Counted from the stretch's first letter, positions 1 through 64,000 are shown. The stretch is DNA of 64,000 nucleotides from Synechococcales cyanobacterium VAR_4_metabat_354 (GCA_031414775.1 JANOQI010000046.1:96001-160000), one strand, 5' to 3'. Notes: generated from the letters alone by a model not told the origin. Made by a program: numbers and translations.

Positions 1-1
1 A

Positions 2-76
2 GATAAAATCAAACCATTAGCAATGCAAATCAAAGGTGTGAATAGTGTCATAGTCAAAGCTGTCGTGACCCCATAA
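2..76 (+). CDS. 3' end of a probable BON-domain protein (partial, runs off the window start)
   Basis: Manual translation DKIKPLAMQIKGVNSVIVKAVVTP*; the 'A..IKGV.SV' pattern is typical of BON-domain C-termini; sits in a stress-gene context. Confidence 0.55.
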   Translation, partial: DKIKPLAMQIKGVNSVIVKAVVTP

Positions 77-116
77 AACTACTTCCTATTACTAGTCAAT
101 AGCTAAGGAGCAAGTC

Positions 117-293
117 ATGAACATAGCAGTGTTGGAACTCAGCTTAGAACAACAGTTTTCTCTAAAGCATTATGAGAATCAGGTTACAAAATTAAGCCCG
201 GCTCAGGCTCAGGATTTTTTAATTGAAGTGCTGCGACAACTGATGGTCAAAGACAATGTGATTCGGTCATTGATGAAATCTGGGATTGGATAA
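117..293 (+). CDS. nblA: Phycobilisome degradation adaptor NblA (58 aa, absent from the ORF track)
   Basis: Manual translation MNIAVLELSLEQQFSLKHYENQVTKLSPAQAQDFLIEVLRQLMVKDNVIRSLMKSGIG*; LSLEQQF and S..QAQ.FL...L.Q.M motifs; AAGGAG RBS at 105-110. Confidence 0.9.
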   Translation: MNIAVLELSLEQQFSLKHYENQVTKLSPAQAQDFLIEVLRQLMVKDNVIRSLMKSGIG

Positions 294-487
294 GTGCTGG
301 CTACCAAGACATTAGGCAGAAAAATCACCAAGTGTTTTCTACCTAATGCCAAGTACGAAAACAGTGTTGAAGAAAATCTCTCTCCATTGACTCCAAATTT
401 AAATACATAGTTCATCCACTTGAGGGAAAAGAATTTACATACTCGACTGATAAGCTACTAAAGTCACCAGATTATGAGGAATTGGTT

Positions 488-757
488 ATGAACATAATTG
501 CCTGGATAGTTTTAGGTTTGTTAGCAGGCGCGATCGCCAAAGCGATTGTTCCTGGTCATCAAGGCGGTAGCTGGCTCTCAACAATGCTCTTAGGTGTCGT
601 GGGCGCTTTCATCGGTGGTACACTACACACTTTCGCACAGACGGGAACCTTGCAATTAGCAGCGCCTGGATTGAGCATCCCTGGTGTGTTTGTCGCAGTA
701 ATAGGCGCAATTATCGCCATTTTCCTTTACAGCATACTGTCTCGGAATAGTGCGTAA
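488..757 (+). CDS. GlsB/YeaQ/YmgE (transglycosylase-associated) stress membrane protein
   Basis: MNIIAWIVLGLLAGAIAKAIVPG...LLGVVGAFIGG...AVIGAII signature; GAGGA RBS before ATG 488. Confidence 0.9.
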   Translation: MNIIAWIVLGLLAGAIAKAIVPGHQGGSWLSTMLLGVVGAFIGGTLHTFAQTGTLQLAAPGLSIPGVFVAVIGAIIAIFLYSILSRNSA

Positions 758-760
758 ATC

Positions 761-774
761 GTAGCTACAGATAC
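761..774. promoter_or_regulatory. Candidate NtcA-type box GTA-N8-TAC
   Basis: GTAGCTACAGATAC in the intergenic gap upstream of ORF 824; no canonically spaced -10 element seen. Confidence 0.3.
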
Positions 775-823
775 ACTTGTTTCTAAATTTCATCGTTGTC
801 TATTAATTCATCAGGATCTTGAT

Positions 824-1234
824 ATGAAATACATTTCGGCATTGCTATCCTATCTACGCCCAGTGCAGCTAATAATGCCCATTTTACTTTCTACCGTACT
901 GTTCTTTGCTAGCGGCTGTACGACAGAAGCTGCGAAGACTGCCCCAGTCAAAGGGATGGTAAAATTAGAAAATACTAATAATCGTCTTCAGTCAGGTGTC
1001 AAAAGCTCTGCCACTAAAGGTACAGTGCAGCTAGATGAAATTGAAAAAAAGGCCGAAGAGGCGATCGATTCCCCGGCAAATTCACTTAAAACTATTGAGG
1101 AGCGCTCTAAAGGAGCACTAAACGAAGTACAAGGTGATGCTGCGGATCATGACAAGATGAACCGCTCTAACGACCGCAAACTGCCGATAGTCAAGCAAAC
1201 TGAAAAAGCACTGAACAAAATTAAGAATGGTTAA
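824..1234 (+). CDS. Hydrophilic stress-associated (lipo)protein, hypothetical
   Basis: Signal peptide with FASGC lipobox-like end; charged body with LNEVQGDA motif; stress-gene cluster context. Confidence 0.6.
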   Translation: MKYISALLSYLRPVQLIMPILLSTVLFFASGCTTEAAKTAPVKGMVKLENTNNRLQSGVKSSATKGTVQLDEIEKKAEEAIDSPANSLKTIEERSKGALNEVQGDAADHDKMNRSNDRKLPIVKQTEKALNKIKNG

Positions 1235-1323
1235 GGTTCAAAGCTGCTCAAGATTGATTGGGTAGACAAAGCTAATAATCTTGAGAAACGTTGCACCACT
1301 GAAACGATTGAGGAAAAAAGCAA

Positions 1324-1641
1324 ATGATGTTAACTCTCGATATTTCCGCACAGCTCCATGTGCAGTACACCCGCCTCAAAGCACAAATTTCCCAACTAGA
1401 TCGAAACCTGGCGACGCGCTACGGCCATCGCTACAATGAAGTTAAGCAAAAAATGGGTGGCAGTAAGGACTGGTATGAAAAGACTAAGTCTGAAGCTCAA
1501 AAGAGCGGCACCATTCCACTAGAGCAAAAGCAAGAAGAAACTAGCCACCAATTTGCCCAAGCTGGCTCAGCAGCAGCTCGTAAAGAGCAAGTTATTAAGC
1601 AGCAATTAAAAGAGCTGTGGCGCACCATCACAAATGGCTGA
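1324..1641 (+). CDS. Helical hypothetical protein, probably the C-terminal part of a longer cyanobacterial protein
   Basis: LKAQ..LD.NL..RYG.RY.EVKQ...WY pattern; coiled-coil composition. Confidence 0.45.
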   Translation: MMLTLDISAQLHVQYTRLKAQISQLDRNLATRYGHRYNEVKQKMGGSKDWYEKTKSEAQKSGTIPLEQKQEETSHQFAQAGSAAARKEQVIKQQLKELWRTITNG

Positions 1642-1708
1642 GTACAAAATCACTGGCATCGCGTGGGTGGTTGATCGGAACCGTTATTTAAACAGTGGAT
1701 TGAAAATC

Positions 1709-1897
1709 ATGAAATTACTACACATAGCTCTCGGCATTTTGGTTCCGCCCGTTGGTGTCTTTTTAACCTTTGGGGTTGGTTCAACACTATTTATCAATAT
1801 TGGACTAACCTTGCTGGGCTGGGTACCAGGTAGTATTCATGCCGTTTGGGCGATCGTCAAGCAAGATCAAGATCTGGATAAGTCAGTTTACAAATAA
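1709..1897 (+). CDS. YqaE/Pmp3 family membrane proteolipid
   Basis: LGILVPPVGVFL.FG...INIGLTLLGWVPGSIHAVW; start moved to ATG 1709. Confidence 0.9.
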   Translation: MKLLHIALGILVPPVGVFLTFGVGSTLFINIGLTLLGWVPGSIHAVWAIVKQDQDLDKSVYK

Positions 1898-1953
1898 AAT
1901 TGACAGTTTTAAACCAATGCTCATTTTTGCCAAGTCGTTTATTGAATTTAAAC

Positions 1954-2346
1954 ATGAATAGCAACATAGTTGGATATCTCATTACTACATTAGCAACAGC
2001 GTTAGGCTTGTTAATAGTTGACCTAGCTGTGCCGGGGGTAGACATTGCTAATTTTCCATCAGCATTACTGGCGGCCATTGCCGTCGGAACAGTTAATTCT
2101 GTAATTCGACCAGTACTTTCTGTACTGTCACTACCGATCAATTTTTTGACTCTAGGATTATTTTCACTGGTGATCAACGGCTTATGCTTTTGGCTCGCAT
2201 CTCTCTTTGTGCCTGGCTTTGTAGTAAGTGGCTTGTTCGCATTTATTTTGGGTCCGGTCATCTTATCATTCGCCAGTACTTTCCTGAATAATTACTTCGC
2301 TGAAAAGAAGATTGGTCAGTCCTCTCCCATCACTAGCAATAGCTAA
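1954..2346 (+). CDS. YvlD/DUF360 'phage holin-like' 4-TM membrane protein
   Basis: VN.VIRPVL.VLSLPINFLTLGLFSLVING signature. Confidence 0.88.
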   Translation: MNSNIVGYLITTLATALGLLIVDLAVPGVDIANFPSALLAAIAVGTVNSVIRPVLSVLSLPINFLTLGLFSLVINGLCFWLASLFVPGFVVSGLFAFILGPVILSFASTFLNNYFAEKKIGQSSPITSNS

Positions 2347-2433
2347 AGTTCTCAAAGTCTGCTCCAGAAGTTTGATAGCAACCAAAAAATCAATCTTCAG
2401 ATATAACTTCTAGCTTAAATCATCATCTTATGT

Positions 2434-2470
2434 CCCCCTAAAAATCGCCTCCAAGCTGATTTTTAGGGGG
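2434..2470. terminator. Stem-loop ending the stress cluster
   Basis: CCCCCTAAAAATC-11 nt-GATTTTTAGGGGG inverted repeat. Confidence 0.65.
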
Positions 2471-2644
2471 CAAACAATTGCAAAAATACCATTAAATTGA
2501 CTCGCCCTCAAAGTCAATCAGACCAAATCGAGAAAAGAATCCCCTTAATAATCAAAAAGCGGTAATCTAGCCAGTAAGGATGATACTAAAACAAAATCCA
2601 ACAATATCAAGCGTAGAATAAGACATTGAGGAAATTTATAAGCG

Positions 2645-3310
2645 ATGAAATCTAAAACCGCACCAACCATTGTTAAAGAAGAATATGACGATAACTTGAT
2701 TGATCGCCTATTTATTTGGCTATTTTCTCGCAAGATATCTAAAGCACTGGGCGCGGGAACCAATGTCAGCGGCTATGGCGGCTTCGTTGATTTATCGAAG
2801 CAAGTGATGCAGGGACGAAATGCCCAAGAGCAGCAAGTAATGATCGCCCAAGTGCTGCAATCGTTAGTACCAGCTCCAGTCTTGTGGGCAATCCGTACTT
2901 TTTCTTCCCCCACGCGCTTAGTATGCGTTCTGAATGCCTGGTTTGCTACTCGAATGTTTGTATGGTTGGTGGGGCCTTGCGAGGTAGCTGAAGCAAAGGT
3001 GGATTTGGCAGATGGGACGGTGCGGTCGCAACCATCGGCTGTCCAGATTGAAAAATGTCGTTACCTAGCAGATAGTGGCTGTGTCGGGATGTGTGTCAAT
3101 CTGTGCAAAGTACCGACCCAGAAATTTTTCACCGAAAAGTTTGGCATCCCCTTAACTATGACCCCAGACTTTGAGGATCTCAGTTGCAAAATGACTTTTG
3201 GACAAATAGCCTCTACACCAGAAACAGATGCTGCCTACAGTCAACCGTGCTTAGAACAACAATGTCCAACAGCGAGATTGACAGTAACTTTTTGTCCAAA
3301 ACTAAATTGA
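2645..3310 (+). CDS. DUF4033 / D27-like beta-carotene isomerase family protein
   Basis: WLVGPC, IEKCRYL..SGCVGMCVNLCKVPTQ.FF...G.PLTM.P.FED.SC...FG. Confidence 0.88.
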   Translation: MKSKTAPTIVKEEYDDNLIDRLFIWLFSRKISKALGAGTNVSGYGGFVDLSKQVMQGRNAQEQQVMIAQVLQSLVPAPVLWAIRTFSSPTRLVCVLNAWFATRMFVWLVGPCEVAEAKVDLADGTVRSQPSAVQIEKCRYLADSGCVGMCVNLCKVPTQKFFTEKFGIPLTMTPDFEDLSCKMTFGQIASTPETDAAYSQPCLEQQCPTARLTVTFCPKLN

Positions 3311-3447
3311 CGATATACTAGCATCAATAATGAACCAATCCAACCGAAATTTTCGGGAGCCACAAAGCAAGCTAGCGAATCGTTCCAGCCTTAACAAAAG
3401 CCAGCCTTACCAGCTTAAAGAATTATTAACCGTCGATCACAATTGAT

Positions 3448-3681
3448 TTAAAAATGGGAAGAGACTTCATCAGGGTAGTTGATTAAGTTATGTATTACTT
3501 CTACATCTTGTTCTGTTTTTTTAAGTGCGATCGACTGACAGGCTCCATAAATTGCCAATAGATAGCTCACTATCGATAACATCATCCATGAAAACATCTG
3601 CATTATCGACCACAGCACCGCACCAACTAGCAGAATCAACGAAATTAGGTTAGACGAATTTGTGTGAGTATTGGTTGTCAT
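3448..3681 (-). CDS. Small membrane hypothetical protein
   Basis: 77-aa ORF with two hydrophobic segments, alone in an intergenic gap. Confidence 0.45.
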   Translation of the reverse strand: MTTNTHTNSSNLISLILLVGAVLWSIMQMFSWMMLSIVSYLLAIYGACQSIALKKTEQDVEVIHNLINYPDEVSSHF

Positions 3682-3786
3682 AACTTTTAAAGTGAAATAG
3701 AAATTTCATTTCTTAGTGTTCCCAGTGAGACTCCAAAAATTACTCCAGCAAGAAATTTCTAGTGAATACCTCAATTTGTAGTATTA

Positions 3787-3801
3787 TGAGAATCATTATC
3801 A
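3787..3801. promoter_or_regulatory. Zur (FurB)-type 7-1-7 operator
   Basis: TGAGAATCATTATCA, one mismatch to TGATAATNATTATCA, about 60 bp upstream of a metal-binding protein gene. Confidence 0.75.
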
Positions 3802-3859
3802 TTTTATTGGCTTTTTGTAATCGTTGCCAGCAATTATAAATTCCCCCTGCGACATATTT

Positions 3860-4867
3860 ATGTTTCAACTTTCATCAGCTCACCGACGTACTATACAATC
3901 CTTACTAATAGCCGGGGTTTTATCAGGCTGTACTCCAGCCTCACCGCCAACTGATACGGCAAGTAGTTCTTCAGCGACTAGCCCTGTGTCCATCAATGAT
4001 CCAGCTAATAATAAAAAGCCCTTAGTAGTAGCTACCACCAGCGTCATTTGTGACTTAGCTAAAGAAATTGCCCAAGATACGATCGATCTAAAATGCTTGG
4101 TGGGAGCTGGCGCTGATCCTCATGTTTATCAACCAACCCCCGCCGATCGGCAAGCGATCGATAATGCTAAATTGATTCTCTACGCTGGCTATAACTTTGA
4201 ACCTAGTATCATTAAACTGGTGACAGCCAGTAAGAACCCAGCACCAAAAGTAGCAATCAATGAAGTTGCAGTTCCAGCTCCGCTCACGATGGAAGAAGAT
4301 GGCAAAAAAGAAACCGACCCCCACGTTTGGCACAATGCCCAAAATGGAGTCAAAATCATTACCGCCATTCAATCCAGTTTAGCTAAAGCTGTTCCAGCCC
4401 ATGCAGATAGTTATAACCAAAATGCTCAAGCGCTGACCACCCAGATTGGACAAGTGGATACCTGGATTAAAACTCAGATTGCCACTATTCCTAGTAAATC
4501 ACGGAAGCTAGTCACCACTCATGATGCCTTGGGATACTACGCGGATGCTTACAAAATCCCCGTCGAAGGAGCATTGCAGGGTCTTAGCACCGAGGAAAAA
4601 CCGACACCGGTCGGAATTAAGAAGTTAGTAGATGAAATCAAGAAAACTGGCGTACCCACAGTTTTTGGTGAGGTCACAGCCAGCTCGAAAGTGTTAGAGC
4701 AAGTAGCCAAAGAAGCTAAGGTTCAGATTTCTGTCCAACCACTGTTTGCTGATGGCTTGGGAGAAGCCGGGAGTACAGGTGAAACATATCAAAAAATGCT
4801 GGTGGCCAATACGAAAGCAGTTGTAGAAGGCTTGGGCGGCAAATTTCAACCATTTGTGGCTAAATAA
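3860..4867 (+). CDS. Zn/Mn ABC transporter substrate-binding lipoprotein (cluster A-I)
   Basis: LSGC lipobox; DPHVY, DPHVW, HDALGYY and D-GLG metal-site motifs. Confidence 0.9.
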   Translation: MFQLSSAHRRTIQSLLIAGVLSGCTPASPPTDTASSSSATSPVSINDPANNKKPLVVATTSVICDLAKEIAQDTIDLKCLVGAGADPHVYQPTPADRQAIDNAKLILYAGYNFEPSIIKLVTASKNPAPKVAINEVAVPAPLTMEEDGKKETDPHVWHNAQNGVKIITAIQSSLAKAVPAHADSYNQNAQALTTQIGQVDTWIKTQIATIPSKSRKLVTTHDALGYYADAYKIPVEGALQGLSTEEKPTPVGIKKLVDEIKKTGVPTVFGEVTASSKVLEQVAKEAKVQISVQPLFADGLGEAGSTGETYQKMLVANTKAVVEGLGGKFQPFVAK

Positions 4868-4984
4868 TATTGGGAAAAGCTGAACGTTAGCGGATAGTCG
4901 ATCGCCATAAATCTGCTGGTAAGATAGAGCTGAAGACTTGCGTGCTTGCTATCCACCTCTAGCTGTTTTGCCGACATTTGCCTC

Positions 4985-6610
4985 ATGTCTAGTTCTCCTG
5001 TCCCGCGCTATCTCTGGGCTGCTGACCCCCAAGCAGCTTGGATTCCTCCCCACAAACTAGTAGAAGGACGCTACCAGGTCTTGGCACCGCAACTGTGGCT
5101 AGACACCAAAAGTAATGAGCGACCCGAAGCCCTCTGGCCACTGCCCGATCAAGCCTTACCCTATAACCACCTCAGTCGCTACCGTCTCCATTTGCCCCAG
5201 CTGTACGGTTTTTGTTTGCTGGGGAGGTCTGGCAAAAAAGCGGTAGAGATTCCGCTCCTAGATAATGTGCCGATCGAACCAAATGGCGAACTGATGCCAG
5301 CGCTCACTACCGCTTGGCCAAAAGCTTCAGCGCGGCAACAAGCCTACTGGCTATGGCAACTAATCAACCTCTGGCAGCCCTTAGTCGATATTGGCGTAGG
5401 CTATAGCCTACTACAACCCCACAACATTCGGGTGCAAGACTGGCGCATTCGTCTCTGTCAGCTGTCATCAGATCATCTCAATCCCAATGGTCGCAGTACC
5501 GTCAAAGGACTGGGTAGCACCTGGCACACCCTACTAGCTACTGCTCAACCAGCCTTAGCAGAGGTGATTTACCCCCTGTTTAATAACATGCAGGTGGGAA
5601 AAGTTTCTGCGTCAGATTTGGCGTTAGTAGTGAATCAATGTTTATTAGAACAGGCAGCCATGCTGCCCATCACCGTTCAAATTGCCGGTGGCACTGATAC
5701 TGGTAGCGATCGCCACAATGAAGACAGCTTCTATCCCAGCCGGTCTGACCCAGGTAATAATAACCTCTCTGATCATTTAGGAATAGTTTGTGATGGGGTG
5801 GCTGGTCATGAAGGTGGTGAAGTAGCCAGTCAAAGTGCTGTTCGATCGCTACAACTGCAAATGCCCGCCCTGCTTCATGATGTCGCTCAAGAAAGTGAGA
5901 TCATTACACCAAATCAAGTTATTGACCATCTCAAATCGATGGTGCGGGTGGTTAATAACCTGATTGCGCATCAGAACGATGAACAAAATCGGGAGGGCCG
6001 TCGCCGGATGGCCACCACCATGGTCATGGCCTTACAGCTTCCCCAACAAATTCCCACTAACCGGGGCATGGGAAACTCTCATGAAATTTATATTGCTCAT
6101 GTGGGTAATAGCCGTGCTTATTGGCTGACTAAGCAATCTTGCCAGCAATTAACGGTGGATGACGATGTGGCGCAACGGGAAATTAGGCAGGGGAAGAGTA
6201 TGCCTTGGCAGGTACAAGGGCGGATGGATGCTAGTTCGCTGACTCAAGCCTTAGGAATTCGCGCTGGGGAAGATTTAACTCCCATGGTGCAACGATTGAT
6301 CGTCATAGAAGATGGAATTTTACTACTATGCTCCGATGGTTTAAGCGATCGACAGCTCATTGAAAAATCTTGGCAAAATTATGTGCCCCAGATTCTCGAC
6401 GGCCAATTACCCTTGGCAGAGGCCGTCCAAAACTGGATTCAGCAGGCCAGGCAAGAAAATGGCCATGACAATATTTCTTTAGTGTTAATGTTTTGCCAAA
6501 TCACTAACCCCGATGAAGTGTTTCAACCAGAAATCTCGGTAACAGTGCCGCTCCCTTCCTCTGGGTATCGGTTTTTTAACTTACTCAAACGTTTTATCGG
6601 AATAGAATAA
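4985..6610 (+). CDS. PP2C/PPM-family phosphatase with degenerate kinase-like N-terminal region
   Basis: RHNEDS, CDGVAGHEGG, LCSDGL, GHDNIS motifs; N-terminus has RYQV, HLPQLYG and L....IRV kinase-like remnants. Confidence 0.85.
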   Translation: MSSSPVPRYLWAADPQAAWIPPHKLVEGRYQVLAPQLWLDTKSNERPEALWPLPDQALPYNHLSRYRLHLPQLYGFCLLGRSGKKAVEIPLLDNVPIEPNGELMPALTTAWPKASARQQAYWLWQLINLWQPLVDIGVGYSLLQPHNIRVQDWRIRLCQLSSDHLNPNGRSTVKGLGSTWHTLLATAQPALAEVIYPLFNNMQVGKVSASDLALVVNQCLLEQAAMLPITVQIAGGTDTGSDRHNEDSFYPSRSDPGNNNLSDHLGIVCDGVAGHEGGEVASQSAVRSLQLQMPALLHDVAQESEIITPNQVIDHLKSMVRVVNNLIAHQNDEQNREGRRRMATTMVMALQLPQQIPTNRGMGNSHEIYIAHVGNSRAYWLTKQSCQQLTVDDDVAQREIRQGKSMPWQVQGRMDASSLTQALGIRAGEDLTPMVQRLIVIEDGILLLCSDGLSDRQLIEKSWQNYVPQILDGQLPLAEAVQNWIQQARQENGHDNISLVLMFCQITNPDEVFQPEISVTVPLPSSGYRFFNLLKRFIGIE

Positions 6611-6622
6611 TGGAGAAAAACA

Positions 6623-7480
6623 ATGATATCTAGGCTTGTTCTACTACTCATCCTCATCGGCCTCATGGCTTGTGGAAACAGCGTTCAGCAAGCTTTTGCT
6701 CCTGATCCACTTCTCCTACCCAAAACAACAACGGCTACAGTGCCAGAGCCGACAGTTAGTCCCAGTGCAGAAACTTTGCCAGCAAGCACATCTAGCCCTG
6801 AACCTAGTACCAATTCTTCAGTGGTAACGCCTAGTCCATCTAGTAATGATTACTTGGCGGAGTTAAGCGAGCTGGGAGTATTGTCACCCACCGAAGCCAA
6901 ACAGCCACCTAGTACGATCGTTAATAGGCGACAATACGCTCACTGGCTGGTAGCCGCCCATAATAAAATTTATCAAGCCAACCCTAGCCAACAGCTCAAA
7001 CTGGCGACTGCTGATACTCAGTCATCCTTTACTGACGTACCAGCTAATCATCCTGATTTTATTGCTATTCAGAGCCTAGCCAATGCTGGAATTATTCCAA
7101 GCACGCTTAGTGGCAGCAACCGCTCCGTTGCATTTCAGCCAGATTTGCCCTTGACCCGCGAAGAACTGATTTTGTGGAAAGTACCTTTAGATAATCGTCA
7201 AGCTTTACCGAATGCCTCCGTGACAGATGTGCAGAAAAATTGGGGCTTTCAAGATACAGCTAAAATCTCACCAGCCATGCTGTCATCGCTGTTGGCTGAT
7301 CATCAAAATGGTGATAAATCCAATATCCGCCGCGCTTTTGGCTACACAACCTTATTTCAACCACAAAAACCTGTTACTCTAGCAGAATCTGTTTCAACGA
7401 TTTGGTATTTTGGGACTAATGATGGTAGATCAGCCCATGATGCAATTATCAATACATCCACTCCCTCCCCATCCTCTTAA
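6623..7480 (+). CDS. S-layer homology (SLH) domain lipoprotein
   Basis: LMAC lipobox; FTDVPANHPDF.AIQ.LA.AGII, FQPD.PLTRE, FQPQKPVT.AE. Confidence 0.85.
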   Translation: MISRLVLLLILIGLMACGNSVQQAFAPDPLLLPKTTTATVPEPTVSPSAETLPASTSSPEPSTNSSVVTPSPSSNDYLAELSELGVLSPTEAKQPPSTIVNRRQYAHWLVAAHNKIYQANPSQQLKLATADTQSSFTDVPANHPDFIAIQSLANAGIIPSTLSGSNRSVAFQPDLPLTREELILWKVPLDNRQALPNASVTDVQKNWGFQDTAKISPAMLSSLLADHQNGDKSNIRRAFGYTTLFQPQKPVTLAESVSTIWYFGTNDGRSAHDAIINTSTPSPSS

Positions 7481-7503
7481 ATTCTGTTGCTGTTGATCAT
7501 CTA

Positions 7504-8406
7504 ATGCGCCAATCTACTCTCCATCAGCTTAAAGTCTTTGAAACTGTTGCTCGCTTAAGTAGTATTACTAGAGCAGCTGAGGAACTATCTCTAACTCAGC
7601 CAACTGTCTCGATGCAAGTCAAGCAATTGTCTAAAAATGTTGGTGCAACTTTATTTGAACAGATTGGAAAAAAACTTTACCTAACGGAAGCGGGTCAAGA
7701 ATTATTTAAGACCTGTCGCCATATTTTTGAACAATTGGCACAATTTGAGATGAAAGTGGCCGATCTACAGGGAATGAAAAGTGGACGGCTGAAGTTGGCA
7801 ACCATTACTACTACTAAATATTTTATTCCGCGTGTTCTGGAGCCTTTTTGTAAGATGTATCCGGGGATAGATGTCGCGCTCCAGATTACTAATCACGAAC
7901 GGATTATGAGCCGCCTTAGTCAAAATCAAGACGACCTATACATTGTCAGTCAAGTACCAAATTCAGCTGATTTTTCAGCCTTTCCTTTTCTGGAGAATCC
8001 TTTAGTGGTAGTGGCTCCAGCTAATCATCCCCTAGCTGGAGAATCCAACATTCCCATCTCAGCTCTGCAAGATTTGCCTTTTATTATGCGCGAAAGTGGT
8101 TCTGGTACCAGAACTGCTGTGGAAAATCTGCTGGAGGAACATCATGTTTCAGTTAGAGTTAAGCTAGAGCTGGGTAGTAATGAGGCTATTAAGCAAGCGA
8201 TCGCCTGTGGTTTTGGGATCTCGGTTTTGTCTCAACATACTTTTACGCCCGAATCTAAACTACTGGGTCTTACTATTCTGGATGTCCAACACTTTCCAAT
8301 TAAACGAGACTGGTATGTAATCTATCCAACCGGCAAGCAGCTTTCGATTGTCGCCAATACTTTTTGGGAGTTTCTACAAACAGAAAGCCAAAAATTTGTA
8401 CTTTAA
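7504..8406 (+). CDS. LysR-type regulator, CbbR group (CmpR/NdhR-like)
   Basis: TLHQLKVF..VAR..S.TRAAEEL.LTQPTVSMQ HTH; RE.GSGTR; ELGSNEAIKQA. Confidence 0.9.
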   Translation: MRQSTLHQLKVFETVARLSSITRAAEELSLTQPTVSMQVKQLSKNVGATLFEQIGKKLYLTEAGQELFKTCRHIFEQLAQFEMKVADLQGMKSGRLKLATITTTKYFIPRVLEPFCKMYPGIDVALQITNHERIMSRLSQNQDDLYIVSQVPNSADFSAFPFLENPLVVVAPANHPLAGESNIPISALQDLPFIMRESGSGTRTAVENLLEEHHVSVRVKLELGSNEAIKQAIACGFGISVLSQHTFTPESKLLGLTILDVQHFPIKRDWYVIYPTGKQLSIVANTFWEFLQTESQKFVL

Positions 8407-9293
8407 CCGTGTGGCTGAACATCAGGCAGGGTATTACCTTGGCTTTTTTTAACATATTCCAAAATGCCTTGGGCGATTGCTTGCGCCATATTTGTTTGGT
8501 ATTGAGATTTACTCAATTGCACTGACTCTTCCGGACTGGATAAGTAGCCAGTTTCTACCAAAATCGCTGGAATATTGGACTTACGCAACACCAAAAACCG
8601 GGCACTACGGACTCGGCGATCATTTAAAGGTATTTTCAAATCAACATTAAAAACATTAATGATTTTGTGGTGAACAGTATTTGCCAAATCTTCCCCGATA
8701 TTATAATGATAAGTCTCCAGTCCATGTACATCGGGGCGGTTGTCGATCGAGTTGGCATGAATACTAACAAAAATGTCGGCTTTGGCCTGAGCCGACATCT
8801 GCACTCGTTCATCTAAGCCCACAAAGTAATCCCGATCGCGGGTCAGCTGGGCTACAATCCCATGCTTCTTTAAAATTTCGGATACTTGCAAGGCAATCGG
8901 TAAAATCACATCGACTTCTCGCAAATCATTTACTCCGATCGCGCCAGAATCTTTGCCACCATGACCAGGATCGATCATCACTACAATCGATCGAGCCGCC
9001 TGTCCATCTTTTTTATTGTTGTCAGATTTACGGGGTTCCGGGACGGTTTTATTTTGGTCGGGAATAGATTCCTTGATGGTAGTTTGACCAGCCAATGGTT
9101 TTGCCGTCGGTTGTCGATCAACACTATTAGTAGTTACAGTTGGCGATAACTCAGCCAAAACTGTAAACGGCTGCTGGGAGGGATCGGCAACTGCTGATTG
9201 CATACCAGTTAGCACTAAGCCAAAGCTGACTAGCCACGAATATGGCTTAGGAAGTGATGGGCGCATTTGTTCGGGATGATAAGATGCTTGCAT
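8403..9293 (-). CDS. N-acetylmuramoyl-L-alanine amidase (Amidase_3)
   Basis: IDPGHGGKDSGA, FVSIHANS, PAILVETGY. Confidence 0.92.
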   Translation of the reverse strand: MQASYHPEQMRPSLPKPYSWLVSFGLVLTGMQSAVADPSQQPFTVLAELSPTVTTNSVDRQPTAKPLAGQTTIKESIPDQNKTVPEPRKSDNNKKDGQAARSIVVMIDPGHGGKDSGAIGVNDLREVDVILPIALQVSEILKKHGIVAQLTRDRDYFVGLDERVQMSAQAKADIFVSIHANSIDNRPDVHGLETYHYNIGEDLANTVHHKIINVFNVDLKIPLNDRRVRSARFLVLRKSNIPAILVETGYLSSPEESVQLSKSQYQTNMAQAIAQGILEYVKKSQGNTLPDVQPHG

Positions 9294-9457
9294 TTAAGTT
9301 ACCCAAACAATTTACTGACATTACTATTTGAGAATCCGCTGACCCATCTGACAAACCTAACAGTAAGGCTAAATTATTCTCAGATCAAGAAAAGCTCTGT
9401 ATGAACGAAACACCGGTAATACAATAAATTCAACTGATGCTCTGCTAAGGTGGAGAG

Positions 9458-10084
9458 TCATTGACAGTCGGCGGTAAGAACAAACTGCTGCATCATCTTG
9501 ATTTCTTCTGGGATGATAGTATGCCCCATATTCAGTTCATGGTACTGGACAGTTGCGCCCCAGTTGATCAACTGATTCCGAGCTTGCCAAGCCGCCTCGA
9601 TCGGCACCACCTCATCTTGGCGGCCGTGCCAAATTGCCACCGGTGGACAGGTCACTGGAGCTATTAAATCTGAATGCAAATAGCCACTCAAAACCATAAT
9701 TCCGGCGACTGGCAACGCCAGACCGATCTCTAAAGCCATGGCGCCACCTTGGGAAAAACCACAGATCCAGGTGCGATCGAGAGCGACTCCAGTAGTTTCC
9801 GGTAACTTCCCTAGCCAATCTTGGAGAGTTTGGCAACTAGTAACTAGTTCTTGCTGACTAGTCGCCGTCAGCTGACCGGCACCAGTGAAGGAATACCAAG
9901 CCCTGCCAGCTTCGGTATATTGATGCTCAAAAATGCCATTGGGCAATAAAAATTGATAGTTAGGAAGTTCAAGATAGGGCAGTAGCTCCATCAAGTCATC
10001 GTTATTAGCGCCCCAACCATGCATCAAAACAATATTGCCTTGGGGAACTCCGGTCGCTGGTATTATAATCACATCCATATTCAA
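9458..10084 (-). CDS. Alpha/beta hydrolase (phospholipase/carboxylesterase)
   Basis: HGWGAN, GFSQGG nucleophile elbow, HGRQDEVV, MGH. Confidence 0.9.
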   Translation of the reverse strand: MNMDVIIIPATGVPQGNIVLMHGWGANNDDLMELLPYLELPNYQFLLPNGIFEHQYTEAGRAWYSFTGAGQLTATSQQELVTSCQTLQDWLGKLPETTGVALDRTWICGFSQGGAMALEIGLALPVAGIMVLSGYLHSDLIAPVTCPPVAIWHGRQDEVVPIEAAWQARNQLINWGATVQYHELNMGHTIIPEEIKMMQQFVLTADCQ

Positions 10085-10179
10085 ACACCGGAAATTGTTT
10101 AAAAAAACTTAATAAAAACCGTTAGTGAATCATCTTAAGCTAAAAGGCAATGCGGATATTACATATGGAAATTTTTAAT

Positions 10180-10896
10180 ATGAGTTCTAACTTAGCAGCC
10201 AAACTGAGAGAAGGCACCAAGAAATCCCACAGCATGGCGGAGAGTACTGGTTTTATTTCTTGTTTCTTAAAAGGCACCGTCGAAAAAAATTCTTATCGCA
10301 AGCTGGTATCTAATCTCTATTTTGTCTATACGGCAATGGAAGAAGAGATGCATAAGCACCAGAACCACCCAGTTTTATCCAAACTGTTTTTTCCAGAACT
10401 CGATCGGAAGCATAGTCTGGAGAGCGATTTAAGTTACTATTTTGGCTCTAATTGGAAAGATCAAGTGGCTCCGTCCCCAGCCACCCAAGAGTATGTAGAT
10501 CGGATTCACCAAGTCGCGGTAGCTGACCCAGAGCTATTGGTAGCGCATCTCTATACTCGTTATATTGGTGATCTATCCGGTGGTCAAATCTTGAAGAAGA
10601 TTGCCCAGAATGCGATGAATCTCAATGATGGCGAAGGAACAGCTTTCTACGAGTTCGACCAAATTCCTGATGAAAAGGCTTTTAAAAACAACTATCGTCA
10701 AGCCATGGATAGCCTTCCCATTGACGAAGCTAAAGCTGATTTGATCGTGGACGAAGCCAATGATGCTTTTGGCAAAAACATGATTATGTTTAAGGAATTA
10801 GAAGGTAACTTGATTAAGGCGATCGGCATTCAAGTCTTCAATATGTTGACTCGCAAACGCAATCGGGGCGGCAATGAGCTAGCTACGGCTGAATAG
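10180..10896 (+). CDS. ho1: Ferredoxin-dependent heme oxygenase (biliverdin-producing)
   Basis: LREGTKKSHSMAE, YTRY.GDLSGGQILK, EANDAF..N; C-terminal ELATAE. Confidence 0.93.
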   Translation: MSSNLAAKLREGTKKSHSMAESTGFISCFLKGTVEKNSYRKLVSNLYFVYTAMEEEMHKHQNHPVLSKLFFPELDRKHSLESDLSYYFGSNWKDQVAPSPATQEYVDRIHQVAVADPELLVAHLYTRYIGDLSGGQILKKIAQNAMNLNDGEGTAFYEFDQIPDEKAFKNNYRQAMDSLPIDEAKADLIVDEANDAFGKNMIMFKELEGNLIKAIGIQVFNMLTRKRNRGGNELATAE

Positions 10897-10922
10897 AGTT
10901 TGAATTTTCATACTTCCTGATG

Positions 10923-10957
10923 ATTGCAGCTGATTCAACATCAGCTGCAATTTTTTG
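10923..10957 (+). terminator. Rho-independent terminator after the heme oxygenase gene
   Basis: ATTGCAGCTGAT-TCAAC-ATCAGCTGCAAT followed by a T run. Confidence 0.8.
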
Positions 10958-11133
10958 TTTAATATTTATTTCAGCTGATTAGTATTTATTTAAAACTTAT
11001 TTAGAATAAGGAAATAAGGGGTACAGCTTTCAGGATTTTTGAATTCTAAAATCGTAATTGCTATTTTATACCTACGGCGTTCTTTTCAGAACAATTGAGT
11101 TATGCTGTGAAAGCTAGAACGATAGAGGCAATT

Positions 11134-13407
11134 ATGGCAGGCACTAAGCTAGGTACTCCAGATTTCCATCTCACCAGCTTTAAACAACCGTCGATTGAGA
11201 CATTAACGGAGATTCAATCGCATGGCATATTGCTAGTTTTGCAAGAGCCAGACTTAACGGTTTTACAAGTTAGTAATAATACAGTAATGGCGTTTGGAAT
11301 CACACCAGATGAGTTACTGGGAAAGCCTCTAGCAAAGGTTTTAGATACTTTTCAAGCTGAACGGTTTCAGCAGGAATTGAAAGAACAAAATCTTGAACGG
11401 AGCAATCCAAGTAAAGTGTGGATTCGAAGATCTGCGGGCGATTACCACACATTTGATGCTATTTTTCACCGCAGTCTTGATGGGTTCTTAGTTTTAGAAC
11501 TGGAACCAACCGAAACGAATCAGAATATTCCTTTTCTAAGTTTTTATCACTTAGCTAAAGCCTCGATCGATCAATTGACCGTCACTGCTGATTTACCCGC
11601 TTTTGGTCGGCTGGTAGTCGCCCAAGTCCGGAAGATCACTGAGTTCGATCGAGTGATGCTTTATAAATTCGATGATGATGGCCATGGCGAAGTAATCGCT
11701 GAAGATAAAACACTGGAGATGGAGTCCTATATGGGCTTACATTTCCCCAGTTCAGATATTCCCCAACTAGCCCGAAGTAGATTTATTGCCAACCGAATTC
11801 GGGTAATTCCAGATATTAATAATGAGGCGGTGGGAATGATCCCCGCTCAGAATCCATTGACAGATCTACCCACCGATTTAACGCTCTCTATTCTTCGTAG
11901 TACCGATCCCTGTCATACTGAGTACCTTCAGAATATGGGTATCGGGGCATCTTTGACGATTTCTCTGATTAAAGATGGCCAGTTGTGGGGACTAATTGCC
12001 TGTCATCATCGGACACCCAAACTATTACCTTATGAGTTGCGACAGGCTTGTGAATTTTTGGGACAGGTAATTTTTGCTCAGATTTCGATCGGTGAAGATA
12101 TTGCTGATTATAGCTATCGGGCAAAATTAGCCCACCTGCGATCGATCGGCCTTGAGCAGATGTCGCAATCGGCTAGTTTCGTGGATGGTTTAATGGGGCA
12201 ATCGCCCAATCTTTTAGATTTGTTCGATGCTTGCGGCGCAGCAATTTGTGTGAGCGGTCAGTGGACAGCCATTGGTCGCATTCCCCCAGCTCCAGCCCTC
12301 GACAACCTGATGCAGTGGTTAACTGAAAATGTCGAGGATGACGTATTTACGACCGATTCCCTGCCCCTCCTCAATACGGCTACCGAAGAATTTAAAGATG
12401 TGGCCAGTGGGTTGCTGGCAATTTTCCTGTCATCGAACAGTTACATCTTGTGTTTCCGCCATGAAGTAATTCAAACAGTAAATTGGGGTGGCGATCCACA
12501 TCACGCTTACCAATTGGTCACTGAAGCCGATGGCCAGGTTCGCTTATGTCCGCGCACATCTTTTGCATTGTGGAAAGAAATCGTACGGGGTCATTCGCGA
12601 CCCTGGCAAGCCGTAGAAATTTTAGCAGCTACCGAACTACGCAAGTCGATCGTCAATCTGGTGCTCCGTCAGGCAGAGGAATTAGCTCTAATCGCCGCAG
12701 ATTTAAAGCGATCGAATACCGAACTCCAGCAATTTGCCAGAGTCGCCTCCCACGATTTGCAAGCCCCTCTCAATCAGGTGGCCAGTTACGTACGCATCCT
12801 GGAAACGCGCTATGGCGATAAACTAGATCGCGATGCCCATGAGTTTATTGGCTTCGCCATTGAGGGGGTGAAATTGATGCAGACTTTAATTGATGATGTG
12901 TTAGCTTACTCCCAGGTAAGTAGCCGGGATATCGAGTTGCAACCAGTCGAAGTTGGAGCCGCATTAAATCGTGCTCTCAGCCACTTACACGGATCAATTA
13001 GTGAAACAGCTGCAATCATTACCTCCGGCCCGATGCCCACAGTGGCAGGCGACAACACGCAGTTAACCCAGCTGTTTCAGAACCTGATCGAGAATGCCAT
13101 CAAATTCCGCCAACCGGGAACAGTTCCCCGAATTCAAGTCACCGCCACCAGGCAGCAAGATGGCTGGTTATTTTCTGTTCGCGGTAGTGGAGTTGGTATC
13201 GATCCCAAATTCTTTGATCGGATCTTTTTGATTTTCCAACGTCTACATACCCGTGAGGAATACTCCGGATCAGGAATCGGGCTAGCCATCTGTAAAAAAA
13301 TTGTCGAGCGTCATCACGGCAAAATTTGGGTGACATCAATACTGGGTCAAGAAGCTACTTTCTCGTTCACCATCCCTAATCAAGAGTATCGAAAAATAAA
13401 TGTCTAA
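11134..13407 (+). CDS. cph1: Cph1/AphA-type phytochrome (PAS-GAF-PHY-His kinase)
   Basis: DRVMLYKF, SDIP, CH.EYLQNMG (GAF Cys), LWGLIACHH, WGG and PRTSF tongue motifs, SHDLQ.PL H-box. Confidence 0.92.
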   Translation: MAGTKLGTPDFHLTSFKQPSIETLTEIQSHGILLVLQEPDLTVLQVSNNTVMAFGITPDELLGKPLAKVLDTFQAERFQQELKEQNLERSNPSKVWIRRSAGDYHTFDAIFHRSLDGFLVLELEPTETNQNIPFLSFYHLAKASIDQLTVTADLPAFGRLVVAQVRKITEFDRVMLYKFDDDGHGEVIAEDKTLEMESYMGLHFPSSDIPQLARSRFIANRIRVIPDINNEAVGMIPAQNPLTDLPTDLTLSILRSTDPCHTEYLQNMGIGASLTISLIKDGQLWGLIACHHRTPKLLPYELRQACEFLGQVIFAQISIGEDIADYSYRAKLAHLRSIGLEQMSQSASFVDGLMGQSPNLLDLFDACGAAICVSGQWTAIGRIPPAPALDNLMQWLTENVEDDVFTTDSLPLLNTATEEFKDVASGLLAIFLSSNSYILCFRHEVIQTVNWGGDPHHAYQLVTEADGQVRLCPRTSFALWKEIVRGHSRPWQAVEILAATELRKSIVNLVLRQAEELALIAADLKRSNTELQQFARVASHDLQAPLNQVASYVRILETRYGDKLDRDAHEFIGFAIEGVKLMQTLIDDVLAYSQVSSRDIELQPVEVGAALNRALSHLHGSISETAAIITSGPMPTVAGDNTQLTQLFQNLIENAIKFRQPGTVPRIQVTATRQQDGWLFSVRGSGVGIDPKFFDRIFLIFQRLHTREEYSGSGIGLAICKKIVERHHGKIWVTSILGQEATFSFTIPNQEYRKINV

Positions 13408-15487
13408 TAGTTTGCTAATATCGATGCTCGTGCCCAGCGGTAGCGAACAGCCTGATCTGGAGGTGCTACTGATTGAGGACAATTTAGCTGAAGCCCGGTT
13501 ACTTCAGGAACTGCTCAAGGATAGCTTGAGTAGACAGTTTGCGGTAACTCATGTGACGCGCTTGGAAGCAGCAATTATCCAACTCAATAATGCTCAATTT
13601 GATGTCGCACTCCTCGATTTGACCCTACCCGATAGTGACGGTTTAGCATCTTTAGATGCTTTGATCCACCAAGTGTCCAGTTTACCGATAGTGGTATTAA
13701 CCGGTACTAATGATGATGAATTAGCTATCGATGCTGTCCGGCGAGGCGCTCAGGATTATCTCGTGAAACGGCAAGTCAGTCTAGATGTTTTAGTCCGATC
13801 GATCCGATATGCGATCGAACGCAAACAAACCGCCAAAGCCCTGTGGGAAATCAATGAGACGCTAGAATTGCGCGTAGAAGAACGCACCGTCGCTCTGGAG
13901 GCTGCTAATAAATCGCTCAGTCAGGAAATCGAGTCGCGAGAAAGTATTCAGAACCGCTTGGAGCTAGCTCAACAGGCTGGCAAAATCGGCACCTTTGAAT
14001 GGGACGTTGAAACAAATTTAGTCACCTGGTCGCGAGAACTCGAAGCCCTATATGGACTGGCAGCAGGCAGCTTTGGCAGGAGCCAGAACCAATGGCTCGC
14101 CACGATTTATCCCGAAGATCGCCCACCAGTTCAGGCAGAAATAAAAAGGTGGCATCGCCTTGCCAGAGGTAAGGCGATGCCACTAGGGCAAAAACTAGAT
14201 TTAGAATTTAGAATCACGTATCCAGACACCAACATCCACTGGATTGCCGTCAAAGGCAATATTTTTGCCGATACAAGTGGCCATCCCACCCGTACGATCG
14301 GTATCCACATGGATATTACCGAGAAAAAACAACTTGAAGCTCAATTTTTGCGCGCCCAACGTCTAGAAAGTCTGGGCACCCTCGCTAGTGGCATCGCTCA
14401 CGACTTAAATAATGTCCTCACGCCAATTTTAGCCATCGCTCAATTACTACCGCTAAAGCTAACAGACCTCGACGGGCATACCAGAAATATGCTCGAAATC
14501 TTAGAATCTAGTGCCCATCGCGGTGCCGGTCTAATTAAGCAAATTTTATCCTTTGCCCAAGGCATCGAGGGCAAGCACGTCGTGATTCAACCGACTCACC
14601 TGCTCAAAGACATCCAAAAGATCGTGCAACAGACCCTGCCCAAATCAATCAAGATTGATGTGGATATGCCCGCCGATTTGTGGACAGTATTGGGTGACAT
14701 GACTCAACTTCACCAAGTATTGATGAATCTGTGCGTCAATGCCCGCGATGCCATGCCCCAAGGTGGTACTATCAGCATCCAAGCCACTAATCGATCGATC
14801 GAGGAAACCTTCGCGCGGACTCATTTAGATGCTCAGGTGGGCAACTACGTAGAGATCACAGTTACCGATACGGGCAACGGCATTCAGCCCCAGCTTCTCC
14901 ACCGTATTTTTGATCCGTTCTTCACTACAAAAGAAATCGGTAAAGGAACAGGTTTAGGTCTATCAGCAGTCCTGGGCATTATCAAGAATCACAACGGTTT
15001 CCTAGATGTCCAAAGTCAAGTACAGCAGGGTACCCAAATTCATGTCTATATTCCCGCGAATCAGACACCAATAGTGCCCAAACAAGATGAGCCAGAGCTA
15101 CTTTCTGGACAGCAACAGTTGATCTTAGTCGTAGATGACGAAATAGCGATCAGTAAATTAGTTAAAACCACTCTAGAGACGTACAATTATCGGGTTTTAA
15201 CTGCCAACAATGGTGCCGAAGCGATCTCTATTTATGCTAACCACCGCGACGCGATCGATGGTGTCGTGATCGATTTAATGATGCCAGTCATGGATGGACT
15301 AACCACCGTCATAGCTCTCCACCAAATAAATCCCAATTTGCCGGTGTTGGCAATAAGTGGACTCAACTCTGTTGAAGCAATAAAGCGAGCAAAACGCTTG
15401 GGGTGCCAATACTTTCTCCCCAAACCCTTCACTACCAGTGATTTACTGCGAAATTTGCACGATTGCACATCATCAAAACCGGTCTGA
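13400..15487 (+). CDS. Hybrid sensor kinase REC-PAS-HisKA-HATPase-REC
   Basis: LLIED/DLTLPD receiver; IAHDLNN H-box; NLCVNARDAM; DPFFTTK; C-terminal VVDD/DLMMP; overlaps the phytochrome stop. Confidence 0.92.
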   Translation: MSNSLLISMLVPSGSEQPDLEVLLIEDNLAEARLLQELLKDSLSRQFAVTHVTRLEAAIIQLNNAQFDVALLDLTLPDSDGLASLDALIHQVSSLPIVVLTGTNDDELAIDAVRRGAQDYLVKRQVSLDVLVRSIRYAIERKQTAKALWEINETLELRVEERTVALEAANKSLSQEIESRESIQNRLELAQQAGKIGTFEWDVETNLVTWSRELEALYGLAAGSFGRSQNQWLATIYPEDRPPVQAEIKRWHRLARGKAMPLGQKLDLEFRITYPDTNIHWIAVKGNIFADTSGHPTRTIGIHMDITEKKQLEAQFLRAQRLESLGTLASGIAHDLNNVLTPILAIAQLLPLKLTDLDGHTRNMLEILESSAHRGAGLIKQILSFAQGIEGKHVVIQPTHLLKDIQKIVQQTLPKSIKIDVDMPADLWTVLGDMTQLHQVLMNLCVNARDAMPQGGTISIQATNRSIEETFARTHLDAQVGNYVEITVTDTGNGIQPQLLHRIFDPFFTTKEIGKGTGLGLSAVLGIIKNHNGFLDVQSQVQQGTQIHVYIPANQTPIVPKQDEPELLSGQQQLILVVDDEIAISKLVKTTLETYNYRVLTANNGAEAISIYANHRDAIDGVVIDLMMPVMDGLTTVIALHQINPNLPVLAISGLNSVEAIKRAKRLGCQYFLPKPFTTSDLLRNLHDCTSSKPV
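14149..14183. repeat. 35-bp palindrome inside the coding sequence of a PAS domain
   Basis: GTGGCATCGCCTTGCC-AGA-GGTAAGGCGATGCCAC, 15/16 arm match. Confidence 0.8.
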
Positions 15488-15794
15488 TTTGTCCTTCACA
15501 TCTCAATAACTGAAAATATAGCATTTAAATCATCAGCCCCATTTTCCCACCTCGTAGCTAGCTTTAATGTTAGTTACGATTTTTTTGGGGAAGTCTGAAG
15601 GTTATAGATGTGACCAATCTGATAAAAATCTCATCCAGTCATTGATCCGACTGGTCAAAAATTTTGGCATATCAAACTTTAATATTTCAAATGAAGTATT
15701 TCTACGACAAAAAAATGGCCGGATTAAAAATTGTAATTAGGAATTACGTAGTAGGCCGTGTTTCGTGCCGTTTGATCAATTCATCCCCTCTTGC

Positions 15795-16580
15795 ATGTCT
15801 TATTTTACTAAAACATTACAACGACTGGGCTTTATCACATTTATTACCCTCATACCAGCACTCACTGCTTGGCAGTTCCCTGTCTCTAGACCTTCCTCAA
15901 CTACCACAAGTCCCACAAAAATAGCTCGATCGTCAACCGCGCCTTTTCTCCTCAATGGCAAAGCAGTTTACATATTACGCCAGGGTTCCTGGAAAGAAGC
16001 CGTCCTGACTAGCTATCAATGGCGTAGTAATACTGGATTCCAATACACTGCCAACTATGAAAGTGACCGGAAGACTGAGGTAAATGTATCGATCGATCGA
16101 ATCATCACCCTCACGGAAGCACGGCAACGGAGAATTGCTACTAATGTCTATGATGTTGCTAGCAATACTGGCATCAGGCAAATGGTCAATGCCCATAATA
16201 GCTGGCGGCAGGAAATTGGCGTAGCACCATTATCCTGGTCACCAAAACTAGCATCATTTGCTCAAGATTGGGCAAACACATTAGTCGCGAGAAATGAGTT
16301 TAAGCATCGTGCCAATAATAACTATGGCGAAAACCTAGCTGCTTCTCAGGGGAAAAGCTTCAGCCCAACTAGTGTCGTCAAGTATTGGGGGGAAGAAGTC
16401 CGAGATTACAACTACAAAACTAATAGCTGCAAATCTGGAGAAATGTGTGGCCACTACACCCAATTGGTTTGGAACAAAACCAAAGAGGTGGGCTGCGCTA
16501 AAGCTCAATCCGGCAATAAAGAGGTCTGGGTATGCAACTATAATCCACCAGGCAACTATATCGGACAAAAGCCCTATTAA
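15795..16580 (+). CDS. Secreted CAP (SCP/PR-1) domain protein with extra N-terminal domain
   Basis: AHN.WR, YGENLA, CGHYTQLVW, VGCA, VCNYNPPGNYIGQKPY. Confidence 0.9.
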   Translation: MSYFTKTLQRLGFITFITLIPALTAWQFPVSRPSSTTTSPTKIARSSTAPFLLNGKAVYILRQGSWKEAVLTSYQWRSNTGFQYTANYESDRKTEVNVSIDRIITLTEARQRRIATNVYDVASNTGIRQMVNAHNSWRQEIGVAPLSWSPKLASFAQDWANTLVARNEFKHRANNNYGENLAASQGKSFSPTSVVKYWGEEVRDYNYKTNSCKSGEMCGHYTQLVWNKTKEVGCAKAQSGNKEVWVCNYNPPGNYIGQKPY

Positions 16581-16606
16581 CTGCTCAGCTCCATCGGCTT
16601 TGGTAA

Positions 16607-17254
16607 TTAAGAGCCAGATAGCCGACATTGGGAAAGAATATAGCGCAACCTATCGTAATCTTCCCGCAAAATCAAACTCAGATTGCGCCCCGCACTCACT
16701 AGCCAAGCTCGATCAAAATTGCGCATTCGATAAATTCCCCGCATCGTTGCGGCGGTCAAGGCTTCCGGTGGTGCCCCGGTGACTTGCAATAGTGGTCGTA
16801 AAAAGTCTAATTGCTCACTAAAAGCAATAACTTCAGCTGGCGAGCAGGCATGTACCGACTGGTGAATCTGGGGTGGACGCGGTGGCAGATACTGATAGTA
16901 ACGACCTTGGACATCAGCAAAACCGACAATTATCGCTTTAAACTCTGTTTTGAGCATGGCAAAGATTTGAGGCTGCTCGGTACGCAGTTCAGTCAAGGAT
17001 AGTCCTAATGCCCGTGCCCGATGTACTGAATCGATCGGAGCAGTTGTGGCGGAGTAAACGACCGCAAAAATTTGGTTGCCAGTTTCTTCGTCTTGCGCTT
17101 GGACAAAACTACCAAAATCTGGCATCACCGCTAACTTTAATTCATCAGGAGCCAGACATTGTGCCAAAAATTCGGTGGTGGTAGTTTCAATTACTTCAGC
17201 GATATGAGCAGAATCTTGAGCACTAGTGGCAAACTGCGGAAGAGGTAAACGCAT
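16607..17254 (-). CDS. Conserved cyanobacterial HAS-barrel-like protein
   Basis: MRLPLPQF, EVIET..TEFLAQC, P.FGS.V, QYLPPRPPQIHQ.V. Confidence 0.7.
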   Translation of the reverse strand: MRLPLPQFATSAQDSAHIAEVIETTTTEFLAQCLAPDELKLAVMPDFGSFVQAQDEETGNQIFAVVYSATTAPIDSVHRARALGLSLTELRTEQPQIFAMLKTEFKAIIVGFADVQGRYYQYLPPRPPQIHQSVHACSPAEVIAFSEQLDFLRPLLQVTGAPPEALTAATMRGIYRMRNFDRAWLVSAGRNLSLILREDYDRLRYILSQCRLSGS

Positions 17255-17266
17255 AATCAATCAGGC

Positions 17267-18010
17267 TTAAGAAATAGCTTTCTTTGATTCTAACGTGGGT
17301 AACAATACTCGAAACCGAGAACCAACTCCAGCTTGACTAGTCACCGAAATCGAGCCACCACAGTGCAGTAAAATATTTTGGACAACTGTCAAACCCAGAC
17401 CCACCCCCGTATCGGCTCCAGTGAGATGGGTACTGAGCAGAGTGCGTCCCCGATAAAACCGATCAAAAATCTTGGGAATATCAGATAGGGGAATTCCCAT
17501 GCCACTGTCCCGAAATTCTAGCTGGATATAATCACCTTGCACAGAAGCTTGGACAAATACTTGGCCACCTTTGAGAGTGTATTTGATACTGTTATGCAGC
17601 AAATTAATGGTGATTTGCTTAACCCAGCTCTCCTGACAAAGCACTAAGGGCAAATCAACAGGGATACTGTAGCTCAACTGCAAGCCTTTTTCCTCAGCTA
17701 GTGGTTGATAAGTGCTAATCACCCCCGGCACGATCTCCAATAAATTCAGGGGCGAACCTACTTGCTGCTCCGCTAGTTTCTCTAGATCTAGTAGTTCGAT
17801 CGCTCCGTTAATCAAAGAATTCTGTCGATCGCACTCCTGCTTAATCAGATCAACATATTTTTGCCGTTGTAGTGGCTTCAGACTAGGGGAATCGAGCAAA
17901 GTGAGCGCCGTTTTCATGTTGGTAAGAGGGGTACGCAGCTCTTGCAATAGATGCATAATTAGCTCATCTTTGAAATCCGCCAAGTCTGGATTGTTGTTGT
18001 TTTTAAGCAT
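17267..18010 (-). CDS. Sensor-less HisKA-HATPase protein with Gln at the H-box position
   Basis: LLQELRTPLTNMK, NLLHNSIKYT, DSGMGI, FDRFYRG, GLGL; ATG directly after the murE stop. Confidence 0.8.
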   Translation of the reverse strand: MLKNNNNPDLADFKDELIMHLLQELRTPLTNMKTALTLLDSPSLKPLQRQKYVDLIKQECDRQNSLINGAIELLDLEKLAEQQVGSPLNLLEIVPGVISTYQPLAEEKGLQLSYSIPVDLPLVLCQESWVKQITINLLHNSIKYTLKGGQVFVQASVQGDYIQLEFRDSGMGIPLSDIPKIFDRFYRGRTLLSTHLTGADTGVGLGLTVVQNILLHCGGSISVTSQAGVGSRFRVLLPTLESKKAIS

Positions 18011-18011
18011 A

Positions 18012-19502
18012 TCAACCCGATGACCGCTGGGCGAGAGCCAACCGAGCTTGCTCTCGATCGTCAAAGTGGATTTTTTCGGTGCCAATAATTTGGTAATCTT
18101 CGTGGCCTTTACCGGCAATCAGCACACCATCACCTGGTTGAGCCATTTTGATGGCCAGGGCAATAGCAGCGGCGCGATCGGCAATTACTTTAATTGCCTG
18201 GTCTGCTGGAATTCCAGCCACCACATCCGCCAAGATTTTTTCCGGGTCTTCGGTGCGCGGATTGTCGGAAGTAACCACTACTTGGTCGGCTAATTCAGCG
18301 GCAATCTTGGCCATTTGGGGACGCTTAGTTCGATCGCGATCACCACCACAACCAAATACACAAATCATTTGACCACTAATAAATGGCCGCGCTGCCCGTA
18401 GCAAATTATCTAAGCTATCGGGAGTATGGGCATAATCTACAATCACGCTGATATCCTGGCGATCAGCAATTTTGATCTGTTCCATCCGCCCGGGCACGCC
18501 GGGAAACCTGGCGATAGCGGCCACGATCGGATCTAAATCCATGCCCAGATGCAGTACGCAAGCAATTGCCGCCAGTAGGTTTTCGAGGTTGTAATTACCC
18601 ACCAGTGGTGAAATAAATGATCGATCGCCCATAGGGGTATGTAAAGTTCCAGAGACTCCCGTGGGGCTATAGACCAGATCACTAGTCCACAGGTCGGCTT
18701 GAGAATTTTTGGCACTGTAGCTCCAGACCCGCTCGGCGGGTAATTGGGCAATCAGCTTTTGGCCGTATTCATCGTCGTAGCGAATAATCCCCCGCCCCTT
18801 CAGATATTCGTCACTAAATAACAGAGCTTTGGCCTGAAAATAAGTGGCCATATCATGGTGGTAGTCCAGATGATCTTGAGTGAGATTAGTGAAAATCCCC
18901 ACTTCAAAAGAACAACCTTTAGCTCTTCCCTGATCCAGGGCGTGGGAGCTGACTTCCATCAAGCCGACCGTACAACCAGCTTGGACAGCTTGAGCCAGTT
19001 GCTGATGCAAATCTATCGCAAAAGGAGTAGTATGGGTCGCCACCTTTTCATAACCTGGCCAGCGGGTATAGAGAGTCCCAATCAGCGCGGTAGACTGGTA
19101 ACCAGCTAACAAAAACTCAATTAAGTGGGTCGTGGTCGTTTTGCCATTGGTGCCGGTCACCCCGACCATTTTCAATTTCTGAGCTGGATAATTACAAAAA
19201 GCCGCCGCCAACTCGGCACTGGCTTGGATTAAATCGGTGGCCACCGCAATACAGACATCGCCGGTTGTGGGCTGAACCTGCGCCGCCGCCGTGGAGATCA
19301 CCGCCGCGACAGCACCACTTTCGATCGCACTGGGCCAAAATTCACCTCCATCCACCCGCGTACCAGGCATCCCAATAAACAAATCACCAGCAGTGCAGGC
19401 ATGGGAATTGGTTTGGAGTCCAGTAACCTCTCGATCAAGAGCAGGATGGTTGGGGAGCTGCTTCAAGCTAGTAACTTTATTCAACAGTTCACGTAACTTC
19501 AT
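18012..19502 (-). CDS. murE: UDP-MurNAc-dipeptide:meso-DAP ligase
   Basis: GVTGTNGKTT, MEVSSH, NLTQDHLDYH, DYAHTPD, DNPR (mDAP specificity), AGKGHE. Confidence 0.97.
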   Translation of the reverse strand: MKLRELLNKVTSLKQLPNHPALDREVTGLQTNSHACTAGDLFIGMPGTRVDGGEFWPSAIESGAVAAVISTAAAQVQPTTGDVCIAVATDLIQASAELAAAFCNYPAQKLKMVGVTGTNGKTTTTHLIEFLLAGYQSTALIGTLYTRWPGYEKVATHTTPFAIDLHQQLAQAVQAGCTVGLMEVSSHALDQGRAKGCSFEVGIFTNLTQDHLDYHHDMATYFQAKALLFSDEYLKGRGIIRYDDEYGQKLIAQLPAERVWSYSAKNSQADLWTSDLVYSPTGVSGTLHTPMGDRSFISPLVGNYNLENLLAAIACVLHLGMDLDPIVAAIARFPGVPGRMEQIKIADRQDISVIVDYAHTPDSLDNLLRAARPFISGQMICVFGCGGDRDRTKRPQMAKIAAELADQVVVTSDNPRTEDPEKILADVVAGIPADQAIKVIADRAAAIALAIKMAQPGDGVLIAGKGHEDYQIIGTEKIHFDDREQARLALAQRSSG

Positions 19503-19550
19503 GGGGATACTTTCCTCAATAACCTTGAGCTTATTTTGATATGTCTAAAT

Positions 19551-19814
19551 TCAATTGTCTGATGAATATTTCTCTAGCAGCTGTTGCAATTGCGACAGCG
19601 TCGCCCGTGGTGATGGTCTAGGCAGAGGCTGTTCCTCACCAGCTACCAGTAAATAGAGGACTGGGATTTCGTACTGAAATGCTTCCCACCAGCGGGAATC
19701 GGTGGTGATTTCGCGCACCTCTAGGTCAAAGATTGGAGCGGGAAGCTGCCGGAGCTTGGCTGCCAACCCCTCACAGAGATGACAACCAACTTTGCTGTAA
19801 AGAATCAGATGCAT
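19551..19814 (-). CDS. Glutaredoxin-like protein (DUF836 type)
   Basis: LYSK.GCHLCEG, YEIPVL. Confidence 0.85.
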   Translation of the reverse strand: MHLILYSKVGCHLCEGLAAKLRQLPAPIFDLEVREITTDSRWWEAFQYEIPVLYLLVAGEEQPLPRPSPRATLSQLQQLLEKYSSDN

Positions 19815-19831
19815 AGCAGGTAATTATGTAT

Positions 19832-20965
19832 TTACTTGCCAAAGCCAGGAATCAAACTACCACTCAACTTCTTCAGGGCTTTACCAGCCACATCGGAATA
19901 GCGCAGCTCCCCAGCCAAAATTTTAGCCATAATAACTGTGGCCGAGGGGCGTTTTACACCCACTTTGTAGCCGACCTTCGGAAACTGGTAGAAAGCCGCT
20001 GACACCCGCTGTGCCCACTTCATATCCGCACCCCATTCTTCAGCCATCACTTCGCTGTAGTTGGCGATCGCCTCAGTCCGACCAGCCAGTGCCCCAGTAA
20101 TTGCTTCTGCCGCCTTAATTCCCGAAAAGATCGATGGCCGAATTCCTTCCGCTGTCATTGGATCAACCACACAAGCTGCTTCGCCAGCCAGCACCGCTCG
20201 ATCGGTATGTAGCTTTTGATCGCCGTCCCACAGACAGAGGGGATGGATGTATTGCTTGGCCGTGCTGAGATCAATGTTGAACATGCTTTGAGCGTAGTTC
20301 TCAATAATTTTTTTCAAATCTTGGCCTTCGCCACCTCGGAAAGTACCGATGCCGATCGAATAACCATTATCTTTAGGGAAATTCCAAATGTAGCCATTCT
20401 TGACCATCCCAAATTCAAAATTAATCACTGGCGACACATTCTCAGCCATGCCCTCTAACTCTAACGCCCCTGCCAATCGCCGTTTTCGATCCTTAAAGCC
20501 CAAAAACTTGGCCATTGGCCCTTTAGCGCCATCGGCAGCAATCAAATACTTGCCACTGACCGTGCCGTTACTGGTGCTAACCTGCCAGGTTTCACCCACC
20601 AGTTCCGCCCCAGTTACCTCGGTACCATCCATCAATTCGGCTCCTTGACCTTGAGCTTTTTGAATTAGGAAGTGATCAAAAACATCCCGCCGCACCATCC
20701 AGATCGGTTCAGTCCCAGCTAGCTGGGCTTCCACTTCATCGGACATGTCCCAGGTGTAGCGCAGGACATCGACCTTGGTCGAAATAGCCGGACTAAAATC
20801 GAAATCAAACCATTTAGCAACAATCGGCGAAACACCACCGCCACAAGGCTTATAGCGGGGAAGAGTTTCTTTCTCAATGATTACAACTTTGTGCCCCTGC
20901 TTAGCGAGATGATACGCTGCCGCACCTCCAGCTGGGCCAGAACCCACCACAATACAATCAAACAT
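19832..20965 (-). CDS. Geranylgeranyl-reductase-family FAD oxidoreductase
   Basis: GSGPAG, PRYKPCGGG, ADGA, GYIWNFPK, GEAA..VDP.TAEGI. Confidence 0.9.
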   Translation of the reverse strand: MFDCIVVGSGPAGGAAAYHLAKQGHKVVIIEKETLPRYKPCGGGVSPIVAKWFDFDFSPAISTKVDVLRYTWDMSDEVEAQLAGTEPIWMVRRDVFDHFLIQKAQGQGAELMDGTEVTGAELVGETWQVSTSNGTVSGKYLIAADGAKGPMAKFLGFKDRKRRLAGALELEGMAENVSPVINFEFGMVKNGYIWNFPKDNGYSIGIGTFRGGEGQDLKKIIENYAQSMFNIDLSTAKQYIHPLCLWDGDQKLHTDRAVLAGEAACVVDPMTAEGIRPSIFSGIKAAEAITGALAGRTEAIANYSEVMAEEWGADMKWAQRVSAAFYQFPKVGYKVGVKRPSATVIMAKILAGELRYSDVAGKALKKLSGSLIPGFGK

Positions 20966-21046
20966 TGCCGATAATCTCCTGGAGCTAAATCGTTACTATC
21001 TTAGCAAGACCTTTTCTTTTAAAGCATTGCTACCCGCTTATTGAGC

Positions 21047-22337
<1,291 letters not shown>

Positions 22338-22492
22338 TCAAGATACCAGAGATTCGGTACTGACGGCTGAGTGGGATTTTTTTGGTGTGCTTTAATTGGT
22401 TAACTAGAAATTTAGTTAATAGGGATCGATCACCGTCCGGCTTTGTCGTACTGTTGTCGTCATAAGTACTGTTCGTAATGCCCTTTTAACCA

Positions 22493-23296
22493 ATGTCCTT
22501 TCACACCAGCGGTGTCAGCCAAGCGATTGTCCACACTATTGATTCTCAATTTTTCACCTACCAACCACCAGCCGCTGCCCACCACGCCCAACGCATTCTA
22601 GTCAAACCTAATCTCGGCTACCCCGTGGCTCACCCTGTCACCGTCAGCATCCCAATTCTTAAAGCGATTCTCATGGCTCTCCGCCAAGCCAGCCCCCAGG
22701 CAGAAATCTTGATCGTTGAAGGAGTCTGTTCCCCCGTCAGCCTGCCAGATATTGCCAGCAAACTTGGTCTCCATAGCATGTTGGATGAAGGAATGCAGCT
22801 CTTCGATGCTGACACTCTGCCAATGATCGAATATCCCAACCTATCGCCAAAACCAGTGCGCTTCCAGACCATGTGGGCACCAGCCCTGCTCCAAGAAGTT
22901 GATTGCCGAATTAGCGTCGGCACCTTCAAACGCACAATCCTCAAGGATGAAGCCCTAATTTCGGCATCGCTAAAAAACCTGTATGGCTTGTTTCCTCGAT
23001 CGCATTACCAAGCCCGTAGCCCTAACTCCCGTGGTCAACTCCATCGACCCTCGGTTCCTCAGGTCTTGCAAGATGTCTATTTTTGTGTTGGGCATTTATT
23101 TGACGGTGCCGTAGTCGATGCCCATCAACGCTTACTTAGCCCCGGCTGGCAGCCAGACAAAGGCCAAAAAATCGACTTTGGCAAGGTATTTTATGGAGAT
23201 GATTTGGTGACTGTCGATCGAACGGCTTGTGCTGCTGCTGGCGAAAAAATTCCAGATTACATTGATGAGATCGAACAATTACGTTTACGCTTGTAA
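22493..23296 (+). CDS. DUF362 domain protein
   Basis: ILVKPNL, ILIVEG, SASLKNLYG, D.V.VD. Confidence 0.8.
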   Translation: MSFHTSGVSQAIVHTIDSQFFTYQPPAAAHHAQRILVKPNLGYPVAHPVTVSIPILKAILMALRQASPQAEILIVEGVCSPVSLPDIASKLGLHSMLDEGMQLFDADTLPMIEYPNLSPKPVRFQTMWAPALLQEVDCRISVGTFKRTILKDEALISASLKNLYGLFPRSHYQARSPNSRGQLHRPSVPQVLQDVYFCVGHLFDGAVVDAHQRLLSPGWQPDKGQKIDFGKVFYGDDLVTVDRTACAAAGEKIPDYIDEIEQLRLRL

Positions 23297-25459
23297 CCGC
23301 TCCTGTAAGCGCGTGTTGCGGCGGACTGACTTAGTACTATTCACGGCCTGTTGCATGGCTCGTTCCTCACCAACCAATATCACTAGATGACGACCTCTGG
23401 TGATCGCTGTATACAGCAAGTTGCGTTGCAACATCATGCTGTGCTGAGTACTGATCGGAATCACCACCACTGGAAACTCCGATCCTTGGCTCTTGTGAAT
23501 AGTAATCGAATAGGCCAACATCACATTATCCAGCTGGGCAAAGCTATATTCAATCAGCTTGCCAGCGGGTTCCTGCCAATCGGGATAACGGATCTGGGTG
23601 ATTATTTCCTCATCTTTAGTGGCGATCGATTCTACCACCCCAATATCACCATTAAAGACCAACTGGGTATAGTCATTACTGGTTTGAATCACTCGATCGC
23701 CAACTCTAAATTGTTTGATTTTCCGCTGACCAGGTACCTCTGGATTCCAGAGTTTTTGCACCAATTGATTGGTGGCAATATTGCCGCTATCAGACTTGTG
23801 CATTGGCGCTAGATACTGAACATCCGCCGGGGCATAACCCAATTGGGGCAGTTTTTCTTGGAACAACCATTCGATCGCTTTCGGAATGATCGCCGAGTTG
23901 CATTTCAGCCACAGACAATCCGTTTCAAATTTTTCGGTAACTTTGGTAATTACTTCCAACGCGGGCATTTGACCAGCATTAATCGCATAAGAACATTGGG
24001 TAATTTTAGAAGCAGCAGCTTGCCGAAACACCTCGGTCAGTTCCGCCACCGGAAACACCCGCGATTGAATCATGTCGCGCAGCACGTTCCCCGCCGCAAT
24101 CGAGGGTAACTGATTCACATCGCCAATTAGCAATACCTGGGCTGACAGCGGCATGGCCGCAATCAAAGAGTCGGCGATCGATAGATCCAACATCGAAGTT
24201 TCATCAATAATAAAACAGTCCCCCTCTAACGGATAGCGACTATTGTGACTAAAGCCACTCCCCGTCCAACCCAATAGCCGGTGAATAGTTTGCGCCTCTA
24301 AGCCAGTACTTTCTTGAATCCGCAGCGCAGCTTTACCAGTAGGTGCACAAGCGACCACCCGGCGTTTTTGATCGAGCCAGAATTGGACAATCGCTTTAGC
24401 AGTAGCCGTCTTACCCACCCCCGCACCGCCCGTCATAATCGTCACGCCTTGGGTCGCCGCCATCACCAATGCGGCTTTTTGCCCCGCCGCTAGCTCGATA
24501 TTGTTGTCGGTTTCGTAATCTGTGATCCAAGCATCCAGGTCGGTCTTTAGCTCAAAGCTACCGCACAAACCTTGCAGATTATCGGCTAACCGACATTCGG
24601 CCTGGTGGGCGCGGTATAGATAAACATCTTCCGACTCCACTACTAACTTTCGCCGTTCCGGAGCAGTGGCTGCACACAAAGATTTGATATGAGCGGCAAT
24701 GGACTCAGTAGTCGGTTGATGACTGGGTAGTCTTAAGACATCCGCACAAATTCGGATGAGCACTACTTGCGGTAAATAACAATGCCCCTGCTGCTGGGCG
24801 GCTTGGCGCAGGGTATCGGCAATTGCTGCTTGGTAACGAGCTGCGCTATTAATCGCAATTCCCGTCTTTAGGGCAATGTCATCGGCTCGCTTAAAGCCAA
24901 AGCCCCGCACCCGCTCTATTAAAACGTAGGGATCTTCTTTGATGGTTGCGATCGACTCATCCCCAAATTCGCGGTAAATTTTAGCCGCATAGGTCGCCGA
25001 AATTCCCAAACCAGCCAAAAAAGCAATCAGGTGTTGCAGCTTGCGGCTCTCAGAATAGGACTGCACCATTTTATCTAGTTTATTGATGGTGATGCCACTC
25101 ACTTCCAGCAACCGTTCTGGCTCGCGCTCCAGAATCTGGAAGGTATCATCACCAAAATGATCAACCATCCGCGCCGCCATTTTTTTGCCAATACCTTGGA
25201 GCGTGATCAAAAATCCAATCACCGACTCCCGCCCCACCGGTTCCGCGATCCGATAACTGGTGAAATTGAACTGGTTGCCATAACTGGGATGCTGCCGCCA
25301 ATCGCCATAAAGAGTCACTGCCAAGTCTTTTTGGGGGGCGGGCATCACGCCTACGGCTTTAAAAGATTGAAAATCGGCGTCAGCCATCTGGATCACCACG
25401 TAGTGATCATCACTATTTTGATGCATGACTTGAGCGATCGTCCCGTTGATTTCGGCCAT
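23285..25459 (-). CDS. recD2: RecD2-type SF1B DNA helicase
   Basis: H..YG.QF N-terminus, HhH GIG/GFGFK.AD, GGAGVGKT, APTGKAA, TIHRLL, DETSM, GD.NQLPS, FRQ, FNGDIG, TIHKSQGSEF, LLYTAITR. Confidence 0.93.
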   Translation of the reverse strand: MAEINGTIAQVMHQNSDDHYVVIQMADADFQSFKAVGVMPAPQKDLAVTLYGDWRQHPSYGNQFNFTSYRIAEPVGRESVIGFLITLQGIGKKMAARMVDHFGDDTFQILEREPERLLEVSGITINKLDKMVQSYSESRKLQHLIAFLAGLGISATYAAKIYREFGDESIATIKEDPYVLIERVRGFGFKRADDIALKTGIAINSAARYQAAIADTLRQAAQQQGHCYLPQVVLIRICADVLRLPSHQPTTESIAAHIKSLCAATAPERRKLVVESEDVYLYRAHQAECRLADNLQGLCGSFELKTDLDAWITDYETDNNIELAAGQKAALVMAATQGVTIMTGGAGVGKTATAKAIVQFWLDQKRRVVACAPTGKAALRIQESTGLEAQTIHRLLGWTGSGFSHNSRYPLEGDCFIIDETSMLDLSIADSLIAAMPLSAQVLLIGDVNQLPSIAAGNVLRDMIQSRVFPVAELTEVFRQAAASKITQCSYAINAGQMPALEVITKVTEKFETDCLWLKCNSAIIPKAIEWLFQEKLPQLGYAPADVQYLAPMHKSDSGNIATNQLVQKLWNPEVPGQRKIKQFRVGDRVIQTSNDYTQLVFNGDIGVVESIATKDEEIITQIRYPDWQEPAGKLIEYSFAQLDNVMLAYSITIHKSQGSEFPVVVIPISTQHSMMLQRNLLYTAITRGRHLVILVGEERAMQQAVNSTKSVRRNTRLQERLQA

Positions 25460-25487
25460 GACCCGTGGGAAGCAAGGATGCTGGCCA

Positions 25488-26729
25488 TTATACTTTCAAG
25501 TTGACCGTCGTGAAGCCCTGTCGGAGGGTTTGCTGCCGGATCAACCACGATTTTTTGATGCGCTGGCCAATTACTGGCGCTAACTGCCTGACGAGCTGCC
25601 GCAAGAGCGGGTATTTTCGCAGCAACTGAGCCTGCCCCATTTCGGCCTGTTGGAGAGCTTGTATTTGCAAAATTTCTGGCTCTCGATCGGCTTGAATTTG
25701 AGGTAGTAGTCGATCGATCTCTATCCCACTCAAATTGTTTTGCAGAGCTGGCACCAGATAATTAGCCGCCACAATCACATCCCGCAGCGCCATATTAATG
25801 CCCTGAGCGCGGATCGGCGACATCGGATGGGCAGCATCGCCCAACAGTAATAAACCCTGGGTATGCCAACGAGGGCAATAACCAACTAATACCGATAGCA
25901 GCACTGGTCTCTCGATCGAGGCTGCTGCCGACCGAAAATGAGCAGCCAACCAAGGGGGAGCAGCAGTGGCTAAAATCTCCGGCCAGTCGGCATTTTTCCA
26001 ATCGATCGGATCATCGGCATGTAAGCTCCAACCCACTTGCAATTGACCAGTAGCACTCCGAAATACCCCAAAGGAATGTTGACCACGAACGAACGAATAG
26101 AATACATTCTCCATCGTTGGCAAATCCGCCATCTTGAACCACAAAATATCAAAATCTTGGGGCTGTTCTATCAATGGCAAATTAGCCTGCGCCCGGACTT
26201 GAGAATTCTGGCCATCGCAGCCAATCACTAAATCGGCGGTCAGGGTTCGATTTCCCGACAATTTCACTCCCACCACCCGATTCTTTTGCGTCCTTCGGGC
26301 AGGCTCAGCCAACAGAGATGCTTCGTTCCCGCCATCCCACCACAAATCCTGCACCGCAGTACCAGCCAGAAATTCAAAATTTGGATAGGCACTAGCTTGA
26401 GCTATTAACTTTGGGAGTAGAGCCGGTTGTGAAACCAGAGTACAAGGCTGACCACCAGCTTCCATCGGTTCATCTACTCGAAATAGCGACTGGTTTTCAA
26501 TAAATACTTCCCAGGCAGCTAAAGACTGGTGCGGAATACTAGTTATCATCTCCGCTAAACCCATTTGACTCAGAGCACCCCAACCATTGGGCATCAGTGC
26601 CTCCCCGCGAAAGATTCGTTGAGATTTGGTGGCGGCTTCGATAAGCTGCACCTTGATGCCACGTCGAGCGAGTAACAGCGATAGAGTGACCCCGGTCGGG
26701 CCAGCACCAACAACAATAACTTGAGCCAT
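25488..26729 (-). CDS. FAD-dependent monooxygenase/oxidoreductase
   Basis: GAGPTG, IGCDG..S.VR, GDAAHPMSPIRAQGINMALRD. Confidence 0.9.
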   Translation of the reverse strand: MAQVIVVGAGPTGVTLSLLLARRGIKVQLIEAATKSQRIFRGEALMPNGWGALSQMGLAEMITSIPHQSLAAWEVFIENQSLFRVDEPMEAGGQPCTLVSQPALLPKLIAQASAYPNFEFLAGTAVQDLWWDGGNEASLLAEPARRTQKNRVVGVKLSGNRTLTADLVIGCDGQNSQVRAQANLPLIEQPQDFDILWFKMADLPTMENVFYSFVRGQHSFGVFRSATGQLQVGWSLHADDPIDWKNADWPEILATAAPPWLAAHFRSAAASIERPVLLSVLVGYCPRWHTQGLLLLGDAAHPMSPIRAQGINMALRDVIVAANYLVPALQNNLSGIEIDRLLPQIQADREPEILQIQALQQAEMGQAQLLRKYPLLRQLVRQLAPVIGQRIKKSWLIRQQTLRQGFTTVNLKV

Positions 26730-26923
26730 TGTGAATATTAGAAGATCATCCCTACTCTAGAATGAATGCTAGTCATTCTCAACCTTACACTGGTTGCCGC
26801 CTGACTGCCGGACACAATTAGTTCAAAACTAGAACTAAAGACAAAGATGGAAAATCAGGGAGAAGTTTATGAGAAGCTGGAGTTTACGACAAAACCTACT
26901 CCTCATGAAATCTCCTACCCCCA

Positions 26924-27109
26924 TCTATAGAACCCATTTGGTGTCTTTTATTGCAATGCAAGGGATTCACGAAAGTCGTTTTAATCAACCCAGCAGCCAA
27001 AGGGGTTAAACAGCTGAGGAATTATGAGAATTTGCTGCAAGGGATAATGAGATCCATGTGGGCAAAGAGCTTCTAAGCAAGGAATTAGATACCAAATGGG
27101 TTCTATAGA
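26924..27109. mobile_element. MITE-like element, 186 bp, with 23-bp terminal inverted repeats
   Basis: TCTATAGAACCCATTTGGTGTCT (26924-26946) vs AGATACCAAATGGGTTCTATAGA (27087-27109), one mismatch; non-coding interior. Confidence 0.75.
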
Positions 27110-27218
27110 AATTGAAGACGGAGATTAAGATTTAATTTGATTGCTGGAATTTAAAATTATAAGATTTCCTCATCATCCAAACAGGTGATTATTTGAGACT
27201 TTTGCAAGAGATCTATTG

Positions 27219-27468
27219 ATTAAATAAGTGTGTAATATCGAACGCTTTTATGTGTGGGATGAACAAGCTATTCGCAATCATTTGTTCTGTGCGTTGAGTG
27301 CTTTTTACAAGCTGCAAACGATGTGCATTAAGGGGATGATCAACAATTGCTATGAGATATCGCGCCAACTGTTTATACCGGTCATTCGTCAGTTTATTCT
27401 GGATAACTTGACCGAATTTATATTTTTCTCTCAGCATTAGGGTACTTTTGTCAATGCATAACTTCTAT
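27219..27468 (+). pseudogene. IS701-family transposase C-terminal remnant with right end
   Basis: IK*VCNIERF.V.DEQAIRNH.FCAL...NCY...R.LF..VIR.FI; ends in GTCAATGCATAACTTCTA, resembling IS701-type termini. Confidence 0.7.
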
Positions 27469-27560
27469 GATTATCAATATGACTCTGGGTATGTTCCTGG
27501 ATATTTTTCAGTCTGATATGGTAGAGGGATGAAATCTAATAATTTAGAGAATTTAAATCC

Positions 27561-28385
27561 ATGCCCAAGCTCGAAGATAATAAAACAAGATGGGATGGTG
27601 AATATCATTGGCGCGATCAAGGTGATGAGTGGTCAGCCTTATGGGGCGATCCCTCGATGCAGTGGCATGGTACCATCCTGCCCAGAATCAAGGCACACAT
27701 TCCAGCTAATCGGATAGTAGAAATTGCCTGTGGTTATGGCCGCTGGACACAATACCTCAAAGATCTTTGTCAAAATCTAATTGCGATCGATCTTTCCGAG
27801 GAATGTATTAAAGCCAGCCAACAACGCTTTGCCGATTGCTCAAATATCGAATACCACGTCAATGATGGCCGATCGCTGGATATGATCCCAGATTCTTCAG
27901 TGGATTTTGTGTTCAGTTTTGATTCGCTGGTTCATGCCGATGAATCCGTGATCAACGCTTACCTGTGTCAATTCAAAAGAATACTGACTAAAGATGGCGT
28001 GGCTTTCATTCACCATTCCAATTTTGGTGAATACGCTCCGGTCTATGCCAAAATTCGCGATGTACCTAATCTCGAAGAAATTTTGATCCAGTCGGACATC
28101 CTGGAGCAGTCTACCCACTGGCGAGATGCTAGTGTCGATGCCCAAAAGGTCGAAACGTTGGCTACCAAAAATGGTTTGAGCTGCATCAGCCAAGAAATCG
28201 TCCCTTGGTCAACCAAGAAAATGTTTATTGATTGCATGTCTACGATCGTCAAAAACGATTCATCACTGGCTAGGACTAACCGCGTCTTGAGAAATGCCAA
28301 TTTTATGGAAGAAGCCCATAATCTCTTGCAGCTTTCTCGGCTATATGATGCAGGCCAGGACTTAAAGGAGGCTAATCGATTATGA
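27561..28385 (+). CDS. Class I SAM-dependent methyltransferase
   Basis: VEIACGYGRWT, AIDLS, DFVFSFDSLVH, RIL...GVAFIHH. Confidence 0.9.
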   Translation: MPKLEDNKTRWDGEYHWRDQGDEWSALWGDPSMQWHGTILPRIKAHIPANRIVEIACGYGRWTQYLKDLCQNLIAIDLSEECIKASQQRFADCSNIEYHVNDGRSLDMIPDSSVDFVFSFDSLVHADESVINAYLCQFKRILTKDGVAFIHHSNFGEYAPVYAKIRDVPNLEEILIQSDILEQSTHWRDASVDAQKVETLATKNGLSCISQEIVPWSTKKMFIDCMSTIVKNDSSLARTNRVLRNANFMEEAHNLLQLSRLYDAGQDLKEANRL

Positions 28386-28418
28386 TCAAAAAGAATTTTT
28401 TCTGCCCAGGGTAATTCG

Positions 28419-29339
28419 GTGCAACTAAAAAACGTAATTATTGCCCACAAAGCACACGACCAGTTTAGCCGGAGCTTCGCTGAGAAATCGGCCAAAGAAC
28501 TAGAAACATTGGGCTGCAAGGTGATGATGGGACCGAGTGGCGCTAAGGATAATCCTTTTCCGGTCTTCTTAGCCTCTACCCATGAACCGATCGATCTCGC
28601 TATCATCTTCGGTGGCGATGGCACTGCCTTAGCTGCTGCTCGGCAAGTTTCCCCCGATGGCATTCCCATCTTGGCAATCAATGCTGGTGGCCACCTGGGG
28701 TTTTTGACCGAATCCTTAGATTTCATGGATGACTCCATGAGTATCTGGGAGCGGCTGACCAGCGACAGATTTGCGATCGAACGGCGGATGATGCTCCAGG
28801 CCACTGTATATGAAGGTGATTCTAGTAACCGCGAACCAGTCAGCGACACCTTTTTGGCCTTAAACGAAATGTGTATCAAACCGGCCGCCGCCGATCGAAT
28901 GCTCACCTCGATTCTGGAAATGGAAATTGACGGTGAAGTTGTTGATCAATATCAAGGTGACGGCCTGGTAATTTCTACGCCCACTGGTTCCACCTGCTAT
29001 AACCTTTCGGCCAACGGTCCGATCGTCCATTCTGGCATGGAGGCAATTAGCGTTACCCCGATCTGTCCGCTCAGTTTATCGAGCCGTCCGATCGTCATTC
29101 CGCCTGGTGCGATGGTGGGGGTGTGGGCGCTGGGCGACTATGAGTTAAACACCAAGCTGTGGATGGATGGTGTGATGGCCACGGCCATCTGGCCAGGGCA
29201 TCGGGTGGAAGTGCGCAAGGCCGACTGCCAAGCCCAATTTATTATCCTGCGCGAAGACTATTCTTACTATCGCACTCTGCGCGATAAGCTGCTGTGGGCA
29301 GGGGCACGGATTCGTTACAACAATCACCATCGTAACTAG
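28419..29339 (+). CDS. nadK: NAD(+) kinase
   Basis: GGDGT, GHLGFL, ALNE, GDGL..STPTGST.Y.LSANGP. Confidence 0.95.
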   Translation: MQLKNVIIAHKAHDQFSRSFAEKSAKELETLGCKVMMGPSGAKDNPFPVFLASTHEPIDLAIIFGGDGTALAAARQVSPDGIPILAINAGGHLGFLTESLDFMDDSMSIWERLTSDRFAIERRMMLQATVYEGDSSNREPVSDTFLALNEMCIKPAAADRMLTSILEMEIDGEVVDQYQGDGLVISTPTGSTCYNLSANGPIVHSGMEAISVTPICPLSLSSRPIVIPPGAMVGVWALGDYELNTKLWMDGVMATAIWPGHRVEVRKADCQAQFIILREDYSYYRTLRDKLLWAGARIRYNNHHRN

Positions 29340-29348
29340 GATGAATCC

Positions 29349-30698
29349 ATGCTTCCTTGGCACTGGCGATCACTGCCTCTCGATAATCGGAGTGGTTCAC
29401 AGGTATTTAGCACTTTATTTTGGGCGGCATCGATCGCAACTTTATTAGAAAGTCCGGCGCAGTCTAGGCTAGCCATGTCTCGCTATTCGATCTGTGCTGG
29501 ATCGCCAAGAGTTATTAATGGAAAACAGCAGCTCTGGACACCACCGCTGGGCGAAATCATGCCTTTTTTGCGGCGGCTATTAGAGCGGGGACAGCCGCTA
29601 GCCCCCGATCTGAATTTACCATTTACCGGTGGCTGGTTGGGCTGGCTGGGTTATGAAACAGCTTGGGAACTGGAAAATCTGCCCCTACAACGCCCTGATT
29701 CTTTACCTTTTCCGGTGGCTTATTGGTATGAACCAGCCAATTTTGCTGTTTTAGATCACCAACAACAGCAACTGCATCTAGCAGCTACCGATCCAGATGA
29801 TTTAGTAGTGATGGCAGCTAAAATTACCACTGCGCATCAACCTACAACTATAGATTTGCTAGCAAATTTATCTAAATCACCACTAAATGTTAGCTTCTTA
29901 ACTACCGCTAAAGATTATCAACAATCTGTACTCCAGGCCAAAGAATATATTCAGGCCGGAGATATTTATCAGGCTAATCTTTCGATGCGTTTTACTGCTC
30001 AGATCGAGCAAAATAGTTGGTCGATCTACAAAAAATTGCATCAGATTAATCCTTCCCCCTTTGCTAGTTACTGGCAAACACCTTGGGGCGCGGTAATTAG
30101 TTGTTCACCGGAACGATTGGTGCGGCTGGATAGCCAACTGGCTCAGGTGCGTCCGATCGCTGGTACTAGACCACGAGGTGCCGATCTGCTCCAGGATCAA
30201 AAATTAGCTGAAATCTTACGAACCAATCCTAAAGAAATCGCTGAGCACATTATGCTAGTGGATTTAGAACGGAACGATTTGGGCAAAGTTTGTCAGTGGG
30301 GCACAGTTGAGGTGGATGAGTTGCTATCGATCGAACGTTATTCCCACGTCATGCATTTAGTCAGCAACATCCGAGGCAAACTAGCCGTCGGGCAAGATGC
30401 GATCGATCTGATTCAAGCGACTTTTCCCGGCGGCACCATTACCGGCTGCCCGAAGTTACGCTGCCTGGAAATCATTGCTGAATTAGAACCCAGTCCCCGC
30501 AACCTGTTCTATGGTTCCTGCGGTTACTTGGATCAACGTGGTCAGCTAGATTTGAATATTTTGATTAGAACTTTGCTCTATTATCAAGGACAAATTTGGG
30601 GGCAGGTAGGAGCTGGAATTGTGGCTGATAGCGACCCGGTACAAGAATGGGCAGAATCTTTACAAAAAGCTAAAGCACAAATTCAGGCCATTGGATAG
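29349..30698 (+). CDS. pabB: Aminodeoxychorismate/anthranilate synthase component I family (PabB-like)
   Basis: GDIYQANL, NPSPF, SPERL, PIAGTRPRG, AEH.MLVDLERNDLG, PGGTITGCPK. Confidence 0.75.
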   Translation: MLPWHWRSLPLDNRSGSQVFSTLFWAASIATLLESPAQSRLAMSRYSICAGSPRVINGKQQLWTPPLGEIMPFLRRLLERGQPLAPDLNLPFTGGWLGWLGYETAWELENLPLQRPDSLPFPVAYWYEPANFAVLDHQQQQLHLAATDPDDLVVMAAKITTAHQPTTIDLLANLSKSPLNVSFLTTAKDYQQSVLQAKEYIQAGDIYQANLSMRFTAQIEQNSWSIYKKLHQINPSPFASYWQTPWGAVISCSPERLVRLDSQLAQVRPIAGTRPRGADLLQDQKLAEILRTNPKEIAEHIMLVDLERNDLGKVCQWGTVEVDELLSIERYSHVMHLVSNIRGKLAVGQDAIDLIQATFPGGTITGCPKLRCLEIIAELEPSPRNLFYGSCGYLDQRGQLDLNILIRTLLYYQGQIWGQVGAGIVADSDPVQEWAESLQKAKAQIQAIG

Positions 30699-30792
30699 TG
30701 TTAAAGATGACAGAACGTCAGATAATTAGGCATTGACTATTTGATGTTGACTTCCAAAAGCATCAAAAATTTCCATCATTCTGTAATCTACA

Positions 30793-31062
30793 ATGACCGC
30801 TGAAAGTTATCTAAATCACCCCACTTTTGGTTTACTCTATCGCATTTGCGATCTGGGAGACGACCAAGAACTATTTACCACCCTCTACGCCCAGCGGATG
30901 TTTTTCCTGGTAAAAAACAGTGATGATGGCATCGCTTTTCAACCAATGACCCGCGCCGAATCGAGGATGATGGTGGATAACAGATTACGGATATTGCGTC
31001 GAGATGGCAATCTAGTAGAGCATGGCAAAATTCAGGCGATCCACAAACAAACATTTAGCTGA
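30793..31062 (+). CDS. pipX: PII/NtcA-interacting protein PipX
   Basis: YLNHPTFGLLY.IC, LFTTLYAQR.FFLV, RLR.LRR, ending QTF. Confidence 0.95.
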   Translation: MTAESYLNHPTFGLLYRICDLGDDQELFTTLYAQRMFFLVKNSDDGIAFQPMTRAESRMMVDNRLRILRRDGNLVEHGKIQAIHKQTFS

Positions 31063-31652
31063 TGGCTCCAGAAAAAAAGACAATCCGCCAACAACTGCTA
31101 ACTGAACGCCAGAACTTAAATAACTCTTTACACCAACAGCTCAGCTACAGGATCTGCCAACATTTAGAAGATTTTCTAGAACATCATCTCTCTAACAATC
31201 AAATAATACTGGCCTACTATCCTTATCGCCAAGAGCCAGACTTGTCACCGCTACTGCGACTTAGTAAATATCGGTGGGGTTTGCCACGTTGCTTGCCCGA
31301 TAATGCCACTGCTACCAAAATCGATCGACAGTTAGCTTGGCATCTTTGGCACGACGGAGAGCAGTTGATAACCAATCGTTATGGTTTGATGGAGCCAGCT
31401 GCCACCTCACCCGTCATTGATGTTGCTCAGGTTGGGGTGATTTTGATACCAGCGGTAGCGATCGATCAGCGGGGTTATCGATTGGGTTATGGGGGTGGAT
31501 ATTTCGATCAGCTGTTGAGTCAGCAAAATTGGCAGCTGGTCATGACGATCGGGGTGGTGTTTGATTTTGCATATGTACCCAAACTACCGGTAGATAAGTG
31601 GGATCAGCCGTTGGTTGCTATTTGTACAGAGTCCGGGCTAGTTAGTTTTTAG
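31062..31652 (+). CDS. ygfA: 5-formyltetrahydrofolate cyclo-ligase
   Basis: EPDL, YG..EP, PAVA.D..GYRLGYGGGYFD, ICTE. Confidence 0.9.
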   Translation: MAPEKKTIRQQLLTERQNLNNSLHQQLSYRICQHLEDFLEHHLSNNQIILAYYPYRQEPDLSPLLRLSKYRWGLPRCLPDNATATKIDRQLAWHLWHDGEQLITNRYGLMEPAATSPVIDVAQVGVILIPAVAIDQRGYRLGYGGGYFDQLLSQQNWQLVMTIGVVFDFAYVPKLPVDKWDQPLVAICTESGLVSF

Positions 31653-31797
31653 GCCAAGATTTTAAGAAACGATACCAGTCGCATGGATACCCTAGCGATG
31701 ACTGGCTTTCCGCGATATCATCAAAAGATTGTTAAGCTTGTTCGATATTTTTAAAAGTTTCTTGCCCTAAGCCTTAATAATTTTCAGGAGATAAAAT

Positions 31798-33099
31798 TTG
31801 GTTACTACAAATATGCTAAACACCACTAAGTCTGAGGAGATTTTTGCCTCCGCCCAAAAACTCATGCCCGGTGGAGTTAGCTCCCCAGTCCGTGCCTTCA
31901 AATCTGTGGGGGGACAGCCGATCGTATTTGATCGGGTTAAAGATGCCTATGTTTGGGATGTAGATGGTAACCAATATATCGATTATGTTGGCAGTTGGGG
32001 ACCAGCCATCTGTGGCCACGCTCACCCCGAAGTTATGGCCGCTCTCCATTCTGCCCTCGAAAAAGGCACCAGCTTTGGCGCTCCCTGCTACCTGGAAAAC
32101 GTATTAGCCGAAATGGTCATTGACGCGGTGCCCAGCGTGGAAATGGTTCGATTCGTTAACTCTGGGACGGAAGCCTGTATGGCCGTCCTACGTCTGATGC
32201 GTGCTTTTACTGGTCGCGACAAAATTATTAAGTTTGAAGGCTGTTATCATGGACATGCTGATATGTTCTTGGTCAAAGCTGGTTCGGGCGTAGCCACCCT
32301 CGGTTTGCCCGATTCTCCTGGGGTGCCTAAATCAACTACTGCGGATACCCTCACCGCTCCGTATAACGACCTAGAAGCTGTAAAGGCTCTGTTTGCCGCT
32401 AATCCCGATGCCATTTCCGGGGTAATTTTAGAACCCGTCGTGGGTAATGCTGGTTTCATTACACCAGATGCCGGATTCCTAGAAGGATTACGTCTCCTTA
32501 CCCAAGAAAACAATGCTCTGTTAGTCTTTGACGAAGTAATGACTGGCTTCCGGATTGCTTATGGTGGTGCTCAGGAAAAATTTGGGGTTACGCCGGATCT
32601 AACGACGCTAGGAAAAGTAATTGGCGGTGGCTTACCAGTAGGTGCATATGGTGGCCGCAAAGACATTATGTCGATGGTGGCTCCGGCTGGTCCAGTATAT
32701 CAAGCTGGCACCTTGTCGGGTAATCCCTTGGCCATGACTGCAGGGATTAAGACTTTGGAGTTACTTCAAAAGCCTGGTGCTTATTCATATCTAGATCAAA
32801 TCACCAAGAAACTGAGTGATGGCTTGTTACAAATAGCTCAAGAAGGCGGGCATGAGGTTTATGGTGGTCAGATTAGTGGCATGTTTGGTCTGTTTTTCTG
32901 CGCTGGCCCAGTGCATAACTATGAAGATGCTAAAAAATCCGATTTAGCCAAGTTTGGGCGTTTCCATCGGGGTATGTTAGAGCAGGGTATTTACCTGGCT
33001 CCTTCTCAGTTTGAAGCTGGTTTTACTTCTTTGGCACATACTGAAGCTGATATTAATAAAACTCTGGCTGCTGCTCGGATTGTAATGGCTAGTTTTTAA
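31798..33099 (+). CDS. hemL: Glutamate-1-semialdehyde 2,1-aminomutase
   Basis: [53 protein letters not shown]. Confidence 0.98.
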
Positions 33100-33101
33100 T
33101 C

Positions 33102-33143
33102 AATTAATTGCCCTTTCTCAAAATTAGGAGAGGGCAATTAATT
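33102..33143. terminator. Stem-loop after hemL
   Basis: AATTAATTGCCCT ... AGGGCAATTAATT inverted repeat directly after the stop codon. Confidence 0.7.
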
Positions 33144-33379
33144 AGTAGGCTTCCAATCATTAGACCTCCTACAAAAGTCTAGGAATGTATTACCCGGAGT
33201 TACTAATCTGGACTCGTTACCATTGTCGGGGTCGCTCATCGATCGATAATAGATCCAGAAGTTCTCAGACTTCAACAACTACTTGCCCAGCATCCTCCGG
33301 ATAAAAAGCCCCGAGGCACCTCCCGCTTACAAATGCAAATTGGTCTTTTTCGTTTAATGAACTGAATCGACTGCGTAAA

Positions 33380-33661
33380 ATGGAGCTGAATAATGAGTTC
33401 ACGCTTCCTGTTATCCCATCTGACAAAAGCATTTGTGAGACTTGTATAATTGCTCAGAATTACATCCGGGAGTTAGAAGAAGCGGTGATTGTCGGTGGTT
33501 TTCTCACCGAAATTTACTCGTTTGACCCTGATTTGGTTAATCAAGTGCCCACCTTTACCCCCGAAGAAAAAGCATTCGCCCGCAGTTGGTGTGTTTGTGG
33601 AAACAACTTAAGACGTTATCGTCGGGGAAGATGGTCAAGATGGCTATGCTACTATGTATAA
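33380..33661 (+). CDS. Small Cys-containing hypothetical protein
   Basis: 93-aa ORF in a gap between hemL and the HEAT gene; CETC and CVC; no recognisable family. Confidence 0.35.
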   Translation: MELNNEFTLPVIPSDKSICETCIIAQNYIRELEEAVIVGGFLTEIYSFDPDLVNQVPTFTPEEKAFARSWCVCGNNLRRYRRGRWSRWLCYYV

Positions 33662-33724
33662 TGCTCCGACCATGTTATTAATAATAATTAACGGCTGGCT
33701 AGGAGAGGCATTCATACTAGAAAT

Positions 33725-34516
33725 ATGATCGATCATCCTTTGGATATGCTGCGCGAACAAGAAGACGAACTGGCATTGCTAGACATCGAAGATTTGGATT
33801 TAGAAGAGGATTTAACTAGTCCTCTAGATGCTTTTGCCGATGAACCAATCGCGGCCAAGCCCGATCCAGATGAGATGCTGGCTTTATTGCAGTCCTCTGA
33901 GCCAGGGCAAAGAATGCTAGCAGCGAGAGCTTTTTGCGAAATCCAAGATAGTCGATCGATCCCCTTCCTCATGAGTCTGATTACGGATCCTTGTCCGCTA
34001 ATTCGGGTCTCGGTGGCCTATGCCCTGGGTCGGAACACCAGCCCAGAGGTGGTATTACCTTTGATTCAGCAGTTACAAGCCGACTGGAATGGCTATGCCC
34101 GTAAAGGCATTGTCTGGGCTTTGGGTAACTGTCACGATCTACAGACGATTGTGCCTCTCATCCATGCTTTGAAAACCGATATTCCCTCCGTTCGCCTGTG
34201 GGCAGCTAGCTCTCTGGCCCAAGCGGCAAGCCTGGGCTACGAAGTGGTCTTAACCGTGATTCCACCGCTAATCGAAGCGATGGTCAACGATCCAATTTCA
34301 GCGGTACGCAGTAACTGTGCCTGGTCGATCGGCAGATTATGTCGCGAACTTCCATCTAATGTGGTCTACGCCACTGCTGTTGATGCCCTGATTGAAGTAG
34401 TGGCCGAAGATGCTGATTTAGGAGTCCGCGCCGACGCCAAGTCGGCCTTACTAAAGCTGGGTGATCCGCGCGGAATGCAAATTATTGAAGCCCTCGAACA
34501 ACTAGAGAGTCAGTAA
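33725..34516 (+). CDS. PBS-lyase HEAT-repeat protein
   Basis: RMLAARAFCE, VR.SVAYALGRN, RKG.VWALGN, VRLWAASSL, VRSNCAW. Confidence 0.88.
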   Translation: MIDHPLDMLREQEDELALLDIEDLDLEEDLTSPLDAFADEPIAAKPDPDEMLALLQSSEPGQRMLAARAFCEIQDSRSIPFLMSLITDPCPLIRVSVAYALGRNTSPEVVLPLIQQLQADWNGYARKGIVWALGNCHDLQTIVPLIHALKTDIPSVRLWAASSLAQAASLGYEVVLTVIPPLIEAMVNDPISAVRSNCAWSIGRLCRELPSNVVYATAVDALIEVVAEDADLGVRADAKSALLKLGDPRGMQIIEALEQLESQ

Positions 34517-35164
34517 AGATTTGGCCTGTTCAGCCACTTTCTCTTCAGTATCTTGAGATAATTCAGTTAATAGCGCTTGGGCTTCGGCACCACCAATATT
34601 TCCCAGAGCCTGAGCCAAGCGATAGCGCACCTGCCAGTCGGGATCGGTCATGGCCGTTTTTAGTAAATCAATGCCCGCTGGTAATTTTAGTTCGCCAATC
34701 GCCCCGATTGCTGCTGTTTGCACTAATTCTACCGACGATTGCAGGGCAATAGCTAGCAATGGCAAAGCTCTGGGGTCTCCCAGTTCTCCCAATGCCGCAA
34801 TAATGCTGAATTGCAACAGCCATTCGGTGGTGCTGTGATAAACACTTTCTAAATCGGGAAAAGCTTCAGTTAGTTTTAAGGCTCCGATCGAATCCGCCGC
34901 TGCGGCCTTAACATCATATTCCGGATCGTTGTGCAGCCGATCTTTGAGAACCTCCAAACTAGCTGCTAAATCTTGATCGCCCAGGGTATCTAGCTGGCTG
35001 ACCGCCGCATAACGCACCCGCGCACTGCTGTCATACAAGGGATTTTGGAGTAATGGATAGCCAATAGCTGGAGCGAGCTGCCGGATTTCGTTGACCCCCC
35101 GCAATCGATCGCCTAGGTCAGCGGAAGCGAGAAGAGTTTGCACTGATTCTGGAGTAATGCTCAT
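34502..35164 (-). CDS. nblB: Phycobilisome degradation HEAT-repeat protein NblB
   Basis: MSITPESV..LL.S.D.GDRL..VN..R, RVRYAAVSQL, EWL..FSIIAALGE, DWQVRYR. Confidence 0.85.
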   Translation of the reverse strand: MSITPESVQTLLASADLGDRLRGVNEIRQLAPAIGYPLLQNPLYDSSARVRYAAVSQLDTLGDQDLAASLEVLKDRLHNDPEYDVKAAAADSIGALKLTEAFPDLESVYHSTTEWLLQFSIIAALGELGDPRALPLLAIALQSSVELVQTAAIGAIGELKLPAGIDLLKTAMTDPDWQVRYRLAQALGNIGGAEAQALLTELSQDTEEKVAEQAKSLLTL

Positions 35165-35232
35165 GAGATCGATTAAGGAACGGTGATTCTTTCATGAAAC
35201 CACATTTCTACCACTCAGTAACTGCTGATAGC

Positions 35233-37002
35233 TTACTGTGTACTTTGCAACCACTCATTAATGCCCTGGGCGATCGATCGCGCTAACTTTTTTTGCTCTG
35301 AAGCATTAGTGACCCATTCAAATTCATTGGGATTAGTCATAAAACCCAATTCTAGCAACACCGCTGGGGCTGCCGTCGGACGAGTCAACGCTAAATTATT
35401 CCAAAATACCCCATAGGAAGGTCTGCTGAGCTGCTTAACTACGTGTTTTTGCATAAACACCGCGAGGCTATGGGCTTGGGTGTTATACCAAAAAGTGCCG
35501 ACCCCTTTAGTTTTTTCTAAATCACCATTATCTGGCAGCGAATTATAGTGAATGGACACGGACAATACTGGTTCTTCTCGATCTATCTTAGCCATTCGCT
35601 CCACCAAAGATACATCGCGATCATCTTCCCTGGTCATCACTACCGTCGCGCCGAGCTTGATTAATTCAGCTTGTACTAATTTTGAGACAGCCAAATTCAC
35701 ATCTTTTTCGAGATAGCCGTTTGGTCCTGGTGCTCCCGATTCTTTACCACCATGTCCGGCATCTACCAGTATTTTAATCCCAGTTAAGGGCTGGGGAATT
35801 TTTCCAGCTAGTACTGGCGGATGCCGTAAAGATAAAATTAGACTGGTACCTTCGTACCTTAATTTATAACCCCACTGCTGACTTTTTTTGAGGTTAAAAG
35901 TATATTGAGCTTTACCGGGAGCCACCTGTTGCCAATCCAATCGAGAAATTAGGGGATTATCATCCAGGCGAATTACATCCGTTTGAGCAGTGGTGTTGTG
36001 GAGTGTCAGACTAAAAGAGTTACTGCTTTGCTGTACGGTCACTGGGACTGCCGTCGATAATGGAAAAGTCATTTCGGTACGATCGGCGAGTTTGCGATAA
36101 CCAACACTGCGAATGATCGCACGAGGAGGCACCGTACCAGGGGGCAGTATTTGAGTTTCTTTGCTATTGATCCAGCCACCATAGTCTAACTGCAACCATT
36201 CCCCGGCACGGCCAGTAATAGCGGCTCTAGTCGATTTGGGTAAAGGGGTGAGCCGGGAATAATCGGTGCTTGCTCCTGTTCGTGCCACCCCCGCATCGGT
36301 AGTTACTTCGGCAACTTGCAATTGGGTTGGTGAGAGAATTGTAATTTTTCCAGCACCAGGTTGCGTAGCGGTTTTACCGTTTTGGGTTAATTGAAATTCG
36401 GGCTTACCCAAATCCAAATCTTTGTCTACGGTGGCGATCGATGTACAACCTGCATACTGGCTAATGCCGGTCTGAGAGATCGGCTGATTCTTACCAGTCA
36501 AGACGGCATTACTCGCTGGTAATTGCGCCTGGGGTGGTTGCGCCATGAGGGGAATGTTGAAATTGCCCAACTTGACAGACACCGTGGAATTGGGAGCAGC
36601 AACAGCACTAAAGCAAACTGGTTCTCCAGCTAGTTTAGCCACATCCACTGCTGGGGTGAGCGAATCTGGGGCAAAGGCTAGCCCTGGGGGCAACAAGGGC
36701 TGATTAGCAGTCCGGATCACCTTTAGTTGAATATCTTGATTCTGATAACGGATATTGAATAAATTCTCTCCCAATTGGAGCGGAAAACTAGGGGCAAAAT
36801 GACCAGATTTACTGCGATCGATCACTTTCCCGTTAAATGACACTTGTCCGGCTGGGGGCGCGGTGCCAATGAAAAATATTTTGTCAGAGACTGTTTGATG
36901 ATTGGGGGGCGGATAGGCAATCTTCAAAGACTGTTCTTGGGCTACCACGATCGCCGGTACTAGTGAAGAACCTAGTATTAATAAGCCTAACAATTGTCTC
37001 AT
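35233..37002 (-). CDS. N-acetylmuramoyl-L-alanine amidase with long N-terminal extension
   Basis: Signal peptide; DAGHGG.E.GA, EKDVNL, SIHYNS, AVLLELGF. Confidence 0.92.
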   Translation of the reverse strand: MRQLLGLLILGSSLVPAIVVAQEQSLKIAYPPPNHQTVSDKIFFIGTAPPAGQVSFNGKVIDRSKSGHFAPSFPLQLGENLFNIRYQNQDIQLKVIRTANQPLLPPGLAFAPDSLTPAVDVAKLAGEPVCFSAVAAPNSTVSVKLGNFNIPLMAQPPQAQLPASNAVLTGKNQPISQTGISQYAGCTSIATVDKDLDLGKPEFQLTQNGKTATQPGAGKITILSPTQLQVAEVTTDAGVARTGASTDYSRLTPLPKSTRAAITGRAGEWLQLDYGGWINSKETQILPPGTVPPRAIIRSVGYRKLADRTEMTFPLSTAVPVTVQQSSNSFSLTLHNTTAQTDVIRLDDNPLISRLDWQQVAPGKAQYTFNLKKSQQWGYKLRYEGTSLILSLRHPPVLAGKIPQPLTGIKILVDAGHGGKESGAPGPNGYLEKDVNLAVSKLVQAELIKLGATVVMTREDDRDVSLVERMAKIDREEPVLSVSIHYNSLPDNGDLEKTKGVGTFWYNTQAHSLAVFMQKHVVKQLSRPSYGVFWNNLALTRPTAAPAVLLELGFMTNPNEFEWVTNASEQKKLARSIAQGINEWLQSTQ

Positions 37003-37112
37003 GCAAACAGACCAATCAAAGATGCGAAGGGAAGACGTGAAGCACTGGCAAGGAGTTTAACATTGATTTGTAGTTTGTCAGAAATTGTGGCCGCTGGTCT
37101 CCACCAAAATCA

Positions 37113-38399
37113 TCACTGAGTAGTAGCCAAACGGATGCCACTGAATTGCCAGCGGGTGGCTGGTGGAAAAAAGTTCCGATAACTAGCCCGAATATGACTG
37201 TGTGCTGTGAGGCAAGAACCACCCCGCAAGACCATTTGGTTACACATAAACTTGCCATTATATTCGCCCACCGCTCCGGCAGCAGACTGAAAACCGGGAT
37301 AGGGTAAGTAAGCACTTTGAGTCCATTCCCAAACATCCCCAAACATTTGTTGCATTTGACTAGTGGCCGTTGGGGGCTGGGGATGAAGTAGGCCATTTTC
37401 TAGCAAATTGCCTTGCCGCAGGAGCTGGTTGGCGGCCACTTCCCATTCTGCTTCCGTTGGCAGTCGTTTTTGTGCCCATCGCGCATAGGCATCAGCTTCA
37501 TAGAAACTAACATGACAAACTGGCTCATTTTCGTTCAAGATCTGTAATCCAGATAATGTCATCACCCACCACTGATCATCTATTTTCTCCCAATATAAAG
37601 GAGCTGGCCATTGCTCAGTTTGCACGGTAGCCCAGCCTGCTGAGAGCCAGTATTCTGGGTTCTGGTAGCCCCCCGCTGTGATGAATTCTAAGTATTCGCC
37701 ATTAGTGACTAACCGATTGGCGATCGCATAGTCCTGAAGATAAATGGGATGACTGGGGGACTCATTATCAAAGGCAAATCCCAGATCGTGCTCGGGATGG
37801 CCGATGGTATACAAACCGCCAGCATATGCCGACCAGGTAGTGGCCGTAATCTGATCAGTGGTTGTGGTAACTATCGGCGGCAAATCAGCACAATAGATGG
37901 GGTGGAGCGGATTGCTACCAAGGATGTGTTTAATGTCTGTTAATAACAACTCCTGATGTTGCTGTTCGTGATGTAATCCTAGCTTTACTAAGGATGCTAC
38001 AGCTGGATCGATCGATAGTTGGGAGAGGAGGGTGTTCATGGCTCGATCAATCGCTGCTCGATAGCGATAGATTTCAGCAACGGTAGGGCGAGATAGCAAG
38101 CCACGTTGAATGCGTGGATGACGTTGCCCGACGGCTTCGTAGTAAGAATTGAATAGATACCCAAACTGAGGATGAAAGACTTCGTAATCTGGCAGGTTAG
38201 GTAAGAGAATAAAAGTCTCAAAAAACCAGGTGGTGTGAGCCAGATGCCACTTGGGAGGGCTGACATCTGGCATACTCTGCACCCCATAATCTTCGATCGC
38301 GAGGGGCTGACAAAGTTTTTCACTGACTTGGCGAATATTTTGATAATGCTCGGCTAATGATTGATAACTAGTTTGTGGAATAGCTAGGAAAATGGTCAT
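37113..38399 (-). CDS. egtB: Ergothioneine biosynthesis sulfoxide synthase EgtB
   Basis: SPPKWHLAHTTWFFE, FNSYY, HHEQQHQE (DinB domain), FGE-like domain with EYNGKFM and RASYRNFF. Confidence 0.93.
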   Translation of the reverse strand: MTIFLAIPQTSYQSLAEHYQNIRQVSEKLCQPLAIEDYGVQSMPDVSPPKWHLAHTTWFFETFILLPNLPDYEVFHPQFGYLFNSYYEAVGQRHPRIQRGLLSRPTVAEIYRYRAAIDRAMNTLLSQLSIDPAVASLVKLGLHHEQQHQELLLTDIKHILGSNPLHPIYCADLPPIVTTTTDQITATTWSAYAGGLYTIGHPEHDLGFAFDNESPSHPIYLQDYAIANRLVTNGEYLEFITAGGYQNPEYWLSAGWATVQTEQWPAPLYWEKIDDQWWVMTLSGLQILNENEPVCHVSFYEADAYARWAQKRLPTEAEWEVAANQLLRQGNLLENGLLHPQPPTATSQMQQMFGDVWEWTQSAYLPYPGFQSAAGAVGEYNGKFMCNQMVLRGGSCLTAHSHIRASYRNFFPPATRWQFSGIRLATTQ

Positions 38400-38464
38400 G
38401 ACTGTATTTATTTTATCTAATACCTTAATACAGGGCTATCCAGCTTTTCAACAGCTGAGCTTAA

Positions 38465-39004
38465 TTATTCGATAGTGATATTACGGCATTCATTCAGGAG
38501 CAGATTCAGTTTTTCCATTATCTGCCAGGGGTTGCGACCTTTAAAGATTGCTGCCATAACGGCTTCATGAGGATTTCGGCCAGTTTGGCGGACAGTGGCG
38601 ATCGCTACTTTGTTGGATAGTCCATATTTTGCTACTAGCCAGACGGCCAAAACGTGGCCGGTGCGCCCCACGCCGCCGGAGCAATGGACGACAACTTTTT
38701 GCTGCCGTTGGTCAGCAATGGATAAAAATGGCAAAATTTGGTGAAAAAGTGCCGTGCGATCGACTAAGCCAAAATCCTCGATCGGACTCCAACAGACGGT
38801 ATCAAGTCCGAAGTGCTCTTGGTAAATACCTAACAAATCTGGATAGCGGGTGAGCTGATTTTTTGATAGCAAACAGCATACTCGCTGAATGCTTTGCTGG
38901 TGCATGAACTCGATCCATTCTTTAATCTGTCGATCAGTGTATCCTGGGCGAGCTGAGCCAAACACGATCAGTTCATCTTCTGAGGCTGCCGCAAATTTGT
39001 ACAT
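38465..39004 (-). CDS. Dual-specificity/protein-tyrosine phosphatase
   Basis: PIEDF acid loop; VHCSGGVGRTG (HCX5R). Confidence 0.9.
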   Translation of the reverse strand: MYKFAAASEDELIVFGSARPGYTDRQIKEWIEFMHQQSIQRVCCLLSKNQLTRYPDLLGIYQEHFGLDTVCWSPIEDFGLVDRTALFHQILPFLSIADQRQQKVVVHCSGGVGRTGHVLAVWLVAKYGLSNKVAIATVRQTGRNPHEAVMAAIFKGRNPWQIMEKLNLLLNECRNITIE

Positions 39005-39158
39005 GCTGTTCTGAGTTGGCACAAGACTTGTTTTAGCTGTAGCAGCAGTCTCTACAAACTAACACTAGCATCAATGTTCATTCCCCAAAATGATTTAATT
39101 GGGAACATCTACCTAGCTTAGTAGTTCCTATGGACTATGTAGCTCTTTTTAATCAACC

Positions 39159-39614
39159 ATGCGCAAATCACTTCTGGTTTTAAACTTTTTCTTAGTAATC
39201 AGTACCGCCATTTCTGCTATCACGGCTGCCGTCAGCAGCGCCCAGATCGCTACACCGGGAGCCTCTGGCTCTCCAGGTTTCCCTGGTACCCCCAGCATGA
39301 CGAATCCCCGCACCCCGGCCTCGCAGCCACTGGCTTCTGTACTGGCTGCTTTCAACTGTCAAACCCGAGGCGTAGCTACTAAAGTTGTGCTCAAGTCTGA
39401 TCGCACTTATAAAAGCGGTGATAAGCCTTTTCCACCAGTTAGTGGTTTTTATCAGAAAGTAGGTGATGCTTACCGTTTCAAAGATGGGACTTTAAAGAAT
39501 CAGTCGATCGTGCAACTCCGGAACAGCTATTATTTAGTGGCAACTGCCAAAGAAGCCCGAGCGGCTTCGATCGCTGCCACTGACGCGGCCCTGGTCTGCA
39601 CCAAAAAAAGATAG
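39159..39614 (+). CDS. Secreted hypothetical protein
   Basis: Signal peptide, Pro/Gly-rich linker, small beta-rich domain with two Cys. Confidence 0.6.
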   Translation: MRKSLLVLNFFLVISTAISAITAAVSSAQIATPGASGSPGFPGTPSMTNPRTPASQPLASVLAAFNCQTRGVATKVVLKSDRTYKSGDKPFPPVSGFYQKVGDAYRFKDGTLKNQSIVQLRNSYYLVATAKEARAASIAATDAALVCTKKR

Positions 39615-39639
39615 ACCAAAGATGAATATGTCCGCATAA

Positions 39640-40887
39640 ATGATCATGAATAACCAACAGCTATACTGGCGATCGAATGCTCTCCTTGTTTATCAAACAT
39701 TATTAGATGACGAGCCAGGTCGTTTGTGGCGGGAGCTGTTGGTCGCTGACAAGGATAATGTGCTTGTTGCTTATGGTCAGTGGTTTCGCTGCTTAGCTGA
39801 TCGGCAGCTGGGTTGGCAAGATTATTTACTCCAGCAACTTCTTACTACTGATAATCCTTTCACCAGACAAGTGCAGCAAACAGCATGGGTGGAGCTGTCA
39901 GTGGAACTGCGGCAAGCGGTGCATCACGACTTACTAATTCTGAGAGAAATTTATCACTATAACTGTAACCAAATCGTCCAATGGGTGACAGCTACTACTG
40001 GTTCAGAAACTGTGGCTTGGGCCGATCACTTACTATCTAAAGATCCTAGTGATTTAGCAATAACCCTCGACCAAAGTCCTGATTGGGTAGCAGTGTTGCC
40101 GAACTTGATTAAGCACTATCGTCAGTTTGGGACTGGTCACTTCGCCCAATTTTTGGCCTTTCGATCGCAGCAAGGAAAACTACAAGGCATTGCCGATCCT
40201 GATTCTATTAAACTCCAGCAACTAGTCGGTTATAGTTGGCAACAAGCTGCACTCATCCAAAACACTAAGGCATTGTCGGCTGGTTATCCGGCCTTAAATG
40301 TATTGCTCTATGGTAGTCGAGGTTCGGGTAAGTCTTCACTTGTAAAAGCTCTAGTACACGAGTTTGAGAATCTGCGGCTGATTGAAGTGCCCAAAAACGA
40401 ACTGATTAATCTGCCTCAAATTTTAGAGCAATTGCGGCAGTTACCGCAGAAGTTTATTATTTTTGTGGATGATTTATCTTTTGAGGCCGATGAAGATAAT
40501 TTCAAGACTCTAAAAGTAGTGTTAGAAGGTGGTCTGGTAGCTCGACCTGAAAATATTGTGGTTTACGCCACTTCCAATCGTCGCCACTTGATTCGAGAGT
40601 TTTTTGCCGATCGACCGCGCCCTCAAGATAGCGACGAAATTCACAACTGGGATACAGTTCAAGAACAATTATCCTTTAGCGATCGGTTTGGCCTCACTCT
40701 GACCTTTGAACCGGCCAATCAAGAAACTTACTTACAAATTGTTCATCATCTAGCTGCCGGGATAAAAATTACACCTGAAGATTTGACTTTTCGGGCTTTG
40801 CAATGGGCAACGCAACAAAACGGTCGATCGGGTAGAACCGCCCGGCAGTTTGTGGACTTTCTGCGATCGGAGTTGGCTGACATTTAG
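39640..40887 (+). CDS. DUF815 family AAA+ ATP-binding protein
   Basis: NVLLYGSRGSGKSSL, FVDDLSFE, YATSNRRHL, SFSDRFGL, GRSGRTARQF. Confidence 0.92.
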   Translation: MIMNNQQLYWRSNALLVYQTLLDDEPGRLWRELLVADKDNVLVAYGQWFRCLADRQLGWQDYLLQQLLTTDNPFTRQVQQTAWVELSVELRQAVHHDLLILREIYHYNCNQIVQWVTATTGSETVAWADHLLSKDPSDLAITLDQSPDWVAVLPNLIKHYRQFGTGHFAQFLAFRSQQGKLQGIADPDSIKLQQLVGYSWQQAALIQNTKALSAGYPALNVLLYGSRGSGKSSLVKALVHEFENLRLIEVPKNELINLPQILEQLRQLPQKFIIFVDDLSFEADEDNFKTLKVVLEGGLVARPENIVVYATSNRRHLIREFFADRPRPQDSDEIHNWDTVQEQLSFSDRFGLTLTFEPANQETYLQIVHHLAAGIKITPEDLTFRALQWATQQNGRSGRTARQFVDFLRSELADI

Positions 40888-40964
40888 GTTGGTACCTGCT
40901 GCCAATAAAAAAGACTTAGTTGTTCACTATAGTCTTTGTTTTTTCAGATAAGTTATTTTATTAG

Positions 40965-42107
40965 CTAAAATCTAGCTGGAATTGCATGCATTACAGCTAC
41001 CAGACTTTCCTGCTGATACTCAAAACTCAAAAACTGCTCACGAGTTGACCGAATATCAATAAAATCGGCAGATTGAGGTAAATAGTTAGCAAAATTGTCT
41101 TGAAGCTGAAAATTAGCTTTATGTAGTCGATCGATCCATGTTGTCGCTAGTTCATGCCGCTCACTGCGTAGTTCCTCTGGATTGCCAATAATGTCTTTAA
41201 TTTCTCTCCCAAAGAAAAGCTTCAAGGCTCTTTTTTCGTCTCCAGAAATTGCTAATTCATTAATTAACTTAAATACTAAATTGAAATGGTATAAACAGTT
41301 TTCAAACCGCTGAATAAAGCTTGTCTCCAGGTGATTGCTATTGGGTTCACTGAGGAAAACAGCAAGAGGGTGAAGATCATGAAGAAAATGGAAGATATCT
41401 TCCCGGATATTAGGGTGCTGCTCATTGTTCTTGATATGGTGTAGAGCAAATGATGCATTAATTACCACGTTTTGATGCTGATACTGTTTTGCCAAGTTTG
41501 CCCAGGTTTTAGCAGAGATATTTTCAACACAATTATTAATTTGATGAAAGTTTAGAGATATTGCTGTTTCTATGCCCTGTAACTTTTTCTGAGCAGCTAC
41601 TAAACTTTTGGCAGAAGGCTCAATTCCAATAATTGTAATTTCTTTTAATGTTGATGACTTTTCAGCAAGCTGTTGAATTATTTTGCTGCATTGATGAGCT
41701 GTCCCGATTCCGATATCGAGTAGTACAACATGTTTATGAGCTAAGCACATATTAACAATCATATCGTTAACAATCTGCTGGGCAAAGGCAACGTGGGGTA
41801 ATTCTTCTATTAATAATTTAAAAAGATCAATTTGGGCAATACTACTATTTGCCAAATAAAGATTATTATCAGCTTTCTCTGAGGAGTAACAACCCAATTT
41901 CCATCGTAAAGCTTTGCTAGCAGAGTATTGGAGTGTATGAGGATTATGGCATAAACTATCATGAACCTGCTCTAGCTTAAGCATTGTTTTTGATGTCACG
42001 CTTTGATTAGCGATATCTTGAATTATTTCTTGAAATGGATGGTCAGTTTTTGACTGAAAGTTTGATGAGATGACTTCTTTAATCGGAGAAAATTTTATTG
42101 GAGACAT
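40965..42107 (-). CDS. Bacterial GRAS-domain protein (Rossmann methyltransferase fold)
   Basis: PHVAFAQ..VN, VLLDIGIGTAHQ, ITIIGIE, VINASFALHHI, LHP..V.LSEPNSNH, F..RF..CL.HF, FFGREIKDII, RSERHE...W..RL..A.F; colinear with plant GRAS motifs. Confidence 0.88.
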   Translation of the reverse strand: MSPIKFSPIKEVISSNFQSKTDHPFQEIIQDIANQSVTSKTMLKLEQVHDSLCHNPHTLQYSASKALRWKLGCYSSEKADNNLYLANSSIAQIDLFKLLIEELPHVAFAQQIVNDMIVNMCLAHKHVVLLDIGIGTAHQCSKIIQQLAEKSSTLKEITIIGIEPSAKSLVAAQKKLQGIETAISLNFHQINNCVENISAKTWANLAKQYQHQNVVINASFALHHIKNNEQHPNIREDIFHFLHDLHPLAVFLSEPNSNHLETSFIQRFENCLYHFNLVFKLINELAISGDEKRALKLFFGREIKDIIGNPEELRSERHELATTWIDRLHKANFQLQDNFANYLPQSADFIDIRSTREQFLSFEYQQESLVAVMHAIPARF

Positions 42108-42530
42108 ATTTTTTTGGTTGGATGCCAGATTTTTGTATGTATATTCAGCTCAATTTGAAGTACGATACTACTTTCTTCTCATGATGAAATACTGGATTGA
42201 TTTCTTGCTAGATAAGCATCTCAACCATTATTCGCTATTGATTTTAAATCTGAAAGAGGGTAGTAAAATATTCTCTACAGCTGAAAATATTTTTCATTCT
42301 ATACTAAATTTAATATTTCATATATGTTCTAAATAATTACAATTTTAATTGTTGCAAATGTACTATTTCAGCTTTTATGATATGAAGCCTTTTTATTATC
42401 AGAGTCTTGTAAGGAGGAAGGCTTGAACTTACTAAGAGTCATTTGTAATCTTTATGTATCTGAAAATACCAATTAAGGTAAGTTTATTTTTCAGGGTATC
42501 AAATGATACCAATAATAAATTAGCGTAGAA

Positions 42531-45500
42531 TTAGCTATGAGTTCTATCGGCTAGTAATCGTTGAATAGTAATGGCTAGTTGCTTAAGTCGAACGGGTTTA
42601 CTAAGATATTCGTTAGCTCCAGCTTTTAAGCATCTTTCTCGATCTTCTGGCATGGCCAAAGCAGTAAGGGCAATAATTGGAATATTTTTATTTTCCCTCC
42701 GAATCTCTTGAATCGCTTCTAGACCATTAACAGTGGGCATTTGAATATCCATTAAAATTAGGTGTGGAGCCTGTAATTTATATAGATCGATCGCCTCTTG
42801 TCCATTACTTGCCAAAATTAGGTGATAGCCACGACTTTCGAGGTAATTCACAAAAGTTTCAATATTGGCTTGATTATCTTCTGCTAACAAAATGAGAGGT
42901 TGCTGACGATCCGTTGTGGTCAATTTTCCTACGTCTTGTTTATGTTCTAGTAAAGATGGAATCATCTCTTCTGGTTGAATATATTGCTTAGTGTATGGTA
43001 GATGTACTGTAAAGCAACTACCTTTTCCTACTTCACTTTCTACTGTTACCCAACCGCCATGTAAATTAACAATTTGTTTTACTAAGGCTAGTCCCAATCC
43101 AGTGCCTGCATACTGGCGGCTGAGACTGCTATCAATTTGGACAAAAGGCTGAAAAAGTTTTGCTAAATCATCCGGCGCAATGCCAATACCATTATCAATG
43201 ATCGAGAAACATAGAACATTGTGAGGCTCTGCTGAATTGAACACCACTTCTTTAGCCGCTGAGCTTTCGAGGTAGGTATTTAGTAAGATCTGACCACCAG
43301 CAGGAGTGAATTTAACAGCATTACTGAGTAAGTTAATCAATACCTGGCGGATGCGTCGTTCATCGACACAGGTTTTTTCGATACCAGGCTGACAATTACT
43401 AATTAAACGGATATCTTTTTGCTGTGCCTGTTGTCTAACAAAAGATAAGCTAGAGTTACTTAGTTGCTCAATAGCAACAGCCACTAATTCAAGTTCTAGC
43501 TTCCCGGCTTCGATTTTCGAGATTTCCAAAATATCGTTAATTAGCGACAGCAGATGTTTCCCCCCTTTTTCGATTATTTGTAGAGACTTCTGCTGACGCT
43601 CATTTATTGAGCCAAAAACTTCTTCTTGTAAACCTTCTGACATGCCCAGAATTGCATTGAGCGGAGTGCGCAATTCATGACTCATATTAGCTAAGAATGC
43701 ACTCTTCGATTGATTCGCTTGATCGGCAGATTCCTTGGCTGCTTTTAGTTCGATCGTGCGTTCCGCAACTCGTTGCTCTAAAACTACTAATGATTCTTGC
43801 TGCTTGGTATAGAGGATGGCATTCTCGATCGAGATGGCTGCTTGGGCAGTTAATAATTTTAGGAGGTCGATGCGATCATTAGTAAAGGCGCCAGATGTTA
43901 GACTATTCTCTAAATAGATTACCCCAATTAATCTGCCCTGATTGATAATTGGACAGCACAAAATACTCAGCAATTGATGTTGCTGAATATAGAAATCGTT
44001 TGAAAATTCAGGATGCTTGTTAGCATCGTCTAATACCAATGGTTCTACACCAATTTGAACAAAGTTAACAACACTAACCGGAACATCTTGACTATCTTCT
44101 AAATTGACAGGGAGAATAACTTGGGGTTGTTGTCCTACTTCGATCCGGGCGATTATCTGTAAGGTCTGCTTTTGTTGTAAGAGTAAAACACACTTATCAG
44201 CGCCAGCATTAGTAATTAGAATGGTGAGTAGTGTGGCCAGGAGTTTATTCAGTTCGATGTCTTCTGAGATAGCTTGAGATGCTCTAAAGAGGGTTGATAG
44301 ATCTAGTAAATTGGAACCATTAGTAGAGAATAAAGACATTTCTGCCTTTCTCTCGGCATTAGAAATCAGAGATAGTAGTTGTGGATAACGGGCAGTGAGA
44401 TCATTAACTTTAGCTGTGGCTCCCCAGTGAATGTAACAATAATAAGCCTCCGTCATATAAACCTGAGCCACTTTATCTTTGCCCCAATCTAGATAAAATT
44501 TAGCAGCCAGCTCGTTAGCGAGGGCTTCTTCATTGATAAATTGATTTACTTGAGCACCCTTAATAGCTAAATCATAGTGTTCGATCGCGATGACTCTGTT
44601 GCCCAAAACCCGCTGCTTTTCAGCTTCGATCAGATGCCACTTATGCTGATAATTAGTCGGAGCAGTTTGTGCCCACTGTGCCAGAGTGGCTTGATGGATT
44701 TCTATCTGGGTCAGGATTTTGGCTGGTACTACTGTAATGAGTGCTAGGTGTGTCAGGGCTGTATAAAAGTGGAAAACTGGCACCAACATCATTCCTGATA
44801 CTGCCAGCAAATATTGGTTGGCCTGTTGCTGGTGTGCCATTGCTGCCGGATAGTTACCAAAGTAATAGGCTAGCAATAGCTTGTAAATATAGACATAGGC
44901 ACTGCCACTGAGATCATGATCCTGTTGGTGTCTAGGTAACATCACCGTTTCATCATAGATATCTCCCTGGAGATCATCAGGTCGATTGGTGATTTCCATG
45001 AAATTCTGAACTACTTGCCTCTTAATATCTAAATGATTCCGGGCAGATTGCTGCTTCATCTGCCCTAATGCGTTGCTATAAGCTGATATTTCTTCTATCC
45101 AGTTGTCTAGTTTTACCCCACTGAGTAAGTTAGCTTCACAGTAACAATTAATGCTGTAGCCCGCATTCAGCAAGGCTCCAGCTTCCATACCAGCTATATA
45201 CCCATTTTTGAGAGTTGGCATTACTGCGCGCAAAGATTCTTGGCGATGTTGAATCCAACCACCAAAAACTAAGAGAATCGTGCTTTTGAATTCTCGGGCA
45301 TCAAAGCGATCAAGCAAACTTATGGCCAATTCCCCAAAGCAATGTCCTCTTTTTACGTCACCCAGAAAAGAACTGAGTACTAGACCGTAGTTGGCATATC
45401 CTACTAAGGATGCTGGTGTATTGCCAAACTGGAGTGATAGATTCACCATCATCGCACTCATGATTGGCATCAAGCTGGGCATACCAATGAAGATAGGTGC

Positions 45501-48347
45501 TCCTAAAATTACGCACAGTTTCATCGCCGACTGAGCATGGGGATCTTTCATGATTGGCAGATCTAAAAGATCCTGAATTGCTCGACTCTGAAGTTGGTTT
45601 GCTAGGGACTGTAATGCTTGACCTGTCGTTGCTTCATCGGGGGAAGCCGAGAGGTTAAATCCTAATTCTTGAAGTGCTGCTCTGCCAATATCGATCGCCT
45701 TGAGCATGTCACCGTTAGCTGTTTGCGACCAGATTTGAAATTGGTAAATTTTCACTTTATCTAAAATAGTTCTAGCTTCTTGCAAGACTACCTTGCCTAT
45801 CCGTTCCATGGTCTCCGGGTCGCCACTGAGGTAAGCTGTTTCGGCCGCTGCCACATACAGGCCAAGAGCCAAATCATATTGGGTTTGCCAACAGTCTGGA
45901 TCCAGCAGCTCTATACCAGTTTGCAGATAAATATTAGCAGCGGTGTAAGCAGTAGAACTCCAGGCTTTTCCACCGGCAGCTAAATTTAGTGTTGCTAGTT
46001 TTTCTCGATCGCCAGGTTGAGTAATTAATTCTTTGCCCCGATTTAAATGTCCGACAATATCAAACAGTTGCTCGTCTTGGACTGTTCCAGAAAATTTATG
46101 CTGAAGTAGTTGTCCAATTTTGAGATGAGTTACTTGTTTTTGCTGGTCGGAAACTAAGGAATAAGCCGCTTGTTGGATGCGATCATGGGGGAAACGATAA
46201 AATGGATTGGCCTGTCGCAAGGAAATAGAATAGTTTGACTCATTGATAAAGCATTGCTGATTTTCTGTTTGGGGAATAATTAAACTCTCTTTTAACAAGG
46301 GCCATAGTGCTGTGGCAGTATCATCCAGTGACCAATCCAAAACTAATGCCAGGGTTAGCAGATCGAACTGTTTTCCCATCCCAGAGGCAAATTGGAGTAC
46401 TTGTTTGGTGGATATAGGTAGTTTCTGTAATTGCAGCACCATGAACTCAACCACATCATCAGTAATCACCTGCGTAACATCCCATTGCCACTGTCGTCTT
46501 TGAGAATCAAAAAAAATTTGCCCTTCTTGATACAAAGCTTTAAGTAGTTGATTAATAAAAAAGGGATTACCTTGAGTTTTTTGATACACCAGCGTTGTTA
46601 GGGATCTTGCTACAAACACCGTACATTTGAGTGTGTCGGCAATTAACTGATCTATATCTGGCAGCTTTAATGGTTGCAAGCTAATTGTACTAATATTGGT
46701 TCCAGCTGCTTGGACATCATTCACCATTAATTTCAACGGGTGAACAGGTGAGACTTCGTGATCGCGGTAAGCACCTAATATTAGTAAATACTGTGTGTTC
46801 TGTATTAAAGTTTGTAATAACTTCAAAGATTCAGCATCTGCCCACTGCAAATCATCGAGAAATAAAACTAGGGGATGTGCGGCGGTGCTAAACACCTGTA
46901 CAAACTTCTGCATCACCAGATTAAAGTGATGTTGTGCACCACTACCTGATAATTTAGGAGGGAGAGATTGTTTACCAATAATTCTCTCTAACTCTGGAAA
47001 CACCTCAATTAATATTTGTCCATTTTCTCCCACAGCTTCCAGAATCCTAGTTTTCCACACCTGGAGTTGAGTGCTTGAGTCAGCAAGTACTTGTCTCAGT
47101 AAATTACGAAAGGCTTGCACTAATGCTGAAAATGGAATATTACGTTGGAATTGTTCGTACTTACCCTGGATAAAGTAACCTCGCTGTCCCACAATTGGCT
47201 TATGAATTTCTTGGATGATGGCAGTTTTCCCAATTCCGGAAAACCCGGCGATGAGCATCATTTCTGTCACTCCTTTGCTTATCCTTTCAAAGGCATTTAG
47301 TAGTGTCTCAACTTCTGCTTCTCGCCCATAGAGTTTTTCTGGGATTAAGAATCGATCGCTGATGTCCTTGGTACCTAGATCAAATGCTGGGATCGTACCT
47401 GTTGTCTGTAATTGAGTCAGACAAAATTCTAGATCGTATTGTATTCCAGAGGCACTCTGGTAGCGGTTTTCCGCATTTTTAGCCATTAGTTTACTGATGA
47501 TATCAGCCAAAACTAGTGGCACGGATGGTTGTAGCTGTCTAATTGGAATAGGCTGCTGGGCTAGGTGACAATGCACTAACTGCATTGGATCGTCCGTAGT
47601 AAAAGGTAACTGCCCAGTCAATAATTCATAGCAGGTTACACCAAAAGCATAAAAGTCACTGCGGTAATCAACACCCCGATTCATCCGACCAGTTTGCTCT
47701 GGCGACATGTATGCTAATGTCCCTTCTAGGGTATTGATATGATGAATGTCTTGAACTTCTCTGGGTAGTGATGAAGAAATATTAAAATCGATTAGTTTAA
47801 CCTGTTTGGTTTCTGGGTTGATTAAGATGTTGGCAGGTTTTATATCTTTGTGAATTATCTGATAATGATGCAAATCATTTAAAGCGGCAGCAATTTGAAT
47901 CGCTATTTGTAAAAATGTTGTCAAATTCTGTGAATTATTACCAAATGCTTTAGTGTGATTTCGTTCTTTCCCACCCAATTTTTCAAGTACATTTTTAAGA
48001 GAAATGCCCCCATAGTCTTCCAATACTAGGGCATAAGAGTGCTGATAATCTTCAAATGCAAAGGTTTTAACAAGAGTAGGTGCATCAAAATCTTTGGCAA
48101 TGGTGTATTGATGACGAAACTGAGTAATCTCATTAAAATCAGGAAATCGATTCCGCAAAATTTTGATCACGACTGGATATTGATCATATTCTCGTATCCC
48201 TCGATAAACTAGAGTACGAGTTCCTTGGTATATCTGTGCTGTGATTTGATATTTTGGCAATTCTGGAAAGTTATGAGACCAAAAATCAGTATTATTAGTC
48301 TCACCAAAACTACTAAATTCATTATCAATGATGAAGGAGTCTGACAT
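42531..48347 (-). CDS. Multidomain Ser/Thr kinase-AAA/STAND ATPase-helical-GAF-His kinase-REC protein
   Basis: [53 protein letters not shown] (GAF), [25 protein letters not shown]. Confidence 0.93.
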
Positions 48348-48612
48348 TTGTATTAATCTATGTTGTTTTGGAATCCATTAGATTTAACTTTTGTCTATCC
48401 TCGGAATTTTACATATTAATTCTGAAGATATAATGAAGCATTCTCTGTATTGCTGTGGCCAGAGCTTGGGAATTTTGATATAAATAAGTGCTGTATATTT
48501 AGTATTCCCAACTATTCTATAGGAATAACCTCCTGGAGGAAACAAATTATTACTACTATATTGACTAATTTATTGATAAGTTTTGTTTAATCCTCTATCC
48601 TCAAGCAGGGCT

Positions 48613-49080
48613 ATAGTAGGTAGAGTTCTCACCGCTTGTGGAATCAAACCAATTAAGGAATGGCAATAGTTGTTTAAGGCATTCTGGCTATATGGGGCTG
48701 TGGAACCTGCTACAGGATAGTCTTTTTTTCTGCAATTTTCTCATGTCGAGACTGAGTGCTTTCAGATATTTTTGGATAAATTTTCCCAGGTTTATCCGGA
48801 TAGCCTCAATATTATTCAGGTGGACAATGGCCGTTTTCATACCAGCAAGAAGTTGGTGCTACCAGAGAATATCATTTTGTTGTTTCAGCCTCCTTATTGT
48901 CCAGAGTTAAATCCAATTGAGCACTTGTGGCAATACCTAAAATCTGATTTACGGTGGGCTTCTTTTAAAACCCTAGAGCAACTTTTGGTGCAGTTGACTC
49001 CTGAAGTGATTGCTTCCGTTACAGGATATCCCTTTATTCTGGATGCTCTATCTGTCGTTAATACTACTTAAATTAGTATA
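48613..49080 (+). pseudogene. IS630-family transposase remnant (5'-truncated, two in-frame stops) with right end
   Basis: One frame from 48613: GRVLTACGIKP..EWQ*LFKAFWLYGAVEPATG*SFF...QVDNGRFH...QPPYCPELNPIEHLW; ends AAATTAGTATA. Confidence 0.88.
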
Positions 49081-49109
49081 AAATTACTTTTAAAGTGGCA
49101 TTCAGACCA

Positions 49110-49161
49110 AAACTCGATAAAAAAACATCAGTCTAAAGACTGATGCTTTTTTATCGAGTTT
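49110..49161. terminator. Long hairpin, likely terminator of the 49683-49219 gene
   Basis: AAACTCGATAAAAAAACATCAGTCT-AA-AGACTGATGCTTTTTTATCGAGTTT. Confidence 0.75.
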
Positions 49162-49218
49162 CTAGATGATTGTTCCTTGTGAAAAGGATTAAACAAGAAC
49201 ATCTAAAATAAACTAAAT

Positions 49219-49683
49219 TTAGAAGCGGAAAGCACCACCAAGGGTGACACTAGTACCACCATCAGCACTGTTAAAAGGAATGTCAACAGTACCATTCAAA
49301 GCAAATTCTCTGGTGAAGTTCCAGTCAGCACCAGCTAGGAATGAGCCAGTTGTTGCTGTTGCACCACCGCCGGTAGCGAAGTTGATACCAGCTCCGACGA
49401 ATGGAGTGAGTGGTGATCTACGACCTAAATCCCAGTCATAAGTAAGGCCACTACCAAAAACAGTACCGCCAGCAGGAAAGGTAATGAAAGGTCGCAGAGA
49501 TAAGTTATCAGCAATACCTAACTTACTATTGATACCAAAAACGGAGTTACCATTACCGAAGGTGACAGTAGGACCAACTTGGTTGAATCCTCTACCACCA
49601 GCTTGTGCAGCATTAGGCATTTGAGTAACTGCGGCGGCAGCTGCTGCAACAGTGATTACAGTCGTTAATAAAATTCTTTTCAT
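49219..49683 (-). CDS. Small outer-membrane beta-barrel protein
   Basis: Signal peptide ending AQA; alternating beta strands (LSLRPF, LTYDW, TPFVGAG); C-terminal FRF. Confidence 0.75.
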   Translation of the reverse strand: MKRILLTTVITVAAAAAAVTQMPNAAQAGGRGFNQVGPTVTFGNGNSVFGINSKLGIADNLSLRPFITFPAGGTVFGSGLTYDWDLGRRSPLTPFVGAGINFATGGGATATTGSFLAGADWNFTREFALNGTVDIPFNSADGGTSVTLGGAFRF

Positions 49684-49847
49684 AGTTCGGTCACTCCCAA
49701 AATTTTCATTTCTACTATACTACATAGTCCGATGCGCTTGCCATCTTCCTTGACTAGGCATTGGCCTGCATATCTTCCTTGACAGCGAACATCAAGAAAT
49801 GTTCCCAAAATTGTTTCAATTCTCAGCAAAACATTATCCTAATCACT

Positions 49848-51077
49848 TCAAAAAGTTTGATGGTTTATCAAAGTTGGATAATCCTCGCGGGTTCTGATGA
49901 GCCGATAGTTGTGGCCATCAATCAAGACTTCCGCTGGCCGGGGTCGGTGAAGGAAGTGTGAAGACATGGCGTAACCATAAGCTCCCACATCTGATATGGA
50001 AACAATGTCATCAATGGCGAGGCGGGGCAACAGGCAATTGCGCCCCAGATAATCGCGGGAATAAGTAGTGTTGCCGCAAACATCAGTAGTGAATAACTTC
50101 TGATCTAGTGTAGTTGCAGTAGGATCATTCCAGGTAAAGATTTGACGATAACCACCATGCACTGATGGTACTGATAGATTAGCTACTGTGGTATCGACTC
50201 CAATAATTTGTTTCTGTCCTTGCCACTTGGTGGATACTACTCGGGCTAATAAAACAGCACACCCAGCAATCACTGCTCGACCTGGTTCTATTGCTAACTG
50301 GATGGGGAAATCTAGCTGTAATAGTCGGTTACTTAAGGTTGCTCCAAACGCTGGCCAGTCGAAGGCCATCCCATCAGACTGATAGGGATAGCCAAAGCCA
50401 CCACCAAAGTCTATATAAGACCAATCTGGTAATTGAGTAGCCAAGTTCAAGACGGTATCGATCGCATCGGTAAAGGCTTTGGTGGCATTGGTGCCGGTGC
50501 CACGATAAAAATGTAAACCATCTAAGGTCAAACCAGCAACTTGGGTGATATCGATCGCTTGACTAAATTCATCGGGATGTACGCCAATTCGGCTATTACC
50601 AGTCAAGGTGGGATAATTCAACCGCAATCCCAGCTGGGGTTTGGCATAATCTTTACAGTAGAGATCGCACAGTAATTGCAATTGACTTAAACTATCGAGA
50701 TTAACCGTGCGAATACCCCAGGCCAAAAGTTGGCGCATCTCTTCCCGGTTAAGATTACTACCGCTATAGACAATTTGATGAGGGTTAAAGCCAGCCTGAA
50801 GACCTAAATAGATATCGCCGGGCGTGTTGGCATGTAAGCCCCAACCCCGCTCTCGAAAAATTTGGAGGAGGGCAATATTGCCATTGGTCACGCTGGCGAA
50901 ATGGAACTGGGTGTGGGGGTAGGAAATAGAATTAGTAATATGGTCGATAGTAGACAACAATTGATCGCGCTGATAAACATACAGGGGTGATCCGTAGGTA
51001 TTTAATAGTGTTTTGGCTATATCGATCGAGAATGGTACTGAATTCTTATTAGTCACTGGCGCAGCTGATTCAGTCAT
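49848..51077 (-). CDS. LysA-fold (fold-type III PLP) decarboxylase-like protein with atypical active site
   Basis: YGSPLYVY, NLDS, DFGGGFG, EPGR, D.GAYG.AMSS, RP.EV; FASVTN in place of YAxKAN. Confidence 0.85.
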   Translation of the reverse strand: MTESAAPVTNKNSVPFSIDIAKTLLNTYGSPLYVYQRDQLLSTIDHITNSISYPHTQFHFASVTNGNIALLQIFRERGWGLHANTPGDIYLGLQAGFNPHQIVYSGSNLNREEMRQLLAWGIRTVNLDSLSQLQLLCDLYCKDYAKPQLGLRLNYPTLTGNSRIGVHPDEFSQAIDITQVAGLTLDGLHFYRGTGTNATKAFTDAIDTVLNLATQLPDWSYIDFGGGFGYPYQSDGMAFDWPAFGATLSNRLLQLDFPIQLAIEPGRAVIAGCAVLLARVVSTKWQGQKQIIGVDTTVANLSVPSVHGGYRQIFTWNDPTATTLDQKLFTTDVCGNTTYSRDYLGRNCLLPRLAIDDIVSISDVGAYGYAMSSHFLHRPRPAEVLIDGHNYRLIRTREDYPTLINHQTF

Positions 51078-51113
51078 TATTCCTTGATACGTATTGAATG
51101 TTTATGAATGTTT

Positions 51114-52778
51114 TTAGCGATCACCAGTTCGGGAGTTAATAGCTTTCCATAGCGGCTGTGGCCACCAAAAAGGGTGATTCCAACTGTGTGGAGGATCAGA
51201 TTGTCCTAAGACTTGAGTGCGCCAGCGCTCCCACATAACAATTAACCACAAAATCTCGCCCATCCGCCGTCCTTGTATCACACCACCAAATTTGCCACTC
51301 ACCAATCGATCCGCTAAATCCGGCTGCCAGCAACCAGCTTGCTTTAACACATGGGGATTGAGCCAAGTGCCTAGTTCTGACCATAATCCTGGTACTAGCC
51401 AGGGCGTGAGCGGCACGCCCATCCCGCGTTTGGTACGCCAAACAATTTCGGGCGGTAGTAAGTTATCTATGGCTTTTTTGAGGATATATTTTTCACAAGA
51501 GCCTTGCAAATGCAGGGTGCCGGAAACTCCAAATGTCCATTCAGCTAGGGGCAAGTCACAGAATATCGATCGAACTCGTAAACCATGCCAACTAGCCAAA
51601 TTACTAGCACGAGGCTGGATATTTTGGGCACCTTTCAGCATCAAGGTCGCTCGGCGCAGGCGGTGGAGCAAATCATTTGTCCAGCCTGGATCTAAAGCAG
51701 CATCAACCCAATCATGAGGTTCCGGCAACTGGGAGATAATTTGTGGCTGGAAAACTTGGGCTGTGTAGCCGTATAAACGATGAAAAGTCTGAAGATAATG
51801 CTGAGTAAAATCGGCAGCACCACCGTAGATACTGGCTGCAATCAGGGGTTTATTTGTCCAGCCTCCAAACAACTGGTCACCACCTTCACCATTAAAAATT
51901 ACTGATACTTCAGAACTGGCTGCTTGGCATAATAAATAGAGTGGAACCGTCACCCCATCGCCAAAAGGCAGATCTAGTGCTTGAGCCGTGGCATCGATCG
52001 ATCTCTTCACTAACTGTGGATTGACCGGTACTTTGCGAAGGGGAATTTTCAGATGGGTGGCGACTTGGGCGGCGTAGGGCAGTTCGGAAACACCGTATTC
52101 ACCAAAATCTAGGGTGTAGGCCAAGAGTTTGATGCCGTTCTTGACCAATAGTGCTGCGGCGATCGAAGAATCTAAACCACCGGATAGTAATACTCCTACC
52201 GGTTCGTCTGGTAAATCCTGAATTTGACGTTGGATCGCTAGCTGCAATAGATTTTGCAGTTGATCGATCGCTATATTTTCATCAGTTAGCTGGGTCGGGG
52301 ATTGTTGCCACTGCTGTTGATGGATAATTATGGGTGGTTGATTGGTTGCCGACCATTGTAATTCTTGTCCGGCTGGCACTGAGTGAATACCGGCGATCGG
52401 AGTCAACGGATTGGGGACGTAGGAAAAGCAGCTATAGCCGTAGAGGGCTGCGTGATCGATCATTGGCTGTGCCAGTAGTGGCAACAGTAGCCGGATATGA
52501 GACGCAAAGTAGATGGTGGTATCAATTTCTGTCCAATACAGAGTCAGACAACCAAACGGTTCCCGCCCCAGAATCAAACGATTGTCTTGTTGCCGCACCC
52601 AGATATTCGAAGCCAGTCCTGATGACGAAAGACCCTGCGGCTGGTTGGTAAGAGGCTGAATATTTTTTGCTTTTATTCCAGCTCGCTGGTATAAAAGCTG
52701 CACAGATGGGGCTTGCCCCCAATAGCCCACTAGTTGCTGAGCTGTAATTACTACACCACTACAAATCTCTTGCCCCAT
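51114..52778 (-). CDS. Asparagine-synthetase-like ATP-dependent amide ligase with degenerate glutaminase domain
   Basis: LSGGLDSS PP-loop, GEGGDQLFGG, EKYILK, R.K.GM..P; REPFG in place of RD.FG; no N-terminal Ntn Cys. Confidence 0.85.
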   Translation of the reverse strand: MGQEICSGVVITAQQLVGYWGQAPSVQLLYQRAGIKAKNIQPLTNQPQGLSSSGLASNIWVRQQDNRLILGREPFGCLTLYWTEIDTTIYFASHIRLLLPLLAQPMIDHAALYGYSCFSYVPNPLTPIAGIHSVPAGQELQWSATNQPPIIIHQQQWQQSPTQLTDENIAIDQLQNLLQLAIQRQIQDLPDEPVGVLLSGGLDSSIAAALLVKNGIKLLAYTLDFGEYGVSELPYAAQVATHLKIPLRKVPVNPQLVKRSIDATAQALDLPFGDGVTVPLYLLCQAASSEVSVIFNGEGGDQLFGGWTNKPLIAASIYGGAADFTQHYLQTFHRLYGYTAQVFQPQIISQLPEPHDWVDAALDPGWTNDLLHRLRRATLMLKGAQNIQPRASNLASWHGLRVRSIFCDLPLAEWTFGVSGTLHLQGSCEKYILKKAIDNLLPPEIVWRTKRGMGVPLTPWLVPGLWSELGTWLNPHVLKQAGCWQPDLADRLVSGKFGGVIQGRRMGEILWLIVMWERWRTQVLGQSDPPHSWNHPFWWPQPLWKAINSRTGDR

Positions 52779-53396
52779 CTATTTCACGTCGAAGGGCGCT
52801 TGTTTAATTAATCGATCGCCAGTTTTGATTTGAACTTGCCAAGCACCATTAGCGGCATCCAATGGCAATTGATAGCGACACTGGGTATTCCAGACCGGAG
52901 TAGTAATATTTTTGGTCTCGAAGCGATTACTGTGGGCGATTTGACCAGCGGGATCTAGCCAATTGCAGTTGAGGGCTAGTTTTTCGCCCACCGGGGCATC
53001 ATTCAGCGTAACGAGGTAAGCCAGATTATTACCCTTGTTGACTACTTTTAAATTTGCGCCCTGATCAGGTGTCAAAGTGATCCGATCGCTACTAGCGCGA
53101 ACTTTACTAATGGTCTGAGATTTGTTTTGCAGCCACAGCAAGGGAGCAATTACCAACAAAGACCCGACGACAGCCCCGGCGATCGCCATTCTAATAGTAC
53201 GTTGACGCTGCTTGACTAAAGCTTCTTGGCGACTGATCTGGATCATGGCATCATCCAGCAATTCCGGTGGCAGATTGAGTTCGATCAGAATTTTTTGAAC
53301 TTCCGACTTATCTAATTCATCTTGTTCGCGGTTAGCCAATCTCTCGACTTCACCGACGATCTGCGTGAGTTGTTGAGTGGTTAAGCGCTTTTCCAT
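52779..53396 (-). CDS. Membrane-anchored protein with C-terminal Ig-like domain (DUF3859-like)
   Basis: Helical N-terminus, one TM segment, L.CNW.DP.G, G.WQV, F.V end; stop abuts the next ATG. Confidence 0.7.
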   Translation of the reverse strand: MEKRLTTQQLTQIVGEVERLANREQDELDKSEVQKILIELNLPPELLDDAMIQISRQEALVKQRQRTIRMAIAGAVVGSLLVIAPLLWLQNKSQTISKVRASSDRITLTPDQGANLKVVNKGNNLAYLVTLNDAPVGEKLALNCNWLDPAGQIAHSNRFETKNITTPVWNTQCRYQLPLDAANGAWQVQIKTGDRLIKQAPFDVK

Positions 53397-53513
53397 GATG
53401 TTTGTATTCTGCTGGTGCTTTCATTATAGATCTGCACCACCGAGTCCCACCAATGTAATGGATTTGCTAGACTGGGAAGTGCCCAGGATGCCGAATTTTT
53501 GCAGGTTATTTTT

Positions 53514-55022
53514 ATGACACTCTCGATAGCTTCGCTTGCGCCTCAGGCGATCGATCACAAAACCCTCCTCCGCTCCCAAGAATTATCTAATCTGCAATAC
53601 CAGGCTAATTCTGTCCATTTTGATGAAACCTGGCGAGCGCCGTTAGCCACATTACTGGGCTTAGGTCGTTCAGCGGGGGCGGACTTGGTGGAATTCTTTT
53701 TAGAAAAAGTCAATTACATTAGCTGCATGGCTGAAGATGACACCATTACCAGCGTTAGCCCCCGCTTATCGACTGGAGCCGGGGTGCGGGTATTTGTGGG
53801 TAAATCTGATTGCTATGTCAGTACTAACGATCTGTCGTTTAAGGGTTTAAAGCTAGCGCTGGAGAAAGCTTTGGGCATTATGGGTCTACATTTGCCCACC
53901 CCTCAAGCTTATATCCCAGAAATCAATTTGGAATGGCTGCGCGACTATGCCGTGAAGGGCAAAAAAGAAAGCTGGATTGCGGCTTGTAGCCCCATGCGCG
54001 AGATTGGCGATGTGCTGCTGTCTGCTAATGCCCAATTGCAAAAGGAAGCCAGCCATACTCAATCCCGGCGGGCTGTTTACTTCCGCGACTGGCAAGAGAT
54101 TTTGGTCGCCGCTAGTGACGGCACTTTTGCTCGGGATATTCGCCTGACGCAATCGGTCGGTTATAACTTGCTCTGTGCCGATGGTGCTAATCGATCGAGC
54201 ATTGGTCAAAGAGTTGGTAATACCAGCGACCCCCAGTTTTTGCTGAACTGGAAATACGACGAAACAGCGGCGGATGTCGCCGAGTCAGCGGGTAAGATGC
54301 TCTATGCCGACTATGTAGAATCCGGCAGCTATCCAATTATCATGGCCAATAAGTTTGGCGGCGTAATTTTCCATGAAGCCTGTGGTCATTTGCTCGAAAC
54401 CACCCAGATTGAGAAGCAAACTACGCCGTTTATGGACAAGAAGGGTGAAAAAATTGCCCACGAAAGCCTAACAGCTTGGGATGAGGGTTTATCGGGTCAG
54501 GAATTTGGTTCGATCGAAGTCGATGATGAGGGAATGCCCGTCCAAAGGACGTTGTTGATTGAGAAAGGAATTTTGAAGAATTTCATCTCCGATCGAGCGG
54601 GTTCAGTGCGGACAGGTCATCCTCGGACGGGCAGCGGTCGGCGGCAGGGTTTCAACTATGCGGCAGCCAGCCGGATGCGCAACACTTATATTGCCCCTGG
54701 GGACTTCAGCCTTGATGAATTGTTTGCTTCAGTAGACAAAGGCATTTATTGCAAAAAGATGGGCGGCGGGAGCGTTGGTGCTACTGGGGAGTTTAATTTC
54801 TCGGTAGATGAAGCTTATTTGGTGGAGAACGGCAAAGTGACCAAGCCATTGAAGGGAGCAACTTTGATCGGGGAGGCCAAGGAAATCATGACCAAAATCT
54901 CGATGTGTTCGCAGGATCTGGGTTTGGCAGCAGGTTTCTGTGGTTCAGTCAGTGGCAGTGTTTATGTAACTGTTGGTCAGCCCCATATTAAGGTTGATGA
55001 AATTACGGTGGGCGGCAGATAG
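53514..55022 (+). CDS. tldD: TldD-family metalloprotease
   Basis: [29 protein letters not shown]...V.VGQP. Confidence 0.9.
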
Positions 55023-55024
55023 GG

Positions 55025-55065
55025 TTTCAGCTGCGCTCAGCCTAATAAACTGATGTCTGAGCGCA
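55025..55065. repeat. Small dispersed palindromic repeat between convergent tldD and tamB
   Basis: TGCGCTCAG (55032-55040) pairs with CTGAGCGCA (55057-55065); shares GCTCAGCC with the insert at 26293-26313. Confidence 0.5.
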
Positions 55066-55105
55066 ATAATTTCTGGAGGTCAGGTCGGTATTATTACGCC
55101 AACCA

Positions 55106-58100
55106 TTAAAACCGCTGCTCAAACTCCATCAGGATCCGGCCATCACCACTAAAATTAGAAGAACCGCGCAGTAATAGCTGATTATCAAGCTGGTAACGAA
55201 CACTATATTGTGGTGGATCCGAACCGGTGAGAATCTGGAATAGAGATAGCGACAGCTTGTCACTAACATTAATGCCAACTTCTCCAGCTAAACCCAGGGT
55301 AGAAGTTGTGCTACTTTTACTCTGAGAAAAACTGGGGTACAACCGGAAATCGCTTAACCCCAACAAATCCCCCACAGAAGCTTGTAAATCCCCAAAAGAA
55401 CTTAGCAGTGAAGTACCAGCTAAGCTTAGCAAACCATTGCCCACTGCTTCTTCACCAGCAGTAATCTTACCCAAACCATTGCTGAGTAGCAATAATATTT
55501 CGTCTTTACTGCGGGGTGGTTTACTCCGTAAAAATTCGGCATCATCTAGCTTCAGTTGGCTCAGCGGTAAATCTTTGATTGTTGCTTCAATCTGGACACT
55601 TTGCACTTGCCCTAAGCTAGTAGAGAAAGTATCACTGACTTCGCGGCGTTCATTTCCCACCGTTACTGGCAAGCGCGAAGTTTCTAACACTTTCGTCGAT
55701 AGGTTGAGATTAACATTGGCATCGGTACTACCATTGAATTTTGCAACATTATTGTCGCCTGTTAACCTAAACTTATTCGTAAATAAATTAAACTGGCCTC
55801 GAGGTAAATTCAACTTGCCGGTGGGTATCGGTCGATCGATCGTACCATTGAGATTCAGTTCGCCATTGGCCAGCAAACTAAGTAAGCCAAATTGTTCAAG
55901 AGCTACTTCTTCACCCAAAACCACCTTCAAATCTTGGAACTGTACCGGGTTATTTTCGTTTGATGTAGTTGTGCTAGATGAATTAGCTGTAGTTGTGTTT
56001 TGGGAGTCATCATCACTACTGCCACTCTGGCTGGGCAAGATTACTTTACCCTTAGCTAGTTTGATATTCCCCCCAATGATAGGCTTGGTAATACTACCTT
56101 GTCCTAAAACTACACAACCACTAACTCCTCCTTCATATTTGTCTTTGAGGTTGACCTGTACATTATCAAAAGAAACAGCTAAAGGCTGTTCTGCGGATGG
56201 AATTGGAACATTAGCTGACTTGTCTAGACAAGTTGCTGGTTGATTGAAGGATAGTAGGTTGTTAATGGGAATACTGCCTACCGCTGTCACTGGAGTATTA
56301 CCATACTTACCGTTTAGCTTATCTACTTGCACTCGATCGAAGTCAAATATGACATTGCTATTGAGAGCGGTGACGTTATCCGAAAGTGAGTCAAACTTGA
56401 TTACGGCATCTTGCAAGTTAGCCGATCCATTAGCACTCTTCCAGGTCAGATTTTGCTGATTGAGTCTACCTTTAGCTGCTAAGTCAACCTGACCACTACC
56501 ACCCATCCACAGTGCCTGCTGTTGGGTCAAGACATCTAGCATTTTCATGCCTTGATCTTGGAGGTGAAGATTGAGAGAAACTTCATTGTTAGTTGGTGCT
56601 ACCGAGGCAAAAGGTAATTGATAGGGAATGCTCCCAGAAATCTTAATCGGTGATTCACTAATCCCACTAGCAGTATTATTGGTATTTATAGTGTTATTTG
56701 CTACTACACCATTGCTATCAAACTGGAGTCGAGATTTAGCATATGAAAAATCGGTGTTGATGACCGGTACATCAGATTGATTGAACTTGCCATCAACAAT
56801 TGAGGCTGTGCCAGATAGCTGTGGATCGAACCAGCTACCACTTAGCTGTGCTTTCAGATTTATATCCCCAGAAATTTCTACTGGTAGTTGGAAAGCGGTG
56901 GAGAGCCGCTCGATCGGGAATTTTTCGACTTCGATTTGAGCCGCCTGTCGATCGATCCCAAAATCCCCTTTCACTTTGATCTTGGCATTGGTAGATAGTA
57001 AATCTAAAGCGGCTAAACTCAATGCCCCATTCTGCCATTTGCCTTGCATATTGACTTTGGCAAGTTGGTATTGATCGACAATCCACCGATCACCCTTGAT
57101 ATTAAAGCTGGCATAGGAGCCAGCTTGCGGTGTATCGCTAACGACAATTGTGCCAGTAAAATCTCCATCTAATTTACGCAAATCTGGTAGCGGGTTGTCC
57201 TGTTGCAGTTCTGATTGAGCCACTTGCAATCGCTTGATTTCCGATAGTCGATCGATCTGCTCCTGAAGGCTAGTCAATTCCGAGCCAGCTGATTGGGGTT
57301 GTAAATCGCTGGCGCGGCCATAATCTCGATCGCTAAAAGGATTGATCAGATCGCTGATTGAAGAGATTTGAAAGAGGTTACTCACATCAGCTAACTGACC
57401 ATGGGGCACTTGGACTGTTACTTGATATTCAGGCTGTTTGCTAGTGGTGGATACCCGCGCCGTGATCAGATATTGGTTGCTGCCGCGCCGAAACTCTCCA
57501 CCATCAACTTCCAATAGCCCATTAACATATTTCAAACTGCTACTTTGCAGTCGATCACCAACTACATTACCAATGCGGGGCTGATCAACCACAATATTTT
57601 TGCCAGTAACGGCTCCACTAGCCAAATTAACGCTCATGCTACCACCGATCAAACCACTCAATCGATAGTTGTCAATTTGGGGCATGGGGGGCAAGAAGCT
57701 AATTAGTAAGCCCACTGGAATATTTTGGGTGGTGACTTGCAAGTCATTGCCAACCATTTGACCTTGAGCAATGGCATCAGCTAGGCGAGCAGCGAATCGG
57801 AGGGGCTGATTATTTTCACCCAAATTCAGTTCTAGGCGATCACGCTGACCAGCTAAGAGCAAATTTAATCCCTGTCCAGGTATAGTTTGGATTTGACCAG
57901 TTAAATTTGGCTCTAGGTTCAATTTCGCTAGGCTAAGACCAGTCAAACTAATTTGACTATTCACCTGCCAGTTGGCCGGATTAAAAGAGTCAAAATTGCC
58001 TGCTATTTGACCAACGGCATTGAGTTTCCCGGCTTGTAGCTGTTGACTCAACATACTATTAGGCAACAATTTAGCTACAGTAGGTAGGTCTAGCTGCTCG

Positions 58101-61100
58101 GCACTAAATTGCCCTTGCCAAGCTCCGTTAGCTACCTGTCCGGCCGTTAGCTGAATACGACCATTACTTAACTCTAGTTGGCCGGAGCCAGAGCCAGTTA
58201 ACTGCTTGGTATCAAAGGATTTCAAGTTGCCACTTAATTCAAAATCGCTGGTCAGTTTGGCACTTTTCCAACCAGGTGGTAATGGTAATGGCAGTTGGGC
58301 GAGGGATACGGCCTTGGTTTGAAATTCACCATGCCACTGATCGCCAGTTAGTTGGAGGTTTTTAGCAACAATCTCACCACTAGGTAACCGAAAACGGGCA
58401 CTGCCTTGTGCTGTTTCGACGCTGGGTTGTTGTAGTTGACCAGCTAACTGAAATTGGCCATCCATTTGAGCTGAAGATAAATTGTCAGAGAGATTCAAGG
58501 GCAACTGCTGGAGTTCGATCGAACTCAATCCAAACAAGCCCTGCCATTTACCACCATTGACTCTCAGACCCTGAGCCGTCATAACGCCCTTGCCTAGGTT
58601 TAAGCGACCATTGCCTACCAGATTCAGACTATCGGGTGTAAAGCGATCAATCTGTCCACTAGCTTGAAAATTACCAGTAACCGTGGCCGCTGACCAAGGT
58701 TTCGGCAAATCGGCATCAATACTACCCAAGCGTAAGGCCGCTAGTGATAAATCGCTTTGCCAACGACCAGCCTGGAGCTGAAACTGCTTGGCGACTAGTT
58801 GGCCACCACCAGCATTTTGCAGCTGACCGCTGCCAGTAGCTTGCAAGTTAGCGGCATTCATTTTTTGTAAGTCACCAGCCAGATTGAACTTACCACTCAA
58901 TTTACCGCGCACGTTGGGAGTAAATTGGCTAACTTCTAAATTTTCGGGAGTAAATTCACCTTGCCATTTTCCACCGCGCAGTTTGACATTACTAGCCACC
59001 ACCTGACCAATTGGCAAATGGAGAATGCCGTTACCCTGTCCCTGAATAGCGTTGGGAGTCAGCTTTTGAATATCACCATTGAGGTTGAACCGTCCACTTA
59101 GCTGGCCTTTAGTTCGGGGATTAACCTGACCCAGATCGAACCTATCGGAACTAAATTCGCCTTGCCACTTGCCCTGGGCGAGCTGGATATTTTGGCCAGT
59201 AATTTTTCCTTGACCCAGCACGATCGATCCATTCCCGATCGCTTGCACTGTCTCGGGGCTAGTCTTATTCAAATTTCCCGTTACCCGAAATTTACCGCTG
59301 AGCTTGCCAGGTAATTTCGGATCGATCTGCGCTAGCAGCAGCTCATTAGTTTGGATATCGCTCTGCCACTGGCCTTGTCCGAGCCGGAAATTAGTAGCTT
59401 GGATGATACCAGCTTTAGTCTGGAGCTGAAGTTGACCTTGGCCTTGCAGGCTATCACTATTTCCTTTGGTGAGGCCACTGATCAGCATCTGGCCGCTGAC
59501 TTGCCCCGCTAAGAAAGCCGGTAGTTTCGGCGCTTGGCCTGGGGCTGCTGGTGCCAGATTTGCTAATGTTTGACTATTGAGCTTGGGGATCTGGACATTC
59601 ATCCGCCAGCGCTCTCGATCGACATTCCCCACGCCCACGATTTCCTGACCAGCAACCTTGACCCGAGCCTGTTGAATTTGGACATTACCCTGAGGCGAGA
59701 TCCGCAGATTGGCACTACCGGGATAGGCTGCTTGCGGCGCATTAATCTGGAGGTCGGTGGTTAGTTGATCGATACTACCAAAAACTTGACCAGTGACACT
59801 GGTAAGACCCATGGCGATCGGCAGCTGCTGACCATAGGTTTTCGCCAAGACATTGGCCGGTAATTGATTGCCCTGGATATTAAAGCGGAGTTGGGGCTGC
59901 CCGGTAAGAGTGATTTCACCATTGCCGATGATGGCACCGCCCAAATTTGGCAAAGCCGAAATACCACTAAGTAAGCATTTCTTGTCTTGAAGAATAAAAT
60001 TACTAGCAACTTGCTTAAACTGTAATCGATCGATCTGTGCCGCTCCGATAGTTTGTACCTGACCAGAAAGAACTGGCTCGGTGAGTTTACCCTTCAAAGC
60101 TAAGTTGGCTATTACCTGACCAGCGATCGGAACTGGCGATCGAACTTTCAGTGCTTGAGCTGCCAGCGCTACTGGTACCGGGGCGATTTGGGCTTGGAGA
60201 TCGTAGCCCTGTTGGAAATCGATGGTGCCAGCAATCCTCCCAGGTAATTGACCGTAAAGTGTAGTTACATTTTGGAGCTGCACGGCTTGGGGCAAAATCT
60301 TGACCGTGCCACTAGCCTGTTGAAACAACTGTGGCACCTGATTAACTTGAAAAGTAGCTTGGTGAACTTGAACTGTCCCCTGCACCACTAGTGGCTTTTG
60401 CGGCTGGATATCGATGTTAATATTGCCATCTACTAGGCCGCTTTGAAAATCCACTGCCGGAATTTTCATTAGACCCCGCGCTTGAGCAACATTAAGCGCT
60501 TGACCATTAATTTCTACATGCGTAGCTTGAGTAACTAAAGAGCTATTACCCTTGATCGCAATTGTGGATTTTTGATTATTTTTAGTACCTTCTAAACTAT
60601 CAACTTGCCCAGTGCCATTAAAGTTGACTACCTGAATTTTGCCATCTTTACTTTGAAAATTAGTGCTCAGATCGGTGTCTCGAAAACTGATTGGCTTTTT
60701 AGTACTAAATGGCACTACCGTGCCCCGGGCTTTCTGAATATGGACAGCCTGAATTTCGGTTTTTATTAATCCCGGTTTTTCGGGTGGTTGAGTAGGGATT
60801 TTCAGCCAGTTGCCCTGGGCATCTTGTTCTAAATATAAATCTGGTTCCAGAATAGTAATATCTGGCTTTAGTGTGCGCTGCCAAAGGACTGCAAGGGGGT
60901 CAAAACGGATGTTAACGCCCTTAATGGCAACTTTACTGGCACTGGTTCGATTAGCGGCCAGACTGGATGCCCCAAAATTAATTTCGTTGAGACCGATATT
61001 TTGAAGTTGGCCGAGGCTGACATCTCGATCGAGAGATTTACTCAGTTCCTTAGCGATTGTGGGGGATAAATTTCGGGCAACCCAGGTGCTTAGTCCTAAA

Positions 61101-61240
61101 AAGCTGATCGCCCCAACTCCCAGCACACTCGCCGTCGCAATACCACCAATTTTCCACCAATTTCGATCAGCAGGAGACGATCGATCGGCACTACTATTTT
61201 CTGGATTAGGGGAATTGACTTGTTTACGGAAGATGCTCAT
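55106..61240 (-). CDS. tamB: TamB/AsmA-like (DUF490) envelope-spanning protein
   Basis: N-terminal TM anchor, about 2000 aa of Gly-rich beta repeats, C-terminal LRS.PPRS..EI..LL, FRLYP, YSVRY, FEQRF. Confidence 0.88.
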   Translation of the reverse strand: MSIFRKQVNSPNPENSSADRSSPADRNWWKIGGIATASVLGVGAISFLGLSTWVARNLSPTIAKELSKSLDRDVSLGQLQNIGLNEINFGASSLAANRTSASKVAIKGVNIRFDPLAVLWQRTLKPDITILEPDLYLEQDAQGNWLKIPTQPPEKPGLIKTEIQAVHIQKARGTVVPFSTKKPISFRDTDLSTNFQSKDGKIQVVNFNGTGQVDSLEGTKNNQKSTIAIKGNSSLVTQATHVEINGQALNVAQARGLMKIPAVDFQSGLVDGNINIDIQPQKPLVVQGTVQVHQATFQVNQVPQLFQQASGTVKILPQAVQLQNVTTLYGQLPGRIAGTIDFQQGYDLQAQIAPVPVALAAQALKVRSPVPIAGQVIANLALKGKLTEPVLSGQVQTIGAAQIDRLQFKQVASNFILQDKKCLLSGISALPNLGGAIIGNGEITLTGQPQLRFNIQGNQLPANVLAKTYGQQLPIAMGLTSVTGQVFGSIDQLTTDLQINAPQAAYPGSANLRISPQGNVQIQQARVKVAGQEIVGVGNVDRERWRMNVQIPKLNSQTLANLAPAAPGQAPKLPAFLAGQVSGQMLISGLTKGNSDSLQGQGQLQLQTKAGIIQATNFRLGQGQWQSDIQTNELLLAQIDPKLPGKLSGKFRVTGNLNKTSPETVQAIGNGSIVLGQGKITGQNIQLAQGKWQGEFSSDRFDLGQVNPRTKGQLSGRFNLNGDIQKLTPNAIQGQGNGILHLPIGQVVASNVKLRGGKWQGEFTPENLEVSQFTPNVRGKLSGKFNLAGDLQKMNAANLQATGSGQLQNAGGGQLVAKQFQLQAGRWQSDLSLAALRLGSIDADLPKPWSAATVTGNFQASGQIDRFTPDSLNLVGNGRLNLGKGVMTAQGLRVNGGKWQGLFGLSSIELQQLPLNLSDNLSSAQMDGQFQLAGQLQQPSVETAQGSARFRLPSGEIVAKNLQLTGDQWHGEFQTKAVSLAQLPLPLPPGWKSAKLTSDFELSGNLKSFDTKQLTGSGSGQLELSNGRIQLTAGQVANGAWQGQFSAEQLDLPTVAKLLPNSMLSQQLQAGKLNAVGQIAGNFDSFNPANWQVNSQISLTGLSLAKLNLEPNLTGQIQTIPGQGLNLLLAGQRDRLELNLGENNQPLRFAARLADAIAQGQMVGNDLQVTTQNIPVGLLISFLPPMPQIDNYRLSGLIGGSMSVNLASGAVTGKNIVVDQPRIGNVVGDRLQSSSLKYVNGLLEVDGGEFRRGSNQYLITARVSTTSKQPEYQVTVQVPHGQLADVSNLFQISSISDLINPFSDRDYGRASDLQPQSAGSELTSLQEQIDRLSEIKRLQVAQSELQQDNPLPDLRKLDGDFTGTIVVSDTPQAGSYASFNIKGDRWIVDQYQLAKVNMQGKWQNGALSLAALDLLSTNAKIKVKGDFGIDRQAAQIEVEKFPIERLSTAFQLPVEISGDINLKAQLSGSWFDPQLSGTASIVDGKFNQSDVPVINTDFSYAKSRLQFDSNGVVANNTINTNNTASGISESPIKISGSIPYQLPFASVAPTNNEVSLNLHLQDQGMKMLDVLTQQQALWMGGSGQVDLAAKGRLNQQNLTWKSANGSANLQDAVIKFDSLSDNVTALNSNVIFDFDRVQVDKLNGKYGNTPVTAVGSIPINNLLSFNQPATCLDKSANVPIPSAEQPLAVSFDNVQVNLKDKYEGGVSGCVVLGQGSITKPIIGGNIKLAKGKVILPSQSGSSDDDSQNTTTANSSSTTTSNENNPVQFQDLKVVLGEEVALEQFGLLSLLANGELNLNGTIDRPIPTGKLNLPRGQFNLFTNKFRLTGDNNVAKFNGSTDANVNLNLSTKVLETSRLPVTVGNERREVSDTFSTSLGQVQSVQIEATIKDLPLSQLKLDDAEFLRSKPPRSKDEILLLLSNGLGKITAGEEAVGNGLLSLAGTSLLSSFGDLQASVGDLLGLSDFRLYPSFSQSKSSTTSTLGLAGEVGINVSDKLSLSLFQILTGSDPPQYSVRYQLDNQLLLRGSSNFSGDGRILMEFEQRF

Positions 61241-61606
61241 CCAAATTTACAGCCAAATGACGTTACAACCTCACACATCAGTGGGTTTAAGAATAAACTA
61301 CATGCCCAACTGGTATTGAAATTTATTAGGAGTCTTGATCGTTGCTAATTAAAATAGCATTGACTTAGTCCTCTCTCCAGGATACCCACTTTTGGCGACA
61401 GTAACCTATTTTCACTAGTTTATATCTTTTATGGGCGGCAGTTTTCTCTAAAGTATTACTACTTCTGGTAATGGGCAAATTCAGCCACATACTGCATTCT
61501 TGAGCTAGCCATTCTAATTCTGGTCTTGTTGGATTTTCGCTGCTTCAGTATTGAATGATGACTAGAATTTATCGTATCGCTGAATTCATGTTTTTTGCAC
61601 AAGCCG

Positions 61607-61642
61607 CAAAGAATCCCCTGTGTTTGTACAGGGGATTCTTTG
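61607..61642 (-). terminator. Stem-loop terminator downstream of the 62390-61707 gene
   Basis: CAAAGAATCCCCTGT-GTTTGT-ACAGGGGATTCTTTG, perfect 15-bp stem. Confidence 0.75.
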
Positions 61643-61706
61643 TTGATTAAGAATTGGCTAGTCTTAACTTATCAACGACAGATAGTGTTAGCCATTTGCC
61701 TAATAG

Positions 61707-62390
61707 TTACTTTACTAAGCCAGGCAAGAACTTTAGGCCAGCAGAAGAACCGGTGTAAGTATAAGCCGTGTTAGTAGAATTCACAGTGGCGCTACTAGAA
61801 CCTTTACCAGTAGCATTGTGAGTAGCACTGGCTTTACCGCTAACATTGAGTGAAATATTGCTGCTGCTGCCGCTAGCATTTTCTTTAGAAGATTGACTAG
61901 ATAGGGAAGCATTCAAAGATTTTTTGTATTTTTCAACAGTTACATCTTTGGAAGACTGTGTAGAACCAGACTTATATTGATTCTGGTTAGCTGCAAATGC
62001 GATAGCAGCTTCTTGCTGATATGTACCAGCAGCAGTGTATTCATGAGAATTCTGTTCAGCTGTATGCATTGTAGTAGCTGCGTAACCAAAGCTTACCGGG
62101 GTGCTGAAACCATCAGCATTAGCTGTAGTGCCATTTTTGCTGCTAGAAGAATTAGCCTTGGCTGAGGTTTCGCCAGTGGCGACAGCTGCCGAAAGTTCAC
62201 TAATGCCAGTACCACTACCACTAGCATTGCCACCAGGAGTAATGGAGAACTGACCTTGAGTGTCAGAGTGCTTGTTGAATTTGATTGATACAGCAGCAGC
62301 AGTAGAACCAGTGTCAGCTAAGGCAGCGATGGGGCTGAAGATAGCGCCAGCAGCAATAACGATCAAAGCAATTTTAGTAGAGAAAGACAT
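61707..62390 (-). CDS. Secreted Ser/Ala/Thr-rich hypothetical protein
   Basis: Signal peptide ending ALA; low-complexity body with no Cys or Trp; AGGA RBS. Confidence 0.75.
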   Translation of the reverse strand: MSFSTKIALIVIAAGAIFSPIAALADTGSTAAAVSIKFNKHSDTQGQFSITPGGNASGSGTGISELSAAVATGETSAKANSSSSKNGTTANADGFSTPVSFGYAATTMHTAEQNSHEYTAAGTYQQEAAIAFAANQNQYKSGSTQSSKDVTVEKYKKSLNASLSSQSSKENASGSSSNISLNVSGKASATHNATGKGSSSATVNSTNTAYTYTGSSAGLKFLPGLVK

Positions 62391-63019
62391 GATTTTTATG
62401 TTCCTAGTTTTCAGTAAGTAATTGTGTGTTCTAGAGAGAAGTGTTTTAGCTCTAGCTCGTTAATCAAGCAGACTCTTAAAGCAATGGCTTCATCCTAGTT
62501 TTAGATTAGCCATTTCATTAGGTCTGGTTAGTGAGACTAACAGATGTTTCGGTGGAGTTTCTGAATCTGCTCACCGAGTTTTATTTTGCAATTTATTACA
62601 CCAAATTTAAAATATTTAAGGTGTAGCTACTTGCTATAAAGCTCAGTCAGAAGTGATTTATTCTTTCCACATTTCTAATATTACAGGTTGATTTCAGGGC
62701 TGGCAATAGAAAAATATTTCTTAAGTAATAAGACGGACATTTGTCAGCAACAATACTAAAATAGACAGAAAATAAAAAATTGTGAGTTAATACAAATTTC
62801 GTACTAATAAATAAACAACGTTCATAGTCCAATCTCTGAAAGCTTTGTAGATTGGGTAATCAAAAATCCTAAATGCTTGGTTTTCACGAAGCTAACAATG
62901 GCTTTTATCTATCAATTTAGATTGCTTGAATAAATAAATATGTAGATGACCAATTAAATACCCCACCACAAATTGGTAGGGTATGGCAATATATATTTTG
63001 GAATACAGACATTTTTAGA

Positions 63020-64000
63020 CTAAAATTGATGACGAAAAGAAACGTTAAAAGTATTGTCACGGAAAATATTTGCCTTCGTACCTAGTGTCCGACGAAAATC
63101 TATTTCCGCTGCATTCCAGCTCATATAAATCTTAGAATTCGATTCTGGATCGACGACAAAGCTCAGACTAGCACCAAAAGGAGATGTTGATACACTCTGG
63201 TCAAAGGCCGTATAAAAAGCCCCCAGGTTCAGACGATCATTGATTTTCCAGCCAACATTAAACAGTGTTTTACTTTCAACAGCATCTGGTAGCAAATTAC
63301 CAACAAACTGCGTACCGCCCACGGAAACATTACCAAAATTAGCAGTTACACCCACATTGACAAAACTTTGAGCTGATCGTACCGGCAGAGACTGAATGGT
63401 CATTAAGCCATCAGCAACATAGTTAGCATTGACTCCAATTACCAAATTGTCCCGGTTATTATCACCAAGAGAGATCGCCTGAGTAGCATTAGCAAATAGT
63501 TGAGTATAATGTTCAGGATCAGGATTAAGATAACCAACCCCACCCGCGCTAAAACTAAAACCGTAGGGATTAACGATCGAGTAATCAGTCCCGATATAGG
63601 CTTTGATATCTTGGGTGGTTTGGGGTTGCAGACCCACATTGAAAATCGTACCGGCAAAATACCGCCATAAAGTATTTTCAGTCAGACTAGTACCGGTAAA
63701 ACTGATGTGTGGGTAATAGTCTGTGCGTTGACGAATGGTTTCTACATCGTATCGATCGACATCCCGGTTATAAACCGTAACATAACCTTGGGCATAGGCA
63801 TTTTGTAACGCCCCGGAGGTAAAGTTCACACCATTGAGATTGATATCGACGGGAACGTTCCCACCCTCACCGCCACCACTATTCACGATAACCGGTGCGC
63901 GGAGAGTTTTATAGTAATAGTCTCGTTCAAATTTTCGCTCAATGACTGGAGATAGACCGATCCATAAAGCCTGATGACTAGCCCCCGGCGGAATTCTCGG
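63020..64000 (-). CDS. Probable outer-membrane beta-barrel protein (partial; 5' end beyond the window)
   Basis: Frame remains open from 63886 to the window end by manual translation; amphipathic strands; C-terminal FRHQF. Confidence 0.7.
   Translation of the reverse strand, partial: PRIPPGASHQALWIGLSPVIERKFERDYYYKTLRAPVIVNSGGGEGGNVPVDINLNGVNFTSGALQNAYAQGYVTVYNRDVDRYDVETIRQRTDYYPHISFTGTSLTENTLWRYFAGTIFNVGLQPQTTQDIKAYIGTDYSIVNPYGFSFSAGGVGYLNPDPEHYTQLFANATQAISLGDNNRDNLVIGVNANYVADGLMTIQSLPVRSAQSFVNVGVTANFGNVSVGGTQFVGNLLPDAVESKTLFNVGWKINDRLNLGAFYTAFDQSVSTSPFGASLSFVVDPESNSKIYMSWNAAEIDFRRTLGTKANIFRDNTFNVSFRHQF

Follow-up and report, generated by a model that had tools for sequence, protein, structure and literature searches.

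A GRAS-family protein and its companion hybrid kinase in a cyanobacterium: a probable small-molecule methyltransferase of a bacterial branch separate from that of plants

Results

The window (the whole 64,000-nucleotide stretch of DNA analysed here) carries on its minus strand, at 40965..42107, an intact open reading frame with an ATG start and no internal stop codon, which encodes a 380-aa GRAS-family protein (P0001) composed of a helical cap and a Rossmann methyltransferase core, with no N-terminal extension of the plant type. Upstream and co-oriented lies the gene for a 1938-aa hybrid kinase (42531..48347, minus strand) that combines a Ser/Thr kinase, an AAA_16 ATPase, GAF, HisKA and HATPase domains and a receiver; its catalytic motifs are intact, and it has one borderline hydrophobic stretch. 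The two genes are separated by an AT-rich spacer of 423 nt (42108..42530), in which no promoter signal rises above shuffled sequence (the promoter/terminator scan gave 10 sites vs 7.5 ± 2.4 in shuffles), and Rfam yields 0 matches over window positions 38000-50000. On one side this two-gene unit is flanked by a convergent gene for a DUF815 ATPase (39640..40887, plus strand), present in 10 of 11 other genomes of the genus; upstream of the kinase lies the remnant of a DDE_3 transposase (48772..49071, plus strand). The host genome (3.56 Mb) carries both PsaA and PsaB, and the host is therefore a cyanobacterium, as the initial annotation of this DNA had supposed.

Two genomes and one contig indicate that the kinase and the GRAS gene behave as a unit. 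In a second genome of the genus (G403) the gene order is identical, with identities of 68% for the kinase, 66% for the GRAS protein and 82% for the convergent DUF815 protein; the spacer there is similar in length and poorly conserved in sequence, and the transposase remnant is missing from that site. G403 is the sole GRAS-bearing member of the 11 other same-genus genomes, and only there is an ortholog of the kinase found (73% over the N-terminal 489 aa); in the remaining ten, no GRAS gene was found, nor any kinase above 59% over those 489 residues. An 8.3-kb contig from a second study (X5) spans window positions 40949-48546, and hence both genes, with 193 differences in 7.6 kb. Neither this co-travelling kinase nor the family-wide aminotransferase and sensor context described below had been mentioned in the initial annotation.

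In another genome (G407; DUF815 85% identical), the kinase-GRAS site is occupied by PadR-like, V4R-like and ABC-exporter genes and a 2131-aa polyketide synthase (L162:3326-16425), these labels being our own reading. Also on the minus strand of the window are an EgtB-like gene (DinB_2 plus FGE-sulfatase) with a dual-specificity phosphatase (37113-39022) and, at 49848-52778, an asparagine-synthase-like amidotransferase gene followed directly by a second lysA-like PLP decarboxylase gene that scores under the LysA cut-off; the two may form a small biosynthetic pair. The egtB gene itself (37113-38399) was considered as a partner of the unit and rejected, because it does not adjoin the unit in G403 and because the genome already possesses an EgtD-family gene.

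By all tests run, P0001 is a GRAS protein, as had been proposed. The Pfam GRAS profile (PF03514) matches it at 106.8 bits (cut-off 27; E 1.5e-30) over profile positions 16-325 of 374, and 15 of the 17 PDB sequences returned by phmmer at E<=1 are plant GRAS proteins, the best being RGA (E 3e-10). Residues 98-334 align colinearly to RGA, and every plant-GRAS motif quoted in the initial annotation is found, in colinear order, in this alignment. The series LHRI-VHIID-LHRII-PFYRE, the motif list given in the available text of two GRAS papers (PMC4279901; PMC5332381), is likewise kept in order (RGA alignment 98-334; structural match of the model, 21-379). An AlphaFold2 model (pLDDT 90.6, pTM 0.88) retrieves plant GRAS structures at Foldseek ranks 1-10, and among 48,161 chains compared by VIA-align it reaches Z 34.1-36.3 over 334-345 residues with SCL3, RGA, SCL7 and SHR-SCR. 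The best non-GRAS chain, CmoA, scores Z 17.4; the proposed kinship with Rossmann methyltransferases is supported by the fold, with other methyltransferases lying far below the plant GRAS proteins (Z 17 against 34-36). Complex prediction for a P0001 homodimer with SAM gave a score of 0.00 in two runs, an outcome that favours neither side.

Nearly all of the 23 plant-like bacterial and 8 plant sequences terminate in residues resembling S-A-W. In P0001 the terminal strand is modelled at E367-377 and the S-A-W there reads M-H-A, so that the earlier remark that SAW is absent is correct although the last strand is present. The R-E pair of the C-terminal motif lies in RSERHE (R314-E319; 41151..41168, minus strand).

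Residue conservation was assessed in an alignment of 227 bacterial GRAS sequences, non-redundant at 70% and with the own clade of P0001 left out. Motif I, the VHIID equivalent, reads LLDIGIGTAHQ in P0001 (residues 129-139; 41691..41723, minus strand) and keeps D131 (92% of the 227), G133 and G135 (100%) and Q139 (99%). The loop itself is DIGIGTA, with Ala at position 137, where Gly stands in 94% of the bacterial set, in all 8 plant sequences and in two close relatives of P0001 (P0005 and P0007). E163, at the end of strand 2 (41619..41621, minus strand), is Glu or Asp in 100% of the bacterial set and Gly in 8/8 plant sequences, and E195, after strand 3 (41523..41525, minus strand), is Glu in 98%; on the general pattern of class I methyltransferases, we take these to be the predicted contacts to the ribose and the adenine of SAM, respectively. 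The segment NASFALHH (N217-H224; 41436..41459, minus strand) follows strand 4. Its N217 (93%), H223 and H224 (99%), together with E254 (100%) and H274 (96%; 41286..41288, minus strand), are all present in P0001. Of the two adjacent histidines, H223 is kept in plants and H224 in bacteria only, and the column of H274 holds Tyr in 8/8 plant sequences; H224 and H274 are candidate catalytic or metal residues.

The 8 plant sequences retain D131, Q139, H223, E254, H259, R314, E316 and W324, and in most or all of them other residues stand at G133, G135, E163, Y84, H224 and H274, with G133 retained by a single sequence. These same six positions are kept in 22-23 of the 23 plant-like bacterial GRAS proteins, E163 as Asp or Glu in all 23. 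The replacement of the SAM residues in plants fits a report that plant SHR-SCR bound neither SAM nor SAH by ITC, as given in the accessible part of that paper (PMC5873383). Because P0001 keeps the SAM-binding residues that are near-invariant in the 227 bacterial sequences, SAM binding holds as a prediction, and a strong one, of which we are highly confident; catalytic activity we regard as quite likely. The initial annotation had suggested SAM binding from the DxGxG loop and the acidic residue after strand 2. As a prediction this stands, with D131, G133, G135, E163, E195 and N217 all retained, but the third loop glycine, replaced by A137, had gone unflagged.

P0001 is one of several hundred bacterial GRAS proteins, and another case of a kind published in 2012. 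Zhang, Iyer & Aravind (Bioinformatics 28:2407) are said to have described bacterial GRAS-domain proteins as predicted methylases in that year, and NCBI already names such proteins ‘GRAS family protein’, cyanobacterial ones (Leptothoe, Mastigocoleus) included. A word-indexed search with P0001 gave 290 matches among 1754 candidates; among the matches listed are seven close relatives at 66-71%, followed at 33-42% by proteins of Bacteroidota, Paenibacillus, Leptothoe and Mastigocoleus. The full HMMER scan returned 566 representatives at E<=0.001, among which there may be plant sequences, and fusions of 650-735 aa appear among the matches listed from it. Single-sequence scans of the loci gave no confirmed relative (57 and 119 pattern matches) and were then repeated with an alignment (A1); a search with A1 for longer fused forms, of 910-2595 aa, yielded no case from 6953 candidates; as only that range of lengths was covered, the evidence is weak. 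Phage records gave no match, and plasmids two records.

Cyanobacterial GRAS proteins are rare and polyphyletic, PF03514 being found in 2 of 401 cyanobacterial genomes (the host counted) and in 0 of 14 controls. The only other GRAS gene in this 401-genome sample (G026; L150:7913-10215) is followed by two TerB-like genes. Five of the 39 genomes of the host's family give a match, and only the host (G000) and G403 carry the ortholog. Weak matches in the remaining three (G416, G428, G439; 26-29%) were considered as GRAS proteins and rejected; the one tested, L149, has no PF03514 hit. Despite this, hhalign pairs L149 with the GRAS alignment at 98% probability, and it was omitted from the 73- and 42-row trees. 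Such a GRAS-sister methyltransferase is encoded in three genomes of a sister genus (L149:6698-11917, L169, L170), after a tyrosine phenol-lyase and before a 2OG-Fe dioxygenase in L149, and after an LDH/MDH-like gene in L170; a PDB search with the L170 protein gave 0 matches.

The gene neighbourhoods of the family were surveyed in the best 80 of 165 genome matches and in 62 metagenome loci. Because this set is heavily Bacteroidota and partly redundant, the counts overstate independence, and since related genomes are not independent, they describe rather than test. A HisC-like PLP aminotransferase lies directly downstream of the GRAS gene in 78 of the 123 loci with at least 500 nt downstream: 56/66 in Bacteroidota, 22/46 in metagenome or other loci, 0/1 unnamed, and none in the three named cyanobacterial, five Pseudomonadota and two Bacillota loci. 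GRAS-aminotransferase fusions, in opposite orders and from different clades, occur among the matches listed (P0164, P0251). A TAA1/alliinase-like identity for this partner was rejected, since its best matches are to HisC and Alliinase_C is hit only below cut-off (E 8e-4). At the window locus no aminotransferase is present, the HisC-like genes of the genome lying on other contigs. Two of the three named cyanobacterial loci (L050:7695-10029, L066:7728-10006) have a ScyB-like amino-acid dehydrogenase directly downstream. This dehydrogenase scores 527 bits, below the ScyB cut-off of 600; the GRAS proteins of both loci are of Leptolyngbyaceae type and nest among TerB-fused GRAS proteins.

GRAS genes are found in 16/401 genomes of the phylum of G423 (probably Myxococcota), and in the 12 regions fetched from it an aminotransferase belongs to the run in 4 (L188-L191). 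One of these (L189:3486-7500, in G594) is a tight, co-oriented run of a tryptophan halogenase, an aminotransferase and a GRAS gene of the plant-like clade (216 bits), which together may constitute a compact pathway leading to a methylated halo-indole compound. Another (L188:4882-11054, in G839) carries on one strand LysR, a TauD dioxygenase, a HisC-like aminotransferase, a plant-like GRAS gene (242 bits) and an MFS exporter. In Runella-type loci (L032, L037, L054, L075; about 7000-7770) a LOG/SLOG-family (Lysine_decarbox) gene sits directly upstream of the GRAS-aminotransferase pair, an adjacency that may be only lineage-specific synteny.

Signalling genes form the other theme, and many GRAS neighbours match neither. 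Of 69 Bacteroidota loci, 25 have a LytS-type kinase in the vicinity of GRAS, in one of three arrangements; a frequency of 39 such domains per 21.2 Mb would predict about 3%. A GRAS-SpoIIE-DUF6272-type operon, which we take to resemble a partner-switching module, is present in 5 of the 12 fetched regions (L191, L193-L196). In these regions and at L131:7803-13149 the order is GRAS, a 179-aa gene (whose Atlas neighbours include DUF2378), a SpoIIE phosphatase, a DUF6272/HATPase-like gene, a 135-aa gene and a variable last gene, the latter an aminotransferase, adenylate cyclase, aldehyde dehydrogenase or ABC gene. In 20 loci, mostly of Bacteroidales type (L009, L014, L020, L071, L117, L118 and others), one or two ~130-aa SpoIIAA/STAS-like genes stand beside GRAS; the Pfam hit for these SpoIIAA-like genes is weak (E 3e-4, below cut-off). 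Several proteins join TerB to GRAS in one chain, and CBS fusions too are found among the matches listed; in Skermanella a PAS kinase lies in the neighbourhood. Our literature searches found nothing joining a GRAS domain and TerB, and GRAS neighbourhoods, including the aminotransferase and TerB links, may already be described in Zhang 2012, Cheng 2019 or their supplements.

A search with L141, the most plant-like of 18 GRAS-type proteins scanned (244.9 bits), returned 31 proteins, 23 of them bacterial (named members: Myxococcales, Nannocystaceae, Myxococcota) and 8 from plants. Trees, all unrooted, were built from 73 rows (quick) and from 42 rows (mixture model, quick and careful), with a plant sample of seven DELLA-named proteins and one other, and no algae. 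In the careful mixture-model tree the plants nest inside the SAW-bearing bacterial clade (100/100), and a Bacteroidota-rich clade is the sister group of the window clade plus P0009 (97/93). The 73- and 42-row trees agree on both placements, and a 190-row FastTree from which plants were absent recovers the second. The AU test rejects both a grouping of the window clade with plants (p 6.6e-6) and a single clade of the four cyanobacterial lineages (window clade, L050, L060, L150; p 3.6e-16). P0001 reaches 22% identity with its best plant sequence, vs 31-35% for four members of the SAW-bearing clade. At L142:6760-8816 (and L143) there is a SAW-bearing GRAS gene with a shortened C-terminal region, whose neighbours are a CpeS-like lyase, a DUF3463 radical SAM gene and DUF1517.

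Discussion

Taken with the fold, the family, residue conservation, purifying selection, co-occurrence with the kinase and position in the tree, these observations make it probable that P0001, a member of the bacterial GRAS branch that is not plant-like, is active as a SAM methyltransferase of small molecules. The protein would bind SAM and methylate a small molecule, most likely an amino acid or its 2-oxo acid, with an aromatic one favoured. In this lineage it would supply the enzymatic part of a two-gene unit whose other member is a cytoplasmic Ser/Thr-His hybrid kinase, and its product or substrate would then probably be a signal read or controlled by that kinase. Because no aminotransferase adjoins the window copy, its substrate class is taken over from the family; given catalysis, we put an amino- or 2-oxo-acid substrate at about even chances, and a functional link between P0001 and the kinase could equally well hold or fail. 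A methyltransferase acting with a transaminase is a known route to beta-methylphenylalanine (MppJ and TyrB), according to the text available for PMC11496134. Literature searches found no biochemical study or activity of a bacterial GRAS protein, queries on prokaryotic GRAS returning plant surveys.

Alternatively, P0001 might be a non-catalytic sensor of SAM or of a small molecule that regulates the adjacent kinase through protein contacts, in the manner of plant GRAS proteins; its counterparts in other bacteria would act on LytS/LytTR, STAS or SpoIIE partners. The recurrence of signalling neighbours across clades, the CBS and TerB fusions, a window unit with no metabolic gene and the departure of A137 from the family Gly would all suit such a role, but we consider it unlikely, since the putatively catalytic H224 and H274 are kept here and lost in plants together with the SAM loop, and since the fusion or tight coupling to aminotransferases and the halogenase or exporter operon fit an enzyme. 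We give little weight to a SAM-using enzyme with non-methyl chemistry, such as CmoA-like carboxy-SAM formation. In such chemistry carboxy-SAM is made from prephenate with release of phenylpyruvate, itself to be recycled by an aromatic aminotransferase; an aryl-pyruvate product would suit the aminotransferase and dehydrogenase partners, and CmoA is the top non-GRAS structure (rmsd 3.2, 224 residues aligned). Its Z of 17.4 is, however, tied with that of an ordinary methyltransferase (3dtn, 17.3) at 13% identity and therefore speaks to the fold alone, and no CmoB-like partner was seen among the scanned neighbours.

The remaining alternatives concern history. A neutral passenger, or a decaying horizontally acquired gene unlinked to the kinase, could be read from the GC content of the GRAS gene (0.36, in the lowest 2% of 1695 long ORFs), its patchy presence and the nearby transposase remnant. 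Yet the frame is intact and the gene is under purifying selection (dN/dS ~0.10): against the G403 orthologs, GRAS has a dN/dS of 0.22/2.1, the kinase 0.215/1.9 and DUF815 0.117/1.8, with dS near saturation. The matching dS of the three genes argues for long residence and long joint inheritance, and the gene order shared with G403 and the X5 contig also tells against a passenger, which we judge very improbable. Low GC as proof of recent transfer was rejected, dS being close to that of the flanking gene and the G403 copies having GC of 0.41 and 0.45. The initial annotation had further held that a cyanobacterial copy bears on the origin of plant GRAS proteins. The host is indeed a cyanobacterium, and the SAW-bearing L142 (near-duplicate L143) lies among cyanobacterial-looking genes (the CpeS-like lyase), so the SAW clade has reached such a genome; a cyanobacterial source of plant GRAS, through plastid endosymbiosis or transfer from a cyanobacterium, is nevertheless hardly credible. 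The tree places plants in the separate SAW-bearing clade and the window clade with the Bacteroidota-rich one, both AU tests reject the groupings in question, just 2 of 401 cyanobacterial genomes have PF03514, and L142 sits on a long branch, is not resolved as sister to plants and has a split aminotransferase upstream. Two papers, in their accessible portions, trace plant GRAS proteins to a single bacterial subgroup and to a transfer whose donors were soil bacteria (PMC12448838; PMC9942845), and further papers treat a bacterial source, as far as their available text goes (10.1101/398883; 10.1101/835561; PMC10699852; PMC4279901; PMC5332381). P0001 adds nothing to the plant-origin question, for which the SAW clade (L188, L189, L141) is the better target.

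For P0001 as a methyltransferase, the neighbourhoods point to amino or 2-oxo acids as a specific substrate class and to a possible role in signalling, and H224 and H274, which plants have lost, are the candidate catalytic residues. A wider proposal, tentative and on balance doubtful, is that bacterial GRAS proteins are signal synthases which, with a PLP aminotransferase or an amino-acid dehydrogenase, use a two-histidine site to methylate an amino or 2-oxo acid of aromatic, possibly indole, type, the product being read by a neighbouring kinase, phosphatase or cyclase; the window pair would then be a minimal synthase-receptor unit. If this were so, an enzyme of this sort would be the ancestor of plant GRAS proteins, in which the SAM loop and the two histidines disappeared and the substrate side of the cavity was kept, and a ligand class would be predicted for the plant cavity.

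Comparison with known systems

Like other bacterial GRAS proteins, P0001 is a stand-alone domain (~360-380 aa in that group) with PF03514 above cut-off, intact Rossmann SAM motifs and a sporadic distribution. Unlike them, its small clade (P0001-P0008, 66-71% identity) mostly has Ala at loop position 137, and its partner is a Ser/Thr-His hybrid kinase, not an aminotransferase or TerB. Plant GRAS proteins (RGA 9o4j, SCL3 6kpd, SCL7 5hyz, SHR-SCR 5b3h) share with it the cap and core fold (334-345 residues, rmsd 2.4-3.1, Z 34-36) and the residues D131, Q139, H223, E254, H259, R314, E316 and W324, at 16-22% identity; P0001 differs in having neither the variable N-terminal region nor SAW, and in keeping the SAM loop, E163, H224 and H274, which plants have replaced. 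The SAW-bearing, plant-like bacterial clade (P0266-P0288, L141) keeps the SAM motifs and both histidines, as P0001 does, and has aminotransferase neighbours in L141, L188 and L189. Its members, however, match Pfam at 216-245 bits over nearly the whole profile, vs 107 for P0001, have GxQW, RVERH and SAW as in plants, and belong to a clade that contains the plants, unlike the window clade.

Two groups of small-molecule methyltransferases offer a further comparison. For the EgtD family (Methyltransf_33) no PF10017 hit was obtained with P0001 at E<=0.01; the Atlas score of 0.75 is a lead only, and a separate, full EgtD-family gene is present on contig C31 of the genome. The keto-acid C-methyltransferase SgvM (8ftr) shares the class I fold (Z 15.8) at 11% identity and has a different N-terminal domain, and the profile match to it is not significant (E 0.17). 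In the parts of the papers available, SgvM binds zinc through H244 and H296 (PMC10502145), MppJ has an iron site (PMC10784701), and MppJ/TyrB and SgvM follow a methyltransferase plus transaminase gene logic (PMC11496134, PMC10502145) such as is seen in the GRAS family. The pair H224/H274 of P0001, like the zinc ligands of SgvM, comprises two histidines ~50 residues apart, an equivalence that is a candidate only, the end of the profile match putting H274 two residues off H296. By analogy, then, and with no claim of membership, the 2-oxo-acid C-methyltransferases are a model for how P0001 may work.
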